Sequence record: NC_019505.1 | Origin: Escherichia phage wV7 | Strand: one strand, 5' to 3' | DNA length: 64,000 nt | Shown here: positions 1-64,000 of the stretch, in pieces | How positions within the stretch are numbered: the first letter of the stretch is position 1 | Layout: every line of letters starts with the position of its first letter | Notes under the pieces: model-generated | Databases searched by the model: none | The model's input: only the letters and a program-made list of their open reading frames with translations | What the model was told of the DNA's origin: nothing | Made by a program: the position numbers and the translations under genes

Positions 1-1
1 T

Positions 2-1546
2 CCTACTGCAAAAATTATTGCTAAAGCTAAAGAAGTTGGCGAATACCCAACATTAGGTTCTAACTGGACTGCAGAAATTTCTTCATCTTCTTCCGGTTTA
101 GCTGCAGTAATAACTCTTGGAAAAATTATTACTGATTCCGGTATTTTATTAGCTGAAATCGAGAGCGCTGAAACTGCTATGACAGCAGTTGATTTTCAGG
201 CAAATCTTGAAAAATATGGAATTCCAGGAGTAGTAGCTCTCTATCCAGGCGAATTAGGCGATAAAATTGAAATTGAAATCGTATCTAAAGCTGACTATGC
301 GAAAGGCGCTTCTGCATTACTGCCAATTTATCCAGGTGGTGGTACTCGTGCATCTACTGCCAAGGCAGTATTTGGATATGGGCCGCAGACTGACTCACAG
401 TACGCTATTATAGTTCGTCGAAATGATGCTATTGTTCAAAGCGTTGTTCTTTCAACTAAGCGTGGTGAAAAAGATATTTACGATAGTAACATCTATATCG
501 ATGACTTTTTCGCAAAAGGTGGTTCAGAATATATTTTTGCAACTGCACAAAACTGGCCAGAAGGATTCTCTGGAATTTTAACTCTTTCTGGTGGATTATC
601 ATCAAATGCTGAAGTAACAGCAGGAGATTTGATGGAAGCTTGGGACTTCTTTGCTGACCGTGAATCCGTTGATGTTCAACTGTTTATTGCGGGTTCTTGT
701 GCCGGTGAATCTTTGGAAACAGCATCTACTGTCCAAAAACACGTCGTTTCAATTGGTGATGCTCGCCAGGATTGCTTAGTATTGTGCTCACCACCGCGTG
801 AAACTGTAGTTGGAATTCCTGTAACCCGTGCTGTTGACAACTTAGTCAATTGGAGAACTGCCGCAGGTTCATATACTGATAATAACTTTAATATTAGTTC
901 AACCTACGCAGCAATTGATGGTAACTACAAATATCAGTATGACAAATATAATGATGTGAATCGTTGGGTTCCATTAGCAGCTGATATTGCTGGTTTATGC
1001 GCAAGAACTGATAACGTATCTCAGACTTGGATGTCACCAGCTGGTTATAATCGTGGCCAGATTCTTAACGTTATTAAACTTGCTATTGAAACTCGCCAGG
1101 CACAACGTGACCGCTTATATCAAGAAGCTATCAACCCAGTAACTGGTACAGGTGGTGATGGTTACGTATTGTATGGTGATAAAACAGCTACTTCTGTTCC
1201 TTCTCCATTTGATCGTATTAACGTTCGTCGTCTGTTTAATATGTTGAAAACGAATATCGGACGTAGTTCAAAATATCGTTTGTTCGAATTAAACAACGCG
1301 TTTACTCGTTCTTCATTCCGTACAGAAACTGCTCAGTACTTGCAAGGAATTAAAGCTCTTGGCGGAATTTATGAATATCGTGTAGTTTGCGATACAACAA
1401 ATAACACTCCGTCAGTAATTGATAGAAATGAATTTGTTGCAACATTCTACATCCAACCGGCGCGCAGTATAAATTATATCCAGCTTAACTTCGTTGCGAC
1501 TGCTACTGGTGCAGATTTCGATGAGTTAACTGGTCTTGCTGGTTAA
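2..1546 (+). CDS. 18: Tail sheath protein gp18, 5'-truncated at window edge (C-terminal ~515 aa)
   Basis: Frame open from window start; translation matches recalled T4 gp18 C-terminal region; followed by gene 19. Confidence 0.9.
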   Translation, partial: PTAKIIAKAKEVGEYPTLGSNWTAEISSSSSGLAAVITLGKIITDSGILLAEIESAETAMTAVDFQANLEKYGIPGVVALYPGELGDKIEIEIVSKADYAKGASALLPIYPGGGTRASTAKAVFGYGPQTDSQYAIIVRRNDAIVQSVVLSTKRGEKDIYDSNIYIDDFFAKGGSEYIFATAQNWPEGFSGILTLSGGLSSNAEVTAGDLMEAWDFFADRESVDVQLFIAGSCAGESLETASTVQKHVVSIGDARQDCLVLCSPPRETVVGIPVTRAVDNLVNWRTAAGSYTDNNFNISSTYAAIDGNYKYQYDKYNDVNRWVPLAADIAGLCARTDNVSQTWMSPAGYNRGQILNVIKLAIETRQAQRDRLYQEAINPVTGTGGDGYVLYGDKTATSVPSPFDRINVRRLFNMLKTNIGRSSKYRLFELNNAFTRSSFRTETAQYLQGIKALGGIYEYRVVCDTTNNTPSVIDRNEFVATFYIQPARSINYIQLNFVATATGADFDELTGLAG

Positions 1547-1562
1547 TACGGTGCATTCTAAA

Positions 1563-1580
1563 GGCCTGTTTCGACAGGCC
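1563..1580 (+). other. Stable stem-loop (GGCCTGT-TTCG-ACAGGCC) between genes 18 and 19
   Basis: 7-bp GC-rich stem with tetraloop directly after gp18 stop; no U-tract, so more likely an RNA stability or processing element than a terminator. Confidence 0.5.
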
Positions 1581-1640
1581 ATATAAATACACTATATCCT
1601 TAATTCTTTAATTCTATATGCCCTAGGTTAAACATAGGGA

Positions 1641-1648
1641 TATAAATA
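1641..1648 (+). promoter_or_regulatory. T4 late promoter box TATAAATA upstream of gene 19
   Basis: Exact TATAAATA 15 nt upstream of gene 19 ATG, followed by AGAGG; a second copy lies at 1582-1589. Confidence 0.55.
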
Positions 1649-1662
1649 CTACAGAGGCTAAT

Positions 1663-2154
1663 ATGTTTGTAGATGATGTAACACGAGCGTTTGAATCTGG
1701 TGATTTTGCGCGACCTAACTTATTCCAAGTAGAGATTTCTTATCTTGGCCAAAATTTTACGTTCCAATGTAAAGCTACTGCTTTACCAGCTGGTATTGTA
1801 GAAAAAATTCCAGTCGGATTTATGAACCGTAAAATTAATGTAGCAGGAGACCGTACATTCGATGATTGGACTGTTACAGTGATGAATGATGAAGCTCATG
1901 ATGCTCGTCAGAAGTTTGTTGATTGGCAAAGCATTGCTGCTGGTCAAGGAAACGAAATTACTGGTGGAAAACCTGCAGAGTATAAAAAGAGCGCTATTGT
2001 TCGTCAATATGCTCGTGATGCTAAAACAGTAACAAAAGAAATTGAAATTAAAGGTCTATGGCCTACTAACGTGGGTGAACTTCAATTAGATTGGGATTCA
2101 AACAATGAAATCCAAACATTTGAAGTAACTCTTGCTCTCGATTATTGGGAATAA
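1663..2154 (+). CDS. 19: Tail tube protein gp19 (163 aa)
   Basis: ATG start with SD; length and sequence match recalled T4 gp19; synteny after gp18. Confidence 0.9.
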   Translation: MFVDDVTRAFESGDFARPNLFQVEISYLGQNFTFQCKATALPAGIVEKIPVGFMNRKINVAGDRTFDDWTVTVMNDEAHDARQKFVDWQSIAAGQGNEITGGKPAEYKKSAIVRQYARDAKTVTKEIEIKGLWPTNVGELQLDWDSNNEIQTFEVTLALDYWE

Positions 2155-2160
2155 AATGAA

Positions 2161-2176
2161 TGGGGAGAAATCCCCA
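2161..2176 (+). other. Stem-loop with GAAA tetraloop after gene 19
   Basis: TGGGGA-GAAA-TCCCCA immediately after gp19 stop. Confidence 0.45.
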
Positions 2177-2186
2177 TCCTGCTTAA

Positions 2187-3811
<1,625 letters not shown>

Positions 3812-3812
<1 letters not shown>

Positions 3813-4048
3813 TGGAAGGTTTAATTGAAGCTATTAAATCAAACGACCTCGTAGCCGCTCGTAAATTATTTGCTGAAGCCATGGCTGCAAGAACGACTGA
3901 TTTAATCAAAGAAGAAAAAATCACTATCGCTCGTAATTTCTTAATCGAGGGTGAAGAACCTGATGACGAGGATGACGACGAAGATAGCGATGATGATAAA
4001 GACGACAAAAAAGACAAAGACTCTGATGAAGACGAGGATGATGAATAA
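3812..4048 (+). CDS. 67: Prohead core protein gp67 with acidic C-terminal tail
   Basis: 78 aa, D/E-rich low-complexity C-terminus; position between 20 and 68 as in T4. Confidence 0.8.
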
Positions 4049-4473
4049 TGATTCTAATCCCTGAAACTCATGAATTAGTTCTCGAGAATGTCGAAGCACT
4101 TATTCCTGAAGCACAGGGTCGCTTTGACGAGTTGTCTTCTGCTTTAAATAAAGACGATATAAATAAAATTATCGAGAATATGCTTGATGATGAAACTGAT
4201 TTAGCGGTTGCATTAGCTTCTATTAATGAAAATATGCCGTTAAATGAATTTATCGTTAAACATGTTTCTGCCCGTGGTGAAATTACTCGCACTAAAGATC
4301 GCAAAACCCGCGAACGTAATGCATTTCAAACTACCGGGTTGTCTAAAGCAAAACGTAGACAAATTGCTCGTAAAGCTACCAAAACGAAGATTGCCAATCC
4401 AGCAGGTCAATCTCGTGCTCAGCGTAAGCGTAAAAAAGCTCTTAAACGCCGTAAAGCATTAGGATTAAGCTAA
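4048..4473 (+). CDS. 68: Prohead core protein gp68
   Basis: 141 aa, basic C-terminus; start overlaps gp67 stop; T4 synteny. Confidence 0.8.
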
Positions 4474-5111
4474 TGAATGAACCCCAATTGCTAATTGAAA
4501 CTTGGGGTCAACCTGGCGAAATTATTGATGGTGTGCCAATGCTTGAATCCCATGATGGGAAAGACTTAGGTTTAAAACCTGGTTTATACATCGAAGGAAT
4601 ATTCATGCAAGCAGAAGTCGTCAATAGAAATAAACGTCTTTATCCAAAACGTATATTAGAAAAAGCGGTAAAAGACTATATTAATGAGCAAGTTTTAACT
4701 AAACAAGCTCTCGGAGAATTAAATCATCCTCCACGCGCTAATGTTGACCCGATGCAAGCCGCTATCATTATAGAAGATATGTGGTGGAAAGGAAATGACG
4801 TATACGGACGAGCTCGTGTTATTGAAGGTGACCATGGTCCTGGAGATAAATTAGCAGCTAATATTCGTGCCGGATGGATTCCAGGAGTTTCTTCTCGTGG
4901 ATTAGGTTCATTGACTGACACAAATAAAGGTTATCGTATCGTAAACGAAGGATTCAAATTAACTGTAGGTGTTGATGCAGTATGGGGTCCAAGTGCTCCA
5001 GATGCATGGGTAACTCCTAAGGAAATTACAGAATCACAGACGGCGGAAGCCGATACAAGTGCCGATGACGCCTATATGGCTCTCGCAGAGGCCATGAAAA
5101 AAGCGTTATAA
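4473..5111 (+). CDS. 21: Prohead core protease gp21
   Basis: 212 aa; sequence and length match recalled T4 gp21; start overlaps gp68 stop. Confidence 0.9.
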   Translation: MNEPQLLIETWGQPGEIIDGVPMLESHDGKDLGLKPGLYIEGIFMQAEVVNRNKRLYPKRILEKAVKDYINEQVLTKQALGELNHPPRANVDPMQAAIIIEDMWWKGNDVYGRARVIEGDHGPGDKLAANIRAGWIPGVSSRGLGSLTDTNKGYRIVNEGFKLTVGVDAVWGPSAPDAWVTPKEITESQTAEADTSADDAYMALAEAMKKAL

Positions 5112-5114
5112 ATA
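5107..5114 (+). promoter_or_regulatory. T4 late promoter box TATAAATA upstream of gene 22
   Basis: Exact TATAAATA 28 nt upstream of gene 22 ATG, overlapping gp21 stop. Confidence 0.5.
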
Positions 5115-5141
5115 TTATTATCTAAACAACAGGACTACAAA

Positions 5142-5951
5142 ATGCTTAAAGAACAACTGATTGCCGAAGCGCAGAAAATTGATGCTTCCGTTGCTCTTGA
5201 TAGTATTTTCGAATCAGTTAATATTTCTCCGGAAGCAAAAGAAACTTTCGGCACTGTATTCGAAGCTACCGTCAAGCAGCACGCCGTTAAATTAGCTGAA
5301 TCTCATATCGCTAAAATTGCTGAAAAAGCAGAAGAAGAAGTAGAAAAAAATAAAGAAGAAGCAGAAGAAAAAGCTGAGAAGAAAATCGCTGAGCAAGCTT
5401 CTAAATTCCTTGACCATCTTGCAAAAGAATGGCTCACTGAAAATAAATTAGCAGTAGATAAAGGTATCAAAGCCGAACTGTTTGAATCCATGCTTGGTGG
5501 ATTGAAAGAGCTCTTCGTTGAACACAACGTTGTTGTTCCAGAAGAATCAGTTGATGTTGTAGCTGAAATGGAAGAAGAACTGCAAGAACATAAAGAAGAA
5601 TCAGCTCGTCTGTTCGAAGAACTCAATAAGCGTGACGCATATATCAATTATGTGCAGCGTGAAGTGGCATTGAGCGAAAGTACTAAAGATCTGACTGAGT
5701 CTCAAAAAGAAAAAGTCTCTGCTCTGGTCGAAGGTATTGATTATTCAGATGCATTCTCAAGCAAATTGAGTGCCATCGTAGAAATGGTGAAGAAATCTAA
5801 TAAAGATGAAAGCACTATTACTGAGAGTATAAATACTCCTGATACTGAAGCAGCCGGACTGAATTTCGTCACTGAAGCTGTAGAAGATAAATCTGCACAA
5901 GGTGCAGAAGATATTGTAAGTGTATATGCGAAAGTCGCATCTCGTTTCTAA
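5142..5951 (+). CDS. 22: Prohead scaffolding core protein gp22
   Basis: 269 aa, highly charged E/K-rich coiled-coil-like protein; T4 synteny before gene 23. Confidence 0.9.
   Translation: MLKEQLIAEAQKIDASVALDSIFESVNISPEAKETFGTVFEATVKQHAVKLAESHIAKIAEKAEEEVEKNKEEAEEKAEKKIAEQASKFLDHLAKEWLTENKLAVDKGIKAELFESMLGGLKELFVEHNVVVPEESVDVVAEMEEELQEHKEESARLFEELNKRDAYINYVQREVALSESTKDLTESQKEKVSALVEGIDYSDAFSSKLSAIVEMVKKSNKDESTITESINTPDTEAAGLNFVTEAVEDKSAQGAEDIVSVYAKVASRF
5828..5835 (+). promoter_or_regulatory. T4 late promoter box TATAAATA inside 3' end of gene 22 (candidate P23)
   Basis: Exact TATAAATA about 135 nt upstream of gene 23 ATG. Confidence 0.5.
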
Positions 5952-5969
5952 TTTTAAAGGTTAACACAA

Positions 5970-7535
5970 ATGACTATCAAAACTAAAGCTGAACTTTTGA
6001 ACAAATGGAAGCCATTACTGGAAGGTGAAGGTTTACCGGAAATTGCTAATAGCAAACAAGCGATTATCGCTAAAATCTTTGAAAACCAGGAAAAAGATTT
6101 CCAGACAGCTCCGGAATATAAAGACGAAAAAATTGCTCAGGCATTCGGTTCTTTCTTAACAGAAGCTGAAATCGGTGGTGACCACGGTTACAATGCTACC
6201 AACATCGCTGCAGGTCAGACTTCTGGCGCAGTAACTCAGATTGGCCCAGCTGTTATGGGTATGGTACGTCGTGCCATTCCTAACCTGATTGCTTTCGATA
6301 TTTGCGGTGTTCAGCCAATGAACAGCCCGACTGGCCAGGTATTCGCGCTGCGCGCAGTATATGGTAAAGATCCAATCGCTTCCGGCGCTAAAGAAGCATT
6401 CCACCCAATGTATGGTCCAGATGCAATGTTCTCTGGTCAGGGTGCTGCTAAGAAATTCGCTGCTTTGAAAGCAAGTGATACTCTTGAAGTCGGAACTATT
6501 TACACTCACTTCTTCCAGGACACTGGTACTGTGTATCTGCAAGCTACAGAAGTTAAGCAAATTGATACTAGTGCAAATGATGCAGCTAAATTAGATGCTG
6601 AAATCAAGAAACAAATGGAAGCTGGTGTACTGGTAGAAATCGCTGAAGGTATGGCTACTTCTATCGCTGAACTTCAGGAAGGTTTCAATGGTTCTACCGA
6701 TAACCCATGGAATGAAATGGGCTTCCGTATCGATAAACAAGTTATCGAAGCTAAATCTCGCCAGCTGAAAGCTGCTTACTCTATCGAATTAGCACAAGAC
6801 CTCCGCGCTGTTCATGGTATGGATGCTGATGCTGAACTGTCTGGTATTCTGGCTACCGAAATTATGCTGGAAATCAACCGTGAAGTTGTTGATTGGATTA
6901 ACTACTCAGCACAGGTTGGTAAATCTGGTATGACCCTGACTCCGGGTTCTAAAGCTGGTGTATTTGACTTCCAGGACCCAATCGATATTCGTGGTGCTCG
7001 CTGGGCTGGTGAATCCTTTAAAGCTCTGTTGTTCCAGATTGATAAAGAAGCAGTTGAAATCGCTCGTCAGACCGGTCGTGGTGAAGGTAACTTCATTATC
7101 GCTTCCCGTAACGTAGTTAACGTTCTGGCTTCAGTTGATACCGGCATTTCTTATGCTGCACAGGGTCTGGCAACTGGCTTTAACACTGATACTACCAAGT
7201 CAGTATTTGCTGGTGTTCTGGGTGGTAAATACCGTGTATATATCGACCAGTATGCTAAACAGGATTATTTCACTGTAGGTTATAAAGGTCCGAACGAAAT
7301 GGATGCTGGTATTTACTACGCTCCATATGTAGCTCTGACTCCACTGCGTGGTTCTGATCCGAAGAACTTCCAACCAGTAATGGGATTCAAAACTCGTTAC
7401 GGTATCGGTATCAACCCATTTGCAGAATCCGCTGCTCAGGCTCCGGCTTCTCGCATTCAGAGCGGTATGCCTTCTATCCTGAACAGCCTTGGTAAGAACG
7501 CTTACTTCCGCCGTGTATATGTTAAAGGTATCTAA
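5970..7535 (+). CDS. 23: Major capsid protein gp23 (521 aa)
   Basis: Sequence MTIKTKAELLNKWKPLLEGEG... matches recalled T4 gp23; length 521 aa. Confidence 0.95.
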   Translation: MTIKTKAELLNKWKPLLEGEGLPEIANSKQAIIAKIFENQEKDFQTAPEYKDEKIAQAFGSFLTEAEIGGDHGYNATNIAAGQTSGAVTQIGPAVMGMVRRAIPNLIAFDICGVQPMNSPTGQVFALRAVYGKDPIASGAKEAFHPMYGPDAMFSGQGAAKKFAALKASDTLEVGTIYTHFFQDTGTVYLQATEVKQIDTSANDAAKLDAEIKKQMEAGVLVEIAEGMATSIAELQEGFNGSTDNPWNEMGFRIDKQVIEAKSRQLKAAYSIELAQDLRAVHGMDADAELSGILATEIMLEINREVVDWINYSAQVGKSGMTLTPGSKAGVFDFQDPIDIRGARWAGESFKALLFQIDKEAVEIARQTGRGEGNFIIASRNVVNVLASVDTGISYAAQGLATGFNTDTTKSVFAGVLGGKYRVYIDQYAKQDYFTVGYKGPNEMDAGIYYAPYVALTPLRGSDPKNFQPVMGFKTRYGIGINPFAESAAQAPASRIQSGMPSILNSLGKNAYFRRVYVKGI

Positions 7536-7550
7536 TCTTTGACGATTTAA

Positions 7551-7580
7551 GGGACCTTCGGGTCCCTTTAGTTGTTTTTA
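7551..7580 (+). terminator. Rho-independent terminator after gene 23
   Basis: GGGACC-TTCG-GGTCCC hairpin followed by TTTAGTTGTTTTTA. Confidence 0.7.
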
Positions 7581-7583
7581 TGG

Positions 7584-7591
7584 TATAAATA
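7584..7591 (+). promoter_or_regulatory. T4 late promoter box TATAAATA upstream of gene 24
   Basis: Exact TATAAATA 28 nt upstream of gene 24 ATG. Confidence 0.5.
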
Positions 7592-7618
7592 AATCATATA
7601 AACTGAAAGGAAAGCGCA

Positions 7619-8902
7619 ATGGCTAAAATCAACGAACTTCTGCGCGAATCAACCACAACGAATAGCAACTCAATCGGTCGCCCAAATCTCGTTGCTTTGA
7701 CTCGCGCTACCACTAAATTAATATATTCTGACATTGTAGCAACGCAAAGAACTAATCAACCTGTTGCTGCTTTTTATGGTATCAAATACCTTAACCCAGA
7801 CAATGAATTTACATTTAAAACTGGTGCTACTTACGCTGGCGAAGCTGGATATGTAGACCGAGAACAAATCACAGAATTAACAGAAGAGTCTAAATTAACT
7901 CTCAATAAAGGCGATTTATTCAAATATAATAATATCGTTTATAAAGTATTAGAAGATACACCATTTGCTGATATTGAAGAAAGTGATTTAGAATTAGCTC
8001 TTCAGATTGCAATTGTTCTTTTAAAGGTTCGTCTATTTTCTGACGCAGCGTCAACAAGCAAATTTGAAAGCTCTGATAGTGAAATTGCGGATGCTAGATT
8101 CCAGATTAATAAATGGCAAACCGCAGTTAAATCTCGTAAACTTAAAACCGGTATCACAGTTGAATTAGCACAAGATTTAGAAGCAAATGGATTCGATGCT
8201 CCTAATTTCTTGGAAGATTTGCTTGCAACTGAAATGGCAGATGAAATCAATAAAGATATTCTGCAGTCTTTGATTACAGTATCAAAACGTTATAAAGTTA
8301 CAGGAATTACTGATACTGGATTCATTGATTTGAGTTATGCATCTGCACCTGAAGCTGGTCGTTCATTATACCGAATGGTATGTGAAATGGTTTCGCATAT
8401 CCAAAAAGAATCAACTTATACAGCAACGTTTTGTGTTGCTTCAGCTCGTGCCGCTGCGATTCTTGCTGCATCTGGTTGGTTAAAACATAAACCAGAAGAT
8501 GATAAATATCTTTCACAAAATGCCTACGGGTTCTTAGCTAATGGTTTACCGCTTTATTGCGATACTAACAGCCCATTAGATTATGTAATCGTTGGCGTAG
8601 TAGAAAATATCGGTGAAAAAGAAATTGTTGGATCAATTTTCTATGCTCCGTATACAGAAGGTCTCGACTTAGATGACCCTGAACATGTAGGTGCATTTAA
8701 AGTTGTTGTTGATCCAGAAAGCTTACAACCGTCTATCGGTTTATTAGTTAGATATGCTTTATCTGCAAATCCTTATACCGTAGCAAAAGATGAAAAAGAA
8801 GCAAGAGTAATTGATGGTGGAGACATGGATAAAATGGCGGGTCGTTCAGATTTGTCTGTTTTATTAGGTGTTAAATTACCAAAAATTATTATCGATGAAT
8901 AA
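7619..8902 (+). CDS. 24: Capsid vertex protein gp24 (427 aa)
   Basis: Length and sequence match recalled T4 gp24; gp23 paralog directly downstream of 23. Confidence 0.9.
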   Translation: MAKINELLRESTTTNSNSIGRPNLVALTRATTKLIYSDIVATQRTNQPVAAFYGIKYLNPDNEFTFKTGATYAGEAGYVDREQITELTEESKLTLNKGDLFKYNNIVYKVLEDTPFADIEESDLELALQIAIVLLKVRLFSDAASTSKFESSDSEIADARFQINKWQTAVKSRKLKTGITVELAQDLEANGFDAPNFLEDLLATEMADEINKDILQSLITVSKRYKVTGITDTGFIDLSYASAPEAGRSLYRMVCEMVSHIQKESTYTATFCVASARAAAILAASGWLKHKPEDDKYLSQNAYGFLANGLPLYCDTNSPLDYVIVGVVENIGEKEIVGSIFYAPYTEGLDLDDPEHVGAFKVVVDPESLQPSIGLLVRYALSANPYTVAKDEKEARVIDGGDMDKMAGRSDLSVLLGVKLPKIIIDE

Positions 8903-8908
8903 AACAAA

Positions 8909-8933
8909 GGGACCTTTCGGTCCCTTTTTATTT
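8909..8933. terminator. Bidirectional terminator between convergent genes 24 and rnlB
   Basis: GGGACC-TTTC-GGTCCC hairpin flanked by T-runs on both strands; the reverse strand presents a GAAA loop. Confidence 0.65.
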
Positions 8934-9936
8934 AGCTCACCAACTCAATCCAAGCTGGACGAAGTACATCTTGCACCATTTTAACTAATTCCTTTTTAAT
9001 CAAAGAAGGATTATCTGCTTGAGTTAGAGTAATACCTTCACGAGAAGTTTCTTCCAAAATATCTTGGACAGTTAGCCCCATCACCTTTCCAAAATCCTTT
9101 GGACCAATTTCGCCAATTTTAGAAATAACGTTATTTACTCGGTTCAGTGTAACGTAACAAGCTAAAATTCCCACCAATTTGTTATCAGCTTCTGACAATT
9201 CAACTTTAGCTTTAATAGGCTTATCAGACTTTTTCTTTTCACTAAATTTAGAATTCTTGCATTTGATGGCTACACGATTGCGATTAGGCAGCCAAGAAGG
9301 ATAACAAGGTTTCAATACATATCCTTCAGCGGTAAATACTTCGCCTTTGGCTTCGGCATTCCAAACGCATTTATTTGCATCAACTAATCCAGCATGGTCT
9401 ACTGTAAAATTATAATCTTGGACGACAGAATCTAAATCATTTGGCAATTTAATAAGCTCTTCAAATTTACCGCGACCTAAAAGTGGAGCCATTTTAAATT
9501 TAAATGTATTGCAGAATGATTCCATCATATAATCATCGACATAAGTCATGTCACCACTTTCTGTAGTGACAATAATGTCAAATACATAGAAATCTTTATC
9601 ACCATAATCAACATTCTTCTGAATGCCAGGTCCAGCGAATTCGCCAAAAACTTGATAAGATACAACCGCTGAAGTTTCCATAATATCTTGTACTGCTTTA
9701 ATGGAATCAGCGTAATTCTTTAGAATAATTTCATACCCAAAGAAATCTTCAGCAGGAAGAATCGGTCCAGTACGTTTAGCGCAAGTTACTTTATCACGCT
9801 CAATAATCAATGAGAAATTTGTGCCGTGAATCTTTTCACGAGCTACCCATTCGCCGCCAGTCAATCCCAAGCTATAAAGTTTTTCAATAAATTTAGAGTT
9901 GTAATGATTTTCAAGACTGCTATACTTTTTAAACAT
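8932..9936 (-). CDS. rnlB: RNA ligase 2 (334 aa)
   Basis: Nucleotidyltransferase lysine motif K-I-H-G-T-N near N-terminus; sequence and length match recalled T4 Rnl2. Confidence 0.9.
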
Positions 9937-9945
9937 AATTAATCC

Positions 9946-10224
9946 TCAAAATGTAATTTCTAACCAATCACCATCACGCTGATCACTATTGACTTTAAAA
10001 TTAAATCCTTCTTTTCTCAGCCAATCACCAATTTCTTCAGTAATCAATTTATCACGAGCAGTACAATAATAACTAAAATATGTTTTACCTTGTTCAGCTG
10101 CTTTATTAGCAAGTTCTGAAAAATCTTTAATAAAACACTCTAGCTTAAACTGTTTACTTTTTAATGCTTTTTCACGTAATTGATTAGCAAAAGATTCATT
10201 TTCATAAAGATCATACTGTTCCAT
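9946..10224 (-). CDS. Hypothetical protein (92 aa, 24.2-like position)
   Basis: ATG start; intact ORF in the T4 24.x position; no recognisable motif. Confidence 0.6.
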   Translation of the reverse strand: MEQYDLYENESFANQLREKALKSKQFKLECFIKDFSELANKAAEQGKTYFSYYCTARDKLITEEIGDWLRKEGFNFKVNSDQRDGDWLEITF

Positions 10225-10414
10225 TTTTCACCTTTTTATTAATGTGTCTTTTTCTATAGACAACTTTTTCTCGAGTCTCAAATTTATTCTTTGCAGTCAT
10301 AGCTCGAGCCCATAATACAGCCACTTCTTTCGCCTGTAAGTTTAATTCACGAGCAATTTCAATGAATGACTTTCCAGACTCATGAAGTGTAAACACCACA
10401 ACTTCAGTTCTCAT
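10211..10414 (-). CDS. Hypothetical small protein with helix-turn-helix-like segment (24.3-like position)
   Basis: ORF track starts at 10426; the internal ATG at 10414 has a better upstream purine-rich site. Start uncertain. Confidence 0.5.
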   Translation of the reverse strand: MRTEVVVFTLHESGKSFIEIARELNLQAKEVAVLWARAMTAKNKFETREKVVYRKRHINKKVKNGTV

Positions 10415-10480
10415 AATCAATCTCATGTTATCGAGTTGGTGCCATTATATACATCATTTTCTGATTGTGTTTTGTGTGCT

Positions 10481-10510
10481 TTCAAAATGAAGAAAGGGGC
10501 CGAAGCCCCT
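10481..10510 (-). terminator. Terminator-like hairpin after hoc
   Basis: On the transcribed strand GGGGC-TTCG-GCCCC directly after hoc stop, followed by a U-rich tract. Confidence 0.55.
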
Positions 10511-10515
10511 TTCGA

Positions 10516-11940
10516 TTATGGATAAGTATAGATGATACCAGTTTCTAAAGCAGTTTTATGGATGATGTATCCATTACGTGATTCTTGAACATCAACTTCT
10601 GAATAATCTTTCATCATCTTCTGAAGCGTATAACGATGCAAGTAGTACTTACTATCTGGATCTTCAGTTTTCCAATCTTTACCTTCTTCAGTCATTTTTT
10701 GGATTTCATCCATAACCCACCAACCGCACCAGATATAAGCTGAAGTACGATGTGGAAGAGGATGAACATAAGGCAATTCACCTTCTGGTTCCGGAGCAAC
10801 TTTATCAGTTACCTGAACTTGACCTGTTGTTTTAACTGTTTTACTATCATAGTCGGTTGCTGTAACGACAGCAGTAACTTCAATAGTTTGACTTCCAATA
10901 GATGAGGTGTCAACGGTGTATACGTTAGTTGACCCTTCTACAGGAGAAGAATCTTTCTTCCATGAATAAGTAATTTGTGCTGCTTCAGGTGCTCCAGTAA
11001 CATTAGCCGTAAATGTAGCCGAAGCATCTTGCTGAACGTTAATAGAAGGAGGAGTCAATGTAACCTGTGGATTCATTGTCTTCTTATTAACTGTCAATGA
11101 TACTTCATTAGAAGTAACTTCCTTTTCATTGTAATTTTCTGCAGTTACTTGCGCTACACATTTAATTCTTTTTACTCCACTTGTAGTTGGAGTATAGTTA
11201 AATGTAGAGTTAGTTTCTCCACCAATTTGAGAATCATCTACATACCACTTATATGTAGCAGACGCTCCATCAGGTTGAGAAGCTAAGGCAGCAGTAAATT
11301 GAACTGGAGTTCCAATTACTCCAGCTGAAGGACTATTAGGAGTTACAACTAAAGTAGTCGCTTGGGTTTTCTTGTTAACAGTCAGCGACACTTCGTCAGA
11401 AGTAACGGTCTTTGTATCATAATCTGTCGCAGTTACTTGAGCTACACACTTAATTTTTTTAACTCCGCTTGTGGCAGGAGTATAGTTAAATGTAGCGTCA
11501 GTTGCTTCTCCCACAGGAGAACCGTCGACGTGCCATTGATACGTAGCAGATGCACCTGGCGGCTGTGAATCTAAGGCAGCGGTAAATTGAACAGCTGTTC
11601 CGATTACTCCTTCCGAAGGACTATCAGGAGTTACTGTTATTGTAGTAGTCTGTGTCTTATTTTGAACTGTGATAGTTGTCGTAGCTTCTGCTGTTTCAGG
11701 TTCAGATTCAGATTCTGGAACTGTATTTGTTGCAACGACTTTAATAGTCTTTTGACCGGCAGGTCCTTTTAGTACATAACTAAAAGTTGCTTCAGCTCCA
11801 TCCTGTGGAACATTATCTACACTCCAAGCATAGGTAATAGTTCCACCTTCAGTTTGACCACTGGGTGCAGCAGTAAACTGCTTGGTTTCATCAATAACTC
11901 CTGTTGGGGTTTTAGGAGTTATATCAACTGTAAAAGTCAT
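10516..11940 (-). CDS. hoc: Hoc, head outer capsid decoration protein with four Ig-like domains (474 aa)
   Basis: N-terminus matches recalled T4 Hoc; four repeated ~96-aa Ig-like units then a C-terminal capsid-binding region. Confidence 0.85.
   Translation of the reverse strand: MTFTVDITPKTPTGVIDETKQFTAAPSGQTEGGTITYAWSVDNVPQDGAEATFSYVLKGPAGQKTIKVVATNTVPESESEPETAEATTTITVQNKTQTTTITVTPDSPSEGVIGTAVQFTAALDSQPPGASATYQWHVDGSPVGEATDATFNYTPATSGVKKIKCVAQVTATDYDTKTVTSDEVSLTVNKKTQATTLVVTPNSPSAGVIGTPVQFTAALASQPDGASATYKWYVDDSQIGGETNSTFNYTPTTSGVKRIKCVAQVTAENYNEKEVTSNEVSLTVNKKTMNPQVTLTPPSINVQQDASATFTANVTGAPEAAQITYSWKKDSSPVEGSTNVYTVDTSSIGSQTIEVTAVVTATDYDSKTVKTTGQVQVTDKVAPEPEGELPYVHPLPHRTSAYIWCGWWVMDEIQKMTEEGKDWKTEDPDSKYYLHRYTLQKMMKDYSEVDVQESRNGYIIHKTALETGIIYTYP
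11080..11655 (-). repeat. Tandem direct repeat (2 x ~288 bp) inside hoc encoding Ig-like domains 2 and 3
   Basis: Protein units aa 96-191 and 192-287 are near-identical; the nucleotide units are clearly similar by eye. Confidence 0.75.
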
Positions 11941-11949
11941 AAGTTATCC

Positions 11950-12630
11950 TTATTTTAATGTTACGAAAGAAGAATTGCGTGTTTCACGAATTAGAACTGA
12001 TCCGTCACGATTAATGTAGTAAATTAAGCTAAACAAAGTTTGATGCGCAGACGCATGTTCAAAACTGGTTGGGCGAGATTTCCAATCTGGAGTTTCAGCA
12101 ATCCATTGGTAAATCCACCAAGGAACAGTGCAGAATCCTGGATTTTTTCCAATCAGCTGAAGATTCGGGCTAAAGTTTTCCGGAAGAGTAAATACAGACG
12201 GCTTTTCAGATTCAATAATCTTATCTACAGCTTGTTCAAACTTTTCTTCAACAAAAGGAGTGTCTTCAATCAAAACATCAGTATTTTCAGGAATTTTATC
12301 CGTTTCTACCACTTCAATTTTAATATCAGATTTAACTGGAGAATCAATCAGAAGTGCTGCTTCTGGATTAACTTCTTCATCGTCATATTTTAATCCCTCT
12401 GCAGCATCAGCAGCATCAATTAAGTCTTTAATAGATAACCCATCAGTCTCTGGCATAGGTTCACTAGCGAGCTTCTGGAGGGCTTCTTCAATATCAACAA
12501 CGATATTATCAAAAGATTTATTCTTTTTGACCTTTATACCAAATTGCTCAGCATATTCAGCTAATTTAGCTTTAGCTTCTTTATTATCATCAAGAGCCTT
12601 TAACTCTGCAATATAATCTTTATCTATCAT
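11950..12630 (-). CDS. inh: Inh-like protein, inhibitor of prohead protease (226 aa)
   Basis: Length and position (between hoc and uvsW) match T4 inh; assignment from synteny and length. Confidence 0.65.
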   Translation of the reverse strand: MIDKDYIAELKALDDNKEAKAKLAEYAEQFGIKVKKNKSFDNIVVDIEEALQKLASEPMPETDGLSIKDLIDAADAAEGLKYDDEEVNPEAALLIDSPVKSDIKIEVVETDKIPENTDVLIEDTPFVEEKFEQAVDKIIESEKPSVFTLPENFSPNLQLIGKNPGFCTVPWWIYQWIAETPDWKSRPTSFEHASAHQTLFSLIYYINRDGSVLIRETRNSSFVTLK

Positions 12631-12643
12631 AATATTTCCTCAG

Positions 12644-12651
12644 TATAAATA
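12644..12651 (+). promoter_or_regulatory. T4 late promoter box TATAAATA upstream of uvsW
   Basis: Exact TATAAATA 30 nt upstream of uvsW ATG. Confidence 0.5.
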
Positions 12652-12680
12652 TAGATATATTTATTACATGGTATTTAGAC

Positions 12681-14192
12681 ATGACTGACATTAAAGTACA
12701 TTTTTATGATTTTAGTCACGTGAGAATTGATTGTGAAGAAAGTACATTTCATGAACTCCGTGATTTCTTTAGCTTCGAAGCTGATGGGTATCGTTTTAAT
12801 CCGAAATACAAATATGGCCACTGGGATGGACGAATCCGTCTTTTAGATTATAATCGTCTTCTTCCATTCGGCTTAGTCGGGCAAATTAAAAAGTTCTGTG
12901 ATAACTTTGGCTATAAAGCCTGGATTGACCCACAAATTAACGAAAAAGAAGAATTATCAAGAAAAGATTTTGATGAATGGCTTTCTAAATTAGAAATCTA
13001 TTCAGGAAATAAAAGAATTGAACCACACTGGTATCAAAAAGATGCAGTGTTCGAAGGATTAGTTAATCGTCGTAGAATTCTTAATCTTCCAACATCCGCT
13101 GGTAAATCTTTAATTCAGGCTCTGCTCGCTCGGTATTATTTGGAAAATTACGAAGGTAAAATTCTTATCATTGTTCCAACAACTGCTCTAACAACTCAGA
13201 TGGCTGATGACTTCGTTGACTATCGTTTATTCAGTCATGCAATGATAAAGAAAATTGGTGGCGGAGCATCAAAAGATGATAAATATAAAAATGATGCACC
13301 AGTCGTTGTTGGTACATGGCAAACTGTAGTTAAACAACCAAAAGAATGGTTCTCACAGTTTGGAATGATGATGAATGATGAATGTCATCTTGCTACAGGA
13401 AAAAGTATTTCATCTATCATATCAGGTTTAAATAACTGCATGTTCAAATTTGGTCTATCTGGTTCATTACGTGATGGCAAAGCCAATATCATGCAGTATG
13501 TTGGAATGTTTGGTGAAATATTTAAGCCAGTAACGACTTCTAAGTTAATGGAAGATGGACAAGTAACTGAGCTAAAAATTAATAGTATTTTTCTTCGCTA
13601 TCCCGATGAGTTCACTACTAAATTAAAGGGAAAAACTTATCAAGAAGAAATAAAAATTATTACGGGGCTTAGTAAAAGAAATAAATGGATCGCTAAATTA
13701 GCTATTAAGCTTGCGCAAAAAGATGAAAACGCTTTTGTCATGTTTAAACATGTATCACATGGTAAAGCTATTTTCGATTTAATTAAAAATGAATACGATA
13801 AAGTTTATTACGTATCAGGGGAAGTTGATACCGAAACCCGCAATATAATGAAAACCTTAGCTGAAAATGGTAAAGGAATAATTATAGTAGCTAGTTATGG
13901 TGTATTTTCTACTGGTATTTCAGTTAAAAATCTGCATCACGTTGTTTTAGCGCACGGTGTTAAATCAAAAATCATTGTATTACAAACAATCGGTCGTGTA
14001 TTACGTAAGCATGGTTCTAAGACAATAGCAACAGTCTGGGACCTCATAGATGATTGTGGTGTTAAGCCAAAATCTGCTAATACGAAAAAGAAATATGTTC
14101 ATTTGAACTATCTTTTAAAACACGGCATTGATCGTATTCAGCGCTACGCAGATGAAAAATTTAATTACGTAATGAAAACAGTTAATTTATAA
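12681..14192 (+). CDS. uvsW: UvsW DNA/RNA helicase (503 aa)
   Basis: Walker A-like PTSAGKS, DECH box, SF2 helicase motifs; matches recalled T4 UvsW. Confidence 0.9.
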   Translation: MTDIKVHFYDFSHVRIDCEESTFHELRDFFSFEADGYRFNPKYKYGHWDGRIRLLDYNRLLPFGLVGQIKKFCDNFGYKAWIDPQINEKEELSRKDFDEWLSKLEIYSGNKRIEPHWYQKDAVFEGLVNRRRILNLPTSAGKSLIQALLARYYLENYEGKILIIVPTTALTTQMADDFVDYRLFSHAMIKKIGGGASKDDKYKNDAPVVVGTWQTVVKQPKEWFSQFGMMMNDECHLATGKSISSIISGLNNCMFKFGLSGSLRDGKANIMQYVGMFGEIFKPVTTSKLMEDGQVTELKINSIFLRYPDEFTTKLKGKTYQEEIKIITGLSKRNKWIAKLAIKLAQKDENAFVMFKHVSHGKAIFDLIKNEYDKVYYVSGEVDTETRNIMKTLAENGKGIIIVASYGVFSTGISVKNLHHVVLAHGVKSKIIVLQTIGRVLRKHGSKTIATVWDLIDDCGVKPKSANTKKKYVHLNYLLKHGIDRIQRYADEKFNYVMKTVNL

Positions 14193-14217
14193 GGGCTTCG
14201 GCCCTTTGGAGAAAAAG

Positions 14218-14451
14218 ATGTTACTAGAATTTAAACAATTTCTTTATGAAGCTTCTATTGATGAATTTATGGGTAAAATTGCCTCTTGCCAAACGATAGA
14301 AGGTTTAGAAGAACTTGAAGCTTATTATAAGAAAAGAGTTAAAGAAACTGAATTAAAAGATACTGATGACATCTCTGTGAGAGATGCTTTGGCAGGAAAA
14401 AGAGCTGAATTAGAAGATTCAGACGATGATGAAGTAGAAGAAAGCTTTTAA
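14218..14451 (+). CDS. uvsW.1: UvsW.1-like small acidic protein (77 aa)
   Basis: ORF-track start 14206 is TTG; ATG at 14218 is preceded by GGAG; position and size match T4 UvsW.1. Confidence 0.7.
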   Translation: MLLEFKQFLYEASIDEFMGKIASCQTIEGLEELEAYYKKRVKETELKDTDDISVRDALAGKRAELEDSDDDEVEESF

Positions 14452-14506
14452 ATTAAAAAAGGCCCAACCAAAAAGGAAGGGCCAAAACTATAGACTAAAG
14501 GTCACA

Positions 14507-14674
14507 CTATAGCAAAAGTTGTGTTTCATTTAATTGTTCTTCCGAACTTTCTGAAACTGGTAGTTCTTTAATGTAATTATAGCAAGGCCCAGGATGTACA
14601 GGACCTTTGTCTGTTTCAACAACCAATGCAGAATCGATTGGAGTTTTACAGACAACACAAATCTTATCTGACAT
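14507..14674 (-). CDS. Small hypothetical protein (55 aa) with CxxC...C motif, below the ORF-track size cut-off
   Basis: ATG preceded by GAGGAG; translation MSDKICVVCKTPIDSALVVETDKGPVHPGPCYNY...; late-promoter box upstream at 14700-14707. Confidence 0.45.
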   Translation of the reverse strand: MSDKICVVCKTPIDSALVVETDKGPVHPGPCYNYIKELPVSESSEEQLNETQLLL

Positions 14675-14699
14675 GATTGTCTCCTCTGAATTATATATC

Positions 14700-14707
14700 T
14701 ATTTATA
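14700..14707 (-). promoter_or_regulatory. T4 late promoter box TATAAATA (minus strand)
   Basis: Reverse complement reads TATAAATA about 25 nt upstream of the 55-aa ORF start. Confidence 0.4.
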
Positions 14708-14797
14708 ACCCCATCTTAAAGCGCATTTCTTGTACAAGCTTTAAACATGCTTCCATTTCTGCTAAAAGTCTAAATACTTCTTTATAATTTGTCATAT

Positions 14798-15025
14798 TTA
14801 CCCCATATCTCTCATATGCATATCAATGCCCATATCTTTAGAATAAAAATATTCATCAAGATATCCGGCAAATTTTCCTTTAATATAAAGGACATCTTCA
14901 CCACACGGGTGGTCGGCCAGGATACGAATATCCTGACGCTTAAGATTATGCTTTTTCATTAAGAATTGAATTTCCGTTTCAAATTCTTCTTCATAATTAA
15001 AAGCGTCATCAATGTTATATCTCAT
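14798..15025 (-). CDS. Hypothetical protein (75 aa, uvsY.-1-like position)
   Basis: ATG overlaps uvsY stop (TAATG), suggesting translational coupling. Confidence 0.6.
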   Translation of the reverse strand: MRYNIDDAFNYEEEFETEIQFLMKKHNLKRQDIRILADHPCGEDVLYIKGKFAGYLDEYFYSKDMGIDMHMRDMG

Positions 15026-15438
15026 TATTTTCCAGCCTCAAATGCCCGCATGTCTTGAATATGCTTAATAGCAAATCCTCGTGATTTGATAGCATCAAGA
15101 GCTCCGCTACAGAAATCTAATAAAATTCCCCAATATTGTAATGAAGTATCAACCTTTAAAACATCCTTATCAGCTGATAGAACTGTTTTCATTTCTGATT
15201 TCTCGTAACGATCCATACTAAATTCATCACCATCTCCTCGTCCCGAGTAGTAGTCTAATTTAGCTTTAAGAGCAACTTTTTTCTGTGCTTCAATTCTAAG
15301 CATTTCCTTTTTAATACTTGAATGCTTATTAAGCCATTTACTATATAACATCACATTATTAGCTGCTTCATACTGTAATTTAGTCGAATCTATAAACACA
15401 TCTTTCTTCAATTCTTCTTGAAGATCTTCTAATCTCAT
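15025..15438 (-). CDS. uvsY: UvsY recombination mediator (137 aa)
   Basis: Length 137 aa and sequence consistent with recalled T4 UvsY; middle promoter directly upstream. Confidence 0.9.
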   Translation of the reverse strand: MRLEDLQEELKKDVFIDSTKLQYEAANNVMLYSKWLNKHSSIKKEMLRIEAQKKVALKAKLDYYSGRGDGDEFSMDRYEKSEMKTVLSADKDVLKVDTSLQYWGILLDFCSGALDAIKSRGFAIKHIQDMRAFEAGK

Positions 15439-15478
15439 ATTGTTCTCTATTCAATTGTTATTGGATGGACTTAGATTC

Positions 15479-15506
15479 ATTATACCACGTTTATACGTGA
15501 AGCATT
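15479..15506 (-). promoter_or_regulatory. MotA-dependent middle promoter upstream of uvsY (ori(uvsY)/oriF-type)
   Basis: Transcribed strand reads aaTGCTTCA, 13-nt spacer, TATAAT, matching the T4 middle promoter architecture. Confidence 0.65.
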
Positions 15507-15903
15507 ATACTCTATTACTGGAAGCCAGTTGTAGTTTTATCTGCTCAATATCATCAGGGTTATCGATGACTGAAAAGCGTATTTCTACTATCAAAGTATA
15601 ATCATCATAAACCGGTATTACATTAACTGCTAATTTATCAATACGTGGCTCATAGTTTCTTACTGCGCTTTCGATATTACGCTCAACCGTGTCAGCAGTA
15701 AGAGGAGTCATATTCTCAAAAAGTTGGTCAGATAAATCGCATCCAAATTCAGGGTCAAACGGTCTTGAACCTTTTCTTGTTGTAATAATTCCTAAAAGAC
15801 TATTTTTAATTGACCTTAATCCAAGTGATCTTGAAACGTCTTTGTTCCAATCCATTTTCATCTCTGGGTCAATATCAGAATAAAGCTTATTAATATTTGC
15901 CAT
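15505..15903 (-). CDS. 25: Baseplate wedge protein gp25 (132 aa)
   Basis: Length and sequence consistent with T4 gp25; synteny with 26/51. Confidence 0.9.
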   Translation of the reverse strand: MANINKLYSDIDPEMKMDWNKDVSRSLGLRSIKNSLLGIITTRKGSRPFDPEFGCDLSDQLFENMTPLTADTVERNIESAVRNYEPRIDKLAVNVIPVYDDYTLIVEIRFSVIDNPDDIEQIKLQLASSNRV

Positions 15904-16529
15904 TACAATAGCTCAAAGAATTCTTTGAGTCCTCTTATTACATGAGCGTGGGTTTTTCCACACTCTGGGCACTTAATTGGAACAGCCAAATAAACAGTAG
16001 GCTTTAAAAGCATATCTTTTATAGCTACAATATCTGACTCTGTGATGATAGAATATAAATCTTCCAATTCTTTTTCATTTAAGTCTTCAACTGGAATGCT
16101 TTCACCGTTAGCATGAATCGTTTCTATACATGATACTATCATGTGGGCTATATTTTTATCATCAAAAATTTTAGGGTAATGGAATTTAATTTTAATGTCA
16201 CCCAGTGTATACCAGAGGTCTTCTGGTGCATCTATTTGTGTATGTAATAGATTTATATGGGTTGGTATTTCAGTTCCACAGGTGCACTTCCAGGAGTTTT
16301 CGTGATTAACTTCTCCAAGAGAATGCGCCCATAAATGAATCAGTAATAGTTCTGATTCTTGGCGGTTTAAATCTTTTGCATTTGTGCAGTCTTTGATTAG
16401 CTTTTTAACAATTACTTCTACGGAACCATTATTTTTGGCAGTAATAAGTTCTAGATATTCTTTAAGAGTAAATGCGCGACAGTTGATTATTTTAGAACCA
16501 ACTCTCACGTCAAATTTGTATTCATACAT
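15903..16529 (-). CDS. 26: Baseplate hub protein gp26 (208 aa)
   Basis: Length 208 aa as T4 gp26; Cys/His-rich segments; stop overlaps gp25 start. Confidence 0.85.
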
Positions 16530-16550
16530 ATTTAGCTCCTTTATTTATCA

Positions 16551-16562
16551 TATTTATAAATA
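16551..16562. promoter_or_regulatory. Overlapping divergent late promoters for genes 26 and 51
   Basis: Palindromic TATTTATAAATA reads TATAAATA on both strands between the divergent 26 and 51 starts. Confidence 0.55.
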
Positions 16563-16579
16563 GAATAAAAGGAGCATCT

Positions 16580-17332
16580 ATGGCAAACATTATTCGTTGT
16601 AAATTACCTGATGGTGTTCATCGTTTTAAACCATTTACGGTAGAAGATTATCGAGATTTTTTGTTAGTTCGAAACGATATAGAACATCGGTCACCACAAG
16701 AACAAAAAGAAGTAATTGCTGATTTAATTGCTGATTATTTTGGAGACTATCCAAAGACTTGGCAACCATTTATATTTTTGCAGGTATTTGTAGGGTCAAT
16801 AGGTAAAACTAAAGTACCAGTCACATTTGTATGTCCAAAATGTAAAAAAGAAAAGACAGTTCCATTTGAAATATATCAAAAAGAATTAAAGGAACCTATT
16901 TTTGATGTAGCTAATGTTAAAATTAAATTAAATTTTCCTTCTGAGTTTTATGAAAATAAAGCAAAGATGATTACTGAAAATATTCATTCTGTTCAAGTCG
17001 ATGAAATGTGGTATGATTGGAAGGAAATTAGTGAATCAAGTCAAATAGAACTTGTTGACGCCATCGAGATAGAAACATTAGAAAAAATTCTCGATGCAAT
17101 GAATCCTATTAATTTAACATTGCACATGTCGTGTTGTGATAAGTACATTAAAAAATACACTGATATAGTAGATGTGTTTAAGCTATTAGTTAATCCAGAT
17201 GAGATATTTACTTTTTATCAAATTAATCACACGCTTGTAAAAAGTAATTATAGCTTAAATTCAATAATGAAAATGATTCCTGCCGAGCGCGGATTCGTAT
17301 TAAAACTGATTGAGAAGGATAAACATCAATGA
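16580..17332 (+). CDS. 51: Baseplate hub assembly catalyst gp51 (250 aa)
   Basis: GGAG SD then ATG; length matches T4 gp51; divergent from gene 26. Confidence 0.85.
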
Positions 17333-18501
17333 GTATGTTACAACGTCCTGGATATCCAAATCTCAGCGTTAAATTATTTGAGAGTTATGACGCTTGGAGT
17401 AATAATAGATTTGTTGAATTAGCTGCTACTATTACCACATTAACTATGCGTGACTCTCTTTATGGTCGAAATGAAGGAATGCTACAATTTTATGATTCTA
17501 AAAACATTCATACAAAAATGGATGGAAATGAAATAATTCAGATTTCTGTAGCTAATGCAAACGATATTAATAATGTTAAAACCCGAATTTATGGATGCAA
17601 GCATTTTTCCGTGTCAGTAGATTCAAAAGGCGATAACATCATTGCTATTGAATTAGGAACTATTCATTCTATAGAAAATCTTAAATTTGGTAGACCATTT
17701 TTCCCTGATGCCGGTGAATCTATAAAGGAAATGCTTGGCGTAATTTATCAAGATCGTACATTATTAACTCCAGCGATAAATGCTATTAATGCTTATGTTC
17801 CTGATATTCCATGGACTAGCACATTTGAAAACTATTTGTCATATGTAAGAGAAGTTGCTCTAGCGGTAGGAAGCGATAAGTTCGTATTTGTATGGCAAGA
17901 CATCATGGGAGTTAACATGATGGACTATGATATGATGATAAATCAAGAACCATATCCAATGATTGTAGGTGAGCCAACTTTAATAGGTCAATTCGTCCAA
18001 GAATTGAAATATCCATTAGCATATGATTTTGTTTGGTTGACTAAATCAAACCCGCATAAACGCGATCCAATGAAAAATGCTACTATCTATGCTCATTCAT
18101 TTTTAGATTCTTCATTACCAATGATTACTACAGGAAAGGGTGAAAACTCTATTGTAGTGTCAAGGTCAGGTGCTTATTCTGAAATGACTTATAGAAATGG
18201 ATATGAAGAAGCTATTCGTCTTCAGACTATGGCGCAGTATGATGGTTACGCTAAATGTTCTACTGTCGGTAATTTTAACTTGACTCCTGGCGTTAAAATT
18301 ATTTTTAATGATAGTAAAAACCAATTTAAAACAGAATTTTACGTTGATGAAGTTATTCACGAATTATCAAATAATAATTCCGTAACTCATCTTTATATGT
18401 TCACTAATGCAACGAAACTGGAAACAATCGACCCAGTTAAGGTTAAAAATGAATTTAAAACTGATACTACCACTGAAGAAAGTAGTTCTTCCGATAAGTA
18501 A
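17329..18501 (+). CDS. 27: Baseplate hub protein gp27 (390 aa)
   Basis: Start overlaps gp51 stop (ATGA); length as T4 gp27. Confidence 0.9.
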
Positions 18502-18982
18502 TAAAGAGGTTTCTATTCCTAAGATGGGTCTTAAACATTATAACATTTTAAAAGATGTTAAAGGTCCTGATGAAAATTTAAAGCTTCTTATTGATTCTAT
18601 TTGTCCAAATTTATCACCGGCAGAAGTTGATTTCGTTTCTATTCATTTGCTAGAATTTAATGGAAAGATTAAATCTCGTAAAGAAATAGATGGTTATACT
18701 TATGATATTAATGACGTTTATGTATGCCAAAGATTGGAATTTCAATACCAAGGAAATACATTTTATTTTAGACCTCCTGGAAAATTTGAACAATTTTTAA
18801 CTGTAAGCGATATGTTATCCAAATGCTTGCTTAAGGTCAATGATGAAGTTAAAGAAATTAATTTTCTTGAGATGCCAGCATTTGTTTTAAAATGGGCAAA
18901 TGATATTTCTACAACTTTAGCAATTCCTGGCCCTAATGGTCCAATAACCGGAATTGGCAATATTATTGGATTATTTGAATGA
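18449..18982 (+). CDS. 28: Baseplate hub distal protein gp28 (177 aa if started at 18449)
   Basis: In-frame ATGs at 18407, 18449 and 18524; 18449 reproduces the 177-aa length I recall for T4 gp28 but overlaps gp27 by 53 nt. Start uncertain. Confidence 0.7.
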
Positions 18983-20751
18983 AAAAGCCACAAGAAATGC
19001 AAACGATGCGTAGAAAAGTTATTTCAGATAATAAACCAACACAGGAAGCGGCTAAATCCGCTTCTAATACTTTATCTGGTCTTAATGACATTTCTACAAA
19101 ATTAGATGATGCTCAAGCTGCTTCTGAATTAATAGCTCAGACTGTTGAAGAAAAATCAAATGAAATAGTTGGAGCAATTGATAACGTTGAAAGCGCAGTA
19201 AGTGATACTACTGCCGGTTCTGAGTTAATTGCTGAAACTGTTGAAATTGGAAACAATATTAATAAAGAAATCGGTGAATCGCTCGGAAGCAAATTAGATA
19301 AATTAACAAGTTTACTGGAACAAAAAATTCAGACAGCTGGAATTCAGCAAACTGGAACGAGTTTAGCAGTAGTCGAAAATGCTATTCCTGTTAAAGTCGT
19401 CGAGGATGATACAGCTGAATCTGTGGGTCCTTTATTACCGGCTCCTGAAGCAGTTAATAATGATCCTGATGCTGATTTTTTCCCTACTCCTCAGCCAATT
19501 GAACCAAAACAAGAGTCTCCAGAAGAGAAGCAAAAAAGAGACGCATTTAACTTAAAATTATCTCAAGCTTTAGATAAATTAACAAAGACAGTTGATTTCG
19601 GATTTAAGAAATCTATTTCAATTACTGATAAAATATCTAGTATGCTATTTAAGTATACCGTCAGTGCTGCTATTGAAGCTGCTAAAATGGTTGCATTGAT
19701 AATGGCTGTTGTTATTGGAATAGACCTGCTGATGGTTCATTTTAAATACTGGTCAGATAAATTTTCAAAAGCCTGGGATTTATTTAGCACTGATTTTACT
19801 AAATTCTCTAGCGAAACCGGAACATGGGGTCCTTTATTACAGAGCATCTTTGATTCTATTGATGAAATTAAAAAGTTCTGGGAAGCTGGAGATTGGGGCG
19901 GATTAACAGTAGCTATTATTGAAGGGCTTGGAAGTGTTCTTTATAATTTAGGAGAGCTTATTCAATTAGGTATGGCTAAATTATCTGCAGCAATTCTTCG
20001 AGTCATTCCTGGCATGAAGGATACTGCTGATGAAGTAGAAGGAAGAGCATTAGAAAATTTCCAAAATTCTACTGGAGCATCTCTTAATAAAGAAGACCAA
20101 GAAAAAGTAGCAAATTATCAAGATAAACGAATGAATGATGATCTTGGCCCAATAGCAAAAGGATTAGACAAAATTGCGAACTGGAAAACTCGTGCATCTA
20201 ACTGGATTCGTGGTGTAGATAATAAAGAAGCATTGACTACTGACGAAGAACGTGCAGCAGAAGAAGAAAAATTAAAACAACTTTCACCGGAAGAAAGAAA
20301 AAATGCTTTAATGAAAGCTAATGAAGCTCGTGCTGCGATGATTCGTTTTGAAAAATACGCTGATTCAGCTGATATGAGCAAAGACTCGACAGTTAAATCA
20401 ATTGAAGCTGCTCATGAAGACCTTAAAAAACGAATGAATGATCCGGATTTAAATAATTCACCAGCAGTTAAAAAAGAACTTGCTTCTAGATTTGCTAAAA
20501 TTGATGCCACTTATCAAGAGCTCAAGAAAAATCAACCTGAAGCAAAACCTGAAACTTCTGCTAAATCACCAGAAGCAAAACAGGTCCAGGTGATTGAAAA
20601 GAACAAAGCACAACAAGCTCCTGTTCAACAAGCATCTCCTTCAATCAATAATACTAATAATGTTATTAAGAAAAATACTGTCGTTCATAATATGACACCT
20701 GTCACAAGCACAACTGCTCCTGGTGTATTTGGTGCGACGGGAGTTAATTAA
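18979..20751 (+). CDS. 29: Tail tube tape-measure protein gp29 (590 aa)
   Basis: Length 590 aa as T4 gp29; start overlaps gp28 stop. Confidence 0.9.
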   Translation: MKKPQEMQTMRRKVISDNKPTQEAAKSASNTLSGLNDISTKLDDAQAASELIAQTVEEKSNEIVGAIDNVESAVSDTTAGSELIAETVEIGNNINKEIGESLGSKLDKLTSLLEQKIQTAGIQQTGTSLAVVENAIPVKVVEDDTAESVGPLLPAPEAVNNDPDADFFPTPQPIEPKQESPEEKQKRDAFNLKLSQALDKLTKTVDFGFKKSISITDKISSMLFKYTVSAAIEAAKMVALIMAVVIGIDLLMVHFKYWSDKFSKAWDLFSTDFTKFSSETGTWGPLLQSIFDSIDEIKKFWEAGDWGGLTVAIIEGLGSVLYNLGELIQLGMAKLSAAILRVIPGMKDTADEVEGRALENFQNSTGASLNKEDQEKVANYQDKRMNDDLGPIAKGLDKIANWKTRASNWIRGVDNKEALTTDEERAAEEEKLKQLSPEERKNALMKANEARAAMIRFEKYADSADMSKDSTVKSIEAAHEDLKKRMNDPDLNNSPAVKKELASRFAKIDATYQELKKNQPEAKPETSAKSPEAKQVQVIEKNKAQQAPVQQASPSINNTNNVIKKNTVVHNMTPVTSTTAPGVFGATGVN

Positions 20752-20759
20752 GGAATAAT

Positions 20760-21854
20760 ATGGCAATTGTTAAAGAAATAACTGCTGATTTAATTAAAAA
20801 GTCCGGTGAAACAATTTCAGCCGGACAGAGTACTAAATCAGAAGTAGGAACTAAAACATACACAGCCCAGTTTCCAACTGGGCGTGCTAGTGGTAATGAC
20901 ACTACAGGGGACTTCCAGGTAACAGATCTATATAAGAATGGATTATTATTTACTGCATACAATATGTCATCTAGGGATTCTGGAAGTCTTAGAACGATGA
21001 GATCTAACTACTCTTCTTCATCTTCGAGTATTTTACGTACAGCCAGAAACACTATCAGTAATACAGTATCAAAACTATCAAATGGACTAATATCAGATAA
21101 TAATTCAGGAACAATAAGTAAAGTTCCTGTTGCAAATATTCTTTTACCTAGATCTAAATCTGACGTCGATACGTCATCACATAGATTTAATGATGTTCAA
21201 GATAGTCTTATTACAAAAGGCGGAGGTACTGCTACTGGTGTGCTAAGTAATATGGCTTCAACTGCAGTATTTGGTGCGCTTGAAAGTATAACACAAGGAA
21301 TAATGGCTGATAATAATGAACAGATCTATACAACAGCTAGAAGTATGTATGGCGGTGCTGAAAATAGAACAAAAGTGTTCACCTGGGATTTGACTCCGCG
21401 CTCAACAGAAGATTTAATGGCTATTATTAATATCTATCAGTATTTTAACTATTTTTCTTACGGTGAAACTGGTAAATCTCAATATGCTGCTGAAATAAAA
21501 GGATATTTAGATGAGTGGTATCGTTCTACATTTATTGAACCATTAACGCCAGAAGACGCGATTAAAAACAAGACGTTATTTGAAAAAATGACATCGAGTT
21601 TAACGAACGTTCTTGTAGTTTCAAACCCGACAATTTGGATGGTGAAAAACTTTGGTGCAACTTCTAAATTTGATGGAAAGACTGAAGTATTCGGTCCATG
21701 CCAAATACAGAGTATTAGATTTGATAAAACACCAAATGGTAACTTTAATGGATTAGCTATTGCTCCTAACCTTCCAAGTTCTTTTACACTCGAGATTACT
21801 ATGAGAGAGATTATTACGTTAAACCGTGCTTCTTTATATACGGGGACTTTCTAA
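20760..21854 (+). CDS. 48: Baseplate tail tube cap gp48 (364 aa)
   Basis: Length 364 aa as T4 gp48; synteny. Confidence 0.9.
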   Translation: MAIVKEITADLIKKSGETISAGQSTKSEVGTKTYTAQFPTGRASGNDTTGDFQVTDLYKNGLLFTAYNMSSRDSGSLRTMRSNYSSSSSSILRTARNTISNTVSKLSNGLISDNNSGTISKVPVANILLPRSKSDVDTSSHRFNDVQDSLITKGGGTATGVLSNMASTAVFGALESITQGIMADNNEQIYTTARSMYGGAENRTKVFTWDLTPRSTEDLMAIINIYQYFNYFSYGETGKSQYAAEIKGYLDEWYRSTFIEPLTPEDAIKNKTLFEKMTSSLTNVLVVSNPTIWMVKNFGATSKFDGKTEVFGPCQIQSIRFDKTPNGNFNGLAIAPNLPSSFTLEITMREIITLNRASLYTGTF

Positions 21855-22819
21855 TGTATTCTTTAGAGGAATTTAATAATCAAGCAATAAACGCAGACTT
21901 CCAACGTAATAATATGTTCAGCTGTGTTTTTGCTACAACTCCATCAACTAAAAGCTCATCGTTAATAAGCTCAATTAGTAACTTTGCTTATAATAACTTG
22001 GGTCTAAATTCAGATTGGTTGGGATTAACTCAAGGTGATATTAATCAGGGAATTACTACGCTAATTACCGCTGGCACACAAAAACTGATAAGAAAATCAG
22101 GGGTTAGTAAATATCTTATTGGTGCCATGAGTCAACGTACAGTTCAAAGTTTATTAGGCTCATTTACAGTTGGTACATATTTAATTGACTTCTTTAACAT
22201 GGCATATAACTCATCTGGATTGATGATATATTCTGTAAAAATGCCAGAGAATAGATTATCCTATGAAACTGACTGGAACTATAATTCTCCTAATATTCGT
22301 ATAACTGGAAGAGAATTAGACCCTTTGGTTATTTCATTTAGAATGGATTCAGAAGCTTGTAACTATCGTGCAATGCAAGACTGGGTTAACGCTGTTCAAG
22401 ACCCAGTAACTGGATTGCGTGCTTTACCGCAAGATGTCGAGGCAGATATTCAGGTCAATCTTCATTCTCGCAATGGATTACCACATACTGCGGTGATGTT
22501 CACTGGCTGTATTCCAATATCTGTGAGTGCTCCTGAGTTATCATATGATGGAGATAACCAAATAACTACATTTGATGTTACTTTCGCTTATAGAGTCATG
22601 CAGGCTGGAGCAGTTGATAGACAAGCTGCCCTTGAATGGCTTGAATCTGCTACTATAAATGGTATTCAAAGCGTTCTCGGAAATAGTGGAGGTGTTACTG
22701 GACTATCTAATTCGCTTTCACGACTTAGTAGATTAGGGGGAACTGCAGGAAGCATTTCAAATATTAATACTATGACAGGAATTGTCAATTCGCAAAGTAA
22801 AATATTAGGAGCAATATAA
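21854..22819 (+). CDS. 54: Baseplate tail tube initiator gp54 (321 aa)
   Basis: Length as T4 gp54; start overlaps gp48 stop. Confidence 0.9.
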   Translation: MYSLEEFNNQAINADFQRNNMFSCVFATTPSTKSSSLISSISNFAYNNLGLNSDWLGLTQGDINQGITTLITAGTQKLIRKSGVSKYLIGAMSQRTVQSLLGSFTVGTYLIDFFNMAYNSSGLMIYSVKMPENRLSYETDWNYNSPNIRITGRELDPLVISFRMDSEACNYRAMQDWVNAVQDPVTGLRALPQDVEADIQVNLHSRNGLPHTAVMFTGCIPISVSAPELSYDGDNQITTFDVTFAYRVMQAGAVDRQAALEWLESATINGIQSVLGNSGGVTGLSNSLSRLSRLGGTAGSISNINTMTGIVNSQSKILGAI

Positions 22820-22823
22820 CAAT

Positions 22824-22852
22824 GGGGACCGAAAGGTCCCCATATTTTTATT
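22824..22852 (+). terminator. Rho-independent terminator after gene 54
   Basis: GGGGACC-GAAA-GGTCCCC hairpin followed by ATATTTTTATTT. Confidence 0.7.
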
Positions 22853-23138
22853 TACGGAATGAAATAAAAGCAGCAACTGAAGCAACAGAGGTTTCTTCAA
22901 TATAAACCTCAATTTTTACCGGAGCTTCTGACTCAAATTTACCTGTTACTACACCTTGGAAAATACTTTCAGTCTGTTCTGGCTTTGAAAAATTTTCAGA
23001 AGGAAAAATTCCGAACTTTTTATCTGTTCCAAAAATTTTGATAAATTCATCGTAAACTGCTTCATTGAAAGCGTTATCAGCGGGAATAACGCCTTCAACG
23101 ACGAGTTCTTGACCTAAAAAGCGCAAAGAAGATTTCAT
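22848..23138 (-). CDS. Hypothetical protein (96 aa) downstream of the alt paralogs
   Basis: ATG start; intact ORF; no recognisable motif. Confidence 0.6.
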   Translation of the reverse strand: MKSSLRFLGQELVVEGVIPADNAFNEAVYDEFIKIFGTDKKFGIFPSENFSKPEQTESIFQGVVTGKFESEAPVKIEVYIEETSVASVAAFISFRK

Positions 23139-23198
23139 TTTGTGTTCCTCATGTTATGTCAGTAAGACTACTATAACACAACATGAGGGACTTGTAAA

Positions 23199-25256
23199 CT
23201 ACATTTTGAACTTTTTAGACATTCCGTTGATGTTAACCAAAGAAGCTAAGATTTGAGAAACTTCGTTTTCCTCTTCTTTTGATTCTTCTACAAGGAATTG
23301 ATTAAATCCAGCCATTGGACGAACTTCACCAGTTTCCATTAGATGGTCGCCATCATATACTGATTCTTCTAATTGTTCAGAAGGAGGAACGATTGTACCT
23401 TCGATTAGATACTTGTTATAAGCAGTTTCTTTCATAAAGTAAGTACTTACTTTATTAATCTTCAGTAAAATTCCACGTGGTAGAATAACTTCAGCTTCTG
23501 ATGGAAATCCTGACAAATGACCTGGAACGATAACTTTAACTCGTTCAGCTCCTTTAATTACCATACCCACGCTAGTTTCAGCATCTTCATTAGCATATGT
23601 AGAATGACTACCCATATGCATCAAATCTTCTGCATCAACGGAACCTTCTCCTTCACCAGAAAATACTGCTCCGGAATTATCTAAGGCCATATAATTTTTA
23701 CCATACTCACCAAAGATATTTGGTTTAAGTGATGTCGATACGAAGTTCTTGAAATAGAACATTTTATTTTCAATGTTATGACGCAAAGTTTTAAAAGTAA
23801 CTTCTTGTCCACGGTAAAGTGTAGTTCCTGGAGGAAGAACTGAACCTTTAGCGAATGCAGAATCCAGCGTCTCAATATGTTTAATAGCTCGTTCCATATA
23901 TTCTTCACGTGTAGAATCAGGTTTACCTAAAAGGAATGAGTTCATTTCAACATACGAATCTGCGCAATAATCTTCAATTACATCAGACTCAGCCTGAGTC
24001 AATCCTTTTGGAGTTACTTCAGTGCTTGCATATTCATACGCCTGAGCAGCGGATTCATCAATTAATTTATAAATGCCATTCATGACAAATTGAATAATAG
24101 CTGTCTTTTCATCTGGCGTAGCTTTAGAACCTTTAACTAAATCATTGACAATTTTCTTAATAACATCAAAGCTATTAGAAATATTAATGTCAGCAAGATC
24201 GCTTAAAATTTTATCAGTTTTATAATCAAAAAATTCTTTATTCTTTAAATATTCTTGAGAACTTTGATATGTTATATCGCTCTGCAACTTGATAGATGGA
24301 TCACGTAAACGTGCATGGGCTAATGCAATATGATTTCGGAAGCTTTCTAGTTCATAATCGTTAGATTTAAAACGAGAAGCACTTCTCATACCACCGATAG
24401 CTCCTTTGCTGAAGTTTGAACCAATCTGAATAACGCCAGAGTTCATTGGTCCTTCTGCTTTATATACCGGAACTTTAGATTCAAACTCTTGATATTTCTT
24501 AGCAGCGAAGCTATCACCCTGAAGTGAAGCATCAACAGTAGAATATTGAGCTTGTGCTGCTAATCGACGGCTAATTTTAGTTTTCTGAATAACAGCTTGA
24601 TCCGTACGCTTATCATTTTCTAAAGCAATAGAAGCAGCAACTGCGACAGCTTTAGGAACAGCATTACCTGTTTTAACGTCTACATAAACATCACCAACCT
24701 TTGATTCAACTTTTGTGAATAACTCAGTTGAAATAGGAGGTACACCTGGAATGTCTTCTAAATTGGCATTTTTACGGTAAACCATAATATATGCATATTT
24801 CTTATCATAGTCCCAGATTTCCTTTAAAAGAACATATCGACCTGCTCCTTTAGTACGTACTAAACGGTCAGCAATAACTTGCATTTGACGAGCAGCGCCG
24901 TTTGTTTTACTTTTTAGTACGCGGAATAGGCATGCATCAATTTTATACTGTTTCATTGTTTGAAGAGCAGTATCAAAAACCGCATTAATGACGCCAATTG
25001 GATTTCCACCCAAGTTTTTAAGCTTAACTAACGATAATTTCTCGTTGACGCCTATCATTACGATATGCATCATTTTGTCGCCTGGCTTAACGTTTTTATT
25101 CGTATCACCGCCAGAGGTGTATGTACAAAATCTAAATCCAGGAAGCACGCTTTCTTCACCGGCTTGAATAGCAAAAATTTGTGGTATTTTATGCTTAGGA
25201 TTTAAGTTAACAACCGGCGCCGAAGCGCCGTCAAATAATTCTGTAATAAGTTCCAT
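23199..25256 (-). CDS. Alt-like ADP-ribosyltransferase paralog (685 aa)
   Basis: N-terminal ~225 aa nearly identical to the upstream paralog; R-S-E ART motifs (YRGQ, FVSTSL, EAEVILPRG); start 3 nt after the upstream stop with AAGGA SD. Confidence 0.85.
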   Translation of the reverse strand: MELITELFDGASAPVVNLNPKHKIPQIFAIQAGEESVLPGFRFCTYTSGGDTNKNVKPGDKMMHIVMIGVNEKLSLVKLKNLGGNPIGVINAVFDTALQTMKQYKIDACLFRVLKSKTNGAARQMQVIADRLVRTKGAGRYVLLKEIWDYDKKYAYIMVYRKNANLEDIPGVPPISTELFTKVESKVGDVYVDVKTGNAVPKAVAVAASIALENDKRTDQAVIQKTKISRRLAAQAQYSTVDASLQGDSFAAKKYQEFESKVPVYKAEGPMNSGVIQIGSNFSKGAIGGMRSASRFKSNDYELESFRNHIALAHARLRDPSIKLQSDITYQSSQEYLKNKEFFDYKTDKILSDLADINISNSFDVIKKIVNDLVKGSKATPDEKTAIIQFVMNGIYKLIDESAAQAYEYASTEVTPKGLTQAESDVIEDYCADSYVEMNSFLLGKPDSTREEYMERAIKHIETLDSAFAKGSVLPPGTTLYRGQEVTFKTLRHNIENKMFYFKNFVSTSLKPNIFGEYGKNYMALDNSGAVFSGEGEGSVDAEDLMHMGSHSTYANEDAETSVGMVIKGAERVKVIVPGHLSGFPSEAEVILPRGILLKINKVSTYFMKETAYNKYLIEGTIVPPSEQLEESVYDGDHLMETGEVRPMAGFNQFLVEESKEEENEVSQILASLVNINGMSKKFKM

Positions 25257-25259
25257 GAT

Positions 25260-27353
25260 TTATCCTTGAACGAACTTGTAAGGCATGTTTGTAATATCTA
25301 TGCAAGACGCAATAATTCCAAGAGATGATTCTACTTTCTGTTTAACATTTGATGAAACAAATGATGCAAAGTCAACTCTGTCTTCTATTTCAATATCACC
25401 TGTCATTGCAACCAATTCACCAGTTTCCATTAAATGGTCTCCGTCATAGATTACCGATTCGGTGAGCTCTTCCGTGGTCATAACTTCAGCTTGAATGAGT
25501 TTTGTATTATTAGATGTTGTTCCGTCATTATTAGAAGCATCAGTTATTTTATTAACTTTGACCATCAATCCACGCGGTAGAATAACTTCAGCTTCTGTTG
25601 CTATTCCGAGACTTCCTGGATATACAACATTAACTTTATGAGCTCCATCAATTGCCCATCCTATTTGAACTTTAACGTATTCAGGATTTTCTTTATACGC
25701 TCTTATTTCGTTTGGATTAATAGTTATTCCTTCTTCATTTTTATCAACTGTTAATTCATTGCGAGCTTCTGGTTCTAAAAGACCAATACCAGCATGTGTG
25801 ATTCCAAAACGTCCAAAAATGATAGGAGTTAAAGAAGTAGATACAAAATTTCTGAAGTAGAACACTTTATTTTTAACTAACGCTTCATATATAGGAGCAG
25901 TCATACTTTGAGCACGATAAACTGTGATGCCTTCCGGTATGCGGTCACCATTTTCAAAAGCTGAATCTAAGTTATTTATAGCAGATTCAATTTCTTTTTC
26001 ACTCATTACATCATATCGTTCTGGATTGTAACGACCTAAAAGAAGATTATTGATGTCAGTATATCCTGAACCGCAATATTCTCTAATGCCACGCTTTTGT
26101 GATGGAGTATATTTAGAACCATCGCGGGCAATAGTAATATCAATCATTGGACCAGCACCAATTCCAGAAAAACTGTAAATCATTCGTTTGAGGAATTTAG
26201 TTTTTGCTGCGTTCCAGGAATTTTTAGTTATTTCTTCCCAGACTTCATCTGGTTGTCCTTTACGATTTTTATTATGATTAGCAAGCCATTTATCTTTATA
26301 ATCTTCAAAGAATTGATTTACAGCTGCTGCGTATTTCTCTAAACATTTTATTGAAGTAGTTGGTTCATTTTTAATTGCATTAAAAATTACTTCTTTAATT
26401 TTTTCTGAAACTTCACCGACTTGACTCATTGGAAAGAATTTATAATCATAGTGAAGTTCATCTGCCGTTCCTTCAGCAATAATTTTTGCTGCCTTTGTTT
26501 TAGAAGCTAATGAATTAATTCCAATTTTCATTTCTTCTGCTTCGGGAATTAAAGGTGCAGTAGCTGGTTTATTAAAATTAGCTGCTGTAGATTCATACTT
26601 CTGGAATAATTCACTTTCAAATCTAGAAGATTCCAATGACTGACTTTGTGCAATTGCTCTACGGGAAATTTTAACTTTAACGATTACGGCTTGGTCAGAA
26701 CGTTTATCATTTTCTTGTGCAATAGATGCAGCAATTGCCTCATTTTTGGTTACTTGAGCTCCAGTATCTTTATTGATATAAACATCACCGACCTTCGATT
26801 CAACTTTAGTAAAGAGCTCGGTGCTAATTTCTGGAACTCCTGGAATGTCTTCTAGTGATACATTTTTACGATGTATAAGAATATATGCATACTTTTTATC
26901 GTAATCCCAGAGTTCCTTAAGAAGGACGTATCTGCCACCTGAACGACTACGGATAAGTCTATCAGCAATAACTTGAATTTGTCGAGCTTGGCCAGCAGTT
27001 TTAGACTTAAGAATACGAAGCATACAAGCATCAATTTTATATTGACGCATTGTTTGCATTGCAACAGTAAAAACTGAATTGATATAATTAATTGGGCTTG
27101 GACCAAGACCTTTTAATTTAGCAATTGAACCTTTAGCAGTTAATGTAAAAGGAACAATGTGCATCATTTTGTCGCCCATTTTTAAATCGCGATTAGTATC
27201 ACCTCCAGATGTATATGTACATAAACGAAAGCCTGGTTGTTCAATTGCATCATCAACATGAACTGAAAAAATTTGTGGTATTTTCTTCTTTGGATTTAAG
27301 TTTGTAATCGGAAGAGTAGTATCTTCGTCAAATAATTCTGTAATAAGTTCCAT
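25260..27353 (-). CDS. alt: Alt ADP-ribosyltransferase (697-698 aa)
   Basis: MMELITELFDEDTTLPI... matches recalled T4 Alt N-terminus; R-S-E motifs (YRAQ, FVSTSL, EAEVILPRG); second ATG (27353) has better SD spacing. Confidence 0.85.
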   Translation of the reverse strand: MELITELFDEDTTLPITNLNPKKKIPQIFSVHVDDAIEQPGFRLCTYTSGGDTNRDLKMGDKMMHIVPFTLTAKGSIAKLKGLGPSPINYINSVFTVAMQTMRQYKIDACMLRILKSKTAGQARQIQVIADRLIRSRSGGRYVLLKELWDYDKKYAYILIHRKNVSLEDIPGVPEISTELFTKVESKVGDVYINKDTGAQVTKNEAIAASIAQENDKRSDQAVIVKVKISRRAIAQSQSLESSRFESELFQKYESTAANFNKPATAPLIPEAEEMKIGINSLASKTKAAKIIAEGTADELHYDYKFFPMSQVGEVSEKIKEVIFNAIKNEPTTSIKCLEKYAAAVNQFFEDYKDKWLANHNKNRKGQPDEVWEEITKNSWNAAKTKFLKRMIYSFSGIGAGPMIDITIARDGSKYTPSQKRGIREYCGSGYTDINNLLLGRYNPERYDVMSEKEIESAINNLDSAFENGDRIPEGITVYRAQSMTAPIYEALVKNKVFYFRNFVSTSLTPIIFGRFGITHAGIGLLEPEARNELTVDKNEEGITINPNEIRAYKENPEYVKVQIGWAIDGAHKVNVVYPGSLGIATEAEVILPRGLMVKVNKITDASNNDGTTSNNTKLIQAEVMTTEELTESVIYDGDHLMETGELVAMTGDIEIEDRVDFASFVSSNVKQKVESSLGIIASCIDITNMPYKFVQG

Positions 27354-27376
27354 CATAGCCTCTCTAGTGTTTATTC

Positions 27377-27384
27377 TATTTATA
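27377..27384 (-). promoter_or_regulatory. T4 late promoter box TATAAATA upstream of alt
   Basis: Reverse complement reads TATAAATA about 20 nt upstream of alt start. Confidence 0.5.
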
Positions 27385-27389
27385 AAATT

Positions 27390-27407
27390 AAAGGCCCGAA
27401 GGCCTTT
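27390..27407 (-). terminator. Hairpin after the 62-aa ORF, upstream of alt
   Basis: Transcribed strand AAAGGCC-TTCG-GGCCTTT followed by AATTTTAT. Confidence 0.5.
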
Positions 27408-27594
27408 AGTAATCTAGTGGTAAGAGAGTACGATATATTTCAAACTTTGGTCCTTTTTCATAGGCATCAAATGTTTCTGTAAATTTATTGTAAGCATATG
27501 CATCTACAAATTCGAGAATGACTTGTGATACAGAAGTAGAAACATCTCCACCTTCTTTTTGAGCAATGACAATTGTTTCTAAGTAAGCTTTCAT
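27406..27594 (-). CDS. Hypothetical protein (62 aa) between gene 30 and alt
   Basis: ATG overlaps ligase stop (ATGA); acidic small protein. Confidence 0.55.
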   Translation of the reverse strand: MKAYLETIVIAQKEGGDVSTSVSQVILEFVDAYAYNKFTETFDAYEKGPKFEIYRTLLPLDY

Positions 27595-29054
27595 AAACCA
27601 GTTACCTCATGAAAATCGCCAAATACATCCTCGAATGTATTAGCTTTAGTTTTATCTTCACGTAAACGAATCGCAATCGGAAGAAATAATTTAACGTAAT
27701 CAGTGCGGCCATCAGATTTTAACCAACCGTTGCATTCGCACTCTAGAATTTTTCCAATATAATAATTTTGGTTTTCCATAATGCGAGTACGGTCAAGTTC
27801 ATGCGATTTTACACCAGCTTTATCTTTTAAGCCTGAACCAGCATTTACTTTAATTTTTCCACACTCTGACTCAAGAATAAATCCACCCGCTTTAGTAGGG
27901 TCTTTACGGTGAGGATAAATTCCTACAATTTTTAAATCAACATCAATTACTTCTTTAAATTTATAAAGATTTTTTGAACGAGCATTTTCCCATAATCCAT
28001 CGATATTTTTGAGAATAATACCTTCAAGACCTTGGTCAATATACTTTTTATAAATTACCTTAGCTTCATCTAGGTTATTTACTACCTGGTTTTCAATTAA
28101 AATTACTTTATCATAACCTGATGTCATTTGTTCTAGTTTAGAAAAACGTACATCATATTTCAAACGAAATGCAGGAAGACCGTATATTTCTACCAACGGG
28201 ACATAATCCCAGACCTGAAACTTCATGCATTGAGCTTCTTTTTCAGAAATGGTTCCCTTTAAAGATTTATTAGCGATTCCATTAGAAGTAGTACGTGATT
28301 CAGCTACTTCGGCGAATTCTTTAGCTTTACTAATTTCAGGATAAGCATCAAAAAGAAAATCTAGGCCTTCTGGTTCCTTTTCAACTTGCTCATGGTATAC
28401 CAATTCGCCATCAATTAACACACCTTCTGGATGAATCTGGCGAGCTTCTGCAGTCATTTTGATTAACTCTTCCTTGAGAAGATCTAATCCTAGATATTCA
28501 TTACCAGCTCGTGATAAAAGACGAACATCATCTAATTCATCACCTCTGACTTCAGCAAAGCACCGAGCTCCATCAGCTTTTAACTGCGCAAAAGCTGGAA
28601 ACTTGATATTCTTACTAATGCCTTTTTCATCATAAGAACTTGCCAGCATTTGAGGTTGTTCAGGAATTAAACCTGGCCAAACTTTGTTTGCAATAGATAC
28701 TGAAGCACCGCATTCAAGGTCTCGCATCATCACCCGACGCAAAACTTCAACATCATCTTTTTTACCGTCAGCAATATATCCAGTTAATTCCTCAATTGCC
28801 GCATTTCCGGTCAATTTCCGAGTAGCTAACGTGAATTCAATGAAGTCAAGCATATCGGTAAGAGTCAACATTCCAAAACTCTGGGTAGCAATACCAGGTT
28901 TAGGCCATTTCTTGATATAATACTGTAACCCACGAGAATAAGTCAGACGATATACTCGTTTAAGCAATTCATTATCTTTATTCTTTTCAAGAATTGCTTG
29001 CTTCTGCTTAGTTGAACCAATAGATGCTATTTCGTTCAGAATTTTAAGAATCAT
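27591..29054 (-). CDS. 30: DNA ligase gp30 (487 aa)
   Basis: Length 487 aa as T4 DNA ligase; adenylation lysine motif region K-A-D-G; synteny next to alt. Confidence 0.9.
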   Translation of the reverse strand: MILKILNEIASIGSTKQKQAILEKNKDNELLKRVYRLTYSRGLQYYIKKWPKPGIATQSFGMLTLTDMLDFIEFTLATRKLTGNAAIEELTGYIADGKKDDVEVLRRVMMRDLECGASVSIANKVWPGLIPEQPQMLASSYDEKGISKNIKFPAFAQLKADGARCFAEVRGDELDDVRLLSRAGNEYLGLDLLKEELIKMTAEARQIHPEGVLIDGELVYHEQVEKEPEGLDFLFDAYPEISKAKEFAEVAESRTTSNGIANKSLKGTISEKEAQCMKFQVWDYVPLVEIYGLPAFRLKYDVRFSKLEQMTSGYDKVILIENQVVNNLDEAKVIYKKYIDQGLEGIILKNIDGLWENARSKNLYKFKEVIDVDLKIVGIYPHRKDPTKAGGFILESECGKIKVNAGSGLKDKAGVKSHELDRTRIMENQNYYIGKILECECNGWLKSDGRTDYVKLFLPIAIRLREDKTKANTFEDVFGDFHEVTGL

Positions 29055-29320
29055 TGTTCATCCTTTAGAGTTTGGTTTACAGCTCTATTATAAATCAATT
29101 CATCATTAAGCTCAGTCAAAGACTTGTGGTACGTGGTTCTAACTTTATTTCCTTGCATCCAGTGCTTGACGTAAATGAAACCTTGCTCTACACATTTTTT
29201 AAAAATTCGTTCGTCTTTTTGAGCTCGGAATTCTGGATTGCATCTAAAAAATTGATTTACGTGACCGTAATCACGTGTAGTATTACCTTCATTTTCATAA
29301 ATAGTATGAACAACAAACAT
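29051..29320 (-). CDS. Hypothetical protein (89 aa, 30.1-like position)
   Basis: ATG start overlapping upstream stop; no motif recognised. Confidence 0.6.
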   Translation of the reverse strand: MFVVHTIYENEGNTTRDYGHVNQFFRCNPEFRAQKDERIFKKCVEQGFIYVKHWMQGNKVRTTYHKSLTELNDELIYNRAVNQTLKDEQ

Positions 29321-30156
29321 TAGAATGCTCCTTGGAAAATATTATCACCACTAGTAGGTCTATTATACAAATACTCTATGCCACCGGGTTTAATATAGTT
29401 CCATGTCTGAAACGGATGCGTCTGATATGGATGATATAGATTATAAGGATTAAATCCAGGAGTTCTCCAGGTAGTGTTCCAAGGAAAAGAATCGTTTTTA
29501 ATCATCTTTTCAATTACATCTTTTATAGCTTTTTCACTATCAAAACTTTCTTTATTTTCCTTCGATGGAAAAAGCTTATTCTCTACATCATTCCATGTAT
29601 AAACTCGCTGCGCAGTTTTTGGAATACTGTCACGCTCCCCTCGAGCCATCCAATAAACAGGAACATTTAATATTTCACTCGCGTGATCGCAGTGGTGAGC
29701 GAGATCGTCAATATAACAAATTACGTTATATTTCTCTTTTGCCTTTTTGAACAACTCTTCTTTTGAAGAATCATGACCACACATCAATACTTCTGAGAAG
29801 GCACCAGGAAAAAGAGCATTCAAATTAAATTGACGATTTAGCAGAGCGTCAATAGAATCACCCAATGCTGTAACAGCTACAAAATTATAATCTTCTTTTA
29901 ATTTGTTAATTACACACAGGGCATCTTTATACGGAGACAAGTAACGAATAAAATCTGAACGATTATACTTTTCGATTAATTTAACACCAAGTTCTTCATC
30001 GCAATTAAAGAGCTTACCAGGAGAAATAAATTTTTCGTCCTGAATCATTTTTAAAATATGTTCCAACGGAAGATTATATTTTTGGGCAAAATAAGGAAGG
30101 CCCGATTGCCAGCTTAAACACACCCCGTCAATATCAGTCAAAATAGTAGGCTTCAT
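29320..30156 (-). CDS. HAD-superfamily hydrolase-like protein (278 aa, 30.2-like position)
   Basis: HAD motif I LTDIDGV near N-terminus and a YIDD motif later. Confidence 0.6.
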   Translation of the reverse strand: MKPTILTDIDGVCLSWQSGLPYFAQKYNLPLEHILKMIQDEKFISPGKLFNCDEELGVKLIEKYNRSDFIRYLSPYKDALCVINKLKEDYNFVAVTALGDSIDALLNRQFNLNALFPGAFSEVLMCGHDSSKEELFKKAKEKYNVICYIDDLAHHCDHASEILNVPVYWMARGERDSIPKTAQRVYTWNDVENKLFPSKENKESFDSEKAIKDVIEKMIKNDSFPWNTTWRTPGFNPYNLYHPYQTHPFQTWNYIKPGGIEYLYNRPTSGDNIFQGAF

Positions 30157-30611
30157 AGAGAGTCTCTTAATAGGTTTAACACATCAATAAATTCAGCTTC
30201 GGTTAGTATTGTATCATCTTTTGTTAGACCACTAGCCATGCTATGCTTCAAAACTTTTCCTTTCGAGGCTAGTAATGCATCACGAAAGCCCTTGTTTTGA
30301 ATCGCTGCTTCAAAATATGCATTTGTGTACAACTCTTTCCACGCTGGTGAGTATCTTGAAAACGGAACTCCAAGCCAGAAGAGGGTCCCACGGTCCTGAG
30401 CTCTTGCATAAGACCTTCCAGCTTGTTGGGCGGCAAGTCCGGATAACCCAAATATACGTCTTTGCTGCTCAACATTTTTCACCTTGCACCCTTGGAGAAA
30501 TCCTTCAAGACCTCCAAATTGGATACCATCCATAACAAAAGGCCATTGAGCGAAATTACTTAATGCACACGATGGCCATCTAAAATTGCTTCTAATCTCT
30601 AACTCAGGCAT
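30153..30611 (-). CDS. NADAR (YbiA/DUF1768)-like protein (~152 aa, 30.3-like position)
   Basis: LSNFAQWPF...DG...F..GLEGFLQGCK resembles the YbiA/NADAR core; ORF-track start 30617 is TTG, ATG at 30611. Confidence 0.6.
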   Translation of the reverse strand: MPELEIRSNFRWPSCALSNFAQWPFVMDGIQFGGLEGFLQGCKVKNVEQQRRIFGLSGLAAQQAGRSYARAQDRGTLFWLGVPFSRYSPAWKELYTNAYFEAAIQNKGFRDALLASKGKVLKHSMASGLTKDDTILTEAEFIDVLNLLRDSL

Positions 30612-30810
30612 TTTCAATGCTTATAATTTCAACATCAGCCCAATGACCATAGCAAGGAAGACGAAATTCAACTGGCCAGTTAGGGTCCTTTTCTAATATA
30701 ATAGACTTAACTTGTGGTTCTTCATGTTCATCAGTATATGGATTTTTATCTGTTACTTTATATGTGACCTTAATGTACTGAATTCCAAAAATCTTATTAA
30801 TTATATTCAT
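30604..30810 (-). CDS. Hypothetical protein (68 aa)
   Basis: ATG start; tightly packed with neighbours. Confidence 0.5.
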   Translation of the reverse strand: MNIINKIFGIQYIKVTYKVTDKNPYTDEHEEPQVKSIILEKDPNWPVEFRLPCYGHWADVEIISIENA

Positions 30811-31004
30811 ACTAATTCCTTTAATCCGTAAATAGGAGATAATTCATCACCCATACGAAGGTCTTCATTTCCATCTACCCAGGAAACAATATAAGCCTCT
30901 TTTATTTGAACACCACTCCATTTAAATGGAGGTAGAACCTTAGAAATTAATCCAGGTATACCAACTCCCTTTAATTCAACAGTTTGACCTAAAAAGAATT
31001 TCAT
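30807..31004 (-). CDS. Hypothetical protein (65 aa)
   Basis: ATG start overlapping upstream stop. Confidence 0.5.
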   Translation of the reverse strand: MKFFLGQTVELKGVGIPGLISKVLPPFKWSGVQIKEAYIVSWVDGNEDLRMGDELSPIYGLKELV

Positions 31005-31291
31005 CAGAACCTCATCTGAAAGCCATGTGATTTAACATTACCGCCGCCAATATCAGAAATATTAATTTCACGCGCAATTGAAGGGTCAATGTCAATTTCA
31101 CGATTAAGTTTAGCGATAGCTAAAGTATCACGCCCATTTACTGTACGGAATTCTAAAGGACAAACCACATCAACATAATTTTTAATCGATTCACTGGTAG
31201 GTTGCAAATGAGCAGGAAGGTCTTTAGGCGCCTTAGAGAAAACAACTTCACAGAAATTTTTGCGGGTATCAAAATAAGTAGTCATAAACAT
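31004..31291 (-). CDS. Hypothetical protein (95 aa)
   Basis: ORF track extends to 31342; ATG at 31291 is preceded by GAGGAAAA. Start moved. Confidence 0.5.
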   Translation of the reverse strand: MFMTTYFDTRKNFCEVVFSKAPKDLPAHLQPTSESIKNYVDVVCPLEFRTVNGRDTLAIAKLNREIDIDPSIAREINISDIGGGNVKSHGFQMRF

Positions 31292-31307
31292 AGTATTTTC
31301 CTCAGTA

Positions 31308-31321
31308 AGGGGCCGAAGCCC
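31308..31321 (-). other. Intergenic C(UUCG)G hairpin
   Basis: Transcribed strand GGGGC-TTCG-GCCCC between two minus-strand ORFs. Confidence 0.45.
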
Positions 31322-31331
31322 CTGTTTTATT

Positions 31332-31697
31332 TTAAATATCAAATTCGTTAAGAACTACATCAAAGATTGCTTCAAGATGCTCAGGTTTAGCTCTGTTACT
31401 CAGAATATGACGAATCCAAGTTTTAACCAAAAGCTTGCGATTATCACCATTCCAGCAAGGATGAGTCCCTAAATCGCGTTGACGAAAATCATCATCCAGA
31501 GCGATTTTGAAGTTTGAACCTTCCATTGTGATTGAAACCGTGATGCCATTTTCAAATCGCATATAAACGTAGTTAGGAGTCATATACTGTTCAATTTCGC
31601 ATACTGATCCATTTTGATGTTTCCAAAGGCAGATAGTATCAATAGAACCTGCAATACCATTAGAAACATATTTACGTTCAAAGTTGATGTAGTTCAT
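31332..31697 (-). CDS. Hypothetical protein (121 aa)
   Basis: ATG start; intact ORF. Confidence 0.55.
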   Translation of the reverse strand: MNYINFERKYVSNGIAGSIDTICLWKHQNGSVCEIEQYMTPNYVYMRFENGITVSITMEGSNFKIALDDDFRQRDLGTHPCWNGDNRKLLVKTWIRHILSNRAKPEHLEAIFDVVLNEFDI

Positions 31698-31765
31698 TTT
31701 TATTCTCCGAGATGTTTAATTGCGGTACAGGTATATAATATCATATCCTGTACCAAAGTAAACAA

Positions 31766-32098
31766 TTATTTTACTACTTTCCAGTGCTTCATGTCAAGTT
31801 TACCAACTTTTTTCATCTTCTCAATCAAACGTTCGGCACGTTGGCGAGCTGTAACATAATACCATTCGCCTAATTCATTTTGTTCAATTTTTCCAACGAT
31901 TACTGTATTCAATTCATAAATCCAACCAGTAAAGAAATTATGAACTTGAATTGTAAAGGTGAAATCTGTTCCCATACCTTCTGTTGTTTCTACTTCAATA
32001 ATATCACCTTCAACTGCCATTAAGAACCACATAGTTTCATCATATTTACCATTGAAGCATTTAGTTTTAACTGCAGCGTTCAGATTAATCGTTTTCAT
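31766..32098 (-). CDS. Hypothetical protein (110 aa)
   Basis: ATG start; intact ORF. Confidence 0.55.
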   Translation of the reverse strand: MKTINLNAAVKTKCFNGKYDETMWFLMAVEGDIIEVETTEGMGTDFTFTIQVHNFFTGWIYELNTVIVGKIEQNELGEWYYVTARQRAERLIEKMKKVGKLDMKHWKVVK

Positions 32099-32172
32099 TT
32101 TATTCTCCTTTGTTTGTGTAAGATAATACTATCACAAAGGAACCATACTGTAAACAACTTTGTGCAATCTTT

Positions 32173-32203
32173 GGAAAATAAAAAAGGACTCCCGAAGGAG
32201 TCC
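32173..32203 (-). terminator. Rho-independent terminator (minus strand)
   Basis: Transcribed strand GGACTCC-TTCG-GGAGTCC followed by TTTTTTATTTTCC, 5 nt after the 58-aa ORF stop. Confidence 0.7.
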
Positions 32204-32208
32204 TCAAC

Positions 32209-32385
32209 TTATGCTTTCTGCTTACCAAAACGAGAAGCATCATCTCGAAGAACCGCACGTGCTCGGCGCATGATCTTCTCAACAGTTTGATTGATACGAG
32301 AGTTCGACCCACGCTTGTAACCAGCGCGTTTAGAATCACCAACTTTCTTTTCAACTGCTTTCTTTGCTTTAACTTGTTTTGCCAT
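32209..32385 (-). CDS. Small highly basic protein (58 aa; MAKQVKAKKAVEKK...)
   Basis: ORF track starts at 32427; internal ATG at 32385 preceded by AAAAGAG; K/R-rich, terminator follows. Confidence 0.5.
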   Translation of the reverse strand: MAKQVKAKKAVEKKVGDSKRAGYKRGSNSRINQTVEKIMRRARAVLRDDASRFGKQKA

Positions 32386-32674
32386 TATAAATTCTCTTTT
32401 AAATGAAAATGCAGGACTTATTGGCATTGCCTGCGCAAGCCCTCAAGGGGGAACATAGGTTTTGTATATTTACCGACAGGATAACCATAAACCTCGTCAA
32501 CATACCACCAAGACTTACACAGATAACACTTTTCTGACGCATGATAGTAACATTCAAGAGGTACACCATAAAACTGCCGGGGTCTTAAAACTATAATGAT
32601 TCGCAAATCATTAATCAGACAGTTCGATGGCTCCTCGATTTTAGCTCACACTAAGGCAGTGAATCTCCAATAAA

Positions 32675-32923
32675 TTACTTCAGTGTTACCACAAAGTGAC
32701 GAACTGCTTTTCGTGCAGCAGAAGCCAGAGGCTTAGCATACTTAAGTTCATCTTTTTCCTGAAGCTCAGCAGCTAATGCAGTTTGAGCAGGATTTAGATG
32801 TTTGAAATAACGCAGGATTTCAAGAGCTTCGGCTTCAACATCAATAGATGCGCCATAGTTTTCGTGACCATTATTCCATGCGTTTCGTTGCAGTTCAAGA
32901 GCGTGTTGTAATTGTTTAATCAT
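32675..32923 (-). CDS. rIII: RIII lysis-inhibition accessory protein (82 aa)
   Basis: Length 82 aa and position next to gene 31 as in T4. Confidence 0.75.
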   Translation of the reverse strand: MIKQLQHALELQRNAWNNGHENYGASIDVEAEALEILRYFKHLNPAQTALAAELQEKDELKYAKPLASAARKAVRHFVVTLK

Positions 32924-33062
32924 TTAAAAATTCTCGTTAGAGATTAAAACTCGGTAGTCACGTTCTTCTGAATTTCATCTTCTTTCGACAGATCTCTCAG
33001 TTGTAGACTACCACATAGAATTGTTCGGTTAACTTATTATTCCGACACCCAATTCATATTAT

Positions 33063-33070
33063 TATTTATA
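33063..33070 (-). promoter_or_regulatory. T4 late promoter box TATAAATA (minus strand) between 31 and rIII
   Basis: Reverse complement reads TATAAATA immediately after gene 31 stop. Confidence 0.4.
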
Positions 33071-33406
33071 TCACTTATAAAGACACGGAATAGCTTTATA
33101 GTGACAGGTAACGAATTTTTGTTTAATTTCTTTTGGCTGCTTAAGACCCAGAGCTACAAAAGGATGCGGAACGTTTCGAATTTGACCAACTGGAAGAGAA
33201 GTCAAATCACCAACTTCGCAGAAACCTTCAGGAACATCAGGACCGACAGAGTGAACTACACATAGTTCAGGAACTTCACCTTGAACACGTTTACCGATAA
33301 TAAGTCCTGATTCTGTAACTTCTTCATCACCGGCTTGTGCAGGTTCAGAAACTAAAATAACATATTCACCGACAGCACGAATTGGTAGCTGTTGTACTTC
33401 AGACAT
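33071..33406 (-). CDS. 31: gp31 co-chaperonin (GroES-like, 111 aa)
   Basis: Length 111 aa; sequence consistent with recalled T4 gp31. Confidence 0.9.
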
Positions 33407-33462
33407 CGTTTTTCCTTTTTGTTAACAGATGAATTAATAATAACAAATAATTCTTAAAGCAT

Positions 33463-33771
33463 TTATTTACCAATAAATTGGAGTAAATGCTCAACTTTCA
33501 TACCATTAACAGAAATCAATTTGTCAATAGAAAAACCTCGCCACTCGCCAAGCTCAACATCAAATACTGGAATCATATCAGTAGATTCTTTCCGAGCAGA
33601 TTCAGTCAATTTACCAGTTTGCATGGTTGGCATAAAGTCAGCATCGCGAGTACCTTTCATAGTACGAATAGTACCATCAGACTTTTCAAAAACTACGTTT
33701 GAAATACCCATGGACAATTTAGTTTTCAAAATTTCACGAATTGCTACTTTCTGTTCAGTTATCAGTTTCAT
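33463..33771 (-). CDS. Hypothetical protein (102 aa, 31.1-like position)
   Basis: ATG start; intact ORF. Confidence 0.6.
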   Translation of the reverse strand: MKLITEQKVAIREILKTKLSMGISNVVFEKSDGTIRTMKGTRDADFMPTMQTGKLTESARKESTDMIPVFDVELGEWRGFSIDKLISVNGMKVEHLLQFIGK

Positions 33772-34008
33772 TTATTTACCTATTACAGTTTTAATATGAG
33801 TTATTCCACGTTCTTTAAGGGTGGAAAGTAATTTTTGACATTTTTCTAAATCAGATTTCCAACTATATGGTCTATCTATACTAGTCCAATCAGTTTTATA
33901 ATACTGTTTCCATTTAGAGAAAAAATATTTCTTATACTCTACAGCAAACGAGATGTTCTCGTTAGAATAAGAACTAATTGCTGTAAGCTTTACCAAACGA
34001 AATTTCAT
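33772..34008 (-). CDS. Hypothetical protein (78 aa, 31.2-like position)
   Basis: ATG start; K/Y/W-rich. Confidence 0.55.
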   Translation of the reverse strand: MKFRLVKLTAISSYSNENISFAVEYKKYFFSKWKQYYKTDWTSIDRPYSWKSDLEKCQKLLSTLKERGITHIKTVIGK

Positions 34009-34589
34009 TATTCACCACAGAATTCGTTGATATTTTCCCAGTTTAACTTATTCAAGTTTTTCTTAGGAACATTAAACACTTCAATACCTGCATTTCGCAG
34101 AATATCATCCCAGCCAGGTTTATTTTTATCGTATGTTTCGCAATAAACCAGTTTTTTAATACCAGATTGAGCTATCGCTTTTGCACAATCTGGACAAGGA
34201 GAAAGTGTTACATACATAGTAGCACCTTCAATAGAAGAACCATTTCGTGCAGCAAACAAAATTGCATTTAGTTCAGCATGAATTTCATTTTTAGACGACC
34301 ATTCAGAGTGAGCGCTCCGGTGTTCTTTTGCCAAGACAAAACGATCAGTTGAACCAAATGATACACATTCGGGCTTATGACCTTGGATGATAGTATGTTT
34401 AGGCTTATTCAGCAACCAACCTTGCTCAGCAGCATAATCACAACAGTTCACACCACCAGCAGGTGAACCATTATATCCGGTAGAAATAATACGTCCATTC
34501 TTTTCAATTACTGCTCCTACCTTCCAGGAGCAACATTTTGATTCCTGCGATACTAAATATGCAATTTGAAGTACTGTACTCGCTTTCAT
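34008..34589 (-). CDS. cd: dCMP deaminase (193 aa)
   Basis: Zinc-binding deaminase motifs H-A-E (HAELNAI) and P-C-x-x-C (PCPDCAKAI); length as T4 Cd. Confidence 0.9.
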   Translation of the reverse strand: MKASTVLQIAYLVSQESKCCSWKVGAVIEKNGRIISTGYNGSPAGGVNCCDYAAEQGWLLNKPKHTIIQGHKPECVSFGSTDRFVLAKEHRSAHSEWSSKNEIHAELNAILFAARNGSSIEGATMYVTLSPCPDCAKAIAQSGIKKLVYCETYDKNKPGWDDILRNAGIEVFNVPKKNLNKLNWENINEFCGE

Positions 34590-34924
34590 TTCATAATCAC
34601 CAGATAAGCAGATTTAGCAGTTTCAACACGATAAATTTCGTGACGAAGTTTAGTTATACTTTTAATAACAGAACTAATTATATTCTGCCCATCTTTAAAG
34701 CGGTTTTTCTTATCAATAAAAATTGCGCCAACCATCTTTTTGTGAAGCTCAACTGGATACTTCGTCACAATAATAGCATCATATACGGAAGGATGAATAC
34801 TATTTACTAGAGTGTCATTCATTAAAGTTATTCTAATGAACTGTGCTGTTTCAGAGTCAAGCGCTCTATGATCGCCAGTATCATTTTCAAGACAATTATC
34901 AATTATATCAGTTAAATTCATCAT
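34586..34924 (-). CDS. Hypothetical protein (112 aa, cd.1-like)
   Basis: ATG start overlapping neighbour. Confidence 0.55.
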   Translation of the reverse strand: MMNLTDIIDNCLENDTGDHRALDSETAQFIRITLMNDTLVNSIHPSVYDAIIVTKYPVELHKKMVGAIFIDKKNRFKDGQNIISSVIKSITKLRHEIYRVETAKSAYLVIMK

Positions 34925-35160
34925 AGTACGCCATACACCCTTTGTGCTTCAACTAATCCATCAAAATCTAATTTAAGATGCGATATTTGATCGCCATCAC
35001 CTGGATTCACAATTACTAATACTGAACGAGGAGTTTCAGTAATAACACGAACCGATGTTTCAGGAAATCGTTCAGAAACCTTATTTACCAATTCCTGTGC
35101 AAATAGCTTAACTTTTTCTTGGAATTCTTTAACAGTAATCGGTTTTTCACTTAGCAGCAT
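34921..35160 (-). CDS. Hypothetical protein (79 aa, cd.2-like)
   Basis: ATG start; intact ORF. Confidence 0.55.
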   Translation of the reverse strand: MLLSEKPITVKEFQEKVKLFAQELVNKVSERFPETSVRVITETPRSVLVIVNPGDGDQISHLKLDFDGLVEAQRVYGVL

Positions 35161-35222
35161 TTTGTTTTCCTCATTTGTTTTGGTAGAGCTATAATATCAC
35201 AACTCTACCGTAAAGTAAACTA

Positions 35223-35498
35223 TTAAATTGCTTTGAATTCTGATGTCTGTGATTCAAAACGAATGTCGCCTTTGATAACTAGCTCAGCATCAAGACCGAA
35301 TACAACAATGATATGCGCGGAACCTGGATACAACGTGATGGCAACAGAATCCACCTGGTCTGGAAGCAAAGTGTTCAATACATGAGTCACTTGAGCATGA
35401 ATTCGAAGCTCGGCTGCGTTATCAAGCTTTTCAAACATATTATTAGCGATAATTTGACTAAACACTACTTCTACAATTTTAGAATAAGTCGGAAACAT
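35223..35498 (-). CDS. Hypothetical protein (91 aa, cd.3-like)
   Basis: ORF-track start 35528 is TTG; ATG at 35498 is preceded by GAGG. Confidence 0.5.
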   Translation of the reverse strand: MFPTYSKIVEVVFSQIIANNMFEKLDNAAELRIHAQVTHVLNTLLPDQVDSVAITLYPGSAHIIVVFGLDAELVIKGDIRFESQTSEFKAI

Positions 35499-35500
35499 AT

Positions 35501-35701
35501 TTACCTCACATAATTTTCTTCGAGCCAATCAATAACATCCAACGCATTATCAAAAGTTGAACCATCTACTTTGTCTTCTGTTTCATAATCAAGAACATCT
35601 AAACCTACTCTTCCATCAACAATAGGCCATAAACAAAATAGATATTTCTTTTCTTTTTCAATTTTATCACAAAGACGATAAATCTTTTCTATGTTATTCA
35701 T
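35501..35701 (-). CDS. Hypothetical protein (66 aa, cd.4-like)
   Basis: ATG start; intact ORF. Confidence 0.5.
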   Translation of the reverse strand: MNNIEKIYRLCDKIEKEKKYLFCLWPIVDGRVGLDVLDYETEDKVDGSTFDNALDVIDWLEENYVR

Positions 35702-35890
35702 AAGTTTTCCATGGTAAAGGCAGTTTAGTTTTCTTTACTGTTAGTTCAACATCAGGATTCTTTTCTCTTAATTTAAGGCATTCCTCCCAAGCTCTGATTT
35801 CACTAGTGAATACACAAAATTGCCCATTACTAGTACCGACTAAACCACTATTTACAATAATAATAGCCCAAGTTTCATGATGCCACGCCA

Positions 35891-35891
<1 letters not shown>
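35694..35891 (-). CDS. Hypothetical protein (65 aa, cd.5-like)
   Basis: ATG at 35891 overlaps pseT stop (TAATG); alternative start at 35921 lies inside pseT. Confidence 0.5.
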
Positions 35892-37091
<1,200 letters not shown>

Positions 37092-37095
<4 letters not shown>

Positions 37096-37322
37096 TTATT
37101 TTTCTCAACCAATGATTGAATATAATCATGCAGGTCTTTAGATGCTTTACCCCACTTATTTTGATATTCATTTTTGAGATTAGCGCGTGATTGAGCTAAT
37201 AAAACATCATTAGTTGGAGGTAAAGATTCTAATCGTTGAATCTGTCGTCCATAAATCATTGCAGCCATCTCGGATTCATAAATTAATCCTTTTAGATGTT
37301 CAAATTGATACCATGAAATCAT
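37092..37322 (-). CDS. Hypothetical protein (76 aa)
   Basis: ATG start; intact ORF. Confidence 0.5.
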
Positions 37323-37618
37323 TTACATTTATCCTCTTTTAGCTCTTGACGATAATAACATATCATAGTTTTCTGGTCATGTACATATCGTTTTACATCA
37401 TTAAGCCAAATACGAAATTCCTGAGAATCTTCAAATGGCATACCTACCCAAGCTTTACCATCAATAACTTTAACTTGCCAAGATAGTTTAGCTTCGTCAT
37501 ATGACTTTATTTGCACAGGCCAATTAGGATGAACTGTTTCTTTCTTTACTTCTAGAGGCTTTGTCGAACAACCAACTAGAAGACCAATAGATAATATTAC
37601 TGCAGATAATTTAATCAT
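37319..37618 (-). CDS. pseT.2: Putative o-spanin (Rz1-like outer-membrane lipoprotein, 99 aa)
   Basis: N-terminal signal with lipobox L-V-G-C (MIKLSAVILSIGLLVGCS); sits directly downstream of the i-spanin candidate; the T4 pseT.2/pseT.3 spanin pair is recalled from the literature. Confidence 0.6.
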   Translation of the reverse strand: MIKLSAVILSIGLLVGCSTKPLEVKKETVHPNWPVQIKSYDEAKLSWQVKVIDGKAWVGMPFEDSQEFRIWLNDVKRYVHDQKTMICYYRQELKEDKCK

Positions 37619-37968
37619 TTAGAAAGGTCCTGGATGTCTTCTGCGAACTTGTTGAAGGAGTTGTTGATTTGTTTTTCAACCAATCCTGGCTTACGAGCCA
37701 CCACATCCGCCTTCTTTGCATCTTTGCGCAGTTTTTCATTTTCACGCTCAATAGCAGCAATCGCCTCACGATTTTTATTATTCATCGCATCAATATAATT
37801 ATACTGAATTCGCAAATTATTTAATGCTAAGGCGTTTTCATTGGCCGTTTTTGTAATTTCTACAACAGACGTTTCTAATCTTTCTACCTTATTTTTTAAA
37901 ATAATAGATGTTCCGCCAAATGCTATTACAAGTAATAGCAATCCAGCTGTAAAATTACTTACATGCAT
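37615..37968 (-). CDS. pseT.3: Putative i-spanin (Rz-like, N-terminal TM helix plus coiled coil, 117 aa)
   Basis: Hydrophobic N-terminal segment FTAGLLLLVIAFGGTSIIL followed by a charged, coiled-coil-like region. Confidence 0.55.
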   Translation of the reverse strand: MHVSNFTAGLLLLVIAFGGTSIILKNKVERLETSVVEITKTANENALALNNLRIQYNYIDAMNNKNREAIAAIERENEKLRKDAKKADVVARKPGLVEKQINNSFNKFAEDIQDLSK

Positions 37969-38465
37969 AAAGTTTTAATAACCTCTATAATATCGTCTTG
38001 AGAAAGACCGTTAATTAAAATATGATGTTCAGCCGGAGATTTAGAAATTTTAAAGCACGCCGCAACATCTTCTGCCATATCCGATGCGCTACGATTTGGA
38101 TTACTAATTCCAAGACGATGCTTTCCTGTCAAAGGATTAACGATGATATAGCATTTGCAGCTATTGATATGAACATTAGGTTGAGTCTGATTAATAAACA
38201 CTTCACAATCATACTTAGCGAGTTGATTTTCTAAAAAGACTTTCATCTCCTCAACCGCATCAGGAAGCATATCACGGGCTTGCTCAAGACGACGATTTCG
38301 ATATTCTTTAATGGTCGTTTTCCGCTTGACTTGCTTAGCTAAATCTTTCTTAAGATCGGTGATATATCCAACTCGACGATTTCCTTTGAATACAGAAATC
38401 CCATCTGTAGTATCACCGTATGCTTCAACGACCATTTCAGTAGTAATAAGCTGCAAATCCATCAT
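37959..38465 (-). CDS. alc: Alc-like protein (168 aa)
   Basis: Length (~167 aa) and position between the pseT cluster and rnlA as in T4; assigned by synteny. Confidence 0.65.
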   Translation of the reverse strand: MMDLQLITTEMVVEAYGDTTDGISVFKGNRRVGYITDLKKDLAKQVKRKTTIKEYRNRRLEQARDMLPDAVEEMKVFLENQLAKYDCEVFINQTQPNVHINSCKCYIIVNPLTGKHRLGISNPNRSASDMAEDVAACFKISKSPAEHHILINGLSQDDIIEVIKTLCM

Positions 38466-38526
38466 AAAGTCCTCATGTTATGTCAGTAAGATTACTATAA
38501 CACAACACGAGGGACTTGTAAACAGC

Positions 38527-40114
<1,588 letters not shown>

Positions 40115-40125
40115 AATAAAATGGG

Positions 40126-40139
40126 CCTTGCGGCCCACT
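40126..40139 (-). other. Hairpin between nrdB stop and denA start
   Basis: GGGCC-TTGC-GGCCC (GCAA loop on the transcribed strand). Confidence 0.4.
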
Positions 40140-40141
40140 CC

Positions 40142-41320
40142 TTAAAAGTATTTTTTAAAACTCATCATAACTTTATCATCAACATCATTATCAATCTGTG
40201 CAACAAGATAAGATGACAGTTCTACTTCTTGCGGCGCGGATTGAACATTATCAGAATTAAGGTATTCACGAATCCAAGGATATGGATGTTTAACCGGAGC
40301 ATCGGTAATCGGGCATGGAAGACCACACTGTTTCATACGAGATACAGTTAAGTAATCAATAAAGCTCCACATGCTATTTGTATTTAATCCAGGAACATCG
40401 CCATCTTTAAATAAATGAACTGCCCAATCTTTTTCTTGGCGGTTAACTTCCATGAAAATATCAACTGCTTCTTGTTCACACTCTTTGGCAATTTTAACCC
40501 ATTCATCACCATCAGTGCCAAGTTGAAGTTGACGAATAATATATTGTGTACCTTTAAGATGAAGCTGCTCATCACGTGCAATGAACTTCATAATCTTGGC
40601 ATTACCTTCCATGATTTCCATGTTTTTATGGAAGTTAAAGGTACACGCAAATGATACATAAAAACGAATAGCTTCTAATGCATTAATAACGTGCAGACAG
40701 AGATAAAGCGACTTCATCAGGTCTCGTTTACATTCTTCCAAATGAGTGAGACTGTTTGAATATGCTTCTAAATCATATTCATTTTCAGCAAAATAACTAA
40801 AGTTTTCTTTGGCGTTTTCCCAAATACGTGTCTTGTCCAGAACATCATCATAATAACGACCAATAGATTCAGCACGTTTCATGATAGCTTTATCTAATAC
40901 AATCTCATCAAATACCTTTGACGGATCAGCATAAAGATTTCGCATAATATGAGTGTATGAACGACTGTGAATAGTTTCACTAAAAGTCCATGTAGCAACC
41001 CATGTATCAAGGCTTGGGTCTGAAATCAATGACATAAGTACAGCAGACGGTGCACGACCCTGAATGCTATCTAGAAGTGATTGATACTTCAGATTATTAG
41101 TAAAAATATTCTGCTGATATTGAGGAAGCTTATTAAACTGTGCAGCATCCATCATTAAGTTTACTTCTTCAGGACGCCAGAAAAATGACAACTGCTTTTC
41201 GGTTAAATCTTCAAAAACTTTATGACGTTGAATATCATAACGCGCAATACCAAGACCTGAACCAAAAAACATAGGTTCTTTTAAAACATCAACTGGATTT
41301 GTATTAAAAACTGTGCTCAT
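40142..41320 (-). CDS. nrdB: Ribonucleotide reductase small subunit, uninterrupted (392 aa)
   Basis: Single continuous ORF with R2 features; no intron interruption visible. Confidence 0.9.
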   Translation of the reverse strand: MSTVFNTNPVDVLKEPMFFGSGLGIARYDIQRHKVFEDLTEKQLSFFWRPEEVNLMMDAAQFNKLPQYQQNIFTNNLKYQSLLDSIQGRAPSAVLMSLISDPSLDTWVATWTFSETIHSRSYTHIMRNLYADPSKVFDEIVLDKAIMKRAESIGRYYDDVLDKTRIWENAKENFSYFAENEYDLEAYSNSLTHLEECKRDLMKSLYLCLHVINALEAIRFYVSFACTFNFHKNMEIMEGNAKIMKFIARDEQLHLKGTQYIIRQLQLGTDGDEWVKIAKECEQEAVDIFMEVNRQEKDWAVHLFKDGDVPGLNTNSMWSFIDYLTVSRMKQCGLPCPITDAPVKHPYPWIREYLNSDNVQSAPQEVELSSYLVAQIDNDVDDKVMMSFKKYF

Positions 41321-41348
41321 AAATTTTCCGCTTAGTTAATAGTTTGGT

Positions 41349-41366
41349 GACTCGTCCGTGAGTCAA
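41349..41366 (-). other. Intergenic hairpin between nrdA and nrdB
   Basis: TGACTC-GTCCGT-GAGTCA inverted repeat. Confidence 0.4.
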
Positions 41367-41372
41367 ATTATA

Positions 41373-43637
41373 TCATAATTTACAGGATGAACAATCTTCA
41401 GCTTTTGGAGTTTCTATTTCATAATCATCAGTACCAGAACCATCACGGGTATTATGATAATAGAAATTTTTTCCGCCAAAATACCAAAAATACAAAAGGT
41501 CATCAATCATTATTGACATTGGAACCTTTCCTTTTGGAAAAATCTGCGGGTCATAATATGTATTCGCTGAAGCTGATTGACATACCCATTTCAGCATAAT
41601 AGCTACCTGCGTAAGATAAGGTTTATTACCTTTCTTAGCTAATTTCCATGTATAATCATATAGGTCTATGTTATGTTCAATATTGGGCACGACTTGATTA
41701 AAGGAACCCTCTTTTGATTCTTTAACAGAGACTGGTCCACGTGGAGGCTCGATACCGTTTGTACTGTTAGAAACTTGGGAAGATGACTCACATGGCATAA
41801 GTGCTGATAATGTGCTATTACGGATGCCAAAGAGCTTAAGGTCTTCCCGCAGCGACGACCAGTCACAAACGTATTTTGGAGATGCGATTTGGTCAATCTT
41901 TTTATTGTACCAGTCGATAGGTAATTCGCCTCGAGACCAACGAGTGTCTGAATAATATTCACAAGGTCCTTTTTCTTTGGCGAGTTTAATGGATGCTTTA
42001 ATGAGTCCATACTGTAATCTCTCAAATAGTTCATGTGTTAAATCGTTAGCATCTTCATAAGAAGCAAAGTTACTTGCCAACCAAGCTGCATAGTTAGTAA
42101 CACCTACACCGAGGTTACGACGCTTTTTAGCTTTTTCTGCTTCAGGAACTGGATATCCTTGGTAATCCAAAAGATTATCAAGAGCACGAACCTGGACTTC
42201 TGCCAATTCATTAATTTTATCTTGGTCTTGCCAGTCAAAATTATCCAGTACGAATGCAGAGAGAGTACACAATCCAATTTCAGCATCAGGACTATTCACA
42301 TCATTTGTTGGAATAGCAATTTCACAGCACAAGTTACTCTGACGAATAGGTGCCTTTTCACGAATAAACGGAGTATAGTTATTCGTATTATCAATGAACT
42401 GTACATAAATCCTTGCTGTTCCTGAGCGTTCAGTCATGAGCAATTCAAATAGTTCACGAGCTTTAATACGCTTTTTACGAATATTAGGGTCTTTTTCTGC
42501 GGCTTCATACAATTCACGGAAACGGTCTTGGTCTTTAAAATAAGAATAATAAAGCTCTCCGCCCATTTCATGGGGACTGAACAAAGTAATGTAATCGTTC
42601 TTTCCAAAACGTTCCATCATCAAATCATTCAGTTGAACACCATAATCCATATGACGAATGCGGTTTTCTTCTACGCCTTTGTTATTTTTCAAAACAAGAA
42701 GATTTTCAACTTCCAAATGCCAAATAGGATAATAAGCAGTAGCAGCGCCGCCACGAATTCCACCCTGTGAGCATGATTTAACAGCAGTCTGAAAATGTTT
42801 CCAAAAAGGAATAACACCAGTATGGCGTACTTCACCCATGCCAATCTTAGAACCTTCAGCACGAATCATACCAACGTTAATACCAATTCCAGCGCGTTTA
42901 GAGATATATTCAACAATTGAAGCGGAAGCCTTATTGATAGACTTTAATGAATCACCTGCCTCAATAACAACGCATGAACTAAACTGCCGGGTTGGAGTAC
43001 GGCAACCAGCCATAATAGGAGTTGGCAATGAAATCTGTCGAGTAGATACTGCTTCATAAAAACGGATAACGTGTTTTAATCTATCAACAGGTTCATCTTG
43101 ATGCAATGCCATTCCAATAGTCATAAATGCAAACTGTGGAGTTTCATAAATTTGACCAGTGGTTTTATCTTTAACTAGATATTTTTCTTTTAATTGCATC
43201 GCCCCGGAATAAGTAAATTCCATATCCCGCTCGTGCTTAATTTTTGATTCTAAAAATGTAATTTCTTCTGCAGAATATTTTGACAACAATTCAGGGTCGT
43301 ATTTACCTTCATTTACACAGTAAGAAATATGGTCAATAAATGAACGTGGTTCATACTGCCCATAAACATGCTTACGAAGAGCAAACATTAAACAGCGTGC
43401 AGCTACATATTGATAATCAGGTTCTTCAACCGAAATAGAATTCGCAGCGGCCTTAATGACAATAGTCTGAATATCATCAGTTGTCATTCCATCACGGAGA
43501 TAAGATTTAATATTTTCATATAATTCATAAGGATCTACTGATGTTCCTTCAGCTGCCCAAGATAAAACTTTAATAATTTTTTGTGGGTCAAAGCTCTGAG
43601 AAACACCACTACTTTTGATAACATTAATTAATTGCAT
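41373..43637 (-). CDS. nrdA: Ribonucleotide reductase large subunit (754 aa)
   Basis: Length 754 aa as T4 NrdA; class Ia RNR active-site cysteines and C-terminal CxxC tail. Confidence 0.95.
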   Translation of the reverse strand: MQLINVIKSSGVSQSFDPQKIIKVLSWAAEGTSVDPYELYENIKSYLRDGMTTDDIQTIVIKAAANSISVEEPDYQYVAARCLMFALRKHVYGQYEPRSFIDHISYCVNEGKYDPELLSKYSAEEITFLESKIKHERDMEFTYSGAMQLKEKYLVKDKTTGQIYETPQFAFMTIGMALHQDEPVDRLKHVIRFYEAVSTRQISLPTPIMAGCRTPTRQFSSCVVIEAGDSLKSINKASASIVEYISKRAGIGINVGMIRAEGSKIGMGEVRHTGVIPFWKHFQTAVKSCSQGGIRGGAATAYYPIWHLEVENLLVLKNNKGVEENRIRHMDYGVQLNDLMMERFGKNDYITLFSPHEMGGELYYSYFKDQDRFRELYEAAEKDPNIRKKRIKARELFELLMTERSGTARIYVQFIDNTNNYTPFIREKAPIRQSNLCCEIAIPTNDVNSPDAEIGLCTLSAFVLDNFDWQDQDKINELAEVQVRALDNLLDYQGYPVPEAEKAKKRRNLGVGVTNYAAWLASNFASYEDANDLTHELFERLQYGLIKASIKLAKEKGPCEYYSDTRWSRGELPIDWYNKKIDQIASPKYVCDWSSLREDLKLFGIRNSTLSALMPCESSSQVSNSTNGIEPPRGPVSVKESKEGSFNQVVPNIEHNIDLYDYTWKLAKKGNKPYLTQVAIMLKWVCQSASANTYYDPQIFPKGKVPMSIMIDDLLYFWYFGGKNFYYHNTRDGSGTDDYEIETPKAEDCSSCKL

Positions 43638-43954
43638 AAGTCCTCAACTTGAAAATCGTCTTTAAACAATCGGTTAACTATATGAGCTATTATATCACCA
43701 TGACACGGCTTTGGTTTACATGTGCATCCTAGCCTCATTCCACGTAAAGGCTCTAAATGTGCTTTAGTTATTTCTCCGGATTTAATTCGACGTATAAAAT
43801 CTTTTTTGAATAATTCAATGGCAGCCTCCCGGCTGCCAGCATCTTTACCGACGTAATTTCCCCAAAATGTACCACGGTGAATATTAACATCAAAGTCGGA
43901 TTTATATTTATTCACTACTCGGCATATACGGCCTGCGCGGTTGTAAGTGTTCAT
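43628..43954 (-). CDS. Small protein with GN(Y/P)(V/F) and C-x-C-x-P-x-P-C-H-G-D motifs (DUF4326-like, 108 aa)
   Basis: [10 protein letters not shown] and [13 protein letters not shown] motifs; the family assignment is from memory. Confidence 0.55.
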
Positions 43955-44171
43955 ATTGTTCTTCCGTTAAAACAGTAATATCGTAGTAACAGTCAGAAGA
44001 AGTTTTAACTGTGGAAATTTTATTATCAAAATACTCACGAGTCATTTTATGAGTATAATATTTTTTGCCATAAATGATAATAGGCTGATTTGGTCCTGGA
44101 ACTTCTAACTCACTTGGATTAGGAAGTGTAAAAAGAACTACACCAGAAGTATCTTTAAATCGTAAAATCAT
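43908..44171 (-). CDS. Hypothetical protein (87 aa, nrdA.2-like position)
   Basis: ORF-track start 44183 is TTG; ATG at 44171 preceded by GAGGA. Confidence 0.5.
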
Positions 44172-44191
44172 ATATCCTCGCAATAATAAAA

Positions 44192-45052
44192 TTACACCGC
44201 CATCTTTCCTTTAATAGGAGGATGTGATTCATAGTTGTTAAGAACAAAATTATGAGGCTTTGCAAATTGACTCAACCAAAATACCTGCGATTCTGTGTCC
44301 CATTCATCAAATTCATCTGGAAATTTTAATTGTAATTCGCATAAATCCATAGGTTCACGACATAAAATTTCTTTACATTGTTCTACGTGATTCATATAGA
44401 TATGAGTATTACCACCAGAAAATATCAAATCTCCCGGAATAAGATTACACATCTTAGCTACAATATGAACTAACGTAGCATATGATGCAATATTAAATGG
44501 AAGACCGAGGAAAACATCTACCGAACGTTGATACCACTGAAGGTCAAGGTATCCATTACGCACATTAAACTGATAGAACATATGACAAGGCGGTAATGCC
44601 ATATATTTAAGTTCAGCTGGATTCCACGCAGAAACAATTTGACGCCTATCATTTGGCAGTTTTTTAATACGATCAATAACTTCTATAATTTGATCTACAC
44701 CGCCAAAATCACGCCACTGTTTTCCATAAATTGGACCAAGTTCACCGCTATGGTATCCTAAATCTTTTGCTTGATTTTCGTAATTTTCATCCCAGACTGT
44801 TTTGCCTTGAATTAATGAATCATGTTGAATTAATCGCAAATCATTGACATTTGTGCTTCCTGATAAAAACCATATTAGCTCAGCAATGCATGCATTCCAG
44901 GCGAGCTTTTTAGTTGTTACTGCAGGAAAACCTTTGGTTAAATCCCAACGCAATTTAGTACCGAACAAAGCAATTGTTCCTGTGCCCGTTCGGTCATCGG
45001 TTTCATAGCCATTTTCAAAAATGTCTTTAATTAAATCTTGGTATTGTTTCAT
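44192..45052 (-). CDS. td: Thymidylate synthase, uninterrupted (286 aa)
   Basis: [31 protein letters not shown]...; active-site region PPCH present; continuous ORF through the position where T4 td carries its group I intron. Confidence 0.95.
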
Positions 45053-45097
45053 TTAGTACCTTATATAAATTATAATACATTTTATGAAGCTAAATAA

Positions 45098-45445
45098 TCA
45101 ATACGGTTTAGCATCAAATTTTCTCTCAATTTCAGGCGTGAAATATAATTCTTTACCGCGTTTGGAAAAGCGACCAATAATATGATAATTATTCTCATCA
45201 AACGTGATATTACCAATATCCATAGCTTTCAACCAAATATCGATATTTCTATCCAGCTTTATGTCAAAATTCCAATACGGAGAACTATTACCGAAAATAC
45301 TACAAGCGGATTCAGTGAAACAACTGCTATAAATCTTGTCTTTAGGAACTACTAATTGATAGACACCTTTAATAAACTGAGGACCCTGCCACTTTGGCTG
45401 TTTCTCATCTTTTTCTAATAGAATAGGGTAATAATTAAAATTCAT
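45098..45445 (-). CDS. Hypothetical protein (115 aa) inserted between frd and td
   Basis: Intact ATG-initiated ORF occupying the ~400-bp gap between the frd stop and td start. Confidence 0.55.
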   Translation of the reverse strand: MNFNYYPILLEKDEKQPKWQGPQFIKGVYQLVVPKDKIYSSCFTESACSIFGNSSPYWNFDIKLDRNIDIWLKAMDIGNITFDENNYHIIGRFSKRGKELYFTPEIERKFDAKPY

Positions 45446-45464
45446 ATTTCCGCCGCGCGTTATT

Positions 45465-46384
<920 letters not shown>

Positions 46385-46476
46385 TATATTTTCCTCAAAT
46401 TCATTTAAATCAAGACTATGCAATTTTTAAAGCATTGCATAATAGAATTCATCATTCATAAACTCAAATACAAAAA

Positions 46477-46836
46477 TTATATTATCTCCCATCGAAAAGG
46501 GTCAGGAGCATATCCGATAGAGTTAATCATTTTAACTAAAGTTACCATTCCTTTGTTAACTGCTTGTGCGATTTCATCAAAAACTTCATCGCTATCATCA
46601 TAAAGGTCATTAAAAAGTTCTAACACGTTCTTCTGAACTTTTAATTTATGACCAACAATCTCGCCTACAGTAAATTCGTTTCCGCCGATTCCAGTGTAAA
46701 ACGTAATTACACCAGTTAACAGACTTTCGCGAGAATCTAGGTCATGTGATAAATTAATATAAGCCATCCCGGGTGCAGTTTTAAGTTGGCAACGAATTCT
46801 TACTTGGGTAATTCCGGTTACATGAATGTCGGACAT
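46477..46836 (-). CDS. Hypothetical protein (119 aa)
   Basis: ORF track extends to 47001; ATG at 46836 preceded by GAGGAAAA. Confidence 0.5.
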   Translation of the reverse strand: MSDIHVTGITQVRIRCQLKTAPGMAYINLSHDLDSRESLLTGVITFYTGIGGNEFTVGEIVGHKLKVQKNVLELFNDLYDDSDEVFDEIAQAVNKGMVTLVKMINSIGYAPDPFRWEII

Positions 46837-46846
46837 ATTATTTTCC

Positions 46847-47086
46847 TCACGCTTTCTTAGCGACTTTCCAGTCAGCTTTAAATTGGTCAACGTCAGAGTG
46901 ATGAATCCAGAAACCAGATGAGCTACCATCTTCATAAAGAGGACAACCATCACACTCATCTTCCCATCCCATATCACGTAAAAGATGTTCAGCTTTTTCA
47001 ATGAGTTCAGAATCTTTACCGATGATATTAAAATACCATTTACCTCTAACTTCTGAATCTTTGATGCTCTGGCGTTGTAATCTCAT
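46847..47086 (-). CDS. Hypothetical protein (79 aa)
   Basis: ORF track extends to 47176; ATG at 47086 preceded by GAGGAGAA. Confidence 0.5.
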   Translation of the reverse strand: MRLQRQSIKDSEVRGKWYFNIIGKDSELIEKAEHLLRDMGWEDECDGCPLYEDGSSSGFWIHHSDVDQFKADWKVAKKA

Positions 47087-47144
47087 TTTATTCTCCTCAA
47101 GTTGATAGGGTAATAGTATCACACTACTACCCTGTTGTAAACAA

Positions 47145-47405
47145 TTATTTTTGAATTTTATCGAGCCACTTACCAAGCTTAATCATTTCTTTAGTAGCCT
47201 TTTCCATACTTCTGAACTTAACCAATAGAGGATAGGTATCGACACCCATAACTAAACTGGTTACAAGACTGTGTTCACCCACAAGCCATAACGAATACGT
47301 TTGAATATCGAGTCCGTAATTTCTGTCTTTATGGACCCGTACACCCATCACTTCAAATTTCTCACTAGCTTTTTCTACCGCATCCAGGAAATCATCTTTA
47401 GTCAT
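47145..47405 (-). CDS. Hypothetical protein (87 aa)
   Basis: ATG at 47405 lies directly after the upstream ORF stop; the ORF-track start 47447 is inside the neighbour. Confidence 0.5.
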   Translation of the reverse strand: MTKDDFLDAVEKASEKFEVMGVRVHKDRNYGLDIQTYSLWLVGEHSLVTSLVMGVDTYPLLVKFRSMEKATKEMIKLGKWLDKIQK

Positions 47406-47406
47406 A

Positions 47407-47793
47407 TTAGGCCTTAAAAGTTTTTCGCAAAAGTTCAATGATTTCATCTACATTGTTTTCGTCAACAATGCAGTGAATTTTTGTTACGCCAGAAACTATA
47501 CCTTCATTAGCGGATTGAGGCTTTTCTAAAGTTACCTCAGTAAAGTATTTGAATTCTTCAGAGTAAATCTCAAAATACGTCTCAAGTGGGCCACCCGCCA
47601 TGTATTCAGTGCCGTCTTCCATAGTTACACGTACCACACAGTCACCAGCACAATCATCACTTTCCATTTCATCTACAACAAAACTAGGTCCGTGCTTCTC
47701 TATTAAATTTAGCATCATTACATTGCAACGGCACTCGTTAGCAAAGTCATTTTTAAATAAAGGGTTAATGATATAAGTTTTTCCAACTTCCAC
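47407..47793 (-). CDS. Hypothetical protein (128 aa), apparent GTG start
   Basis: Start codon at 47793 is GTG with GAGGAAA upstream; Cys-rich N-terminal segment. Confidence 0.45.
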   Translation of the reverse strand: MEVGKTYIINPLFKNDFANECRCNVMMLNLIEKHGPSFVVDEMESDDCAGDCVVRVTMEDGTEYMAGGPLETYFEIYSEEFKYFTEVTLEKPQSANEGIVSGVTKIHCIVDENNVDEIIELLRKTFKA

Positions 47794-47839
47794 TTTGATT
47801 TCCTCATTTTAACGGGGCTATCAAATAGCCCCTTGATAA

Positions 47840-48070
47840 TTATTGTTCAATCAGTCCCATGTAAAATTCTGCGTCTTCAGAATCCATGCCATCGCAATAT
47901 TCATTAGCCATAAAGCGGGTAAGGTCTTCAAGAGGACCTTCAATGACAATAGAAAAATTGCAATAATTGGGATCATCATGAATACTTGTGATACTAAGTT
48001 CAGGATAACGATTACGAATAATCTCTTCAATATATTCAAAATCAACGATGTCAATATCAACTTTAGCCAT
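47840..48070 (-). CDS. Hypothetical acidic protein (76 aa)
   Basis: ORF track extends to 48196; ATG at 48070 preceded by AGAGGAAA. Confidence 0.5.
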
Positions 48071-48113
48071 ATTATTTTCCTCTTTAATCATCAGCAGTAT
48101 TGCCGATAGTTGT

Positions 48114-48142
48114 ATAGTACCATGGAAGGACAAGGATGTAAA
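48114..48142 (-). promoter_or_regulatory. Putative sigma70-type early promoter (TTTACA-17 nt-TACTAT)
   Basis: On the minus strand, -35-like TTTACA and -10-like TACTAT with 17-nt spacing upstream of the 76-aa ORF; speculative. Confidence 0.3.
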
Positions 48143-48159
48143 CAGTTTTGTGAAAAAAT

Positions 48160-48194
48160 TTTTGAAAATAAAAAAGGGGACCTCTAGGGTCCCC
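48160..48194 (-). terminator. Rho-independent terminator after gene 32
   Basis: Transcribed strand GGGGACC-CTAGA-GGTCCCC followed by TTTTTTATTTTC. Confidence 0.7.
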
Positions 48195-48217
48195 AATTAA
48201 TTAGTAATTATAATCTA

Positions 48218-49126
48218 TTAAAGGTCATTCAAAAGGTCATCCAGGTCCGTGTCATCAGCACTAGATGAACTACCAGAGCTTGAGCTCATAAAATCATCTT
48301 CAGTTTTTGTATTGAAGTCATCAACATTGAATGCATCCAAATCATCAGCAACTTTATCAGCTTTCTTAGCAGCAGTTGCAGCGGCACCGCCCATCACAGC
48401 AGTTCCCATAACTTGACCGAATTTAGTATTCAGTTCTTCAAACGATTTGAATTTATCTTTAGAAGTCATTTCAGAAAGGTCAACCATTTGTTCGAACAGT
48501 TCTTTCTGGAAAGATTCATCGTCAATGTTTGGAATCGCAGATTGATTCAGGAATTTAGATTCGTCGTAGTTACTAAAACCAGAAACTTGTTTAACTTTCA
48601 GTACAAAGTTAGCACCTTCCCACGGACAAGTTACATCAACCGGAGTTTCACCCATTTCAACATCAACTGCAATCATTGCATTGATTTTATCCCAGATTTT
48701 CTTACCGAAACGGTATTTAAATACTTTACCTTCATTTTCTGGAGCAGCTGGGTCTTTTACTACAAGAATGTTAGCCCAGTAAGAAGTTTTACGTTTAACA
48801 AGACCGTACTCTTTATTGTCAGTGTTGTATAAATCATTTTTACTGATGTATTGACATACTGGGCAAGAATCGTAATCACCGTGGGTAGATGAACAGTTTT
48901 CAATATACCATTTACCATTTTTCTTGAAACCGTGATTTACAAGAATTGCGAATGGTGCTTGTTCATCATTTTTAGACGGAAGAAAACGAATTACTGCTTG
49001 ACCGTTACCCGCATTGTCGAGTTTCAGTTTCCACTCGCCTTTATCTTCAGAAGAAAAACCACCTTTATTTCCAGCCAGTTTAGCCATTTGTGCAGCGAGT
49101 TCAGCAGTAGATTTACGTTTAAACAT
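48218..49126 (-). CDS. 32: gp32 single-stranded DNA-binding protein (302 aa)
   Basis: [17 protein letters not shown]...; acidic Ser-rich C-terminus; matches recalled T4 gp32. Confidence 0.95.
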
Positions 49127-49183
49127 TTTTATTTCCTTTTTAATTTAATTAACAGTTGGTGCTATGACGATGTATGACCTCAT
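49127..49183 (-). promoter_or_regulatory. Gene 32 translational operator: leader pseudoknot plus A/U-rich gp32-binding region
   Basis: Leader reads ...CUGACCAGCUAUGAGGUCAUACAUCGUCAUAGCACC... (two interleaved stems) then AACUGUUAAUUAAAUUAAAAAGGAAAUAA-AUG, as recalled for T4 gene 32. Confidence 0.6.
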
Positions 49184-49199
49184 AGCTGGTCAGTGAGAT

Positions 49200-49207
49200 A
49201 ATTATAA
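49200..49207 (-). promoter_or_regulatory. Late promoter box TATAAATA upstream of gene 32, overlapping a MotA-box-like TTGCTTA
   Basis: Minus strand reads aTTGCTTAttaTAAATAgatTATAAT, consistent with stacked middle and late promoters. Confidence 0.45.
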
Positions 49208-49225
49208 TCTATTTATAATAAGCAA

Positions 49226-49879
49226 TTAATACTTGCAAGATTTCACAGTTTCAATGAAAACATTTTTAGCTTTCTGTGAATCAATATTTAAAATTTTTCT
49301 ATAAGCCTTTAACTTTATAGAATAATTATTCCAGACTAAATTATCAGTCTGTTCATCATGTTTATCAATTATATTTAAAAATGAATCAAGCAAGATAAAC
49401 GTTTCAAACGAAATTATGTTCGACTGAAGCAGTTTAAAAATATAACTTGATTGAACCTTTGGATTATATTCAAAGATTTCTTTAAAAGCAGAAACTTCAA
49501 CTTTTTTACTAAAATAATAAATGTTGCGAATATCTTCTTCAAACTTAAATTTAATTTGCTTTAAGCGTCCGATATATTCACGATAAAACACAAGTGCATC
49601 AGCGTCAGAGATGTCACCAATCCAAGCATCTTGGTTAGCAACCAAATTGCTTATAAAGATTAAAGCAAGTTCCTTTAATTTATATTTTTCTGATAACTTC
49701 TGGAAAAAATACTTATCCCTTCGCTTTTGATAAGCGGCATCAGACACCCGCATGCACCAATTATACTTAATAACATCATACTTTCCATTCATATGTTGTT
49801 TTATCATTAAGTATAATTTATAAACTGATTTACCATCAATGTATCTTTCACCACCAGCAGGCATGCGGAGTTTAATCAT
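49226..49879 (-). CDS. 59: gp59 helicase loader (217 aa)
   Basis: Length 217 aa and sequence consistent with recalled T4 gp59; synteny 32-59-33. Confidence 0.85.
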   Translation of the reverse strand: MIKLRMPAGGERYIDGKSVYKLYLMIKQHMNGKYDVIKYNWCMRVSDAAYQKRRDKYFFQKLSEKYKLKELALIFISNLVANQDAWIGDISDADALVFYREYIGRLKQIKFKFEEDIRNIYYFSKKVEVSAFKEIFEYNPKVQSSYIFKLLQSNIISFETFILLDSFLNIIDKHDEQTDNLVWNNYSIKLKAYRKILNIDSQKAKNVFIETVKSCKY

Positions 49880-50214
49880 AGTAGAAAATCTAATGTATTA
49901 GTTTTTTCACAACGAACAACAGAAGGACGTAAAAGATTTTCGTCAATAGCTTCTGACTGAATTTTTTCAATTATACCCGAAGGAATAAATTTAGCAAATT
50001 GAGTTTCAGGAATAGAATTTTCTTCCAAGAATGCTGTCGTAGCTTCAAGATAACTCATTCCAAACTCTTCTACCATTTTTTCAATAATAAATCCATTTTC
50101 TTGGCGGTCAAGAAGCTTTGCAATTTCATCCTTTTCTTTCTTAATTGAAAGTTCTTTTTCTGAAAGCCCGGCCTCATCGACCGGGCGAATATCATTTAGA
50201 GAAAACTGTGTCAT
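49876..50214 (-). CDS. 33: gp33 late transcription co-activator (112 aa)
   Basis: ORF track starts 3 codons upstream; ATG at 50214 gives MTQFSLNDIRPVDE... and 112 aa as T4 gp33. Confidence 0.8.
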   Translation of the reverse strand: MTQFSLNDIRPVDEAGLSEKELSIKKEKDEIAKLLDRQENGFIIEKMVEEFGMSYLEATTAFLEENSIPETQFAKFIPSGIIEKIQSEAIDENLLRPSVVRCEKTNTLDFLL

Positions 50215-50461
50215 AAAGTTCAACTACCTCTTCAGTTTCAGCTTCAAACACATCACGGTTATCTTTATGATATAGAGCCAAAAGACGATTAAACATCTTG
50301 CCATCAACACCAAGTTCATCTTTGGCACGAATTCGAATATCTTTAATCAATTCATTATAACCGGAAATTTTCAGTTTATGATCAGATGCTTCTTTAATAA
50401 ATTTAGCCAAGTCTTCGCCGTGGATAGCTTCATCAAATTCAACCATTTCTTTTTTAGCCAT
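50192..50461 (-). CDS. dsbA: DsbA, double-stranded DNA-binding protein (89 aa)
   Basis: Length 89 aa; sequence consistent with recalled T4 DsbA. Confidence 0.8.
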   Translation of the reverse strand: MAKKEMVEFDEAIHGEDLAKFIKEASDHKLKISGYNELIKDIRIRAKDELGVDGKMFNRLLALYHKDNRDVFEAETEEVVELYDTVFSK

Positions 50462-50469
50462 TATTCACC

Positions 50470-51387
50470 TCAAAATTCATTAATGCTATTAGTTAATTTA
50501 GAAAGACCCGCTTTTACAAAATATGAATAAATTTTGCCACGCGGTGGTAATTTATATGAATTATAGTAATTCACAATGTTTGAAGCAATATTATCAGGAA
50601 TATAATCAAAATCAATTAGAACTAAATTTTCTTTATAACGATTATATTCAGATTCTGTTAGAAGCACCTTAGCTTGCTCACGGTCATTAGCAATAGCTTC
50701 AACGATTGAAGTTTTCATTGAAGGGGTTCGTTCACCTTCAACTTTGGTAAACCAAAAGTCAGATCGTACTTTAACTGAAGCAACGTTATCCTTTTTGTCG
50801 CCTTTAAGGATTTTAGTCATACAGTCAATTTCAGCAGAACCGCTTTTAATTTTAACCCATTTCTTGTGCATCGGTGACCATTGCTTAACATTTGGATATT
50901 TGTGAAGTTGAGTAAAGTCACCATCAGATGAAATGATTAAAATCTTGTGTCCTTCTAAAGAGAACTTTTTAACAAGAACAGCAATGTGGTCATCTGCTTC
51001 ATACTTATCGATATCCATAACAATGTATGGCATATAAGCTTTCAATTCATCTATAACTTTATGACTGGATTCAAAATAACCTTCCCAGTCCCAAGTAGAT
51101 TCTTCTCGTGCTTTTCCACGGTTTTTCTTATAATAATACGCGAAATCACGACGCCAATATCCAGATTTCGCATTATCAATACACAGTACAATTTTAGTGT
51201 ATCCAAGAGTTTTTGCTTTTTTGACATTAAACTTAATTGAGTTCAATATCAAATGACGAACCATTGATAAATTAATTTTTTCTTTATCTGGAAAGTTTAC
51301 CAAAGCAGTTGAAAGCGCAATTTGACTAAAGTCAATAAAGCAAATTCCTTCTTTGTAATCTTCATCCAGCATCATTTCTAAATCCAT
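50470..51387 (-). CDS. rnh: RNase H, 5'-3' exonuclease (FEN family, 305 aa)
   Basis: ATG at 51387 (GAGG SD) gives MDLEMMLDEDYKEG... and 305 aa as T4 RNase H; ORF track starts 5 codons upstream. Confidence 0.9.
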   Translation of the reverse strand: MDLEMMLDEDYKEGICFIDFSQIALSTALVNFPDKEKINLSMVRHLILNSIKFNVKKAKTLGYTKIVLCIDNAKSGYWRRDFAYYYKKNRGKAREESTWDWEGYFESSHKVIDELKAYMPYIVMDIDKYEADDHIAVLVKKFSLEGHKILIISSDGDFTQLHKYPNVKQWSPMHKKWVKIKSGSAEIDCMTKILKGDKKDNVASVKVRSDFWFTKVEGERTPSMKTSIVEAIANDREQAKVLLTESEYNRYKENLVLIDFDYIPDNIASNIVNYYNSYKLPPRGKIYSYFVKAGLSKLTNSINEF

Positions 51388-51449
51388 ATGAACCTCGTTC
51401 AATTAGTGAGATTTCTATTATATACCATCCAAATCTTAAAGTAAACAAG

Positions 51450-51457
51450 TATAAATA
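51450..51457 (+). promoter_or_regulatory. T4 late promoter box TATAAATA upstream of gene 34
   Basis: Exact TATAAATA 35 nt upstream of gene 34 ATG. Confidence 0.5.
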
Positions 51458-51491
51458 CTTATTATTGAAAACACAATAGGAGCCCGGGAGA

Positions 51492-54400
51492 ATGGCCGAG
51501 ATTAAAAGAAAGTTCAGAGCAGAAGACGGTCTGGACGCAGGTGGTGATAAAATAATCAACGTAGCTTTAGCTGATCGTACCGTAGGAACTGACGGTGTAA
51601 ACGTTGATTACTTAATTCAAGAAAACACAGTTCAACAATATGATCCAACTCGTGGATATTTAAAAGATTTTGTAATCATTTATGATAACCGCTTTTGGGC
51701 TGCTATAAATGATATTCCAAAACCAGCAGGAGCTTTTAATAGCGTACGATGGAGAGCGTTACGCACTGATGCAAACTGGACAACTGTTTCGTCAGGACCC
51801 TATCAATTAAAATCAGGCGAATCGATTTCAGTTAACACCGCAGCGGGTAATGACATTACATTTACTTTGCCATCTTCTCCAATTGATGGTGATACTATCG
51901 TTCTCCAAGATATTGGAGGAAAACCTGGAGTTAACCAGGTTTTAATTACAGCTCCGGTACAAAGCATTGTAAACTTTAGAGGTCAACAAGTACGCTCAGT
52001 ACTAATGACTCATCCAAAATCACAGATAGTTTTAATTTTTAGTAATCGTCTGTGGCAAATGTATGTTGCTGATTATAGCAGAGAAGCGGCAGTTGTAACA
52101 CCGGCAAGTCTTTATCAAGCGCAATCAAACGATTTTATCGTGCGTAGATTTACTTCTGCTTCAGCAATTAATATTAAACTTCCTAGATTTGCTAATCATG
52201 GGGATATTATTAATTTTGTTGATTTAGATAAATTAAATCCGTTATATCATACTATCGTTACTACATACGATGAAACTACTTCTGTACAAGAAGTTGGAAC
52301 TCATTCCATTGAAGGTCGTACATCTATTGATGGTTTCTTGATGTTTGATGATAATGAGAAATTGTGGAGATTGTTTGACGGGGATAGTAAAGCACGTTTA
52401 CGCATTATAACGACTAATTCTAATATTCGTCCAAATGAAGAAGTCATGGTATTTGGCGCGAATAATGGAACAACCCAAACAATTGAACTTCAGCTTCCAA
52501 CTGATATTTCTATCGGTGATACTGTTAAGATTTCCATGAATTATATGAGAAAAGGACAAACAGTTAAAATCAAAGCTGCCGGTGAAGATAAAATTGCTTC
52601 TTCAGTTCAATTGCTGCAATTTCCAAAACGTTCAGAATACCCACCTGAAACTAAATGGGTGACTGTTCAAGAATTAGTTTTTAATGGCGAAACCAATTAT
52701 GTTCCAGTTTTACAGCTTGCTTATATCGAAGATTCTGACGGAAAATATTGGGTTGTACAGCAAAACGTTCCAACTGTAGAAAGAGTAGACTCTTTAAATA
52801 ATTCTACTAGAGCAAGATTAGGGGTAATTGCTTTAGCTACACAAGCTCAAGCTAATGCTGATTTAGAAAATTCTCCACAAAAAGAATTGGCAATTACTCC
52901 AGAAACGTTAGCTAATCGTACTGCTACAGAAACTCGTAGAGGTATTGCAAGAATAGCAACTACTGCTCAAGTTAACCAGGATACTACATTCTCTTTTGCT
53001 GATGATATTATCATCACTCCTAAAAAGCTGAATGAAAGAACAGCTACTGAAACTCGTAGGGGTGTCGCTGAAATTGCTACGCAACAGGAAACTAATACAG
53101 GTACTGATGATACGACAATCATCACTCCTAAAAAGCTTCAAGCTCGCCAAGGTTCTGAATCATTATCTGGTATTGTAACTTTTGTATCTACTGCAGGTGC
53201 TACTCCAGCTTCTAGCCGTGAATTAAATGGTACGAATGTTTATAATAAAAACACTAATAATTTAGTTGTTTCACCTAAAGCTTTGGATCAGTATAAAGCT
53301 ACTCCAACACAGCAAGGTGCAGTAATTTTAGCAGTTGAAAGTGAAGTAATTGCTGGTCAAAGTCAAGAAGGATGGGCAAATGCTGTTGTAACTCCAGAAA
53401 CGTTACACAAAAAGACATCAACTGATGGAAGAATTGGATTAATTGAAATTGCTACGCAAAGTGAAGTTAATACAGGAACTGATTATACTCGTGCAGTCAC
53501 TCCTAAAACTTTAAATGACCGTAGAGCAACTGAAAGTTTAAGTGGTATAGCTGAAATTGCTACACAAGTTGAATTCGACGCGGGCGTCGACGATACTCGT
53601 ATCTCTACACCATTAAAAATTAAAACCAGATTTAATAGTACTGATCGTACTTCTGTTGTTGCTCTATCTGGATTAGTTGAATCAGGAACTCTCTGGGACC
53701 ATTATACCCTTAATATTCTTGAAGCAAACGAGACACAACGTGGTACACTTCGTGTAGCTACACAAGTCGAAGCTGCTGCAGGAACATTAGATAATGTTTT
53801 AATAACTCCTAAAAAGCTTTTAGGTACTAAATCTACTGAAGCGCAAGAAGGTGTTATTAAAGTTGCAACACAAACCGAAACTGTTGCTGGTACATCATCT
53901 AATACTGCTGTATCTCCAAAGAATTTAAAATGGATCGTGCAGAGTGAACCTACTTGGGCAGCTACTACTACAGTAAGAGGCTTTGTTAAAACTTCATCTG
54001 GTTCAATTACATTCGTTGGTAATGATACAGCCGGTTCTACTCAGGACTTAGAGCTATACGAGAAAAATAGCTATGCAGTATCACCATACGAATTAAACCG
54101 TGTATTAGCAAATTATTTGCCATTAAAAGCAAAAGCTGCAGATAGTAATTTATTGGATGGTCTAGATTCATCTCAGTTCATTCGTAGGGATATTGCACAG
54201 ACGGTTAATGGTTCACTAACCTTAACCCAACAAACGAATCTGAGTGCCCCTCTTGTATCATCTAGTACTGCTACGTTTGGTGGATCAGTTTCGGCAAATA
54301 GTACATTAACTATTTCTAATACTGGAACGGCAACTCGTCTGATTTTTGAGAAAGGACCTCAAACTGGAACAAACCCAGCCCAAACGATGACTGTTAGAGT

Positions 54401-55361
54401 GTGGGGAAATCAATTTAGTGGGGAATTAGATACAACACGTTCTACCGTATTTGAAGTTAGTGATGAAACATCTAGTCATTTTTATTCTCAGCGCAATAAA
54501 GCTGGAAATATAACATTTAATATCAACGGTACAGTAACACCTATAAATGTTAATGCTTCAGGAACATTGAATGCAAATGGTGTAGCAACATTTGGTAATT
54601 CAGTCACTGCAACTGGTGAAATTATTTCTCGAAGCGCAAATGCTTTCCGTGCTATTAACGGAAATTACGGTTTCATTGTTCGCAATGATGGATCAGTAAC
54701 GAATTTTATGCTTACTGCATCGGGTGATCAGACTGGTGGATTTAATGGATTACGCCCATTAGCTATTAATAATGCATCTGGCCAAGTAACGATTGGTGAA
54801 AGCTTAATCATTGCCAAAGGTGCTACTATAAATTCAGGTGGTTTGACTGTTAACTCGAGAATTCGTTCTCAAGGTACTAAAACATCTGACTTATATACAC
54901 GTGCGCCAACATCTGATACTGTAGGATTCTGGTCAATTGATATTAACGATTCAGCTACTTATAACCAGTTCCCAGGTTATTTTAAAATGGTTGAAAAAAC
55001 TAATGAAGTGACTGGTCTTCCATATTTAGAACGTGGCGAAGAAGTTAAATCTCCTGGTACACTGACTCAGTTTGGTAACACACTTGATTCGCTTTACCAA
55101 GATTGGATTACTTATCCAACGACACCAGAAGCGCGTACCACTCGCTGGACACGTACATGGCAGAAAACCAAAAACTCTTGGTCAAGTTTTGTTCAGGTAT
55201 TTGATGGAGGTAACCCTCCTCAGCCATCTGATATTGGTGCTTTACCATCTGATAATGCTATAATGGGGAATCTTACTATTCGTGATTTCTTACGAATTGG
55301 TAATGTTCGCATTATTCCTGACCCAGTGAATAAAACTGTTAAATTTGAATGGGTTGAATAA
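51492..55361 (+). CDS. 34: Long tail fibre proximal subunit gp34 (1289 aa)
   Basis: Length 1289 aa as T4 gp34; internal fibre repeats. Confidence 0.95.
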   Translation: MAEIKRKFRAEDGLDAGGDKIINVALADRTVGTDGVNVDYLIQENTVQQYDPTRGYLKDFVIIYDNRFWAAINDIPKPAGAFNSVRWRALRTDANWTTVSSGPYQLKSGESISVNTAAGNDITFTLPSSPIDGDTIVLQDIGGKPGVNQVLITAPVQSIVNFRGQQVRSVLMTHPKSQIVLIFSNRLWQMYVADYSREAAVVTPASLYQAQSNDFIVRRFTSASAINIKLPRFANHGDIINFVDLDKLNPLYHTIVTTYDETTSVQEVGTHSIEGRTSIDGFLMFDDNEKLWRLFDGDSKARLRIITTNSNIRPNEEVMVFGANNGTTQTIELQLPTDISIGDTVKISMNYMRKGQTVKIKAAGEDKIASSVQLLQFPKRSEYPPETKWVTVQELVFNGETNYVPVLQLAYIEDSDGKYWVVQQNVPTVERVDSLNNSTRARLGVIALATQAQANADLENSPQKELAITPETLANRTATETRRGIARIATTAQVNQDTTFSFADDIIITPKKLNERTATETRRGVAEIATQQETNTGTDDTTIITPKKLQARQGSESLSGIVTFVSTAGATPASSRELNGTNVYNKNTNNLVVSPKALDQYKATPTQQGAVILAVESEVIAGQSQEGWANAVVTPETLHKKTSTDGRIGLIEIATQSEVNTGTDYTRAVTPKTLNDRRATESLSGIAEIATQVEFDAGVDDTRISTPLKIKTRFNSTDRTSVVALSGLVESGTLWDHYTLNILEANETQRGTLRVATQVEAAAGTLDNVLITPKKLLGTKSTEAQEGVIKVATQTETVAGTSSNTAVSPKNLKWIVQSEPTWAATTTVRGFVKTSSGSITFVGNDTAGSTQDLELYEKNSYAVSPYELNRVLANYLPLKAKAADSNLLDGLDSSQFIRRDIAQTVNGSLTLTQQTNLSAPLVSSSTATFGGSVSANSTLTISNTGTATRLIFEKGPQTGTNPAQTMTVRVWGNQFSGELDTTRSTVFEVSDETSSHFYSQRNKAGNITFNINGTVTPINVNASGTLNANGVATFGNSVTATGEIISRSANAFRAINGNYGFIVRNDGSVTNFMLTASGDQTGGFNGLRPLAINNASGQVTIGESLIIAKGATINSGGLTVNSRIRSQGTKTSDLYTRAPTSDTVGFWSIDINDSATYNQFPGYFKMVEKTNEVTGLPYLERGEEVKSPGTLTQFGNTLDSLYQDWITYPTTPEARTTRWTRTWQKTKNSWSSFVQVFDGGNPPQPSDIGALPSDNAIMGNLTIRDFLRIGNVRIIPDPVNKTVKFEWVE
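52810..53940 (+). repeat. Array of degenerate ~35-40-aa fibre repeats within gene 34
   Basis: Repeated motif T-E-T-R-R-G-(V/I)-A-x-I-A-T ... (I/V)-T-P-K-K-L at least 6 times; nucleotide repeats of ATCACTCCTAAAAAGCT. Confidence 0.7.
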
Positions 55362-55369
55362 GAGGTATT

Positions 55370-56485
55370 ATGGAAAAATTTATGGCAAAGTTTGGACAAG
55401 GATATGTCCAAACGCCATTTTTATCGGAAAGTAATTCAGTAAGATATAAAATAAGTATAGCGGGTTCTTGCCCGCTTTCTACAGCAGGACCATATGTCAA
55501 ATTTCAGGATAATCCTATCGGAAGTCAAACATTTAACGCAGGTCTTCATTTAAGAGTTTTTGACCCTTCTACAGGAGCATTGGTTGATAGTAAGTCATAT
55601 GTTTTTTCTACTTCAAATGATACAACATCTGCTGCTTTTGTTAGTTTCATGAACTCTTTGACGAATAATAGACTTGTTGCTATATTAACTAGCGGAAAGG
55701 TTAATTTTCCTCCTGAGGTAGTATCTTGGCTAAGAGTTGCGGGAACGTCTGCTTTTCCATCTGATTCTATATTGTCAAGATTTGACGTATCATATGCTGC
55801 CTTTTATACTTCTTCTAAAAGAGCTATTGCATTAGAACATGTTAAACTGAGTAATAGAAAAAGCACAGATGATTATCAAACTATTTTAGATGTTGTATTT
55901 GACAGTTTAGAAGACGTTGGAGCTACCGGGTTTCCAAGAAGAACATATGAAAGCGTTGAGCAGTTTATGTCAGCGGTTGGTGGAACTAATAACGAAATTG
56001 CACGTCTACCAACTTCATCCGCGATAAGTAAACTTTCTGACTACAATTTAATTCCTGGCGATGTTCTTTATCTTAAAGCACAACTATATGCTGATGCCGA
56101 TTTACTTGCTCTTGGAACTACAAATATATCCATCCGTTTTTATGATGAATCGGATGGATATATTTCTTCAACACATGCTGAGTTTACTGGACAAGCTGAG
56201 TCATGGGAATTAAAGGAAGACTATGTAGTTGTTCCTGAAAATGCAGTAGGATTTACGATATATGCACAAAGAACTGCACAAGCAGGTCAAGGTGGCATGA
56301 GGAATTTAAGTTTTTCTGAAGTATCAAGAAATGGCGGAATTTCAAAACCTGCAGAATTTGGCGTCAATGGTATTCGAGTTAATTATGTCTGTGAATCTGC
56401 TTCACCTCCAGATATAATGGTATTTCCTACACAAGCATCGTCTAAAACTGGTAAAGTGTTTGGACAAGAATTTAGAGAAGTTTAA
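55370..56485 (+). CDS. 35: Long tail fibre hinge protein gp35 (371 aa)
   Basis: AGAGG SD then ATG; length as T4 gp35. Confidence 0.85.
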   Translation: MEKFMAKFGQGYVQTPFLSESNSVRYKISIAGSCPLSTAGPYVKFQDNPIGSQTFNAGLHLRVFDPSTGALVDSKSYVFSTSNDTTSAAFVSFMNSLTNNRLVAILTSGKVNFPPEVVSWLRVAGTSAFPSDSILSRFDVSYAAFYTSSKRAIALEHVKLSNRKSTDDYQTILDVVFDSLEDVGATGFPRRTYESVEQFMSAVGGTNNEIARLPTSSAISKLSDYNLIPGDVLYLKAQLYADADLLALGTTNISIRFYDESDGYISSTHAEFTGQAESWELKEDYVVVPENAVGFTIYAQRTAQAGQGGMRNLSFSEVSRNGGISKPAEFGVNGIRVNYVCESASPPDIMVFPTQASSKTGKVFGQEFREV

Positions 56486-56490
56486 ATTGA

Positions 56491-56518
56491 GGGAGCCTTC
56501 GGGTTCCCTTTTTCTTTA
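56491..56518 (+). terminator. Rho-independent terminator after gene 35
   Basis: GGGAGCC-TTCG-GGTTCCC hairpin followed by TTTTTCTTTAT. Confidence 0.65.
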
Positions 56519-56524
56519 TAAATA
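56517..56524 (+). promoter_or_regulatory. T4 late promoter box TATAAATA upstream of gene 36
   Basis: Exact TATAAATA 24 nt upstream of gene 36 ATG. Confidence 0.5.
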
Positions 56525-56547
56525 CTATTAAAATAAAGGGGCATACA

Positions 56548-57204
56548 ATGGCTGATTTAAAAGTAGGTTCAACAACCGGAGGCTCTGTCATTTGGCATCA
56601 AGGAAATTTTCCATTGAATCCAGCCGGTGACGATGTACTCTATAAATCATTTAAAATATATTCAGAATATAATAAACCACAAGCTGCTGATAACGATTTC
56701 GTTTCTAAAGCTAATGGCGGTACTTATTTAAATAAAGTAATTTTTAATAAAGGAATGACTGTTCCTGGCGCAGGGTCAGGTGATAATGGTATTTTTGCTG
56801 GTCCTGGTGATAGTGCCACGTATGATACTACAAATATGGATATTGTTTCGTGGTATGGTATTGGTTTTAAATCATCACAAGGAACAGCAGGTAGAACTGT
56901 AGTAATTAACACACGAAATGGAGATATTAGCTCAAAGGGCGTAATTGAAGCATCACAAATCCGTGTAACTTCGTTATCACCAGTAAATAATTATGACCTT
57001 ACGCGGAAAGATTATGTTGATGGAGCAATAAATATTGTTACAGCAAACGCAAACTCTAGGGTATTACGCTCTGGAGACACTATGACAGGAAATTTAACTG
57101 CGCCAAACCTTTTTTCACAGAATCCTGCATCTCAACCCTCGCATGTTCCACGATTTGACCAAATTGTTATTAAGGATTCTGTTCAAGATTTCGGCTATTA
57201 TTAA
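56548..57204 (+). CDS. 36: Long tail fibre distal connector gp36 (218 aa)
   Basis: Length and position as T4 gp36. Confidence 0.85.
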   Translation: MADLKVGSTTGGSVIWHQGNFPLNPAGDDVLYKSFKIYSEYNKPQAADNDFVSKANGGTYLNKVIFNKGMTVPGAGSGDNGIFAGPGDSATYDTTNMDIVSWYGIGFKSSQGTAGRTVVINTRNGDISSKGVIEASQIRVTSLSPVNNYDLTRKDYVDGAINIVTANANSRVLRSGDTMTGNLTAPNLFSQNPASQPSHVPRFDQIVIKDSVQDFGYY

Positions 57205-57212
57205 GAGGACTT

Positions 57213-60200
57213 ATGGCTACTTTAAAACAAATACAATTTAAAAGAAGCAAAACTGCAGGAGCACGTCCTGCCGCTTCAGTATTAGCCGAAGGTGAATTGG
57301 CTATAAACTTAAAAGACCGTGTACTTTTTACTAAAGATGACCAAGGAAATATTATTGATCTGGGTTTTGCTAAAGGCGGTAGTATTGACGGGAATGTTAT
57401 TCATACAGGCAATTATAACCAAACTGGCGATTATACTTTAAATGGCACATTCACTCAGACAGGTAATTTTAATTTAACTGGTATTGCTCGAGTAACTCGT
57501 GATATTATTGCCGCCGGGCAGATTATGACTGAAGGCGGAGAACTTATTACAAAAAGTTCAGGTACAGCGCATGTTCGTTTTTTCGATGGCAATAGTCGCG
57601 AACGTGGAATCATTTATGCCCCGGCTAATGATGGTTTAACTACACAAGTACTTAATATCAGGGTTCAAGACTACGCCGCTGGTAGCGAAAGCACTTATGC
57701 ATTTTCAGGCAGTGGCCTATTTACTTCACCTGAAGTATCAGCATGGAAATCTATTTCGTCTCCACAAATTCTGACCGATAAAGTTATTACAAATGGGAAG
57801 AAGACAGGCGATTATGACATCTATTCATTAGCAAATAACACCCCATTATCTGAAAGCACTACTGCTATTAATCATCTTCGTGTCATGCGTAATGCCGTTG
57901 GTTCTGGTATTTTCCATGAAGTTAAAGATAATGATGGGATAACCTGGTATGCCGGTGACGGGTTGGAGGCTTATCTTTGGTCGTTTACGTGGTCCGGTGG
58001 GTTGAAAGCGGGTCATTCTATTTCTATAGGTACCCCAGGCGGTCCAAAAGGATATTCTGAATTAGGAACTGCTTCGATTGCTCTTGGTGATAATGACACC
58101 GGGTTAAAATGGCACCATGATGGATATTATTTCAGCGTCAATAATGGAACGAAAACATTTTTATTTAGTCCTAGCGAAACAACTAGCCTAAGAAAATTTG
58201 TAGCTGGATATTCTACTAACGGAACCGATTTAACTACTCCTCCGACTGAAAACTATGCTCTTGCTACTGTCGTGACATATCACGATAATAACGCGTTTGG
58301 AGATGGTCAAACTCTTTTAGGATATTATCAAGGCGGTAACTATCATCACTATTTCCGCGGTAAGGGTACCACAAACATTAATACTCATGGCGGTTTGTTA
58401 GTTACTCCAGGTAATATTGACGTTATTGGTGGTTCTGTTAATATCGATGGTAGAAATAATTCTTCTACACTGATGTTTAGAGGTAACACAACTGGTAGTA
58501 GTTCAGTTGATAATATGACAATTTCCGTTTGGGGCAATACGTTTACTAATCCTAGTGAAGGTACCCGTAAAAATGTTATGGAAATTTCTGATGCAACTAG
58601 CTGGATGAGCTATATTCAACGAACAACTGCAGGTAAAGTTGAATCGGTTATAAATGGCACCCAGATTGTTAATGAAAACTTGACCGTAGTAAAAAATGCT
58701 ACATTTGATGGTACAATCAGCGCAGCAGGTGAAATTTCATCTGGTGCAGTGAATGCGCTTCGCATTTGGAACGCAGATTATGGAGCCATTTTTAGACGTT
58801 CAGAAGGTAGTCTTCATATTATTCCAACTGCTTATGGTGAAGGCAAAAATGGTGATATCGGTCCACTTCGCCCGTTTAGTATGGCTTTAGATACTGGTAA
58901 AGTTACTATTCCAGATTTACAATCAAGTTACAATACGTTTGCTGCTAACGGTTATATTAAATTTGTTGGTCATGGAGCGGGTGCAGGTGGTTATGATATT
59001 CAGTATTCACAAGCTGCTCCTATTTTCCAAGAAATCGATGATGCTGCTGTAAGCAAATATTATCCTATTGTTAAACAGAAGTTTTTAAATGGTAAAGCTG
59101 TCTGGTCTTTGGGTACTGAAATTAATTCAGGTACATTTGTTTTACATCATTTGAAAGAAGATGGTTCACAAGGCCATACATCAAGATTTAATGCTGATGG
59201 TACAGTTAATTTCCCCGATAATGTTCAAGTCGGCGGCGGTGAAGCTACTATTGCTAGAAACGGTAATATCTTCTCTGATATTTGGAAAACATTTACTTCT
59301 GCCGGAGATACTACAAATATTCACGATGCGATAGCTACTCGTGTTGCCAAAGAAGGCGATACGATGACTGGCAAATTAATCGTTAGAAGAGGCTCTGACG
59401 CTATTAACATTGCTGCCGATGAAAATGATTCTTGCTATTTACTTGGAACATCGGGTGGAGCGAATTCATGGTACATCGGTAAAGGAGGAGCAGATGACAC
59501 TGCTTCATTTTATAATTTCAAAACTACCGCAGGAATTACTCTTAATAGTGTTGGTGATATTGATTTTAACGTCAAAAATCAAGCTACTGCAGCTTCATTA
59601 AATTTTTATCGTTTATATTTAAATGGAAGACAATGGACAGCTACACAAGGTCACGGCTATAATAATCAATGGCAAACAGAAGCCCCATTCTTCGTTGACT
59701 TTGGTGAATCTGTTCCGAAAGATAGTTATATGCCTATAATTAAAGGAAGAAGCCAAATCATTAACGAAGGATATGCCACAAAGGCAGATTTTGGTATTAT
59801 TCGATTGGGTGGAAATGCTACTTGGGGAAATGCAGTAATTCGTGTTGGTTCTGCGGAAAGCGGAGATAGCAGTCATCCTAATGCAATATTTGTGTTTCAG
59901 GCTAATGGTGATTTTAAAGCTCCGGTTGGCCTTCGTGCTGGTGTTAACTTGGGCGTCGGCACAATTCCAGTATGGGGCGGAGCATCTATCGCCATCGGGG
60001 ATGATGATACCGGTTTAGTTCATGGCGGCGATGGTCGAATTAATATGTATGCTAACTCGCAGCATATAGCATCATGGGGCACGATGTATCAATCTCATCC
60101 AGGCCTTTGGGATTCAAATGGAGCTTTTTGGACAGAAGTTGGCAAAGCAATTATTTCTCATGGCCATTTAGTTCAGGCGAATGACAGCTATTCAACGTAT

Positions 60201-60557
60201 GTCCGCGATGTTTATGTCCGCTCTGATATTCGTGTTAAAAAGGACCTAGTTAAATTTGAAAATGCTTCTGAGAAGCTTTCAAAAATTAATGGTTACACTT
60301 ATATGCAGAAGCGAGGCCTAGATGAAGAAGGTAATCAGAAATGGGAACCAAACGCTGGGTTAATTGCTCAAGAAGTTCAAGCTATTTTACCTGAATTGGT
60401 TGAAGGCGATCAGGATAGTGAAGCTTTACTTCGTTTGAACTATAACGGTGTAATTGGTTTAAATACAGCTGCAATCAATGAGCATACTGCAGAAATTGCA
60501 GAACTTAAGTCAGAGATTGAAGAGCTTAAAAAATTAGTTAAATCATTGTTAAAATAA
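57213..60557 (+). CDS. 37: Long tail fibre distal subunit gp37 (1114 aa) with C-terminal intramolecular-chaperone domain
   Basis: Conserved N-terminal region [22 protein letters not shown]...; C-terminal ~110 aa has an S-D-I-R-V-K-K motif and coiled-coil tail typical of self-cleaving S74-type chaperone domains. Confidence 0.9.
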
Positions 60558-60562
60558 AATGA

Positions 60563-60576
60563 GGGGCTTCGGCCCC
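60563..60576 (+). other. C(UUCG)G hairpin between genes 37 and 38
   Basis: GGGGC-TTCG-GCCCC immediately upstream of the gp38 GGAGG SD. Confidence 0.5.
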
Positions 60577-60588
60577 TTGGAGGTTTAT

Positions 60589-61383
60589 ATGGCAGTTGAA
60601 GGACCGTGGGTAGGATGGTCTGCGAGGGTACAAACTGGAGACCCTTGGATGGGTGGTGCCGCGCTGAGATTGAGAATGGGAATTCCGTTTTGGATGAGTA
60701 ATATGATAGGTCGATCTGTTGAAGTAATTCACACCCTTGGAGCGGACCATAACTTCAATGGTCAATGGTTCCGAGATAGATGTTTTGAGGCAGGTAGTGC
60801 ACCTATAGTGTTTAATATTACCGGAAATTTGGTATCATATTCTAGAGACGTTCCTTTATTCTTCATGTACGGAGATACACCTAATGAATATGTTCAGTTG
60901 AATATTGGTGGCGGCGTCCATATGTGGGGTAGAGGTGGACAAGGTGGATGGACTCATTCCGGCGGAGATGGTAATGGTCAACAAGGTGGTCATTGTATTC
61001 AAAATGACATCGGTGGACGATTAAGAATTAATAACGGTGGAGTAATTTGTGGTGGAGGTGGAGGTGGAGGTGGTATCGCTTATCGTCCTCACTCTGGTGC
61101 AAAATGGCAAGATATTGGTGGTGGTGGAGGAAGACCATTTGGCCCAGGAGGAGGCGGAGGTTATTCCGGCGGCGCAGCTTCTTATGATGGCCCAGGAGGT
61201 GGTTATAATTATGGTAATGCTCACTCTGGCCAGGGTGGTGATGCTGGCGCAAATGGACAAAATGCCTGGCATGATGGCGGTAAAGTTCTAAAAGTTGGAG
61301 CTGGTGGCGCTGCCGGATATGCTGTTATAGGATCAGCTCCAACATGGCAAAATGTTGGAGTAATATATGGTCCAAGGGTATAA
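60589..61383 (+). CDS. 38: gp38 receptor-recognising adhesin, T2-type with glycine-rich motifs (264 aa)
   Basis: ATG at 60589 is preceded by GGAGG; the ORF-track ATG at 60559 overlaps the hairpin and lacks SD. Runs of GGGGGGGG and GPGGGGG separate variable segments. Confidence 0.85.
61051..61270 (+). repeat. Glycine-codon microsatellite-like repeats (GGTGGA)n inside gene 38
   Basis: ggtggaggtggaggtggaggtggt at 61051-61074 and further GGN runs; produces spurious overlapping ORFs in other frames. Confidence 0.7.
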
Positions 61384-61414
61384 TTTTGAATAAATATCCT
61401 TAAAAGGAGGGTCT

Positions 61415-62077
61415 ATGGCAGCACCTAGAATATCATTTTCGCCCTCTGATATTCTATTTGGTGTTCTAGATCGCTTGTTCAAAGATAACGCTACCGGGAA
61501 AGTTCTTGCTTCCCGGGTAGCTGTCGTAATTCTTTTATTTATGATGGCGATTGTTTGGTATAGGGGAGATAGTTTCTTTGAGTACTATAAGCAATCAAAG
61601 TATGAAACATACAGTGAAATTATTGAAAAGGAAAGAAACGCACGCTTTGAATCTGTCGCCCTGGAACAACTCCAGATAGTTCACATATCATCTGAGGCAG
61701 ACTTTAGTGCGGTGTATTCTTTCCGCCCTAAAAACTTAAACTATTTTGTTGATATTATAGCATATGAAGGAAAATTACCTTCAACAATAAGTGAAAAATC
61801 ACTTGGAGGATATCCTGTTGATAAAACTATGGATGAATATACAGTTCATTTAAATGGACGTCATTATTATTCCAACTCAAAATTTGCTTTTTTACCAACT
61901 AAAAAGCCTACTCCCGAAATAAACTACATGTACAGTTGTCCATATTTTAATTTGGATAACATCTATGCTGGAACAATAACCATGTACTGGTATAGAAATG
62001 ATCATATAAGTAATGACCGCCTTGAATCAATATGTTCTCAATTCGTCGATGAGGGTTTTCTTATCTTCTTGGGTTAA
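61415..62077 (+). CDS. t: Holin T (220 aa)
   Basis: GGAGG SD; single N-terminal TM segment (VAVVILLFMMAIVWY) then large periplasmic domain; matches T4 T organisation. Confidence 0.85.
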   Translation: MAAPRISFSPSDILFGVLDRLFKDNATGKVLASRVAVVILLFMMAIVWYRGDSFFEYYKQSKYETYSEIIEKERNARFESVALEQLQIVHISSEADFSAVYSFRPKNLNYFVDIIAYEGKLPSTISEKSLGGYPVDKTMDEYTVHLNGRHYYSNSKFAFLPTKKPTPEINYMYSCPYFNLDNIYAGTITMYWYRNDHISNDRLESICSQFVDEGFLIFLG

Positions 62078-62257
62078 TTCAGAAACAATTTTACGGAATG
62101 AATTCTGATTTAATTTTCTACCTTCATGCGTTACTCCAATCTCATTCAGAAATGCAATAAAATTAGCACGATTCTCAACAATATCTTCTCTGGAAAATTT
62201 AATCAAAATAGACGCAACAGTAATAATTTCACGAACTGTATCAATATTTTTATTCAT
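62027..62257 (-). CDS. asiA: AsiA anti-sigma70 factor, 76 aa with divergent/short C-terminus
   Basis: First ~72 residues match recalled T4 AsiA (MNKNIDTVREIITVASILIKFSREDIVENRANF...); ends as ...LIDELRTY and overlaps the 3' end of t by 51 nt. Confidence 0.8.
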   Translation of the reverse strand: MNKNIDTVREIITVASILIKFSREDIVENRANFIAFLNEIGVTHEGRKLNQNSFRKIVSELTQEDKKTLIDELRTY

Positions 62258-62269
62258 TAACTATACCAC

Positions 62270-62422
62270 TCAATTAGTTGACTTTGTTATAATATCATCA
62301 GACGCTTGATTTGTAAACTGGTCTGTGTTATTTTCTTCAAAAATTTTTTCTACGAATTCCTTGAACGACTCACGTTCCTGAGCTACATTATGCTCGATTA
62401 CCATTTCAAGATTATGACTCAT
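62270..62422 (-). CDS. Possible small ORF (50 aa) coupled to arn stop
   Basis: ATG overlaps arn stop (ATGA); below the ORF-track cut-off; acidic; no SD assessed. Confidence 0.3.
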   Translation of the reverse strand: MSHNLEMVIEHNVAQERESFKEFVEKIFEENNTDQFTNQASDDIITKSTN

Positions 62423-62697
62423 TCGAAATAATCTTCAATTTCGTAATCATGGACGTAAATCATTATAGTTTTTAATACATCATCAATACTTTTTCCTGGA
62501 GCTGGAATTACATAAAAATATCCTGCTTTTGAGAGGTCTTTATAAGTTCCAACCAAGAAATCGTTATTCTCAAGATGTAGTTCTTCAACTAATTCATTGA
62601 CAATTGAGTGGTATAAATTTGGTAGAAACTTATATAGCTTTTCTAGAATATCAATTTTGATTGTATATTGAACCACGGATTGAGAATCAATAATCAT
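62419..62697 (-). CDS. arn: Arn anti-restriction (anti-McrBC) protein (92 aa)
   Basis: Length 92 aa and sequence MIIDSQSVVQYT... consistent with recalled T4 Arn. Confidence 0.8.
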   Translation of the reverse strand: MIIDSQSVVQYTIKIDILEKLYKFLPNLYHSIVNELVEELHLENNDFLVGTYKDLSKAGYFYVIPAPGKSIDDVLKTIMIYVHDYEIEDYFE

Positions 62698-62780
62698 AGA
62701 CCTTCCCCTTATGTTTCTGTTTGCGATTAGATTCTTTAAACGCTTTCTTCTTATCCTTATGAACAGAAGCTTTATTAAAA

Positions 62781-62999
62781 TTATGTTTTGCGACTAAATT
62801 GTTCATAGTGCTGAATTACCTCTCTTAAACATTTGCATGTGAATGAAAACTTTTTAGCTACACCACATTCAAATATATGTTCTCTTAAATCACGTGTATC
62901 GGTATATCCCATCTCAACAATAAAATGCCGTATTAAATTTTTATCTTTATCATTGAGAGAATTAAAATAGTCAGATTTTGAATTAATTTCCCTGGCCAA
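62781..62999 (-). CDS. Hypothetical Cys-containing small protein (start uncertain; TTG at 62999 or ATG giving 44 aa)
   Basis: No ATG at the ORF-track start; first in-frame ATG is 28 codons downstream. Confidence 0.35.
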   Translation of the reverse strand: MAREINSKSDYFNSLNDKDKNLIRHFIVEMGYTDTRDLREHIFECGVAKKFSFTCKCLREVIQHYEQFSRKT

Positions 63000-63279
63000 A
63001 TTGAATCACCTTCAGTTGACGTTTTAATTCTTTTATCATTTCTTCGTTCATCGCAATATAAAGATCGCGTAAAGCAGGTTTTAGCATTCCATTTATTGGA
63101 GAACTAAATGGACATACATAATCTTTTCCTACGAGCTTTTTGGTGAATTCCATATCACAGAACTTAAATCCCGGCTCATTGGTATAAATTCCCCAATTAG
63201 TTGACATCATTTTATTAGCATATTCCAGTGCCTGGATTTGATTCATAATTCCATCAATTTGAAACTTTTTAATATTCAT
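62983..63279 (-). CDS. Hypothetical protein (98 aa)
   Basis: ATG start overlapping upstream stop. Confidence 0.5.
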   Translation of the reverse strand: MNIKKFQIDGIMNQIQALEYANKMMSTNWGIYTNEPGFKFCDMEFTKKLVGKDYVCPFSSPINGMLKPALRDLYIAMNEEMIKELKRQLKVIQFGQGN

Positions 63280-63740
63280 TAGTAAAGGTCCTCAGAGTAA
63301 AGTTCTTTTTCACTACCACCACGTTCAATACGTACTTGTCCAGCGTAAGTTGCAATAATCATTGCTTCTTCACGTGTCCAATAATTACTATATTGGTCAA
63401 TAAACCCTTGGTCATCATCACAAACTTGCTGAGTAACTAATTGAGGTTTAACTACATCTAAAACTTCTGCCATATCTTTAGAATAATGACGAGCACCTGG
63501 AATAACAAGAGTTCGTCCATCTTTTAATTTAAAACGATTAGCTGCACAGACAATTCGTCGTTGATACTTTTGGTTTTCATCCCAGTACGCAGTCTGCCAA
63601 CAGATTTCAGGAACTTCTTTCAGAATATCTTCTTCTGTGCATTTATAACCATGCGCTTTAAATTTTTGAACAAGACTCTCCGGAGTCTCACGAGATAAAG
63701 GCACATTCAGCATTTTTAAACGATTAATAAATGGGTTCAT
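63279..63740 (-). CDS. Hypothetical protein (153 aa)
   Basis: ATG start; intact ORF in the arn.x region. Confidence 0.55.
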
Positions 63741-64000
63741 TTAAACCATCCTTTAATACGTTGCCACAAAGTTTTCTGCTGAGCTTTGTTAACACCAATT
63801 GAACGAATAACCGGTTGAGATTCCTGGAATTCTTTATAATCGGCAAGGTAAATTTCGTAAGCTGCATCCGTAAATGAACTTATCGCTGCCATAAAATTAT
63901 TGCGAATACCTACTGGAGCATCTTTACTTTCACGAATAATCATGTATTTACCAGTCTTAATCTTTACAATAGTTCCAAGATAAGCTCCATGGTACCAAAT
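63737..64000 (-). CDS. Hypothetical protein, possibly 5'-truncated by window end
   Basis: ORF track starts at ATG 63943, but the frame stays open upstream to the window edge. Confidence 0.45.

Follow-up and report, generated by a model that had tools for sequence, protein, structure and literature searches.

The 64,000-nt window analyzed here, taken from the sequence record of Escherichia phage wV7 (NC_019505.1), carries an intact open reading frame of 474 codons, hoc, at 10516–11940 on the minus strand. The surrounding gene order in the late structural region—rnlB, 24.2, 24.3, hoc, inh, and uvsW—is the same in the wV7 window and in T4, as read against the annotations of T4 and of E. coli O157 typing phage 7 (KP869105). 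Three nucleotides past the hoc stop codon, a consensus scan places an intrinsic-terminator-like hairpin, GAAAGGGGC-TTCG-GCCCCTTTC with a T-rich tail (10492–10513, minus strand), and terminators are annotated at the equivalent place after hoc in fPS-90 and OE5505. The neighboring gene 24.3 homolog (10211–10426, minus strand) has 71 codons when counted from the first possible start codon in the ORF list; 24.3 has 56 codons (171 nt) in T4, and related records annotate 61–71 codons. On the other side lie inh (11950–12630, minus strand) and uvsW (12681–14192, plus strand), and the gap between them (12631–12680) holds no gene in the wV7 window. T4 (segE, GIY-YIG) and Shigella phage ESh25 have a homing endonuclease gene at this place; such presence in some phages and absence from others is typical of mobile endonucleases.

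On the strength of its sequence, we identify the product of 10516–11940 as Hoc (highly immunogenic outer capsid protein), the outer capsid decoration fiber of Tequatrovirus. Its whole-sequence match to the T4 Hoc chain 5vf3_Z in the PDB has E = 3.5e-216 (best aligned stretch, aa 192–474), and it also matches in sequence the T4 Hoc of capsid cryo-EM entry 8t1x. The Hoc-defining features that can be tested here—binding domain, Ig string, and gene position—are all present in wV7. At the DNA level, the gene is 100% identical to ECTP7_01335 of E. coli O157 typing phage 7 (KP869105) and 99.6% identical to AR1 hoc. The deposited names of hoc are frequently vague or wrong: the KP869105 copy is labeled "PKD domain protein," and other records carry "endonuclease," "baseplate wedge subunit" (FP43), "capsid vertex protein" (SP1), "capsid whiskers protein," or "capsid and scaffold protein." Genes labeled "PKD domain protein," "capsid and scaffold protein," "endonuclease," or "baseplate wedge subunit" in this way should be renamed Hoc.

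The protein consists of four Ig-like units followed by a C-terminal capsid-binding domain, all encoded on the minus strand. Ig-like domain 1 (D1; aa 1–95; 11656–11940) is delimited by a unit-profile hit, the T4 alignment, and a modeled β-sandwich block (pLDDT 78–95). The first middle unit, m1 (aa 96–191; 11368–11655), is where the gap in the T4 alignment lies, carries PKD/Ig Pfam hits, and has an "A"-type central loop (SPVGEATDA). The second, m2 (aa 192–287; 11080–11367), is the T4 domain 2 ortholog, with a PKD hit at aa 197–269 and a "B"-type central loop (SQIGGETNS). The fourth Ig-like domain (D3; aa 288–380; 10801–11079) corresponds to T4 domain 3 by alignment, contains Ig_3/I-set Pfam hits at aa 291–358, and forms a model block with pLDDT 84–94. 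The capsid-binding domain (aa 381–474; 10519–10800), assigned by alignment to T4 Hoc, is nearly invariant among relatives: it shows three differences from T4 (counterpart T4 residues about 281–376) and a dN of 0.00–0.01 against other hoc alleles, and the T4 alignment finds the conserved ESRNG loop, CGWWV, and PYVHPLPHR (with the WW and YxH residues) all within it. With a binding domain so nearly identical, one wV7 Hoc molecule would be expected at each gp23 hexamer center.

The preliminary description had proposed a Hoc of 474 aa with four Ig-like units, and the ORF, a unit profile, Pfam hits, and an AlphaFold2 model agree with it. Scanning with a profile of m1 and m2 yields four unit-like stretches (aa 1–95, 96–191, 192–287, and 288–381), and PKD, Ig_2, Ig_3, and I-set Pfam hits extend across units 2–4. 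The AlphaFold2 model, computed from an alignment of 121 sequences, contains four β-sandwich domains over aa 1–380 (block pLDDT 78–97, mostly about 90); the best PDB matches of the model in Foldseek are likewise four-Ig chains, namely ICAM-5 D1–D4 and Dscam1 fragments. Whole-model TM-scores are low (0.15–0.3) because inter-domain angles differ, and these matches are used solely to indicate four Ig-type domains. The C-terminal domain is poorly modeled (pLDDT 25–55), probably because the alignment is nearly without variation there; its identity is taken from sequence, not from the model.

The two middle units form a direct repeat. A seed-and-extend repeat finder places 288 nt at 288-nt spacing (11078–11365 and 11366–11653), which in protein register becomes 11080–11367 (aa 192–287) and 11368–11655 (aa 96–191), in exact agreement with the interval 11080–11655 and the residue ranges first proposed. 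The tandem repeat of about 288 nt is also recovered by self-comparison of the protein at an offset of 96 aa; Tandem Repeats Finder left the hoc array of the wV7 window unreported, also with its minimum score set at 30. Units m1 and m2 share 217 of 288 bases (75%), against 31% ± 2.6% in codon-shuffled controls (z = 16.8), so an in-frame tandem repeat is evident at the nucleotide level, as had been claimed. The units are not the near-identical copies they had been taken for: only 71 of 96 residues (74%) and 75% of bases are equal. Their longest exact run is 19 nt, CTACATTTAACTATACTCC, located on the minus strand at 11477–11495 in m1 and, from the unit comparison, at 11189–11207 in m2; it is the crossover site of one deletion derivative (L009/P0072; see below).

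Assemblers are known to err at tandem repeats, and some related records are draft or "unverified"; a mis-expanded or mis-collapsed repeat, with a true gene of T4 size, is therefore one conceivable explanation of the longer hoc. The units, however, being 75% identical and sharing no exact run above 19 nt, are unambiguous at any read length, and the ORF is intact. Hundreds of independent genomes, produced in various laboratories and on various platforms, also show this architecture, and we regard the probability of an assembly artifact as negligible.

Comparison with T4 Hoc (NP_049793; 376 aa) locates the additional unit. The two proteins align end to end with one 94-column gap and a 2-residue gap in the D1 linker, which reads VPESESEPE in wV7 and LSEGGPE in T4. 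They are about 91% identical over aligned residues, are both acidic (calculated pI 4.66 for wV7 and 4.74 for T4), and have in common D1, D2 (= m2), D3, the nearly invariant capsid-binding domain, and the position between inh and 24.3; wV7 Hoc differs by one extra 96-residue Ig-like module (aa 96–191) between D1 and the D2 ortholog. Annotation and alignment thus agree with the preliminary description, in which T4 Hoc has 376 aa and one Ig-like domain fewer. T4 domain 2 shares 86% of its residues with m2, and its dS is ortholog-like to m2 (0.29–0.48) and paralog-like to m1 (0.77–0.89). By this measure, T4 domain 2 is the m2 ortholog and T4 lacks m1; the extra unit in wV7 is a tandem paralog of T4 domain 2. 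T4 residue numbers accordingly shift by 98 from T4 residue 93 on (domains 2 and 3 and the C-terminal domain). For RB49 Hoc, PDB 3SHS shows the N-terminal domains.

T4 domain 2 is mostly m2-like, but it contains an internal m1-like patch at unit nt 228–258, encoding TATDYDALSV. Conversion between paralogous units could have left this patch, or it could be an ancestral loop state kept in m1 and in some m2 units. We rejected the T4 unit as a simple reverse chimera (m2 head plus m1 tail), since the patch lies internally and other four-Ig alleles have this tail type in their m2.

The wV7 architecture is common. In total, 677 phage records match hoc, and in 591 of them a single match extends over at least 80% of the query. 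Among 60 of the 677 records, sampled at even steps down the ranking, about 20 carry a long hoc (1419–1425 nt, in one piece) and about 31 a hoc of about 1131 nt (T4, RB51, RB33, and RB55 among them); odd sizes in this sample comprise one of 852 nt and one of 1704 nt. Protein lengths fall into corresponding classes: among the top 120 protein clusters, 81 have Hocs of 375–378 aa, 30 of 468/472 aa, and 9 of 567–570 aa, with three, four, and five unit hits per Hoc, respectively. The middle module is present once, twice, or three times in Tequatrovirus, giving Hocs of 376/378, 472/474, and 568/570 aa, and wV7 carries it twice. Comparing hoc length across relatives, as the preliminary description had proposed, therefore resolves three length classes with one, two, or three middle units. 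It also removes the notion that a four-Ig Hoc is unusual or particular to wV7, given that about one-third of the sampled Tequatrovirus records are long and that three-unit forms exist.

The four-Ig Hocs of AR1, PP01, HP3.1, Shigella phage Sf21, Yersinia phage fPS-90, and about 200 further Tequatrovirus records have the identical architecture, with 88–100% nucleotide identity to wV7 hoc; the AR1 and PP01 genes are annotated as hoc/outer capsid protein. The wV7/AR1 type has 474 aa and most other four-Ig Hocs have 472, a difference that lies in the D1 linker, and the middle units of these relatives are mosaics of several loop and tail types. Five-Ig Hocs in Tequatrovirus occur in UGKSEcP2 and CCU7. 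The CCU7 protein (PV806175; locus L004, positions 1501–3204; cluster P0045) has 567 aa; its first middle unit is 85% wV7-like, a unit with which the second and third share only 51% and 36% identity, respectively. Its last Ig domain is also divergent, and its capsid-binding domain is almost unchanged. The additional CCU7 modules look like acquisitions from a more distant hoc rather than products of local duplication. At the short end, the hoc match in Escherichia phage KIT06 (OQ349392, 60219–61070) measures only 852 nt in three pieces, the size of the two-Ig "variant Hoc" of PNJ-9 (283 aa; PMC11853027), which indicates that domain loss outside the middle module also recurs.

The preliminary description further read the repeat as recent. 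A recent in-frame tandem duplication specific to the wV7 lineage would fit the layout of the repeat, whose copies stand in strict tandem, precisely in frame, with a unit length of exactly one domain. The divergence of the units stands against it: with 75% of bases and 74% of residues identical, m1 and m2 of wV7 are separated by a dS of 0.96, near 1, and a dN of 0.17. Pairs about equally diverged occur in other four-Ig alleles (dS 0.84 in PP01, 0.73 in HP3.1, and 0.86 in fPS-90), and the array is found in about one-third of Tequatrovirus records. Orthologous units are also far closer than paralogs, as illustrated by the 97% identity between m2 of wV7 and m2 of P0009. Nor do the m1–m2 dN/dS of about 0.17 and the ortholog comparisons suggest units that evolve much faster than the rest of hoc; both copies are, from this ratio, under purifying selection. 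Taken together, these data lead us to reject a recent, lineage-specific origin as highly improbable.

Orthologous hoc segments among wV7, PP01, HP3.1, and fPS-90 differ by a dS of 0.12–0.62. The larger divergence between paralogs than between orthologs places the m1/m2 split before the divergence of these four alleles, in an ordering of units by dS that is blurred by mosaic recombination, frequent among T4-like phages.

Evidence of exchange between the units comes from three-Ig alleles with wV7-type flanks. Hocs of 378 aa have the wV7-type 95-residue D1, and 378 equals 474 − 96. In ESh25, OE5505, and L009 (a metagenomic contig that encodes P0072), the flanks are 97–99.5% identical to wV7 at the DNA level, and the one middle unit of each shows a single m1-to-m2 switch over 71 informative sites, with one stray site in ESh25 against an otherwise clean switch. 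The switch intervals in this set are unit nt 22–30, 55–59, and 161–179, the last of which is the 19-nt identical run (L009/P0072). At the protein level, 378-aa clusters switch at aa 11–15 (P0095 and P0096), at aa 21–29 (P0083 and P0092), and at aa 67–77 (P0070 and P0088, and also P0089 and P0093, which have two additional m2-type sites at aa 29 and 33). Across the nine 378-aa proteins, most show a single clean switch and two an extra short patch. The presence of at least six different switch junctions implies at least six independent one-unit deletions from a wV7-type allele.

A related signature extends through the genus. Chimeras with an m1-type loop and an m2-type tail (A-loop/b-tail) make up 14 of 82 three-Ig clusters and, among the clusters typed, are absent from m1 of four-Ig alleles; this chimera is the product that would be expected of deletion within an A–B array. 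Units were typed by site painting against m1 and m2. Average-linkage clustering of 171 middle units had yielded clusters of mixed positions, because the middle units are mosaics, and was replaced by site painting. Only four columns passed a strict m1-versus-m2 diagnostic test across all alleles, which makes genus-wide unit typing coarse.

Unequal homologous recombination between units is thus observed as an outcome: alleles differ by whole units, and chimeras switch at varied positions, as in a copy-number-variable array. On this reading, copy number changes through unequal homologous recombination between the 288-nt units, and the reading frame is kept on gain or loss of a unit because 288 is divisible by 3. 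The recombination would presumably be performed by the phage's own recombination-dependent replication machinery, as suggested by established T4 biology. Expansion from two to three units is likewise suggested by the length classes.

The number of tandem Ig-like repeats in bacterial adhesins changes by unequal crossing-over. Adhesins with Big/PKD/BIg repeats offer an analogy, being likewise built on in-frame, domain-length DNA repeats and showing length polymorphism of a surface stalk. The wV7 gene differs from them in encoding a phage capsid decoration protein and in having repeats far more diverged (75% identity) than those of typical rapidly varying adhesins.

One of the deletion derivatives has a further peculiarity. 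In the one-unit-deleted hoc of Escherichia phage vB_EcoM_OE5505 (MK373785; locus L008, positions 201–1337), the third Ig domain is interrupted by an in-frame TAG (EAA*ITYSW), and the annotation splits the gene into two CDSs. This hoc may be a pseudogene or an amber allele carried by a viable phage, which would agree with Hoc being nonessential; otherwise the TAG is a sequencing error.

A different origin of the array would be unequal recombination during co-infection, joining long-diverged A-type and B-type single-unit alleles. Three-Ig clusters with only the A-type loop (about 60) and with only the B-type loop (16–18, including T4) both exist, recombination among T4-like phages is free, and the mosaic makeup of hoc is plain to see, all of which would suit such a joining. 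The flanking D1 and D3, however, show no matching deep split between alleles (dS 0.14–0.45), and many alleles with one unit can be shown to have arisen from arrays by deletion, so that A-only and B-only alleles need not be ancestral. Both histories fit the data; the lack of a deep split in the flanks favors an old duplication within a genome over the joining of alleles, despite heavy mosaicism, and we consider the latter the less likely of the two. The locus is, with high probability, a Tequatrovirus hoc of the O157 typing phage 7/AR1 type, arranged D1-m1-m2-D3-capsid-binding, in which m1 and m2 are old paralogs and the middle module is a cassette whose copy number varies by unequal recombination. 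On this preferred reading, m1 and m2 would be old tandem paralogs of a 96-residue module that is single in T4 as domain 2, and one history could account for both phages: an old duplication within a genome, then later losses, with T4 among the losers.

T4 Hoc is a roughly linear four-domain fiber of about 180 Å, and Hoc homologs have 1 to 10 Ig-like domains (PMC10385173). Variable Ig numbers have been described in PNJ-9 (two), Muldoon (ten and two), and PG7 (one) (PMC10385173, PMC11150434, PMC11853027). Those homologs likewise combine a conserved capsid-binding domain with a variable string of Ig-like domains; Tequatrovirus differs in that whole copies of one homologous module vary within one genus, with legible junctions. 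When scaled from the T4 fiber (PMC10385173), the extra domain would lengthen the wV7 fiber by about 4–4.5 nm, to about 22 nm, and a longer reach from the capsid is a reasonable suggestion for the effect of a four-Ig Hoc.

A second possible consequence concerns glycan contact. In a two-Ig Hoc, S183, L184, and T185 within segment N180–T185 are reported to be needed for MUC2 binding (PMC11853027). That segment corresponds to NEVSLT, a motif found once in T4 Hoc (aa 180–185); motifs of this type occur twice in wV7 Hoc, as DEVSLT (182–187) and NEVSLT (278–283), so the extra domain may double the putative MUC2-contact motif. In addition, Chin et al. (as cited in PMC11853027) reported that mucin glycan binding is altered by a change at T4 D246. 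T4 residue 246 is confirmed as D, and the alignment shows it conserved as D344 in wV7 Hoc.

Surface display on T4 and vaccine work use Hoc as their platform, and Hoc is a proposed mediator of phage mucus adherence. The four-Ig Hoc of wV7 is an ordinary allele that had been sequenced before; variation in the number of Ig domains of Hoc is published, and the array is biologically an expected kind of variation. We found no paper in open-access text on the middle-module (D2) tandem array or its junctions; the small addition made here is that junctions in hoc legibly record the repeated loss of a domain through recombination. We raise tentatively, as a possibility that we hold to be less probable than its negation, that the middle Ig module is an actively "breathing" cassette, in which phage populations repeatedly gain and lose whole domains through unequal recombination, tuning fiber length and glycan-binding valency to the mucosal or bacterial surfaces encountered, with selection keeping alleles of one to three copies. 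If this were true, the six or more contraction junctions from a wV7-type allele would be the first direct trace of such a cassette. For "T4-like" therapy and typing phages (AR1, PP01, HP3, and the O157 typing phages), the comparison means that Hoc is often one domain longer than that of T4 and that loss of a hoc unit through recombination is possible in isolates.

Follow-up and report, generated by a model that had tools for sequence, protein, structure and literature searches.

Background

The virion of bacteriophage T4 contains about 40 copies of the Alt protein. Two other T4 proteins, ModA and ModB, are much smaller (~200 aa) and have neither the N-terminal domain nor the propeptides of Alt. 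Like Alt, they are phage ADP-ribosyltransferases (ARTs) of the R-S-E clade; they act on host transcription and translation proteins and have been described as early enzymes left out of the head (PMC5512222, PMC9503650). Alt itself (gpAlt, NP_049811; 682 aa) is the product of a late gene (PMC9697503). It is cut by gp21 at ITE-6 and LTE-619, the latter site being proven by mass spectrometry (PMC5694885), and the mass calculated for residues 7-619, 68.2 kDa, agrees with the value reported there. Modification of RNA polymerase alpha and of other substrates is known for T4 Alt only (PMC9958956, PMC5512222).

Earlier papers have remarked on a two-gene arrangement at the alt locus (PMC1524935; PMC13600099). 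In 6phi13/SHFML-11, two 'Alt-like' proteins are the products of the same gene pair as the one described below (PMC13600099); that report, from 2026, puts the identity of the paralogues at 43.3% and proposes a wider target range. The bacterial R-S-E toxins Vis, C3, iota/CPILE-a, Certhrax and VIP2 are far more distant, sharing only 14-26% identity, and their delivery modules are different or absent, while the alt locus has no toxin-type translocation domain.

Two tandem alt genes in phage wV7

The window analyzed here is a stretch of 64,000 nucleotides from Escherichia phage wV7 (NC_019505.1). The sequence is 100% identical to that of E. coli O157 typing phage 7 (TP7, KP869105), a Tequatrovirus. 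As the preliminary description of this DNA had it, two intact ORFs lie on the minus strand at 25260..27356 (698 aa) and 23199..25256 (685 aa), with 3 nt between them and the stop codons included. The pair is read leftward, between gene 30/alt.1 and alt.-3/gene 54, and a late promoter stands in front of it. We consider it probable that the pair represents the complete form of the usual Tequatrovirus alt locus and encodes two tandem arginine-specific (R-S-ExE) mono-ADP-ribosyltransferases of the Alt family that act in the manner proposed below.

The upstream gene is the orthologue of T4 alt, in the form of an RB51/T2/T6-type allele. As in T4, it lies between alt.1/gene 30 and gene 54 and has the same late promoter and the same ITE-6 and LTE processing sites. 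In T4, T2 and T6 the start of alt is annotated at the second ATG (27353), and the T4 site ITE-6 is numbered from there; therefore, we take the product to be 697 aa long (25260..27353, minus strand), not the 698 aa obtained from the first ATG at 27356. By alignment, the N-terminal domain with the gp21 site ITE-6 (aa 1-236; 26646..27353, minus strand) is 99.6% identical to that of T4 Alt and the C-terminal tail is 97% identical. In contrast, the middle of the protein has been replaced in the wV7 allele, with identities of just 35% (helical part) and 65% (ART domain).

The downstream gene (23199..25256, minus strand) encodes a full-length alt paralogue of 685 aa, which is called 'alt.-2' in RB14, RB51 and T6. 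Its architecture and motifs are like those of T4 Alt, but overall identity is only ~41-42%. On the minus strand, the protein can be divided into an N-terminal alpha/beta domain with a predicted gp21 site at ITE-6 (aa 1-236; 24549..25256; pLDDT 90.2 in the AF2 model; PF26846), an all-helical middle that is the most divergent part (aa 237-470; 23847..24548; AF2 secondary structure), an ART catalytic core (aa 471-631; 23364..23846) and a predicted C-terminal propeptide (aa 632-685 plus the stop codon; 23199..23363), which follows LEE-631, the site aligned to LTE-619 of T4. The tail is acidic and disordered in the model (pLDDT < 50 from residue 630). The PF26846 assignment is taken from the precomputed annotation (PF26846 plus PF03496) of proteins 98% identical to these; the same family also marks Alt fragments consisting of the N-domain only. 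Both wV7 proteins have the full Alt architecture: N-domain (PF26846), helical region, ART domain and C-tail.

The T4-type late promoter box TATAAATA reported upstream of alt was found as an exact match at 27377..27384 on the minus strand, in a context that is the same in T4, T2 and T6. Directly before it, a terminator-like G+C-rich hairpin with a T-run (27389..27408, minus strand; terminator scan and sequence) closes the upstream gene 30/alt.1 unit. At the other end, the last gene of the leftward unit is an alt.-3 homologue of 96 aa (22848..23138, minus strand; phrog_1739, synteny with T4 alt.-3), and the terminator scan places a bidirectional hairpin at 22822..22843, between gene 54 (plus strand) and alt.-3 (minus strand).

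At the junction of the two genes, the alt stop codon TAA (25260-25262) is followed by the spacer 'atc' (25257-25259) and by the alt.-2 ATG at 25256. An AAGGA Shine-Dalgarno sequence of alt.-2 (25263..25267, minus strand) lies within the last codons of alt, and T2, T6 and T4 have exactly this junction. The 3-nt gap and the separate ribosome-binding site had thus been described correctly. The suggested co-expression of the two genes fits this spacing and the single late promoter, from which co-transcription is predicted. No late promoter was found in the 5' flank of alt.-2 itself. Judging from these signals, alt.-2 would rely on read-through from the alt promoter, and both genes would be transcribed late on one mRNA with their translation coupled. 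A second exact match to TATAAATA is present inside alt (25973..25980, minus strand; codons A-I-N-N), 717 nt upstream of the alt.-2 ATG. The match is conserved in T2 and T6, but the T4 allele lacks it. The box is possibly an internal late promoter of alt.-2 or a chance match; it sits in a conserved coding stretch, and ~9 occurrences of TATAAATA are expected by chance per 64 kb, both strands counted.

Comparison of the two paralogues

Both proteins match phrog_802 end to end (1-697 and 1-685). Both also match PF03496 (ADPrib_exo_Tox; R-S-E clade mono-ADP-ribosyltransferases; gathering threshold 23.4 bits), alt with 129.9 bits (E = 1e-37) and alt.-2 with 71.7 bits (E = 7e-20). No NCBIfam model matches either protein. 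A phmmer comparison of alt.-2 with PDB sequences, among which there is no solved Alt structure, returned nothing at E <= 0.01; it took a family profile to reach C3, iota and Certhrax. The test for an ART fold was positive. The earlier assignment of both proteins to the Alt-like ARTs is therefore borne out by the profile scores and by the intact R-S-E/ExE residues.

The three motifs listed before, YRAQ/YRGQ, STS and EAEVILPRG, are indeed present in both proteins. In alt they are YRAQ (aa 479-482; 25908-25919), STS (505-507; 25833-25841) and EAEVILPRG (587-595; 25569-25595), all on the minus strand, and in alt.-2 YRGQ (aa 481-484), STS (507-509) and EAEVILPRG (587-595). The catalytic residues are in register: R480, S505-T-S507 and E587-A-E589 in alt; R482 (23811-23813), S507-T-S509 (23730-23738) and E587-x-E589 (23490-23498) in alt.-2. 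The residues R482, S507, S509, E587 and E589 do not vary among 17 homologues, and their conservation across 55 representatives is at least 90%. Loss of catalytic residues from one copy, which would have indicated a degenerate duplicate, is seen in neither protein. The dN/dS ratio of alt.-2 against T2 and T6 is 0.044-0.046 overall and 0.05-0.07 in the ART domain, with 50-70 synonymous and 9-13 non-synonymous differences among the window, T2 and T6. Alt and alt.-2 are intact, homologous from end to end, under purifying selection and equipped with the full set of catalytic residues.

The likeness of the two proteins is not due to chance since their pairwise BLASTP E-value is 1e-161. However, their N-termini are not almost identical, as had been stated: identity over the N-terminal ~236 aa is 68% (159/234), and the only stretch identical in both is MELITELFD (27 nt of DNA). 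Recent gene conversion was considered as the cause of the similar N-termini and rejected: in 90-nt blocks the DNA is just ~57-77% identical, and no identical run exceeds 27 nt. The divergence described for the central and C-terminal regions is real, with 32% identity outside the N-domain (helical region 24%, ART domain 36%, C-tail 42%). Even so, it does not amount to different catalytic domains: the two ART domains are homologous members of one family, 36% identical. The ARTT loop reads GSL-GIATEAE in one protein and GHLSGFPSEAE in the other, and the ~70-aa insert between STS and ExE differs as well.

The T4 remnant and the distribution of alt.-2

The preliminary description left it undecided whether the pair is the standard T4 arrangement or an extra paralogue. 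T4 does not have it: there is no second full-length gene, and only the ORFs alt.-1 and alt.-2 (NP_049810 and NP_049809) are kept. The T2, T6, RB14 and RB51 genomes have both genes, as do ~80% of Tequatrovirus records. The pair is thus not peculiar to wV7 and is ordinary. The alt.-2 proteins of RB14, RB51, T6 (AXN58232) and T2 (BBF63359) are ~98% identical, in the same tandem layout of 2094 and 2058 nt, with no material difference. A full-length alt.-2 (at least 80% identity) is found in ~401 phage records, and a search with the 4.16-kb query gave 277 records with a coverage of at least 80%. Among the matches listed, the pair is annotated either as two Alt-like ARTs or as one such protein plus a hypothetical protein. 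This is an already known gene pair, annotated hundreds of times in GenBank/RefSeq, and as a genome feature it changes nothing; it is the laboratory phage T4 that is atypical at the alt locus.

The T4 record describes a 'duplication of the first part' of alt. The comparison shows instead the remnant of a full-length gene: alt.-1 and alt.-2 of T4 correspond to the first ~116 codons of the downstream paralogue, broken in T4 and intact in wV7. Consistent with this, the profiles of these two ORFs (phrog_23015 and phrog_15247) score 138 and 131 bits against the downstream protein vs 78 and 70 bits against the upstream one. An A5 run of alt.-2 (25093..25097, minus strand) is A4 in T4, and the loss of this one nucleotide produces a frameshift that leads to the alt.-1 stop. 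The T4 deletion has its 5' end-point at one copy of CTAAAAAGT (24909..24917, minus strand) and its 3' end-point at the other (23210..23218, minus strand). Judging from this DNA comparison, two events left T4 with its alt.-1 and alt.-2 ORFs: a frameshift of 1 nt and a microhomology deletion of 1699 bp between the CTAAAAAGT repeats. The T4-type deletion junction occurs in 91 of 498 related records (~18%). Since T4 thrives without the gene and ~18% of its relatives share the loss, alt.-2 must be dispensable at least on laboratory hosts.

Prohead processing and potential function of alt.-2

In the searchable literature alt.-2 is mentioned descriptively, with no functional or proteomic study of it; what follows on its packaging, cleavage, activity and targets is what we infer from comparison with T4 Alt. 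Aligned gp21 motifs are present in both proteins, ITE-6 and LTE-632 in alt and ITE-6 and LEE-631 in alt.-2, where cleavage is predicted. Across 55 diverse members of the family, the P1 glutamate of each site is conserved to at least 90%. The presence of an L/I-x-E motif is in itself weak evidence because the motif is short and common (7 occurrences in the alt.-2 protein), and the argument lies in the positional alignment with the proven T4 sites. Theoretically, both proteins would be built into the prohead core via their shared, lineage-specific N-terminal domain, and gp21 would trim them after ITE-6 and after the L-x-E at about residue 631, leaving a mature alt.-2 protein of ~69 kDa. Both would then travel in the head and be injected along with the DNA, and in the new host each enzyme would use NAD+ to ADP-ribosylate arginines on host proteins.

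The most likely reading is that alt.-2 is an arginine ART that, like Alt, is packaged in the head and injected, but has different substrates. A pair of packaged ARTs directed at different host proteins had been suggested before; the conserved gp21 cleavage motifs and the N-domain are what argues for them. Because the helical middle, the STS-ExE loop and the ARTT loop differ strongly, alt and alt.-2 probably modify partly different host proteins. Somewhat more tentatively, alt.-2 may be a second capsid-delivered effector whose own substrates possibly belong to host defence or stress responses, the Alt N-domain serving as a head-targeting/ejection module that takes swapped ART cassettes.

It is less likely that the two enzymes share their targets (for example, Arg265 of RNA polymerase alpha), the duplication giving a larger injected dose or robustness. 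They do belong to one family with one ExE arginine-type active site and one expression unit, and a single copy suffices for T4. However, the ART domains are just 36% identical and the helical regions 24%, and the ARTT loop and the ~70-aa insert differ. Moreover, the types are kept as distinct lineages across genera, the ART domain of alt.-2 being 59-60% identical to that of copy 3 in Dhakavirus phages and 38% identical to that of its neighbour. Such lineage-wise conservation is the pattern of subfunctionalised paralogues.

It is more doubtful still that alt.-2 is an active ART that stays unpackaged and acts late in the producing cell. T4 does have non-packaged ART paralogues, ModA and ModB (PMC5512222), and the packaging of alt.-2 is itself a prediction. 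On the other hand, alt.-2 shares the Alt-specific N-terminal domain, an identical MELITE propeptide and, near the C-terminus, an aligned L-x-E site with an acidic tail behind it, features that fit only a prohead-core protein. It also lies within the late transcription unit. Finally, although the gene was lost by frameshift and deletion in T4 and 91 of 498 related records, and Alt itself is non-essential in T4 (PMC9026906), it is very improbable that alt.-2 is a redundant or decaying duplicate without contribution, on its way to the T4 state: the 685-codon ORF is unbroken here and intact in ~401 records, the A5 run and both copies of CTAAAAAGT are in place, dN/dS is ~0.045 with the excess of synonymous differences given above, every catalytic residue and both processing motifs are kept, and 91 records with the exact T4 junction are consistent with a single loss, not repeated decay.

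Most T4 relatives encode two Alt-type enzymes, and the Dhakaviruses three, and probably inject them. If alt.-2 is indeed a second injected ART, decades of Alt biology would cover just half of the typical T-even injected ART arsenal, T4 having lost alt.-2.

Exchange of ART cassettes between phage genera

The Dhakavirus phages AnYang and WG01 carry three alt copies each, one paralogue more than wV7, at the same locus and with the same architecture; the gaps between the genes are just 3-8 nt. The ART domains of AnYang copy 1 and WG01 copy 2 are 96% identical to that of wV7 alt, and alt.-2 is closest to the third copy (59-60% in the ART domain). In contrast, the N-domains are genus-specific, with 41-47% identity across genera vs 68% between the co-resident copies. 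The same is seen in DNA: the ART domain of TP7 alt and those of the Dhakavirus copies are 96% identical as protein and 83-95% as DNA, but their N-domain DNA is only 51-60% identical. These comparisons suggest that N-domains track the phage genus and that ART cassettes are exchanged between genera. This reinforces the earlier view of a conserved N-terminal module joined to a variable effector part. On this view the tandem array grows and shrinks (T4 keeps a remnant, most Tequatroviruses have two copies and Dhakaviruses three), ART cassettes recombine between genera and the N-domain stays with the phage lineage. Together with the conserved processing motifs, this split between N-domain and cassette offers a tidy, testable case of modular effector evolution in the phage-host arms race.

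In a HMMER scan of 1.84 billion representatives, the N-domain was found only at the N-terminus of Alt-like proteins (69 clusters), apart from three weak matches (P0183, P0184 and P0186) without a Pfam ART domain. All that a profile search with the N-domain alignment returned was 7 truncated Alt proteins; it revealed no new architectures. At the level of structure models, weak Foldseek matches link the N-domain fold to other large phage proteins with zeta-toxin, deaminase and ParB/Srx domains, so that the fold may also head large phage proteins with unrelated effector domains.

The tandem alt pair and its distribution

Two long minus-strand ORFs occupy 23199-27356, in agreement with the preliminary description: an upstream one at 25260..27356 (698 aa counted from the first ATG) and a downstream one at 23199..25256 (685 aa). 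Since alt is annotated from the second ATG in the T4, T2 and T6 records, and the T4 cleavage site 'ITE-6' is numbered from that codon (PMC5694885), the upstream product is 697 aa long. By sequence comparison, the upstream gene is the alt orthologue. The 4158-bp stretch 23199-27356 matches Escherichia coli O157 typing phage 7 (KP869105, Tequatrovirus) at 100% identity, and both ORFs are annotated there as 'ADP-ribosyltransferase exoenzyme'; the RefSeq name of both genes is 'Alt-like RNA polymerase ADP-ribosyltransferase'.

The pair is the standard, already annotated arrangement of T-even phages, so that its description was accurate but the locus is ordinary. T2 and T6 carry exactly the same tandem pair (2094 nt and 2058 nt), the second gene being labelled 'alt.-2; also similar to alt' in the T6 record and alt.-2 in the RB14 and RB51 records. 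In a tblastn search, the downstream protein was found at full length and at least 80% identity in about 401 phage records. The downstream gene is thus not an extra paralogue particular to this phage, as had been considered possible. Paralogues of alt in T4-like phages were already listed by Nolan et al. [quoted passage not shown] The earlier idea that such a pair would serve different host targets is a reasonable one, which the literature has since put forward as well. What is added here is the origin of the T4 remnant, the conservation of both prohead protease (gp21) sites in the paralogue, the strong purifying selection on alt.-2, the range of copy numbers in the array, from a remnant to two or three genes, and the distinction between a lineage-bound N-terminal domain and mobile ADP-ribosyltransferase (ART) cassettes.

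T4 is the exception at the alt locus. The T4 reference does not contain the same two full-length paralogues; it carries an alt.-1/alt.-2 remnant, of which the downstream gene is the full-length form. The T4 alt.-1 and alt.-2 fragments align to the first ~116 codons of the downstream gene, and their PHROG families score 138/131 bits against the downstream protein versus 78/70 against Alt. In T4 one A is missing from the A5 run at 25093-25097, which throws the gene out of frame and produces the alt.-1 stop, and a 1699-bp deletion has occurred between two CTAAAAAGT repeats (24909-24917 and 23210-23218 in the window). When 498 records were tested with a probe centred on this deletion junction, it was contiguous in only 91 of them; the complete pair is therefore present in about four fifths of Tequatrovirus-like genomes.

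Integrity and probable packaging of alt.-2

The two proteins align end to end by BLASTP (E = 1e-161, 41% identity). The N-terminus is indeed conserved, but 'almost identical', as it had been called, is an overstatement: identity is 68% over aa 1-236 (the N-domain), and only MELITELFD, or 27 nt at the DNA level, is fully identical. The reported divergence of the central and C-terminal parts is borne out by identities of 24% in the helical middle, 36% in the ART domain and 42% in the tail. Both copies retain the R-S-E motifs attributed to them (YR[A/G]Q, STS and EAEVILPRG), and both clear the Pfam PF03496 threshold by a wide margin.

Decay of one copy by loss of catalytic residues is not seen. 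R482, S507, S509, E587 and E589 of alt.-2 are invariant in an alignment of 17 homologues and reach at least 90% conservation among 55 representatives drawn from the whole family. Between the window, T2 and T6, alt.-2 shows 50-70 synonymous and 9-13 non-synonymous differences, with dN/dS of 0.044-0.046 overall and 0.05-0.07 in the ART domain. The gene is under strong purifying selection and is not a degenerate duplicate. Its AlphaFold2 model (pLDDT 76.9, pTM 0.71) divides into an alpha/beta N-domain (aa 12-225), a helical region (230-470), the ART core (475-625) and a disordered tail (630-685).

About 40 copies of T4 Alt reside in the prohead core, and gp21 trims the protein at L/I-x-E motifs (PMC9958956, PMC9026906). 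According to mass spectrometry, cuts after ITE-6 and LTE-619 yield a mature protein of 68.2 kDa (PMC5694885). The mass computed for residues 7-619 is likewise 68.2 kDa, confirming the residue mapping of these sites. The upstream protein here has ITE-6 and LTE-632, and the downstream protein ITE-6 and, at the aligned position, LEE-631, which is followed by a conserved SV(I)YDGDHLMETGE and then an acidic tail. Mature alt.-2 is thus predicted to comprise residues 7-631 (69.2 kDa). Family-wide, conservation of each P1 glutamate is 90% or higher, and disorder in the alt.-2 model begins exactly after residue 630. The aligned processing motifs, the tail disorder, the shared N-domain and the late transcription unit suggest that alt.-2 is probably also a packaged, injected enzyme. 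Literature searches found no experiment on the paralogue protein.

Modular evolution of Alt-like proteins

At the same locus, where two genes are found here, the Dhakavirus phages AnYang (4248-10508) and WG01 (1012-7124) carry three tandem Alt-like genes, spaced by 3-8 nt as compared with 3 nt in the present pair. Some of these copies deviate in their motifs: WG01_1 (631 aa) is without the conserved C-terminal YDGDHLMETGE, AnYang copy 2 has WRGQ in place of YRxQ, and the third copies have SAS in place of STS.

Nine proteins from this phage, T4, AnYang and WG01 were compared domain by domain. The comparison shows opposite patterns: N-domains group by genus, the helical and ART parts by their type across genus boundaries. 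The two N-domains here share 68% identity, and those of the Dhakavirus copies 61-93% with one another (98% in the orthologous AnY_1/WG01_2 pair); between genera the figure is only 41-47%. The ART domain of alt is 96% identical to those of AnYang copy 1 and WG01 copy 2; that of alt.-2 shares 59-60% identity with the third Dhakavirus copy, but only 38% with its own neighbour alt. At the DNA level, identity between alt and AnYang copy 1 is 51-60% in the initial 700 nt, rises to 83-95% across nt 1200-1950 and drops to 56% at the 3' end. By this profile, the ART part of alt is a clear recombinational cassette. One reading that fits these data is that the N-domain evolves together with a phage partner specific to the lineage, while effector cassettes change hands. 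Homogenisation of the 5' parts within a genome would also fit, either instead or in addition.

The exchange of cassettes between genera is also indicated by the alt orthologue, which is a mosaic over 25470-26648 (aa 237-628), with T4-like ends and a Dhakavirus-like ART cassette. Its ends are 97-100% identical to T4 Alt, and the cassette matches the Dhakavirus copies at 96% in protein and 83-95% in DNA, with flanks at only ~55%. Region by region, identity to T4 Alt is 99.6% (N-domain), 35% (helical part), 65% (ART domain) and 97% (C-tail), and over ~420 nt no DNA similarity to T4 is detectable. This 'RB51-type' middle allele, to which the T4-type allele is ~49% identical, is present in ~350 phage records at an identity of at least 80%.

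The N-domain, Pfam PF26846 by precomputed annotation, was found in only 69 clusters in a full HMMER scan of 1.84 billion representatives. The matches are always N-terminal and nearly all in proteins of 600-712 aa; those tested carry PF03496, except three distant ones. These three metagenomic proteins, P0183 (485 aa), P0184 (541 aa) and P0186 (221 aa), match the Alt N-domain over its first ~140 residues (E = 3e-8 to 2e-6) and show no Pfam ART domain. They may represent N-domains on other cargo, or very divergent ARTs. In a viral structure library the N-domain matches Alt proteins and, more weakly (E = 1e-7 to 1e-4, TM ~0.4-0.58), segments of large, uncharacterised proteins from other big myoviruses; annotations of some of these proteins include zeta-toxin, deaminase or ParB/Srx domains. 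The fold may sit atop other large myovirus proteins, which we regard as a lead only.

Transcription and RNA elements

The pair is surrounded by the usual T4-type genes. One flank holds an alt.-3 homologue (22848-23138) on the alt.-2 side and, beyond it, the convergent gene 54, with a bidirectional terminator, a G+C-rich hairpin at 22822-22843, common to gene 54 and the alt unit. The other holds alt.1 (27406-27594) and the DNA ligase gene 30, whose unit ends in a G+C-rich, terminator-like hairpin (27389-27408) directly before the late promoter. The two hairpins bracket the late alt unit.

The promoter box noted previously, TATAAATA, is present on the minus strand at 27377-27384, directly after the second of these hairpins, and is followed by GAGAGG and ATGATG; T4, T2 and T6 share this box together with its immediate surroundings. 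The junction reads TAA (25260-25262), 'atc' and ATG (at 25256), with an AAGGA Shine-Dalgarno within the last codons of alt, so alt.-2 does start 3 nt past the alt stop with its own ribosome-binding site. A second perfect TATAAATA (25973-25980, minus strand) falls within alt itself, 717 nt before alt.-2 begins. T2 and T6 also have this box, and the T4-type allele lacks it; the box may act as a late promoter internal to the gene, or may have arisen by chance.

The interval that separates alt.-2 from alt.-3 (23146-23198, minus strand) holds an early-type promoter match (23198..23170; TTTACA, 17 nt spacer, TATAGT, with TG upstream). It overlaps a very stable hairpin (-23.4 kcal/mol, z = -4.7), whose 3' arm includes the alt.-3 Shine-Dalgarno GAGG. 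In a read-through late transcript the alt.-3 ribosome-binding site would be hidden in this hairpin; a transcript from the early-type promoter would start within the hairpin and leave the site free. This layout resembles known T4-style temporal translational control.

Follow-up and report, generated by a model that had tools for sequence, protein, structure and literature searches.

The closest described relatives of the structure reported here are the CUUCGG hairpins that reportedly occur in intercistronic regions of phage T4. We analyzed a 64,000-nucleotide stretch of Escherichia phage wV7 (NC_019505.1; hereafter the window), in which a hairpin lies early in the coding sequence of alt.-2. It shares with the T4 elements the same C(UUCG)G motif, a GC-rich stem, a position on the mRNA strand downstream of a cistron, and the phage lineage; however, it lies 29 nt past the stop codon and encodes GASAP in the next ORF. 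REP elements between malE and malF are said to be intercistronic stabilizer hairpins. The likeness is that of a stable hairpin between cotranscribed cistrons, proposed to act as a shield against 3' exonucleases that makes expression unequal, but the alt.-2 hairpin is a single short tetraloop structure in coding sequence, and protection by it is a proposal. Small inversions of hairpin loops between inverted repeats have reportedly been seen in chloroplast noncoding DNA; the records REP2, REP3, and CT01 likewise carry the exact reverse complement of our loop between unchanged stems, although within a phage ORF, where Ser becomes Glu.

The alt.-2 hairpin also resembles intrinsic terminators and partial terminators within operons, in that it is GC rich, has a U-containing tail, and coincides with an apparent 4- to 5-fold fall in T4 reads (qualified below), but the tail GUUGUUAA differs in having 4 U in 8 nt. 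Like translation-activating stem-loops (TASL) of the fepA type, it is an early-coding stem-loop outside the ribosomal footprint; it differs in belonging to a gene-end family and in being kept in pseudogenes, and activation by it is hypothetical. The take-off hairpin of T4 gene 60 is another tetraloop-capped hairpin within a T4 coding region (PMC3014915), whereas alt.-2 is read straight through and lacks a coding gap, a stop codon at the hairpin base, and a matched pair of take-off and landing codons. We rejected a gene 60-type bypass on these grounds and because the 685-aa ORF runs unbroken and is colinear with alt.

We favor, tentatively and with a probability of roughly 0.4, the explanation that a gene-end hairpin of the T4 type has been displaced into the N-terminal linker of alt.-2, where, as a partial terminator or a barrier to decay, it would set the expression of alt apart from that of alt.-2.

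The alt/alt.-2 junction and its hairpin

Alt is an ADP-ribosyltransferase that is packaged and injected. The phage of the window, which matches E. coli O157 typing phage 7, is a Tequatrovirus, and its alt, alt.-2, and alt.-3 genes form a leftward unit (Table 1). The alt/alt.-2 junction leaves no intergenic room for a hairpin, and an RBS is annotated at the corresponding junction in phage Ac3. We found no late-promoter motif directly upstream of alt.-2, so that alt and alt.-2 probably share one transcript, judging from the sequence.

Table 1. Features of the alt/alt.-2 region, in window coordinates
Feature	Coordinates	Strand	Remarks
Bidirectional terminator-like hairpin	22822..22843	.	Closes the alt/alt.-2/alt.-3 unit against convergent baseplate and tail-tube genes
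alt.-2, Alt-like ADP-ribosyltransferase paralog, 685 aa	23199..25256	-	Hairpin host ORF; starts MELITELFDGASAPVV
alt.-2, first 29 codons	25170..25256	-	Homogenized with the alt 5' end (27267-27353)
Low-diversity island	25183..25290	-	-34 to +74 relative to the alt.-2 AUG; no common polymorphism in 18 sequences
Tail GUUGUUAACUUAAAU (GUUGUUAA, GTTGTTAA)	25200..25214	-	3' of the hairpin; U-containing, noncanonical U tract, maximum 4 T per 8-nt window
C(UUCG)G hairpin	25215..25230	-	5' arm CGGCGC 25230-25225, loop UUCG 25224-25221, 3' arm GCGCCG 25220-25215
Junction AAGGAUAAAUC	25257..25267	-	SD-like AAGGA within the alt end, alt stop, 3-nt spacer, alt.-2 AUG
alt, ADP-ribosyltransferase, 697/698 aa	25260..27353	-	Stop UAA 25262-25260, 3 nt before the alt.-2 AUG
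T4-type late-promoter motif TATAAATA	27377..27384	-	Upstream of alt
C(UUCG)G hairpin after alt.1	27389..27408	-	Intergenic; canonical gene-end placement, overlaps the stop codon

The mRNA (minus strand, 25230 to 25215) reads CGGCGC-UUCG-GCGCCG, a perfect 6-bp stem of G:C pairs with a UUCG loop and a C-G closing pair. A preliminary description of this DNA had reported this hairpin early in the 685-aa gene, and both the sequence and the folding energy bear it out: the 16-mer alone had a minimum free energy of -11.2 kcal/mol, and adding flanks brought it to -12.8 kcal/mol. The position it gave (codons 9-16, ~25 nt after the start) was slightly loose yet right; the hairpin starts 26 nt past the alt.-2 AUG and spans nt +27 to +42, taking in the third base of codon 9 and all of codons 10 to 14, and encodes (D)GASAP. 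As it had also said, the upstream alt gene has nothing comparable, the best 30-nt fold within the first 120 nt being -6.2 in alt versus -12.8 in alt.-2.

Predicted pair probabilities of the hairpin were 0.6-1.0 in local contexts up to ~500 nt, and the structure was gone in an 800-nt global fold. The 111-nt region around the hairpin scored z = -0.53 versus shuffles, giving no support to a larger structured RNA, and Rfam 15 covariance models gave nothing at or near the hairpin (22500-28000, E ≤ 1). No terminator is annotated at the hairpin site in the T4 GenBank records (NC_000866 and KJ477684) or in the Ac3 and KAW1E185 records. A "D-loop" feature in the Aplg8 record lies inside alt, far from the hairpin, and was set aside as irrelevant.

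Kinship with gene-end hairpins, conservation, and local diversity

The preliminary description had remarked that many gene ends here carry hairpins of this type. The window contains eight further hairpins of the GC-rich C(UUCG)G type (at 7549, 10492, 14191, 27389, 31308, 32184, 56489, and 60560), every one on the sense strand and 0-14 nt past a stop codon, so the remark was sound. C(UUCG)G hairpins with at least six Watson-Crick pairs numbered 8, whereas 1000 dinucleotide shuffles of the window gave 0.022 on average, an excess of several hundred-fold for the class; an all-GC C(UUCG)G hairpin did not occur in any of the 1000 shuffles. The alt.-2 hairpin is not a chance product. It has the UUCG tetraloop, C-G closing pair, and GC-rich stem of the class, with UUCG rather than CGAA on the sense strand of alt and alt.-2. 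A class member would be expected in intercistronic space, within ~15 nt of the upstream stop codon, whereas this one begins 29 nt past the stop and is the only GC-rich C(UUCG)G hairpin of the window that lies inside the next ORF. The hairpin is a real and fairly ordinary addition to the known T4-type class, and it overturns no current understanding.

The codons used point in the same direction. Given the peptide GASAP, the exact codon choice has a probability of 4.6e-5; four of the five codons are minor (GGC 14%, TCG 5%, GCG 9%, and CCG 13%), and the stem is 6/6 G:C in a genome of 36% GC. Because the codons are minor and only 0.02% of synonymous recodings fold equally well, the hairpin is specified at the nucleotide rather than the protein level.

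Among the 486 phage records with the junction, 482, T4 included, have the hairpin without a single change. The remaining four differ in the loop alone (three inverted loops and one UUCA), and the stem carries no substitution in any of the 486 related records. Poor conservation of the stem, which the preliminary description had named as grounds for giving up a role, does not apply because the stem is invariant in 486/486 genomes. In T4, the hairpin lies within alt.-1, a pseudogene remnant (frameshift and deletion); slur14-type phages keep it despite a stop at codon 6 of the downstream ORF, as do ~90 remnant-type records (a number inferred as 486 minus 395). A metagenomic variant, L027, is without the hairpin. 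alt.-2 is confined to Tequatrovirus and all junctions are at least 95% identical, too similar for deep covariation; a scan of IMG/VR and metagenomes yielded just ~10 further near-identical copies. Because the hairpin 40-mer had one match per genome, we rejected the idea that gene conversion copied the hairpin from another terminator of the same genome.

A 100-nt window at 25326-25227, overlapping the low-diversity island, had pi = 0, the minimum across the 4.76-kb alt.1-to-alt.-3 region, and the invariance of the stem is not significantly above that of the surrounding island (expected ~0.5-2 changes per 12 nt). Over the first 29 codons, 19 of 20 same-residue codons are identical between alt and alt.-2, versus ~50% elsewhere, and the hairpin patch is the sole diverged island in this homogenized 5' tract. 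In homologs, an acidic/Ser-Thr linker precedes L-P, whereas alt.-2 reads GASA-P at this place, between conserved flanking blocks; the last codon of the 3' arm is CCG, for a Pro that is kept in all homologs compared. In alt.-2, codons 1-9 (MELITELFD) are conserved, and codons 10-14 form a variable linker. From these alignments, the hairpin patch looks derived relative to alt and to other genera. In the Dhakavirus MX01, whose three alt paralogs adjoin through the same 3-nt junction, strong hairpins lie at +74 to +150 of the downstream copies, but the comparison is uninformative because those copies are hairpin-rich throughout (7 each versus 0 in the first copy).

This setting bears on two explanations that do not invoke a gene-end signal. 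There is some chance, though a minor one, that the hairpin is a neutral by-product, in which the self-complementary coding of GASAP (GGN GCN ... GCN CCN) was perfected by intrastrand template switching and persists in a young or recombination-homogenized junction. DGASAPV recoded at random already folds at -6.2 kcal/mol on average; the inverted loops of REP2, REP3, and CT01 represent template switching or inversion at the site; the alt region is recombinationally active, with alt/alt.-2 chimeras, a gene-conversion variant, and the homogenized tract; and the stem, as noted above, is no more conserved than its island. However, a by-product would have to match the gene-end class in its exact UUCG, its C-G closing pair, and its sense strand, a 1-in-hundreds coincidence, and to arrive at six G:C pairs and mostly minor codons in an AT-rich genome; UUCG orientation, moreover, is 482 versus 3 although flips are possible. 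The least probable explanation that we considered is a DNA-level element, an inverted repeat that would promote exchange at the paralog boundary as a substrate of cruciform or hairpin form, for instance by being a hot spot for recombination or replication or by binding a protein. The loop flips do indicate a mutationally active repeat, rearrangements at the locus are common (the chimeras, the T4 deletion, and the conversion tract), and near gene 5' ends the window is enriched in inverted repeats on either strand. Yet the stem, at 6 bp, is short for cruciform extrusion, and the strand-specific UUCG orientation points to RNA. No mapped crossover or deletion endpoint falls at the hairpin: crossovers lie at ~aa 150 and ~aa 600, the T4 deletion runs from ~codon 117, and the conversion tract covers codons 1-67.

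RNA levels and translation across the junction

T4 RNA-seq read densities (PMC6024815 Table S1) were 24.0 reads/nt for alt, 4.6 for alt.-1, and 9.6 for alt.-2 at 5 min post infection, and the alt.-1/alt ratio was 0.19-0.27 in six conditions. This is an apparent 4- to 5-fold fall from alt to alt.-1 at 5 min, perhaps ~2- to 3-fold when short-ORF counting bias is allowed for. In the same table, other T4 ORFs of ~200 nt have 0.53-0.73 of the density of their upstream neighbor, and after 30.9, where a UUCG hairpin is accompanied by a U tract, the downstream ratio is 0.07. Elsewhere in this T4 unit, density does not fall across two further UUCG hairpins (alt.1 to alt, 1.09; 30.7 to 30.6, 2.75), and the density of alt.-2 is twice that of alt.-1, a pattern that simple termination would not predict. 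The T4 drop is confounded because the downstream ORFs are pseudogene remnants, for which faster decay or Rho polarity is possible, and because featureCounts drops any read that spans two features, a loss to which a 186-nt ORF with neighbors on either side is prone. A further confounder is that reverse transcriptase is impeded by CUUCGG hairpins. Temporal classes show no discontinuity at the junction because alt, alt.-1, and alt.-2 are all of the "middle" RNA class, although such classes are qualitative (PMC9697503).

The preliminary description had offered two roles, a differential throttle on translation and a processing site. The second, with differential expression as its consequence, fits better, given the T4 density of 0.19-0.27 of that of alt, a figure confounded by the pseudogene and by short-ORF undercounting. 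The throttle, in which the hairpin slows initiation or early elongation on alt.-2 so that less protein is made than from alt, is very unlikely and found no support. A stable structure early in the ORF of the downstream paralog only is what it would predict, but in a thermodynamic model the energy needed to open the SD-AUG region was 6.07 kcal/mol with the hairpin, 6.09 after synonymous disruption, and 5.82 with an alt-type patch. The hairpin lies beyond the usual 30S footprint, a 6-bp stem is, as PMC7534054 notes, readily unwound by elongating ribosomes, and the hairpin persists even with a dead ORF. Sequestration or insulation of the RBS was rejected given the unchanged opening energy, and the modeled accessibility argues against an initiation role, although this model cannot register a roadblock effect.

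Such a roadblock, a translation-activating stem-loop beyond the 30S footprint that positions initiating or reinitiating ribosomes on the alt.-2 AUG in the manner of the fepA TASL, is in our view quite unlikely. Its position would suit, as the hairpin at +27 to +42 is an early-coding stem-loop that starts just outside the footprint, and the junction, with its weak SD AAGGA, is built for termination-reinitiation. Early-coding elements of the TASL type are documented (Jagodnik et al., 2017, as summarized in PMC11979758 and PMC7534054). Among the strongest in-ORF hairpins of the window, 12 of 24 fall in the first 120 nt of genes versus 4.4 expected, and three of these early hairpins start at +21 to +29. 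Against a roadblock, it does not predict the T4 RNA drop, and the motif family is the gene-end one. The perfect hairpin also persists in the inferred truncated-gene records, including T4, and in the slur14 type, an objection that is weak because divergence is shallow.

A -1 frameshift stimulator was rejected too. The upstream GAA UUA UUU GAC contains no XXXYYYZ, and the spacer is 2-3 nt where 5-9 is required; the -1 frame at the hairpin reads AUU AUU UGA, an immediate stop that rules out productive frameshifting.

A proposed gene-end signal inside the next ORF

We return to the displaced gene-end hairpin, which the motif and sense orientation support because they match those of gene-end hairpins, as does its retention where the downstream ORF is dead (T4, the slur14 type, and the inferred remnants). 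Because alt and alt.-2 are only 3 nt apart, the hairpin would have been displaced into coding sequence, and with the first nine codons conserved, the first writable place would be the variable linker. It would form on the bicistronic alt-alt.-2 transcript, at a distance that should let it fold even with a ribosome on the alt stop codon or the alt.-2 AUG. Once folded, it may be a barrier to 3'-to-5' exonucleases, a weak factor-independent terminator, or both, and the level of the alt message would then exceed that of the alt.-2 part. We infer the hairpin to be the cause of the T4 read drop, and likewise the route, barrier or terminator. The hairpin is absent from our list of terminator-like structures, for which the scan called for at least 5 T in 8 nt, because its tail has only 4 T in 8.

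The same arrangement may recur. A -17.7 kcal/mol hairpin lies 28 nt into the gene 33 homolog, 5 nt past the stop codon of the gene that it overlaps. Where genes abut or overlap, T4-type phages might routinely place cistron-boundary hairpins early in the following ORF, within ~120 nt of its start. Such hairpins would make up an unannotated layer of control over mRNA segment stability or reinitiation, and hence over protein stoichiometry within operons; the alt.-2 hairpin would be one such, in a tolerant linker, evolving by loop flip-flop. We regard this generalization as speculative and rather unlikely.

The loop-inversion alleles are a small natural case of palindrome flip-flop within a phage ORF, and the site inside T4 alt.-1 has been missed by annotation and by terminator predictors. 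If the hairpin sets the 3' boundary of alt, it would explain the unequal output of two coupled paralogs under one late promoter. It would then also follow that, where intergenic space has run out, T4-like phages are able to place gene-end RNA signals in tolerant stretches of the next protein.

A stable hairpin in the first codons of alt.-2

On the mRNA strand, the start of alt.-2 (the 685-aa Alt-like paralog) reads CGGCGC-UUCG-GCGCCG, a C(UUCG)G tetraloop hairpin that occupies nt +27 to +42 (codons 9–14, peptide D-G-A-S-A-P) and begins 29 nt past the alt stop. The preliminary description had reported this element and suggested a folding calculation; we obtained a minimum free energy of −11.2 kcal/mol for the hairpin alone and −12.8 kcal/mol with flanks, and it dominated the ensemble in local-context folds. 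The paralogous stretch of the upstream alt gene has no comparable structure, as had been proposed (best 30-nt window −6.2 vs −12.8 in alt.-2).

The hairpin is not a chance occurrence. The window holds 8 C(UUCG)G hairpins of 6 or more Watson-Crick pairs against a mean of 0.022 per shuffled window, and an all-G:C version was absent from all 1000 dinucleotide-preserving shuffles. Four of the five hairpin codons are minor in the genome (GGC 14%, TCG 5%, GCG 9% and CCG 13% within their families). Given the peptide, this codon set has a probability of 4.6e-5, and when DGASAPV was recoded with codon-usage weighting, only 0.02% of the recodings folded equally well. The peptide is itself self-complementary at the codon level (Gly GGN with Pro CCN, Ala GCN with Ala GCN), so the peptide and the hairpin evidently evolved in concert.

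T4 was known by 1988 to carry CUUCGG hairpins in its intercistronic regions. Consistent with the earlier remark that this type marks gene ends, the other GC-rich C(UUCG)G hairpins of the window lie 0–14 nt past a stop codon on the sense strand. The hairpin is already present in T4; what is new here, namely its in-ORF placement and the loop-flip alleles, is a small addition. Of the 24 strong hairpins (−12 kcal/mol or lower per 30 nt) inside annotated genes of the window, 12 fell within the first 120 nt, against 4.4 expected (p = 0.0004), and the alt.-2 hairpin may thus belong to a set of early in-ORF hairpins. The strongest, GCCCGGUCGAUGAGGCCGGGC (−17.7 kcal/mol), is 28 nt inside the gene 33 homologue, whose overlapping upstream neighbor has its stop codon 5 nt before the hairpin; in T4 RNA-seq, gene 33 has 0.50 times the read density of dsbA.

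The (-) strand order is DNA ligase, alt.1, alt, alt.-2 (the name used in RB14/RB51 nomenclature) and alt.-3. Alt and Alt.-2 proteins are 41% identical overall and ∼67% identical across the first 240 residues. An SD-like AAGGA is located within the 3′ end of alt. Alt and alt.-2 are probably co-transcribed, because a late-promoter motif is absent immediately before alt.-2; the nearest such motifs are one preceding alt and a second TATAAATA copy internal to alt, ∼720 nt upstream of the alt.-2 start, which would, if active, provide a separate transcript for alt.-2. Over the 4.5 kb around the hairpin, the window matches the Tequatrovirus Escherichia coli O157 typing phage 7 (KP869105.1) at 100% identity, and the annotation of that record agrees with the window coordinates; several hundred T4-like phages are 95–99% identical to this region. 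Dhakavirus MX01 carries three tandem alt paralogs (L018, 2913–9173) with identical 3-nt junctions (GGGTAAATAATG); hairpins of −10 kcal/mol or lower number 7 in each of its two downstream copies and 0 in the first, a contrast that may stem from a difference in composition or expression among the paralogs.

Coordinates of features at the alt locus and of compared hairpins (window positions unless a phage is named)
Feature	Position	Strand
alt	25260..27353	-
alt stop codon UAA	25262-25260	-
alt.-2	23199..25256	-
alt.-2 AUG	25256	-
Hairpin	25230..25215	-
Late-promoter motif before alt	27384-27377	-
Late-promoter motif internal to alt	25980-25973	-
Near-identical 5′ tract, alt.-2 (first 29 codons)	25170-25256	-
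Near-identical 5′ tract, alt (first 29 codons)	27267-27353	-
Low-diversity island	25183-25290	
100-nt window of minimum pi	25326-25227	
Flipped loop, equivalent in window	25221-25224	
Flipped-loop allele, REP2 (L011)	2502-2560	
Flipped-loop allele, CT01 (L015)	~2514-2570	
Hairpin region, slur14 (L013)	1485-1500	
Chimeric alt, ECML-134 (L003)	3009-5069	
Chimeric alt, KAW1E185 (L004)	3009-5066	
30.9->30.8 UUCG hairpin	32184-32205	
alt.1->alt UUCG hairpin	27389-27408	
30.7->30.6 UUCG hairpin	31308-31323	
In-ORF hairpin, example	50166-50186	-
In-ORF hairpin, example	55390-55413	+
In-ORF hairpin, example	20801-20826	+
In-ORF hairpin, example	20861-20886	+
In-ORF hairpin, example	23067-23096	-
In-ORF hairpin, example	34511-34533	-
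In-ORF hairpin, example	19044-19065	+

Conservation and origin of the hairpin patch

Conservation in related phages had also been named as a check. An alt/alt.-2-type junction was present in 486 phage records, and megablast with a 40-nt query, built so that each possible 28-nt seed spans the entire hairpin, found it letter-perfect in 482. The four exceptions had loop changes only, and there were no stem substitutions across the 486 records. In REP2, REP3 and Shigella phage CT01 the stems were unchanged and the loop was reverse-complemented (CGGCGC-CGAA-GCGCCG, Ser12 to Glu); in Shigella phage sb1 it was UUCA, a synonymous change. Over the 5-kb locus, REP2 and CT01 share only 94.4% identity and each is closer to the window than to the other, which points to either repeated flipping or transfer of a short tract by recombination. 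The pattern of a loop that varies and a stem that never does is suggestive only. The hairpin sits inside a low-diversity island of ∼108 nt (−34 to +74) spanning the alt stop and the alt.-2 start, with no common polymorphism among 18 sequences (∼1 per 6–10 nt in flanking coding sequence), and an overlapping 100-nt window has pi = 0, the minimum of the 4.76-kb region. Stem invariance is therefore not significantly stronger than that of its surroundings, and divergence among the records is shallow. A neutral palindrome, made or perfected by template switching, is an unlikely alternative.

Where alt and alt.-2 encode the same residue within their first 29 codons, they use the same codon at 19 of 20 positions, compared with ∼50% further on, which suggests gene conversion between the two 5′ ends. 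The sole diverged island is the hairpin patch at codons 10–16 (GAA GAT ACT ACT CTT CCG ATT ACA in alt, GGC GCT TCG GCG CCG GTT GTT in alt.-2). In Alt homologues from Karamvirus, Dhakavirus and Mosigvirus, the N-terminal block ..E-[LV]-F-[DE] is conserved and leads into an acidic/Ser-Thr linker that varies; next comes a block in which a P is invariant and precedes [VIT]-[VTI]-N-L-x-P; the residue pair at this P is L-P in most and Y-P in two MX01 copies. The hairpin coincides exactly with the variable linker, takes in the final base of the Asp codon and also the Pro codon (CCG), and has Ala (GCG) in place of the Leu of alt and most homologues. Together, these features make the hairpin look like a derived, nucleotide-level construction in the first protein stretch that tolerates one.

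The hairpin also persists where the second gene is dead. T4 carries it within the 61-codon ORF alt.-1; its second paralog is frameshifted and has lost ∼1.7 kb, and its alt.-1 and alt.-2 ORFs (L002/L021) are the remnant of a gene that is full-length in most Tequatroviruses of the collection (∼395 of 486 junction-bearing records). Remnant types would number ∼90, the difference between the 486 junctions and the 395 records whose N-terminal 200 aa is intact. In slur14-type phages, codon 6 of the remnant has changed from GAA to TAA, and the hairpin is retained. Just past the hairpin, the T4 reference NC_000866 has GTTACATTA in place of the GTTAACTTA found in T4 "wild" and every other sequence.

The single-alt Tequatroviruses ECML-134 and KAW1E185 have alt/alt.-2 chimeras with crossovers at ∼aa 150 and ∼aa 600, respectively; these are unequal-recombination products from which junction and hairpin were deleted. 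Metagenome contig OQVZ01027721.1 (234–560) has the alt 3′ end and a normal junction, then a hairpin-less gene that is alt-type over codons 1–67 (EDTTLPIT), then alt.-2-type, then unrelated; it looks like a gene-conversion variant, with assembly error possible in this single 1,086-bp contig. Chimeras, the T4 deletion and the metagenomic conversion mark the locus as recombinationally restless. We give very little weight to a DNA-level role for the hairpin sequence.

Translation and transcription across the junction

The preliminary description had raised the possibility that the hairpin throttles translation. Opening −15 to +14 was modeled to cost 6.07 kcal/mol in the wild type, 6.09 once the hairpin is disrupted synonymously, 5.98 with the loop flipped and 5.82 with an alt-type patch, so that the hairpin is predicted to leave the ribosome-binding site untouched. 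It starts outside the usual 30S footprint, and a 6-bp stem is a minor obstacle to an elongating ribosome. The throttle is thus without support, and we consider it highly improbable. A translation-activating roadblock of the fepA TASL type is rather unlikely. Translational bypassing and a frameshifting signal were ruled out from the sequence, and an Rfam search returned no match.

The hairpin tail, GUUGUUAACUU, contains no more than 4 T in 8 nt, and a terminator scan did not detect the site. We converted featureCounts per-gene read counts, taken 5 min after T4 infection (Patterson-West et al., 2018; PMC6024815, Table S1), to reads/nt; in wild-type infection, in transcription order, these were 32.8 for gene 30, 21.9 for alt.1, 24.0 for alt, 4.6 for alt.-1, 9.6 for alt.-2 and 15.6 for alt.-3, which has its own early-type promoter. 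The alt.-1/alt ratio was 0.19–0.27 in all six conditions of that dataset. Other ∼200-nt ORFs in the leftward unit of alt were at 0.53–0.73 of their upstream neighbor, a gauge of short-ORF counting bias. After allowing for this bias, T4 RNA drops ∼2–3 fold at the hairpin, a value confounded by downstream ORFs that are pseudogene remnants, by the discarding of reads overlapping two features, and by the capacity of UUCG-type hairpins to impede reverse transcription. The read density of T4 alt.-2 is twice that of alt.-1. These confounded data are consistent with a partial terminator or a decay barrier without proving either. Across three intergenic UUCG hairpins, T4 reads were cut to 0.07 (30.9->30.8, with a U tract), showed no drop (alt.1->alt, ratio 1.09) or rose (30.7->30.6, ratio 2.75), and the motif by itself is therefore no predictor of termination.

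Our preferred reading, to which we assign a probability of about 0.4, is that of a gene-end hairpin displaced into the next ORF. The 3-nt alt/alt.-2 junction would place it inside alt.-2, and it would act on the bicistronic alt–alt.-2 RNA as a 3′-exonuclease barrier and/or weak terminator, with the outcome that alt and alt.-2 would not be expressed 1:1.

Follow-up and report, generated by a model that had tools for sequence, protein, structure and literature searches.

Two neighboring genes of Escherichia phage wV7 raise the question of whether an ADP-ribose-removing enzyme and a phosphatase that are encoded side by side also work together. They lie in a 64,000-nucleotide stretch of the genome (NC_019505.1), here called the window. 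The first-pass annotation described their products as a HAD-like hydrolase and a NADAR (YbiA-like) protein, and proposed that together with the alt paralogs and the DNA ligase they form an ADP-ribose/NAD-themed neighborhood serving self-immunity or counterdefense against DarT-like toxins. We hold with high confidence that gp30.3 is the anti-DarT1 enzyme AdfN, that gp30.2 is an independent NT5C-like phosphatase, and that no single mechanism joins them.

The window belongs to a T4-like phage, and the locus is 100% identical to that of Escherichia coli O157 typing phage 7. Both ORFs are real, well beyond what chance would give, and are found at the place described; each has more than 1,400 homologs in phage genomes, and confident structure models were obtained for both products. 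They are T4 genes 30.2 and 30.3, both on the minus strand, with the following layout:

23199-25256, minus strand: second full-length alt paralog, 685 aa (PF03496, E = 7e-20)
25260-27356, minus strand: alt, ADP-ribosyltransferase, 698 aa (PF03496, E = 1e-37)
27591-29054, minus strand: gene 30, ATP-dependent DNA ligase (PF01068, E = 3e-32; T4 annotation)
29051-29320, minus strand: gene 30.1 (DUF3045), 89 aa (PF11243, E = 1e-63)
29320-30156, minus strand: gene 30.2, 278 aa
29320-29565, minus strand: C-terminal extension of gene 30.2, residues ~198 to 278 and stop codon
29566-30156, minus strand: HAD-superfamily phosphatase core of gene 30.2, residues 1 to ~197, with helical C1-type cap
30153-30611, minus strand: gene 30.3, adfN (anti-DarT factor NADAR), 152 aa
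30243-30245, minus strand: CAT codon of the phage-clade His123 of AdfN
30269-30475, minus strand: internal out-of-frame ORF within adfN, T4 30.3'
30483-30485, minus strand: AAG codon of AdfN K43
30504-30506, minus strand: GAA codon of AdfN E36
30604-30810, minus strand: gene 30.4, 68 aa, without a family match

The order 30.4-30.3-30.2-30.1-ligase-alt is that of a conserved early-gene block, and 30.3 and 30.2 are adjacent and translationally coupled because both sit in this block. The genes are tightly packed: the stop codon of 30.4 overlaps the adfN start (ATGCCTGA), 30.3 and 30.2 share an ATGA, 30.2 and 30.1 a TAATG, and 30.1 overlaps gene 30 through another ATGA. No Shine-Dalgarno sequence is evident before adfN, and a promoter and terminator scan gave 25 sites against a shuffled expectation of 29.3, so that single sites are only suggestive. 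The T4 annotation describes 30.3' as [quoted passage not shown] The two alt-type genes, 41% identical to each other (BLASTP, E = 1e-161), lie 2 to 7 kb downstream of 30.3 and 30.2 on the same strand. Alt-type enzymes are protein arginine ADP-ribosyltransferases. The ligase falls outside the NAD theme because it is ATP dependent (PF01068).

In identity, fold, and catalytic residues, gp30.3 is AdfN. Its ORF encodes 154 aa from a TTG at 30617 or 152 aa from an ATG at 30611, and the ATG is the start used biologically, since it agrees with the T4 annotation and with E36/K43 as numbered in the literature. The protein matches PF08010 (Phage_30_3) over profile positions 1 to 138 of 138 (E = 2.7e-70; 235 bits, cutoff 36). 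Known here from its sequence, the wV7 allele is identical to T4 gp30.3 at 149 of 152 positions (98%), differing only by P2S, L114Q, and M125I, and shares with T4 AdfN its length, E36, K43, and H123, the C-terminal helix, and the place between 30.4 and 30.2. The helix (residues ~138 to 151) is intact and spans 140 to 153 in the structure model, which uses the 154-aa numbering; in that numbering, G35, E38, K45, and H125 are invariant in the family alignment. The invariant His (H123 of the 152-aa form) sits in the last strand, residues 122 to 125 of the model. A His in this strand is the hallmark of phage NADARs, where YbiA has Glu and the BC4488 family has Asp (PMC11125620).

The relationship to NADARs is visible only through the fold, weak profile matches, and the literature. 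As the first-pass annotation had noticed, gp30.3 carries the SNFxxWP...DG...F..Q..K core (LSNFAQWPFVMDGIQFGGLEGFLQGCKV) with the catalytic Glu and Lys, and the NADAR/YbiA fold is confirmed. The family profile aligns LSNF..WP..DG....E..LQ..K to YbiA residues 29 to 79 (YbiA, E = 0.048); in the catalytic segment, E-x-x-x-Q-x-x-K, LEGFLQGCK of gp30.3 is paired with SEHYFQAQK of YbiA, and neither the E nor the K varies within the family alignment. The PF08719 (NADAR) profile, which had been suggested as a check, gave no match for gp30.3 and matched 3 of 10 relatives, with a best E value of 0.0031; to take its absence as refuting the NADAR reading would have misled, as Pfam places gp30.3-type proteins in their own family, PF08010. 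TIGR02464 was likewise not significant (E = 0.17; 12 bits, cutoff 73.7), and single-sequence searches of Pfam, NCBIfam, and PDB sequences returned no significant NADAR match, leaving the similarity to E. coli YbiA, PF08719, and TIGR02464 under every curated threshold.

The proposed counterdefense against a DarT-like toxin has been established experimentally by others for the 98%-identical T4 protein. T4 gp30.3 is AdfN, an enzyme that removes ADP-ribose from phage DNA (Johannesman et al., Nat Commun 2025, PMC11825919). Once adfN is deleted, T4 and T2 form no plaques on DarTG1 cells, while the mutant plaques normally in the absence of DarTG1; ectopic AdfN rescues RB69, whose own allele is inactive and lacks the C-terminal helix; E36A and K43A mutants are impaired; and purified AdfN alone removes ADP-ribose from DNA in vitro (PMC11825919). 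No two-hybrid contact between AdfN and DarT1 was found, and there was no effect on DarTG2 (PMC11825919). Independent T4 transposon sequencing agrees: under DarTG1, 30.3 has a log2FC of -7.25 (q = 0), and on K-12 it is nonessential, with 27 of 28 TA sites hit.

In the reading we favor, AdfN is an orphan antitoxin-like NADAR enzyme produced early in infection. The host DarT1 toxin ADP-ribosylates guanine bases of phage DNA to block replication; AdfN then cleaves the guanine-ADP-ribose N-glycosidic bond by means of E36, K43, and His123 of the phage clade, releasing ADP-ribose and restoring a replicable template. It acts without binding DarT1, and thymidine-ADPr is not a substrate, so that AdfN is not an anti-DarTG2 factor. 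NADARs are specific for guanine-ADPr (PMC11825919, PMC11125620). The wV7 allele, with its three substitutions, is predicted to be functional, and the phage should therefore resist DarTG1-carrying hosts.

AdfN is an orphan and not part of a DarTG toxin-antitoxin system. Unlike the DarG1 NADAR antitoxin of DarT1-NADAR systems (Geobacter lovleyi, 8bat) and the BC4488 NADAR family (Schuller et al. 2023, cited by PMC11125620), the phage protein has no DarT partner: no DarT ADP-ribosyltransferase gene lies beside the NADAR gene, whose neighbors are 30.4 and 30.2. A PADLOC defense-system search gave no match for gp30.3 or gp30.2. BC4488 proteins have Asp where AdfN has His, and AdfN cannot replace DarG1 in uninfected cells (PMC11825919, PMC11125620).

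The nearby alt genes invite the reading that AdfN, with or without gp30.2, shields the phage's DNA or nucleotides from its own Alt paralogs, ModA, or ModB. Early expression of adfN, its closeness to two alt genes, and the report by Iyer et al. that T4-like NADARs are expressed together with ADP-ribosyltransferases fit this self-immunity, which was also part of the first-pass proposal, but we regard it as extremely improbable. The gene is dispensable on K-12 and its deletion mutant needs no rescue where DarTG1 is absent; in the transposon data, neither alt nor modA nor modB interacts with DarTG1; and the guanine-ADPr specificity of NADARs contrasts with the protein arginine targets of Alt-type enzymes.

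Hardly any probability attaches, either, to a metabolic role in which gp30.3 would be a YbiA-like N-glycosidase acting on intermediates of the riboflavin pathway or on soluble signals derived from ADPr, and gp30.2 its paired phosphatase. Soluble ADPr derivatives were favored as phage NADAR substrates by Iyer et al. 2022, one JGI record labels a gp30.2 homolog "FMN phosphatase YigB," and the weak TIGR02464 match points the same way. However, genetics and biochemistry directly show that ADP-ribose is removed from DNA and that the phenotype is specific to DarTG1, neither 30.3 nor 30.2 has a minimal-medium phenotype, and the third catalytic residue is His in gp30.3, in contrast to the Glu of the YbiA family. 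Where YbiA acts in riboflavin damage control, gp30.3 serves antidefense.

The 278-aa product is confirmed as a member of the HAD superfamily. The LTDIDGV and YIDD strings on which this assignment was first made are present, in the N terminus (MKPTILTDIDGVCLSW) and in VICYIDDLAHH, and the model has a Rossmannoid HAD core fold with a cap. Motif I is D8-x-D10-G-V (D8 codon, 30133-30135; D10 codon, 30127-30129; minus strand), followed by T96 (motif II), K132 (III), and D150-D151 (IV). D8, D10, and K132 are invariant among 34 homologs, at least 90% of which retain each of T96, D150, and D151; among 86 remote relatives, D8, D10, R108, and K132 are invariant. An Asp at position +2 of motif I marks a HAD protein as a phosphatase or mutase and not a dehalogenase.

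The link to NT5C is transitive only and surfaced after the family had been widened by an exhaustive representative search. By itself, gp30.2 has no Pfam match and falls below every HAD and NT5C threshold, including PF06941; against Pfam, NCBIfam, and PDB sequences it gave subthreshold noise (thiamin pyrophosphokinase, E = 0.01 to 0.1; dNT-1, E = 1). However, 38 of the 86 remote relatives match NT5C (PF06941; best E = 4.2e-10), and the profile of the 86 matches 3bwv, a putative 5'(3')-deoxyribonucleotidase, from end to end (E = 3.6e-6), ahead of Sdt1/SSM1, XMP phosphatase, and mitochondrial dNT-2. Named viral structural neighbors are mostly "5' nucleotidase." With NT5C proteins (human cdN/mdN; Staphylococcus epidermidis 3bwv), gp30.2 shares the HAD core with helical cap and the DxDGV motif I, after which come an aromatic residue at +8 and SGL (DGVCLSWQSGL aligned to DGVLADFESGL of the deoxyribonucleotidase); it differs in its extra 80-residue tail. 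HAD substrate specificity is notoriously hard to predict. We read gp30.2 as an independent, Mg-dependent HAD phosphatase that belongs to the NT5C-like (5'(3')-nucleotidase) branch and has a disordered tail, most likely acting on a substrate of the nucleoside monophosphate type. A literature search, including HAD with T4-like and HAD with antidefense, found no biochemical data on gp30.2.

The tail consists of one predicted helix and then a disordered Pro/Trp/Tyr-rich stretch ending in GGIEYLYNRPT (residues 225 to 278, pLDDT 39 to 63), and is missing or different in many homologs. The motif [IVLT]EY[LWYF]..[QRK]P[TS] occurs in 16 of 57 long-tailed homologs, and other lineages have other motifs. 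The C-terminal IEYLY may resemble the T4 sliding-clamp-binding peptides of the LDFLF type, a likeness to which we give no weight.

Whether the two enzymes form one module can be judged from gene order and from the DarTG1 data. A two-gene module, with gp30.2 as a T-even-specific AdfN helper or as the enzyme that processes the product released by AdfN, would suit the ATGA overlap, the retention of 30.3-30.2-ligase-alt from Tequatrovirus to Morganella-type phages and Acinetobacter phage 133 (36 to 46% identity), and the near-identical taxonomic distributions of the two genes (1,509 and 1,451 phage records). AdfN-T4 is, moreover, fully active only in T-even infections, for which an additional T-even protein was invoked (PMC11825919). 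We nevertheless judge such a module very unlikely. Under DarTG1, 30.2 is undepleted at 71 transposon sites (log2FC of -0.12, P = 0.61), whereas 30.3 is lost, and 30.2 shows no phenotype in LB or M9 either. The two genes are about 59 kb apart in some Klebsiella T4-like phages. In Jiaodavirus KPV15 the NADAR gene is located in the tRNA region, and in two related Klebsiella phages it lies tens of kilobases from the HAD gene. Among the nine full distant IMG/VR loci (L017 to L025), eight have no gp30.2 homolog within 10 kb, and L019 has a weak HAD, 26.5% identical to gp30.2, just upstream of the NADAR gene; the partial locus L026 has no gp30.2 homolog. ADP-ribose, the AdfN product, offers no phosphomonoester to a HAD phosphatase, and AdfN works on DNA in vitro unaided. 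A functional pair or NAD-themed module, as the first-pass annotation had it, is thus not supported, and gp30.2 was rejected as the missing helper on the transposon data and the broken synteny. Given that these are single-gene data, a redundant contribution of gp30.2 to the AdfN role may exist.

The dependence on T-even infection does mean that some phage-encoded helper or context is involved. Apart from 30.3, the one T4 gene with significant depletion under DarTG1 is 30.4 (log2FC of -1.79, q = 0.014), which shows no effect in M9 medium. That this reflects a genuine helper, gp30.4 targeting or activating AdfN, and not a polar artifact, and that gp30.2 is separately a Dmp-like antidefense nucleotidase, seems to us unlikely. 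T5 Dmp, a deoxynucleoside-5'-monophosphatase and anti-Kongming factor (bioRxiv 10.1101/2024.12.20.629578), is like gp30.2 an early phage HAD-type phosphatase and a precedent for an antidefense nucleotidase. Direct homology of the two was rejected (hhalign probability of 2%), the likeness being confined to motif I, and under the terms tried no mention of T4-like phages was found in that preprint. If Dmp-like, gp30.2 could starve a nucleotide-based immune pathway, and its variable tail could dock to a phage or host partner.

The fold, chemistry, and anti-DarTG1 role of AdfN are already known, published in 2024 and 2025, so that the reading of gp30.3 as AdfN adds little as a discovery. It is useful for annotation: 30.3 of T4-like phages is labeled "hypothetical protein" in nearly all deposited records, including the RefSeq record of T4. 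The leads are the substrate of gp30.2, whose active site is intact and which is conserved in about 1,450 phage genomes, the so far undiscussed DarTG1-specific depletion of 30.4, and the T-even-specific requirement of AdfN. The answer to why AdfN acts only in T-even infections may lie in the same gene block.

The window is from a T4-like myovirus; across bases 29000-30900, identity is 100% with Escherichia coli O157 typing phage 7 and 97 to 98% with RB-series and T4-type phages. The first-pass annotation had paired a 278-aa HAD-like hydrolase (gp30.2) with a 152-aa NADAR protein (gp30.3) in an NAD/ADP-ribose-themed neighborhood, with self-immunity or counterdefense as the proposed function. Both ORFs and the motifs quoted for them are found verbatim in the sequence. 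All genes in the stretch 23199-30810 lie on the minus strand.

Features of the locus (coordinates, strand, feature)
23199-25256, minus, second alt paralogue
25260-27356, minus, alt
27406-27594, minus, alt.1
27591-29054, minus, gene 30, ligase
29051-29320, minus, 30.1
29320-30156, minus, 30.2
30153-30611, minus, 30.3 (adfN)
30243-30245, His123 codon of 30.3
30483-30485, K43 codon of 30.3
30504-30506, E36 codon of 30.3
30604-30810, minus, 30.4

Position 30617, previously taken as the end of the pair, is an in-frame TTG upstream of the 30.3 ATG. Translation actually begins at the ATG at 30611, which yields the 152 aa of the first-pass annotation and is consistent with T4 annotation and published residue numbering. 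Consecutive genes overlap by ATGCCTGA (30.4/30.3), ATGA (30.3/30.2), TAATG (30.2/30.1), and ATGA (30.1/30), an arrangement typical of strings of early genes in T4. A sigma-70-like promoter sequence, the best match in the region (TTGACA-18-TAAAAT, 11/12; 31768-31797, minus), lies just upstream of 30.7, and terminator-like hairpins lie upstream of 30.8 (32184-32205, minus) and after alt.1 (27389-27408, minus). These predicted sites would bracket one early transcription unit from 30.7 to alt.1; total site counts in the promoter/terminator scan of the region were no higher than the shuffled expectation. The two alt paralogues are full-length, tandem, and 41% identical, compared with a single alt plus short remnants of an old duplication (alt.-1 and alt.-2) in T4; in related contigs, the number of tandem copies ranges from one to three. 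The alt.1 gene encodes a 62-aa protein that matches Pfam PF24647, "Phage blade protein" (E 2e-29). Inside adfN, an out-of-frame ORF of 68 aa (30269-30475, minus) is the counterpart of 30.3', annotated in T4 as an internal translation in a different frame.

The NADAR assignment of gp30.3 and its anti-DarT role are correct but already known from publications. T-even resistance to DarTG1, whose toxin DarT1 ADP-ribosylates guanine in phage DNA, was mapped to gene 30.3, renamed adfN (Johannesman et al., Nat Commun 2025, PMC11825919). In that study, adfN deletion made T4 and T2 DarTG1-sensitive, RB69, whose native allele carries a frameshift and is missing the last helix, was rescued by ectopic AdfN, the E36A and K43A variants were impaired, and purified AdfN stripped ADP-ribose from DNA. 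AdfN did not bind DarT1 or counter DarTG2; AdfN-T4 did not neutralize DarT1 in uninfected cells and barely rescued T5 and Bas25, and the authors suggested that AdfN requires an additional T-even protein (PMC11825919). T4 gp30.3 is a guanine-specific de-ADP-ribosylating enzyme in vitro (Toxins 2024, PMC11125620; its methods give the construct as residues 1-208, versus a 152-aa gene), and an independent 2025 T4 transposon-sequencing study also found 30.3 lost under DarTG1. T4-like NADARs had been described as early genes located with ADP-ribosyltransferases (Iyer et al. 2022). Self-immunity against Alt is unsupported, because the phage can do without adfN when DarTG1 is absent and because NADARs are specific for guanine.

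By Pfam profile search, gp30.3 falls in PF08010, "Phage_30_3" (E 2.7e-70), not in PF08719 as anticipated, and it matches TIGR02464 weakly (E 0.17). With a profile of 10 family sequences, YbiA ranked best in the PDB (E 0.048), with LSNF..WP..DG....E..LQ..K opposite YbiA residues 29-79, and three of the 10 relatives touched PF08719 (E ≥ 0.003). At the sequence level, the links to classical NADARs are weak. E36 and K43, the expected catalytic Glu and Lys, are invariant in the family, as is His123 in the last beta-strand. The window protein is identical to T4 AdfN at 149 of 152 positions (substitutions P2S, L114Q, and M125I); because no catalytic residue is lost and the C-terminal helix is complete, it is predicted to be active. 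It spans only positions 128-272 of the 296-position phrog_652 profile, some members of which may have an N-terminal extension.

The HAD assignment of gp30.2 also held, and we refine it to the NT5C-like, nucleotidase-like branch of HAD phosphatases. An alignment of 34 homologues shows no variation at D8, D10, G11, and K132 and conservation of at least 90% at T96, D150, and D151; an Asp at +2 of HAD motif I points to a phosphatase rather than a dehalogenase. The protein itself had no Pfam match. Among 86 remote relatives (21 to 45% identical), Pfam matches were to NT5C (38), PF00702 (19), and PF13419 (16), and their joint profile matched 3bwv over its full length (E 3.6e-6), followed by pyrimidine/XMP nucleotidases and mitochondrial deoxyribonucleotidase. 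Beyond orthologues, the named neighbors in a viral structure library were mostly "5' nucleotidase." Our best inference is a nucleoside-monophosphate-type phosphatase. An exhaustive profile search gave 1318 cluster representatives (E ≤ 1e-3), mostly stand-alone proteins of 190 to 220 aa. The structure model is confident for residues 1-195 (pLDDT >90) and disordered past about residue 225. The disordered, Pro/Trp/Tyr-rich tail (residues ~198-278; 29323-29565, minus) varies among lineages, and many homologues are tailless. It carries a conserved GGIEYLYNRPT-type motif, shared as GTGIEYL..QPT by 16 of 57 long-tailed homologues, and other clades have different Pro/Trp-rich motifs. The tail looks like a lineage-specific docking peptide. 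The quite different tail motifs of other T4-like lineages include ...LRAYYG, ...LLNKVTANDS, and ...PGGTALLGMASLPIITG. T5 Dmp, a HAD dNMP phosphatase and anti-Kongming factor, is a precedent for a nucleotidase serving as an anti-defense enzyme, but has no detectable relation to gp30.2 outside motif I.

Neither a functional pair of 30.2 and 30.3 nor an NAD-themed module is supported. In published T4 transposon data, 30.3 is depleted under DarTG1 (log2FC -7.25, q 0), with 30.2 (log2FC -0.12, p 0.61, 71 TA sites) and alt (log2FC -0.01) unaffected, which excludes 30.2 as a required AdfN partner. Both 30.2 and 30.3 are nonessential in K-12 and neutral in minimal medium. In addition, AdfN releases ADP-ribose, a product that offers a HAD phosphatase no phosphomonoester. 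The block 30.4-30.3-30.2-30.1-ligase-alt is retained in Tequatrovirus, Mosigvirus-type phages, and related contigs (loci L001-L014); a Morganella-type phage (L016) has a shorter block without detectable 30.4 and 30.1, and Acinetobacter phage 133 retains 30.3-30.2-ligase-alt. In Jiaodavirus KPV15 (L030, NC_055715), the NADAR gene (4001-4450) has moved into a tRNA gene cluster, with tRNA genes on both flanks, far from the ligase/30.2 region, and in two Klebsiella phages the NADAR-HAD distance is tens of kilobases (~59 kb in PP597384). No gp30.2 homologue was found within 10 kb in eight of nine full distant IMG/VR loci (L017-L025), L019 having a weak HAD (26.5% identical) just upstream, or in the partial locus L026. 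Because synteny is broken in these groups, adjacency reflects inherited synteny, not obligate coupling. The ligase drops out of the proposed NAD theme because it is ATP-dependent (PF01068).

Besides adfN, only 30.4 is significantly depleted under DarTG1 in the transposon data (log2FC -1.79, q 0.014), and it is neutral in M9 medium; this DarTG1-specific depletion is discussed in neither of the two papers. Less probably, gp30.4 could be a true helper. The likeliest explanation is lost translational coupling, a polar effect on adfN, because the start codon of adfN lies across the stop of 30.4 and no Shine-Dalgarno sequence is visible ahead of it.
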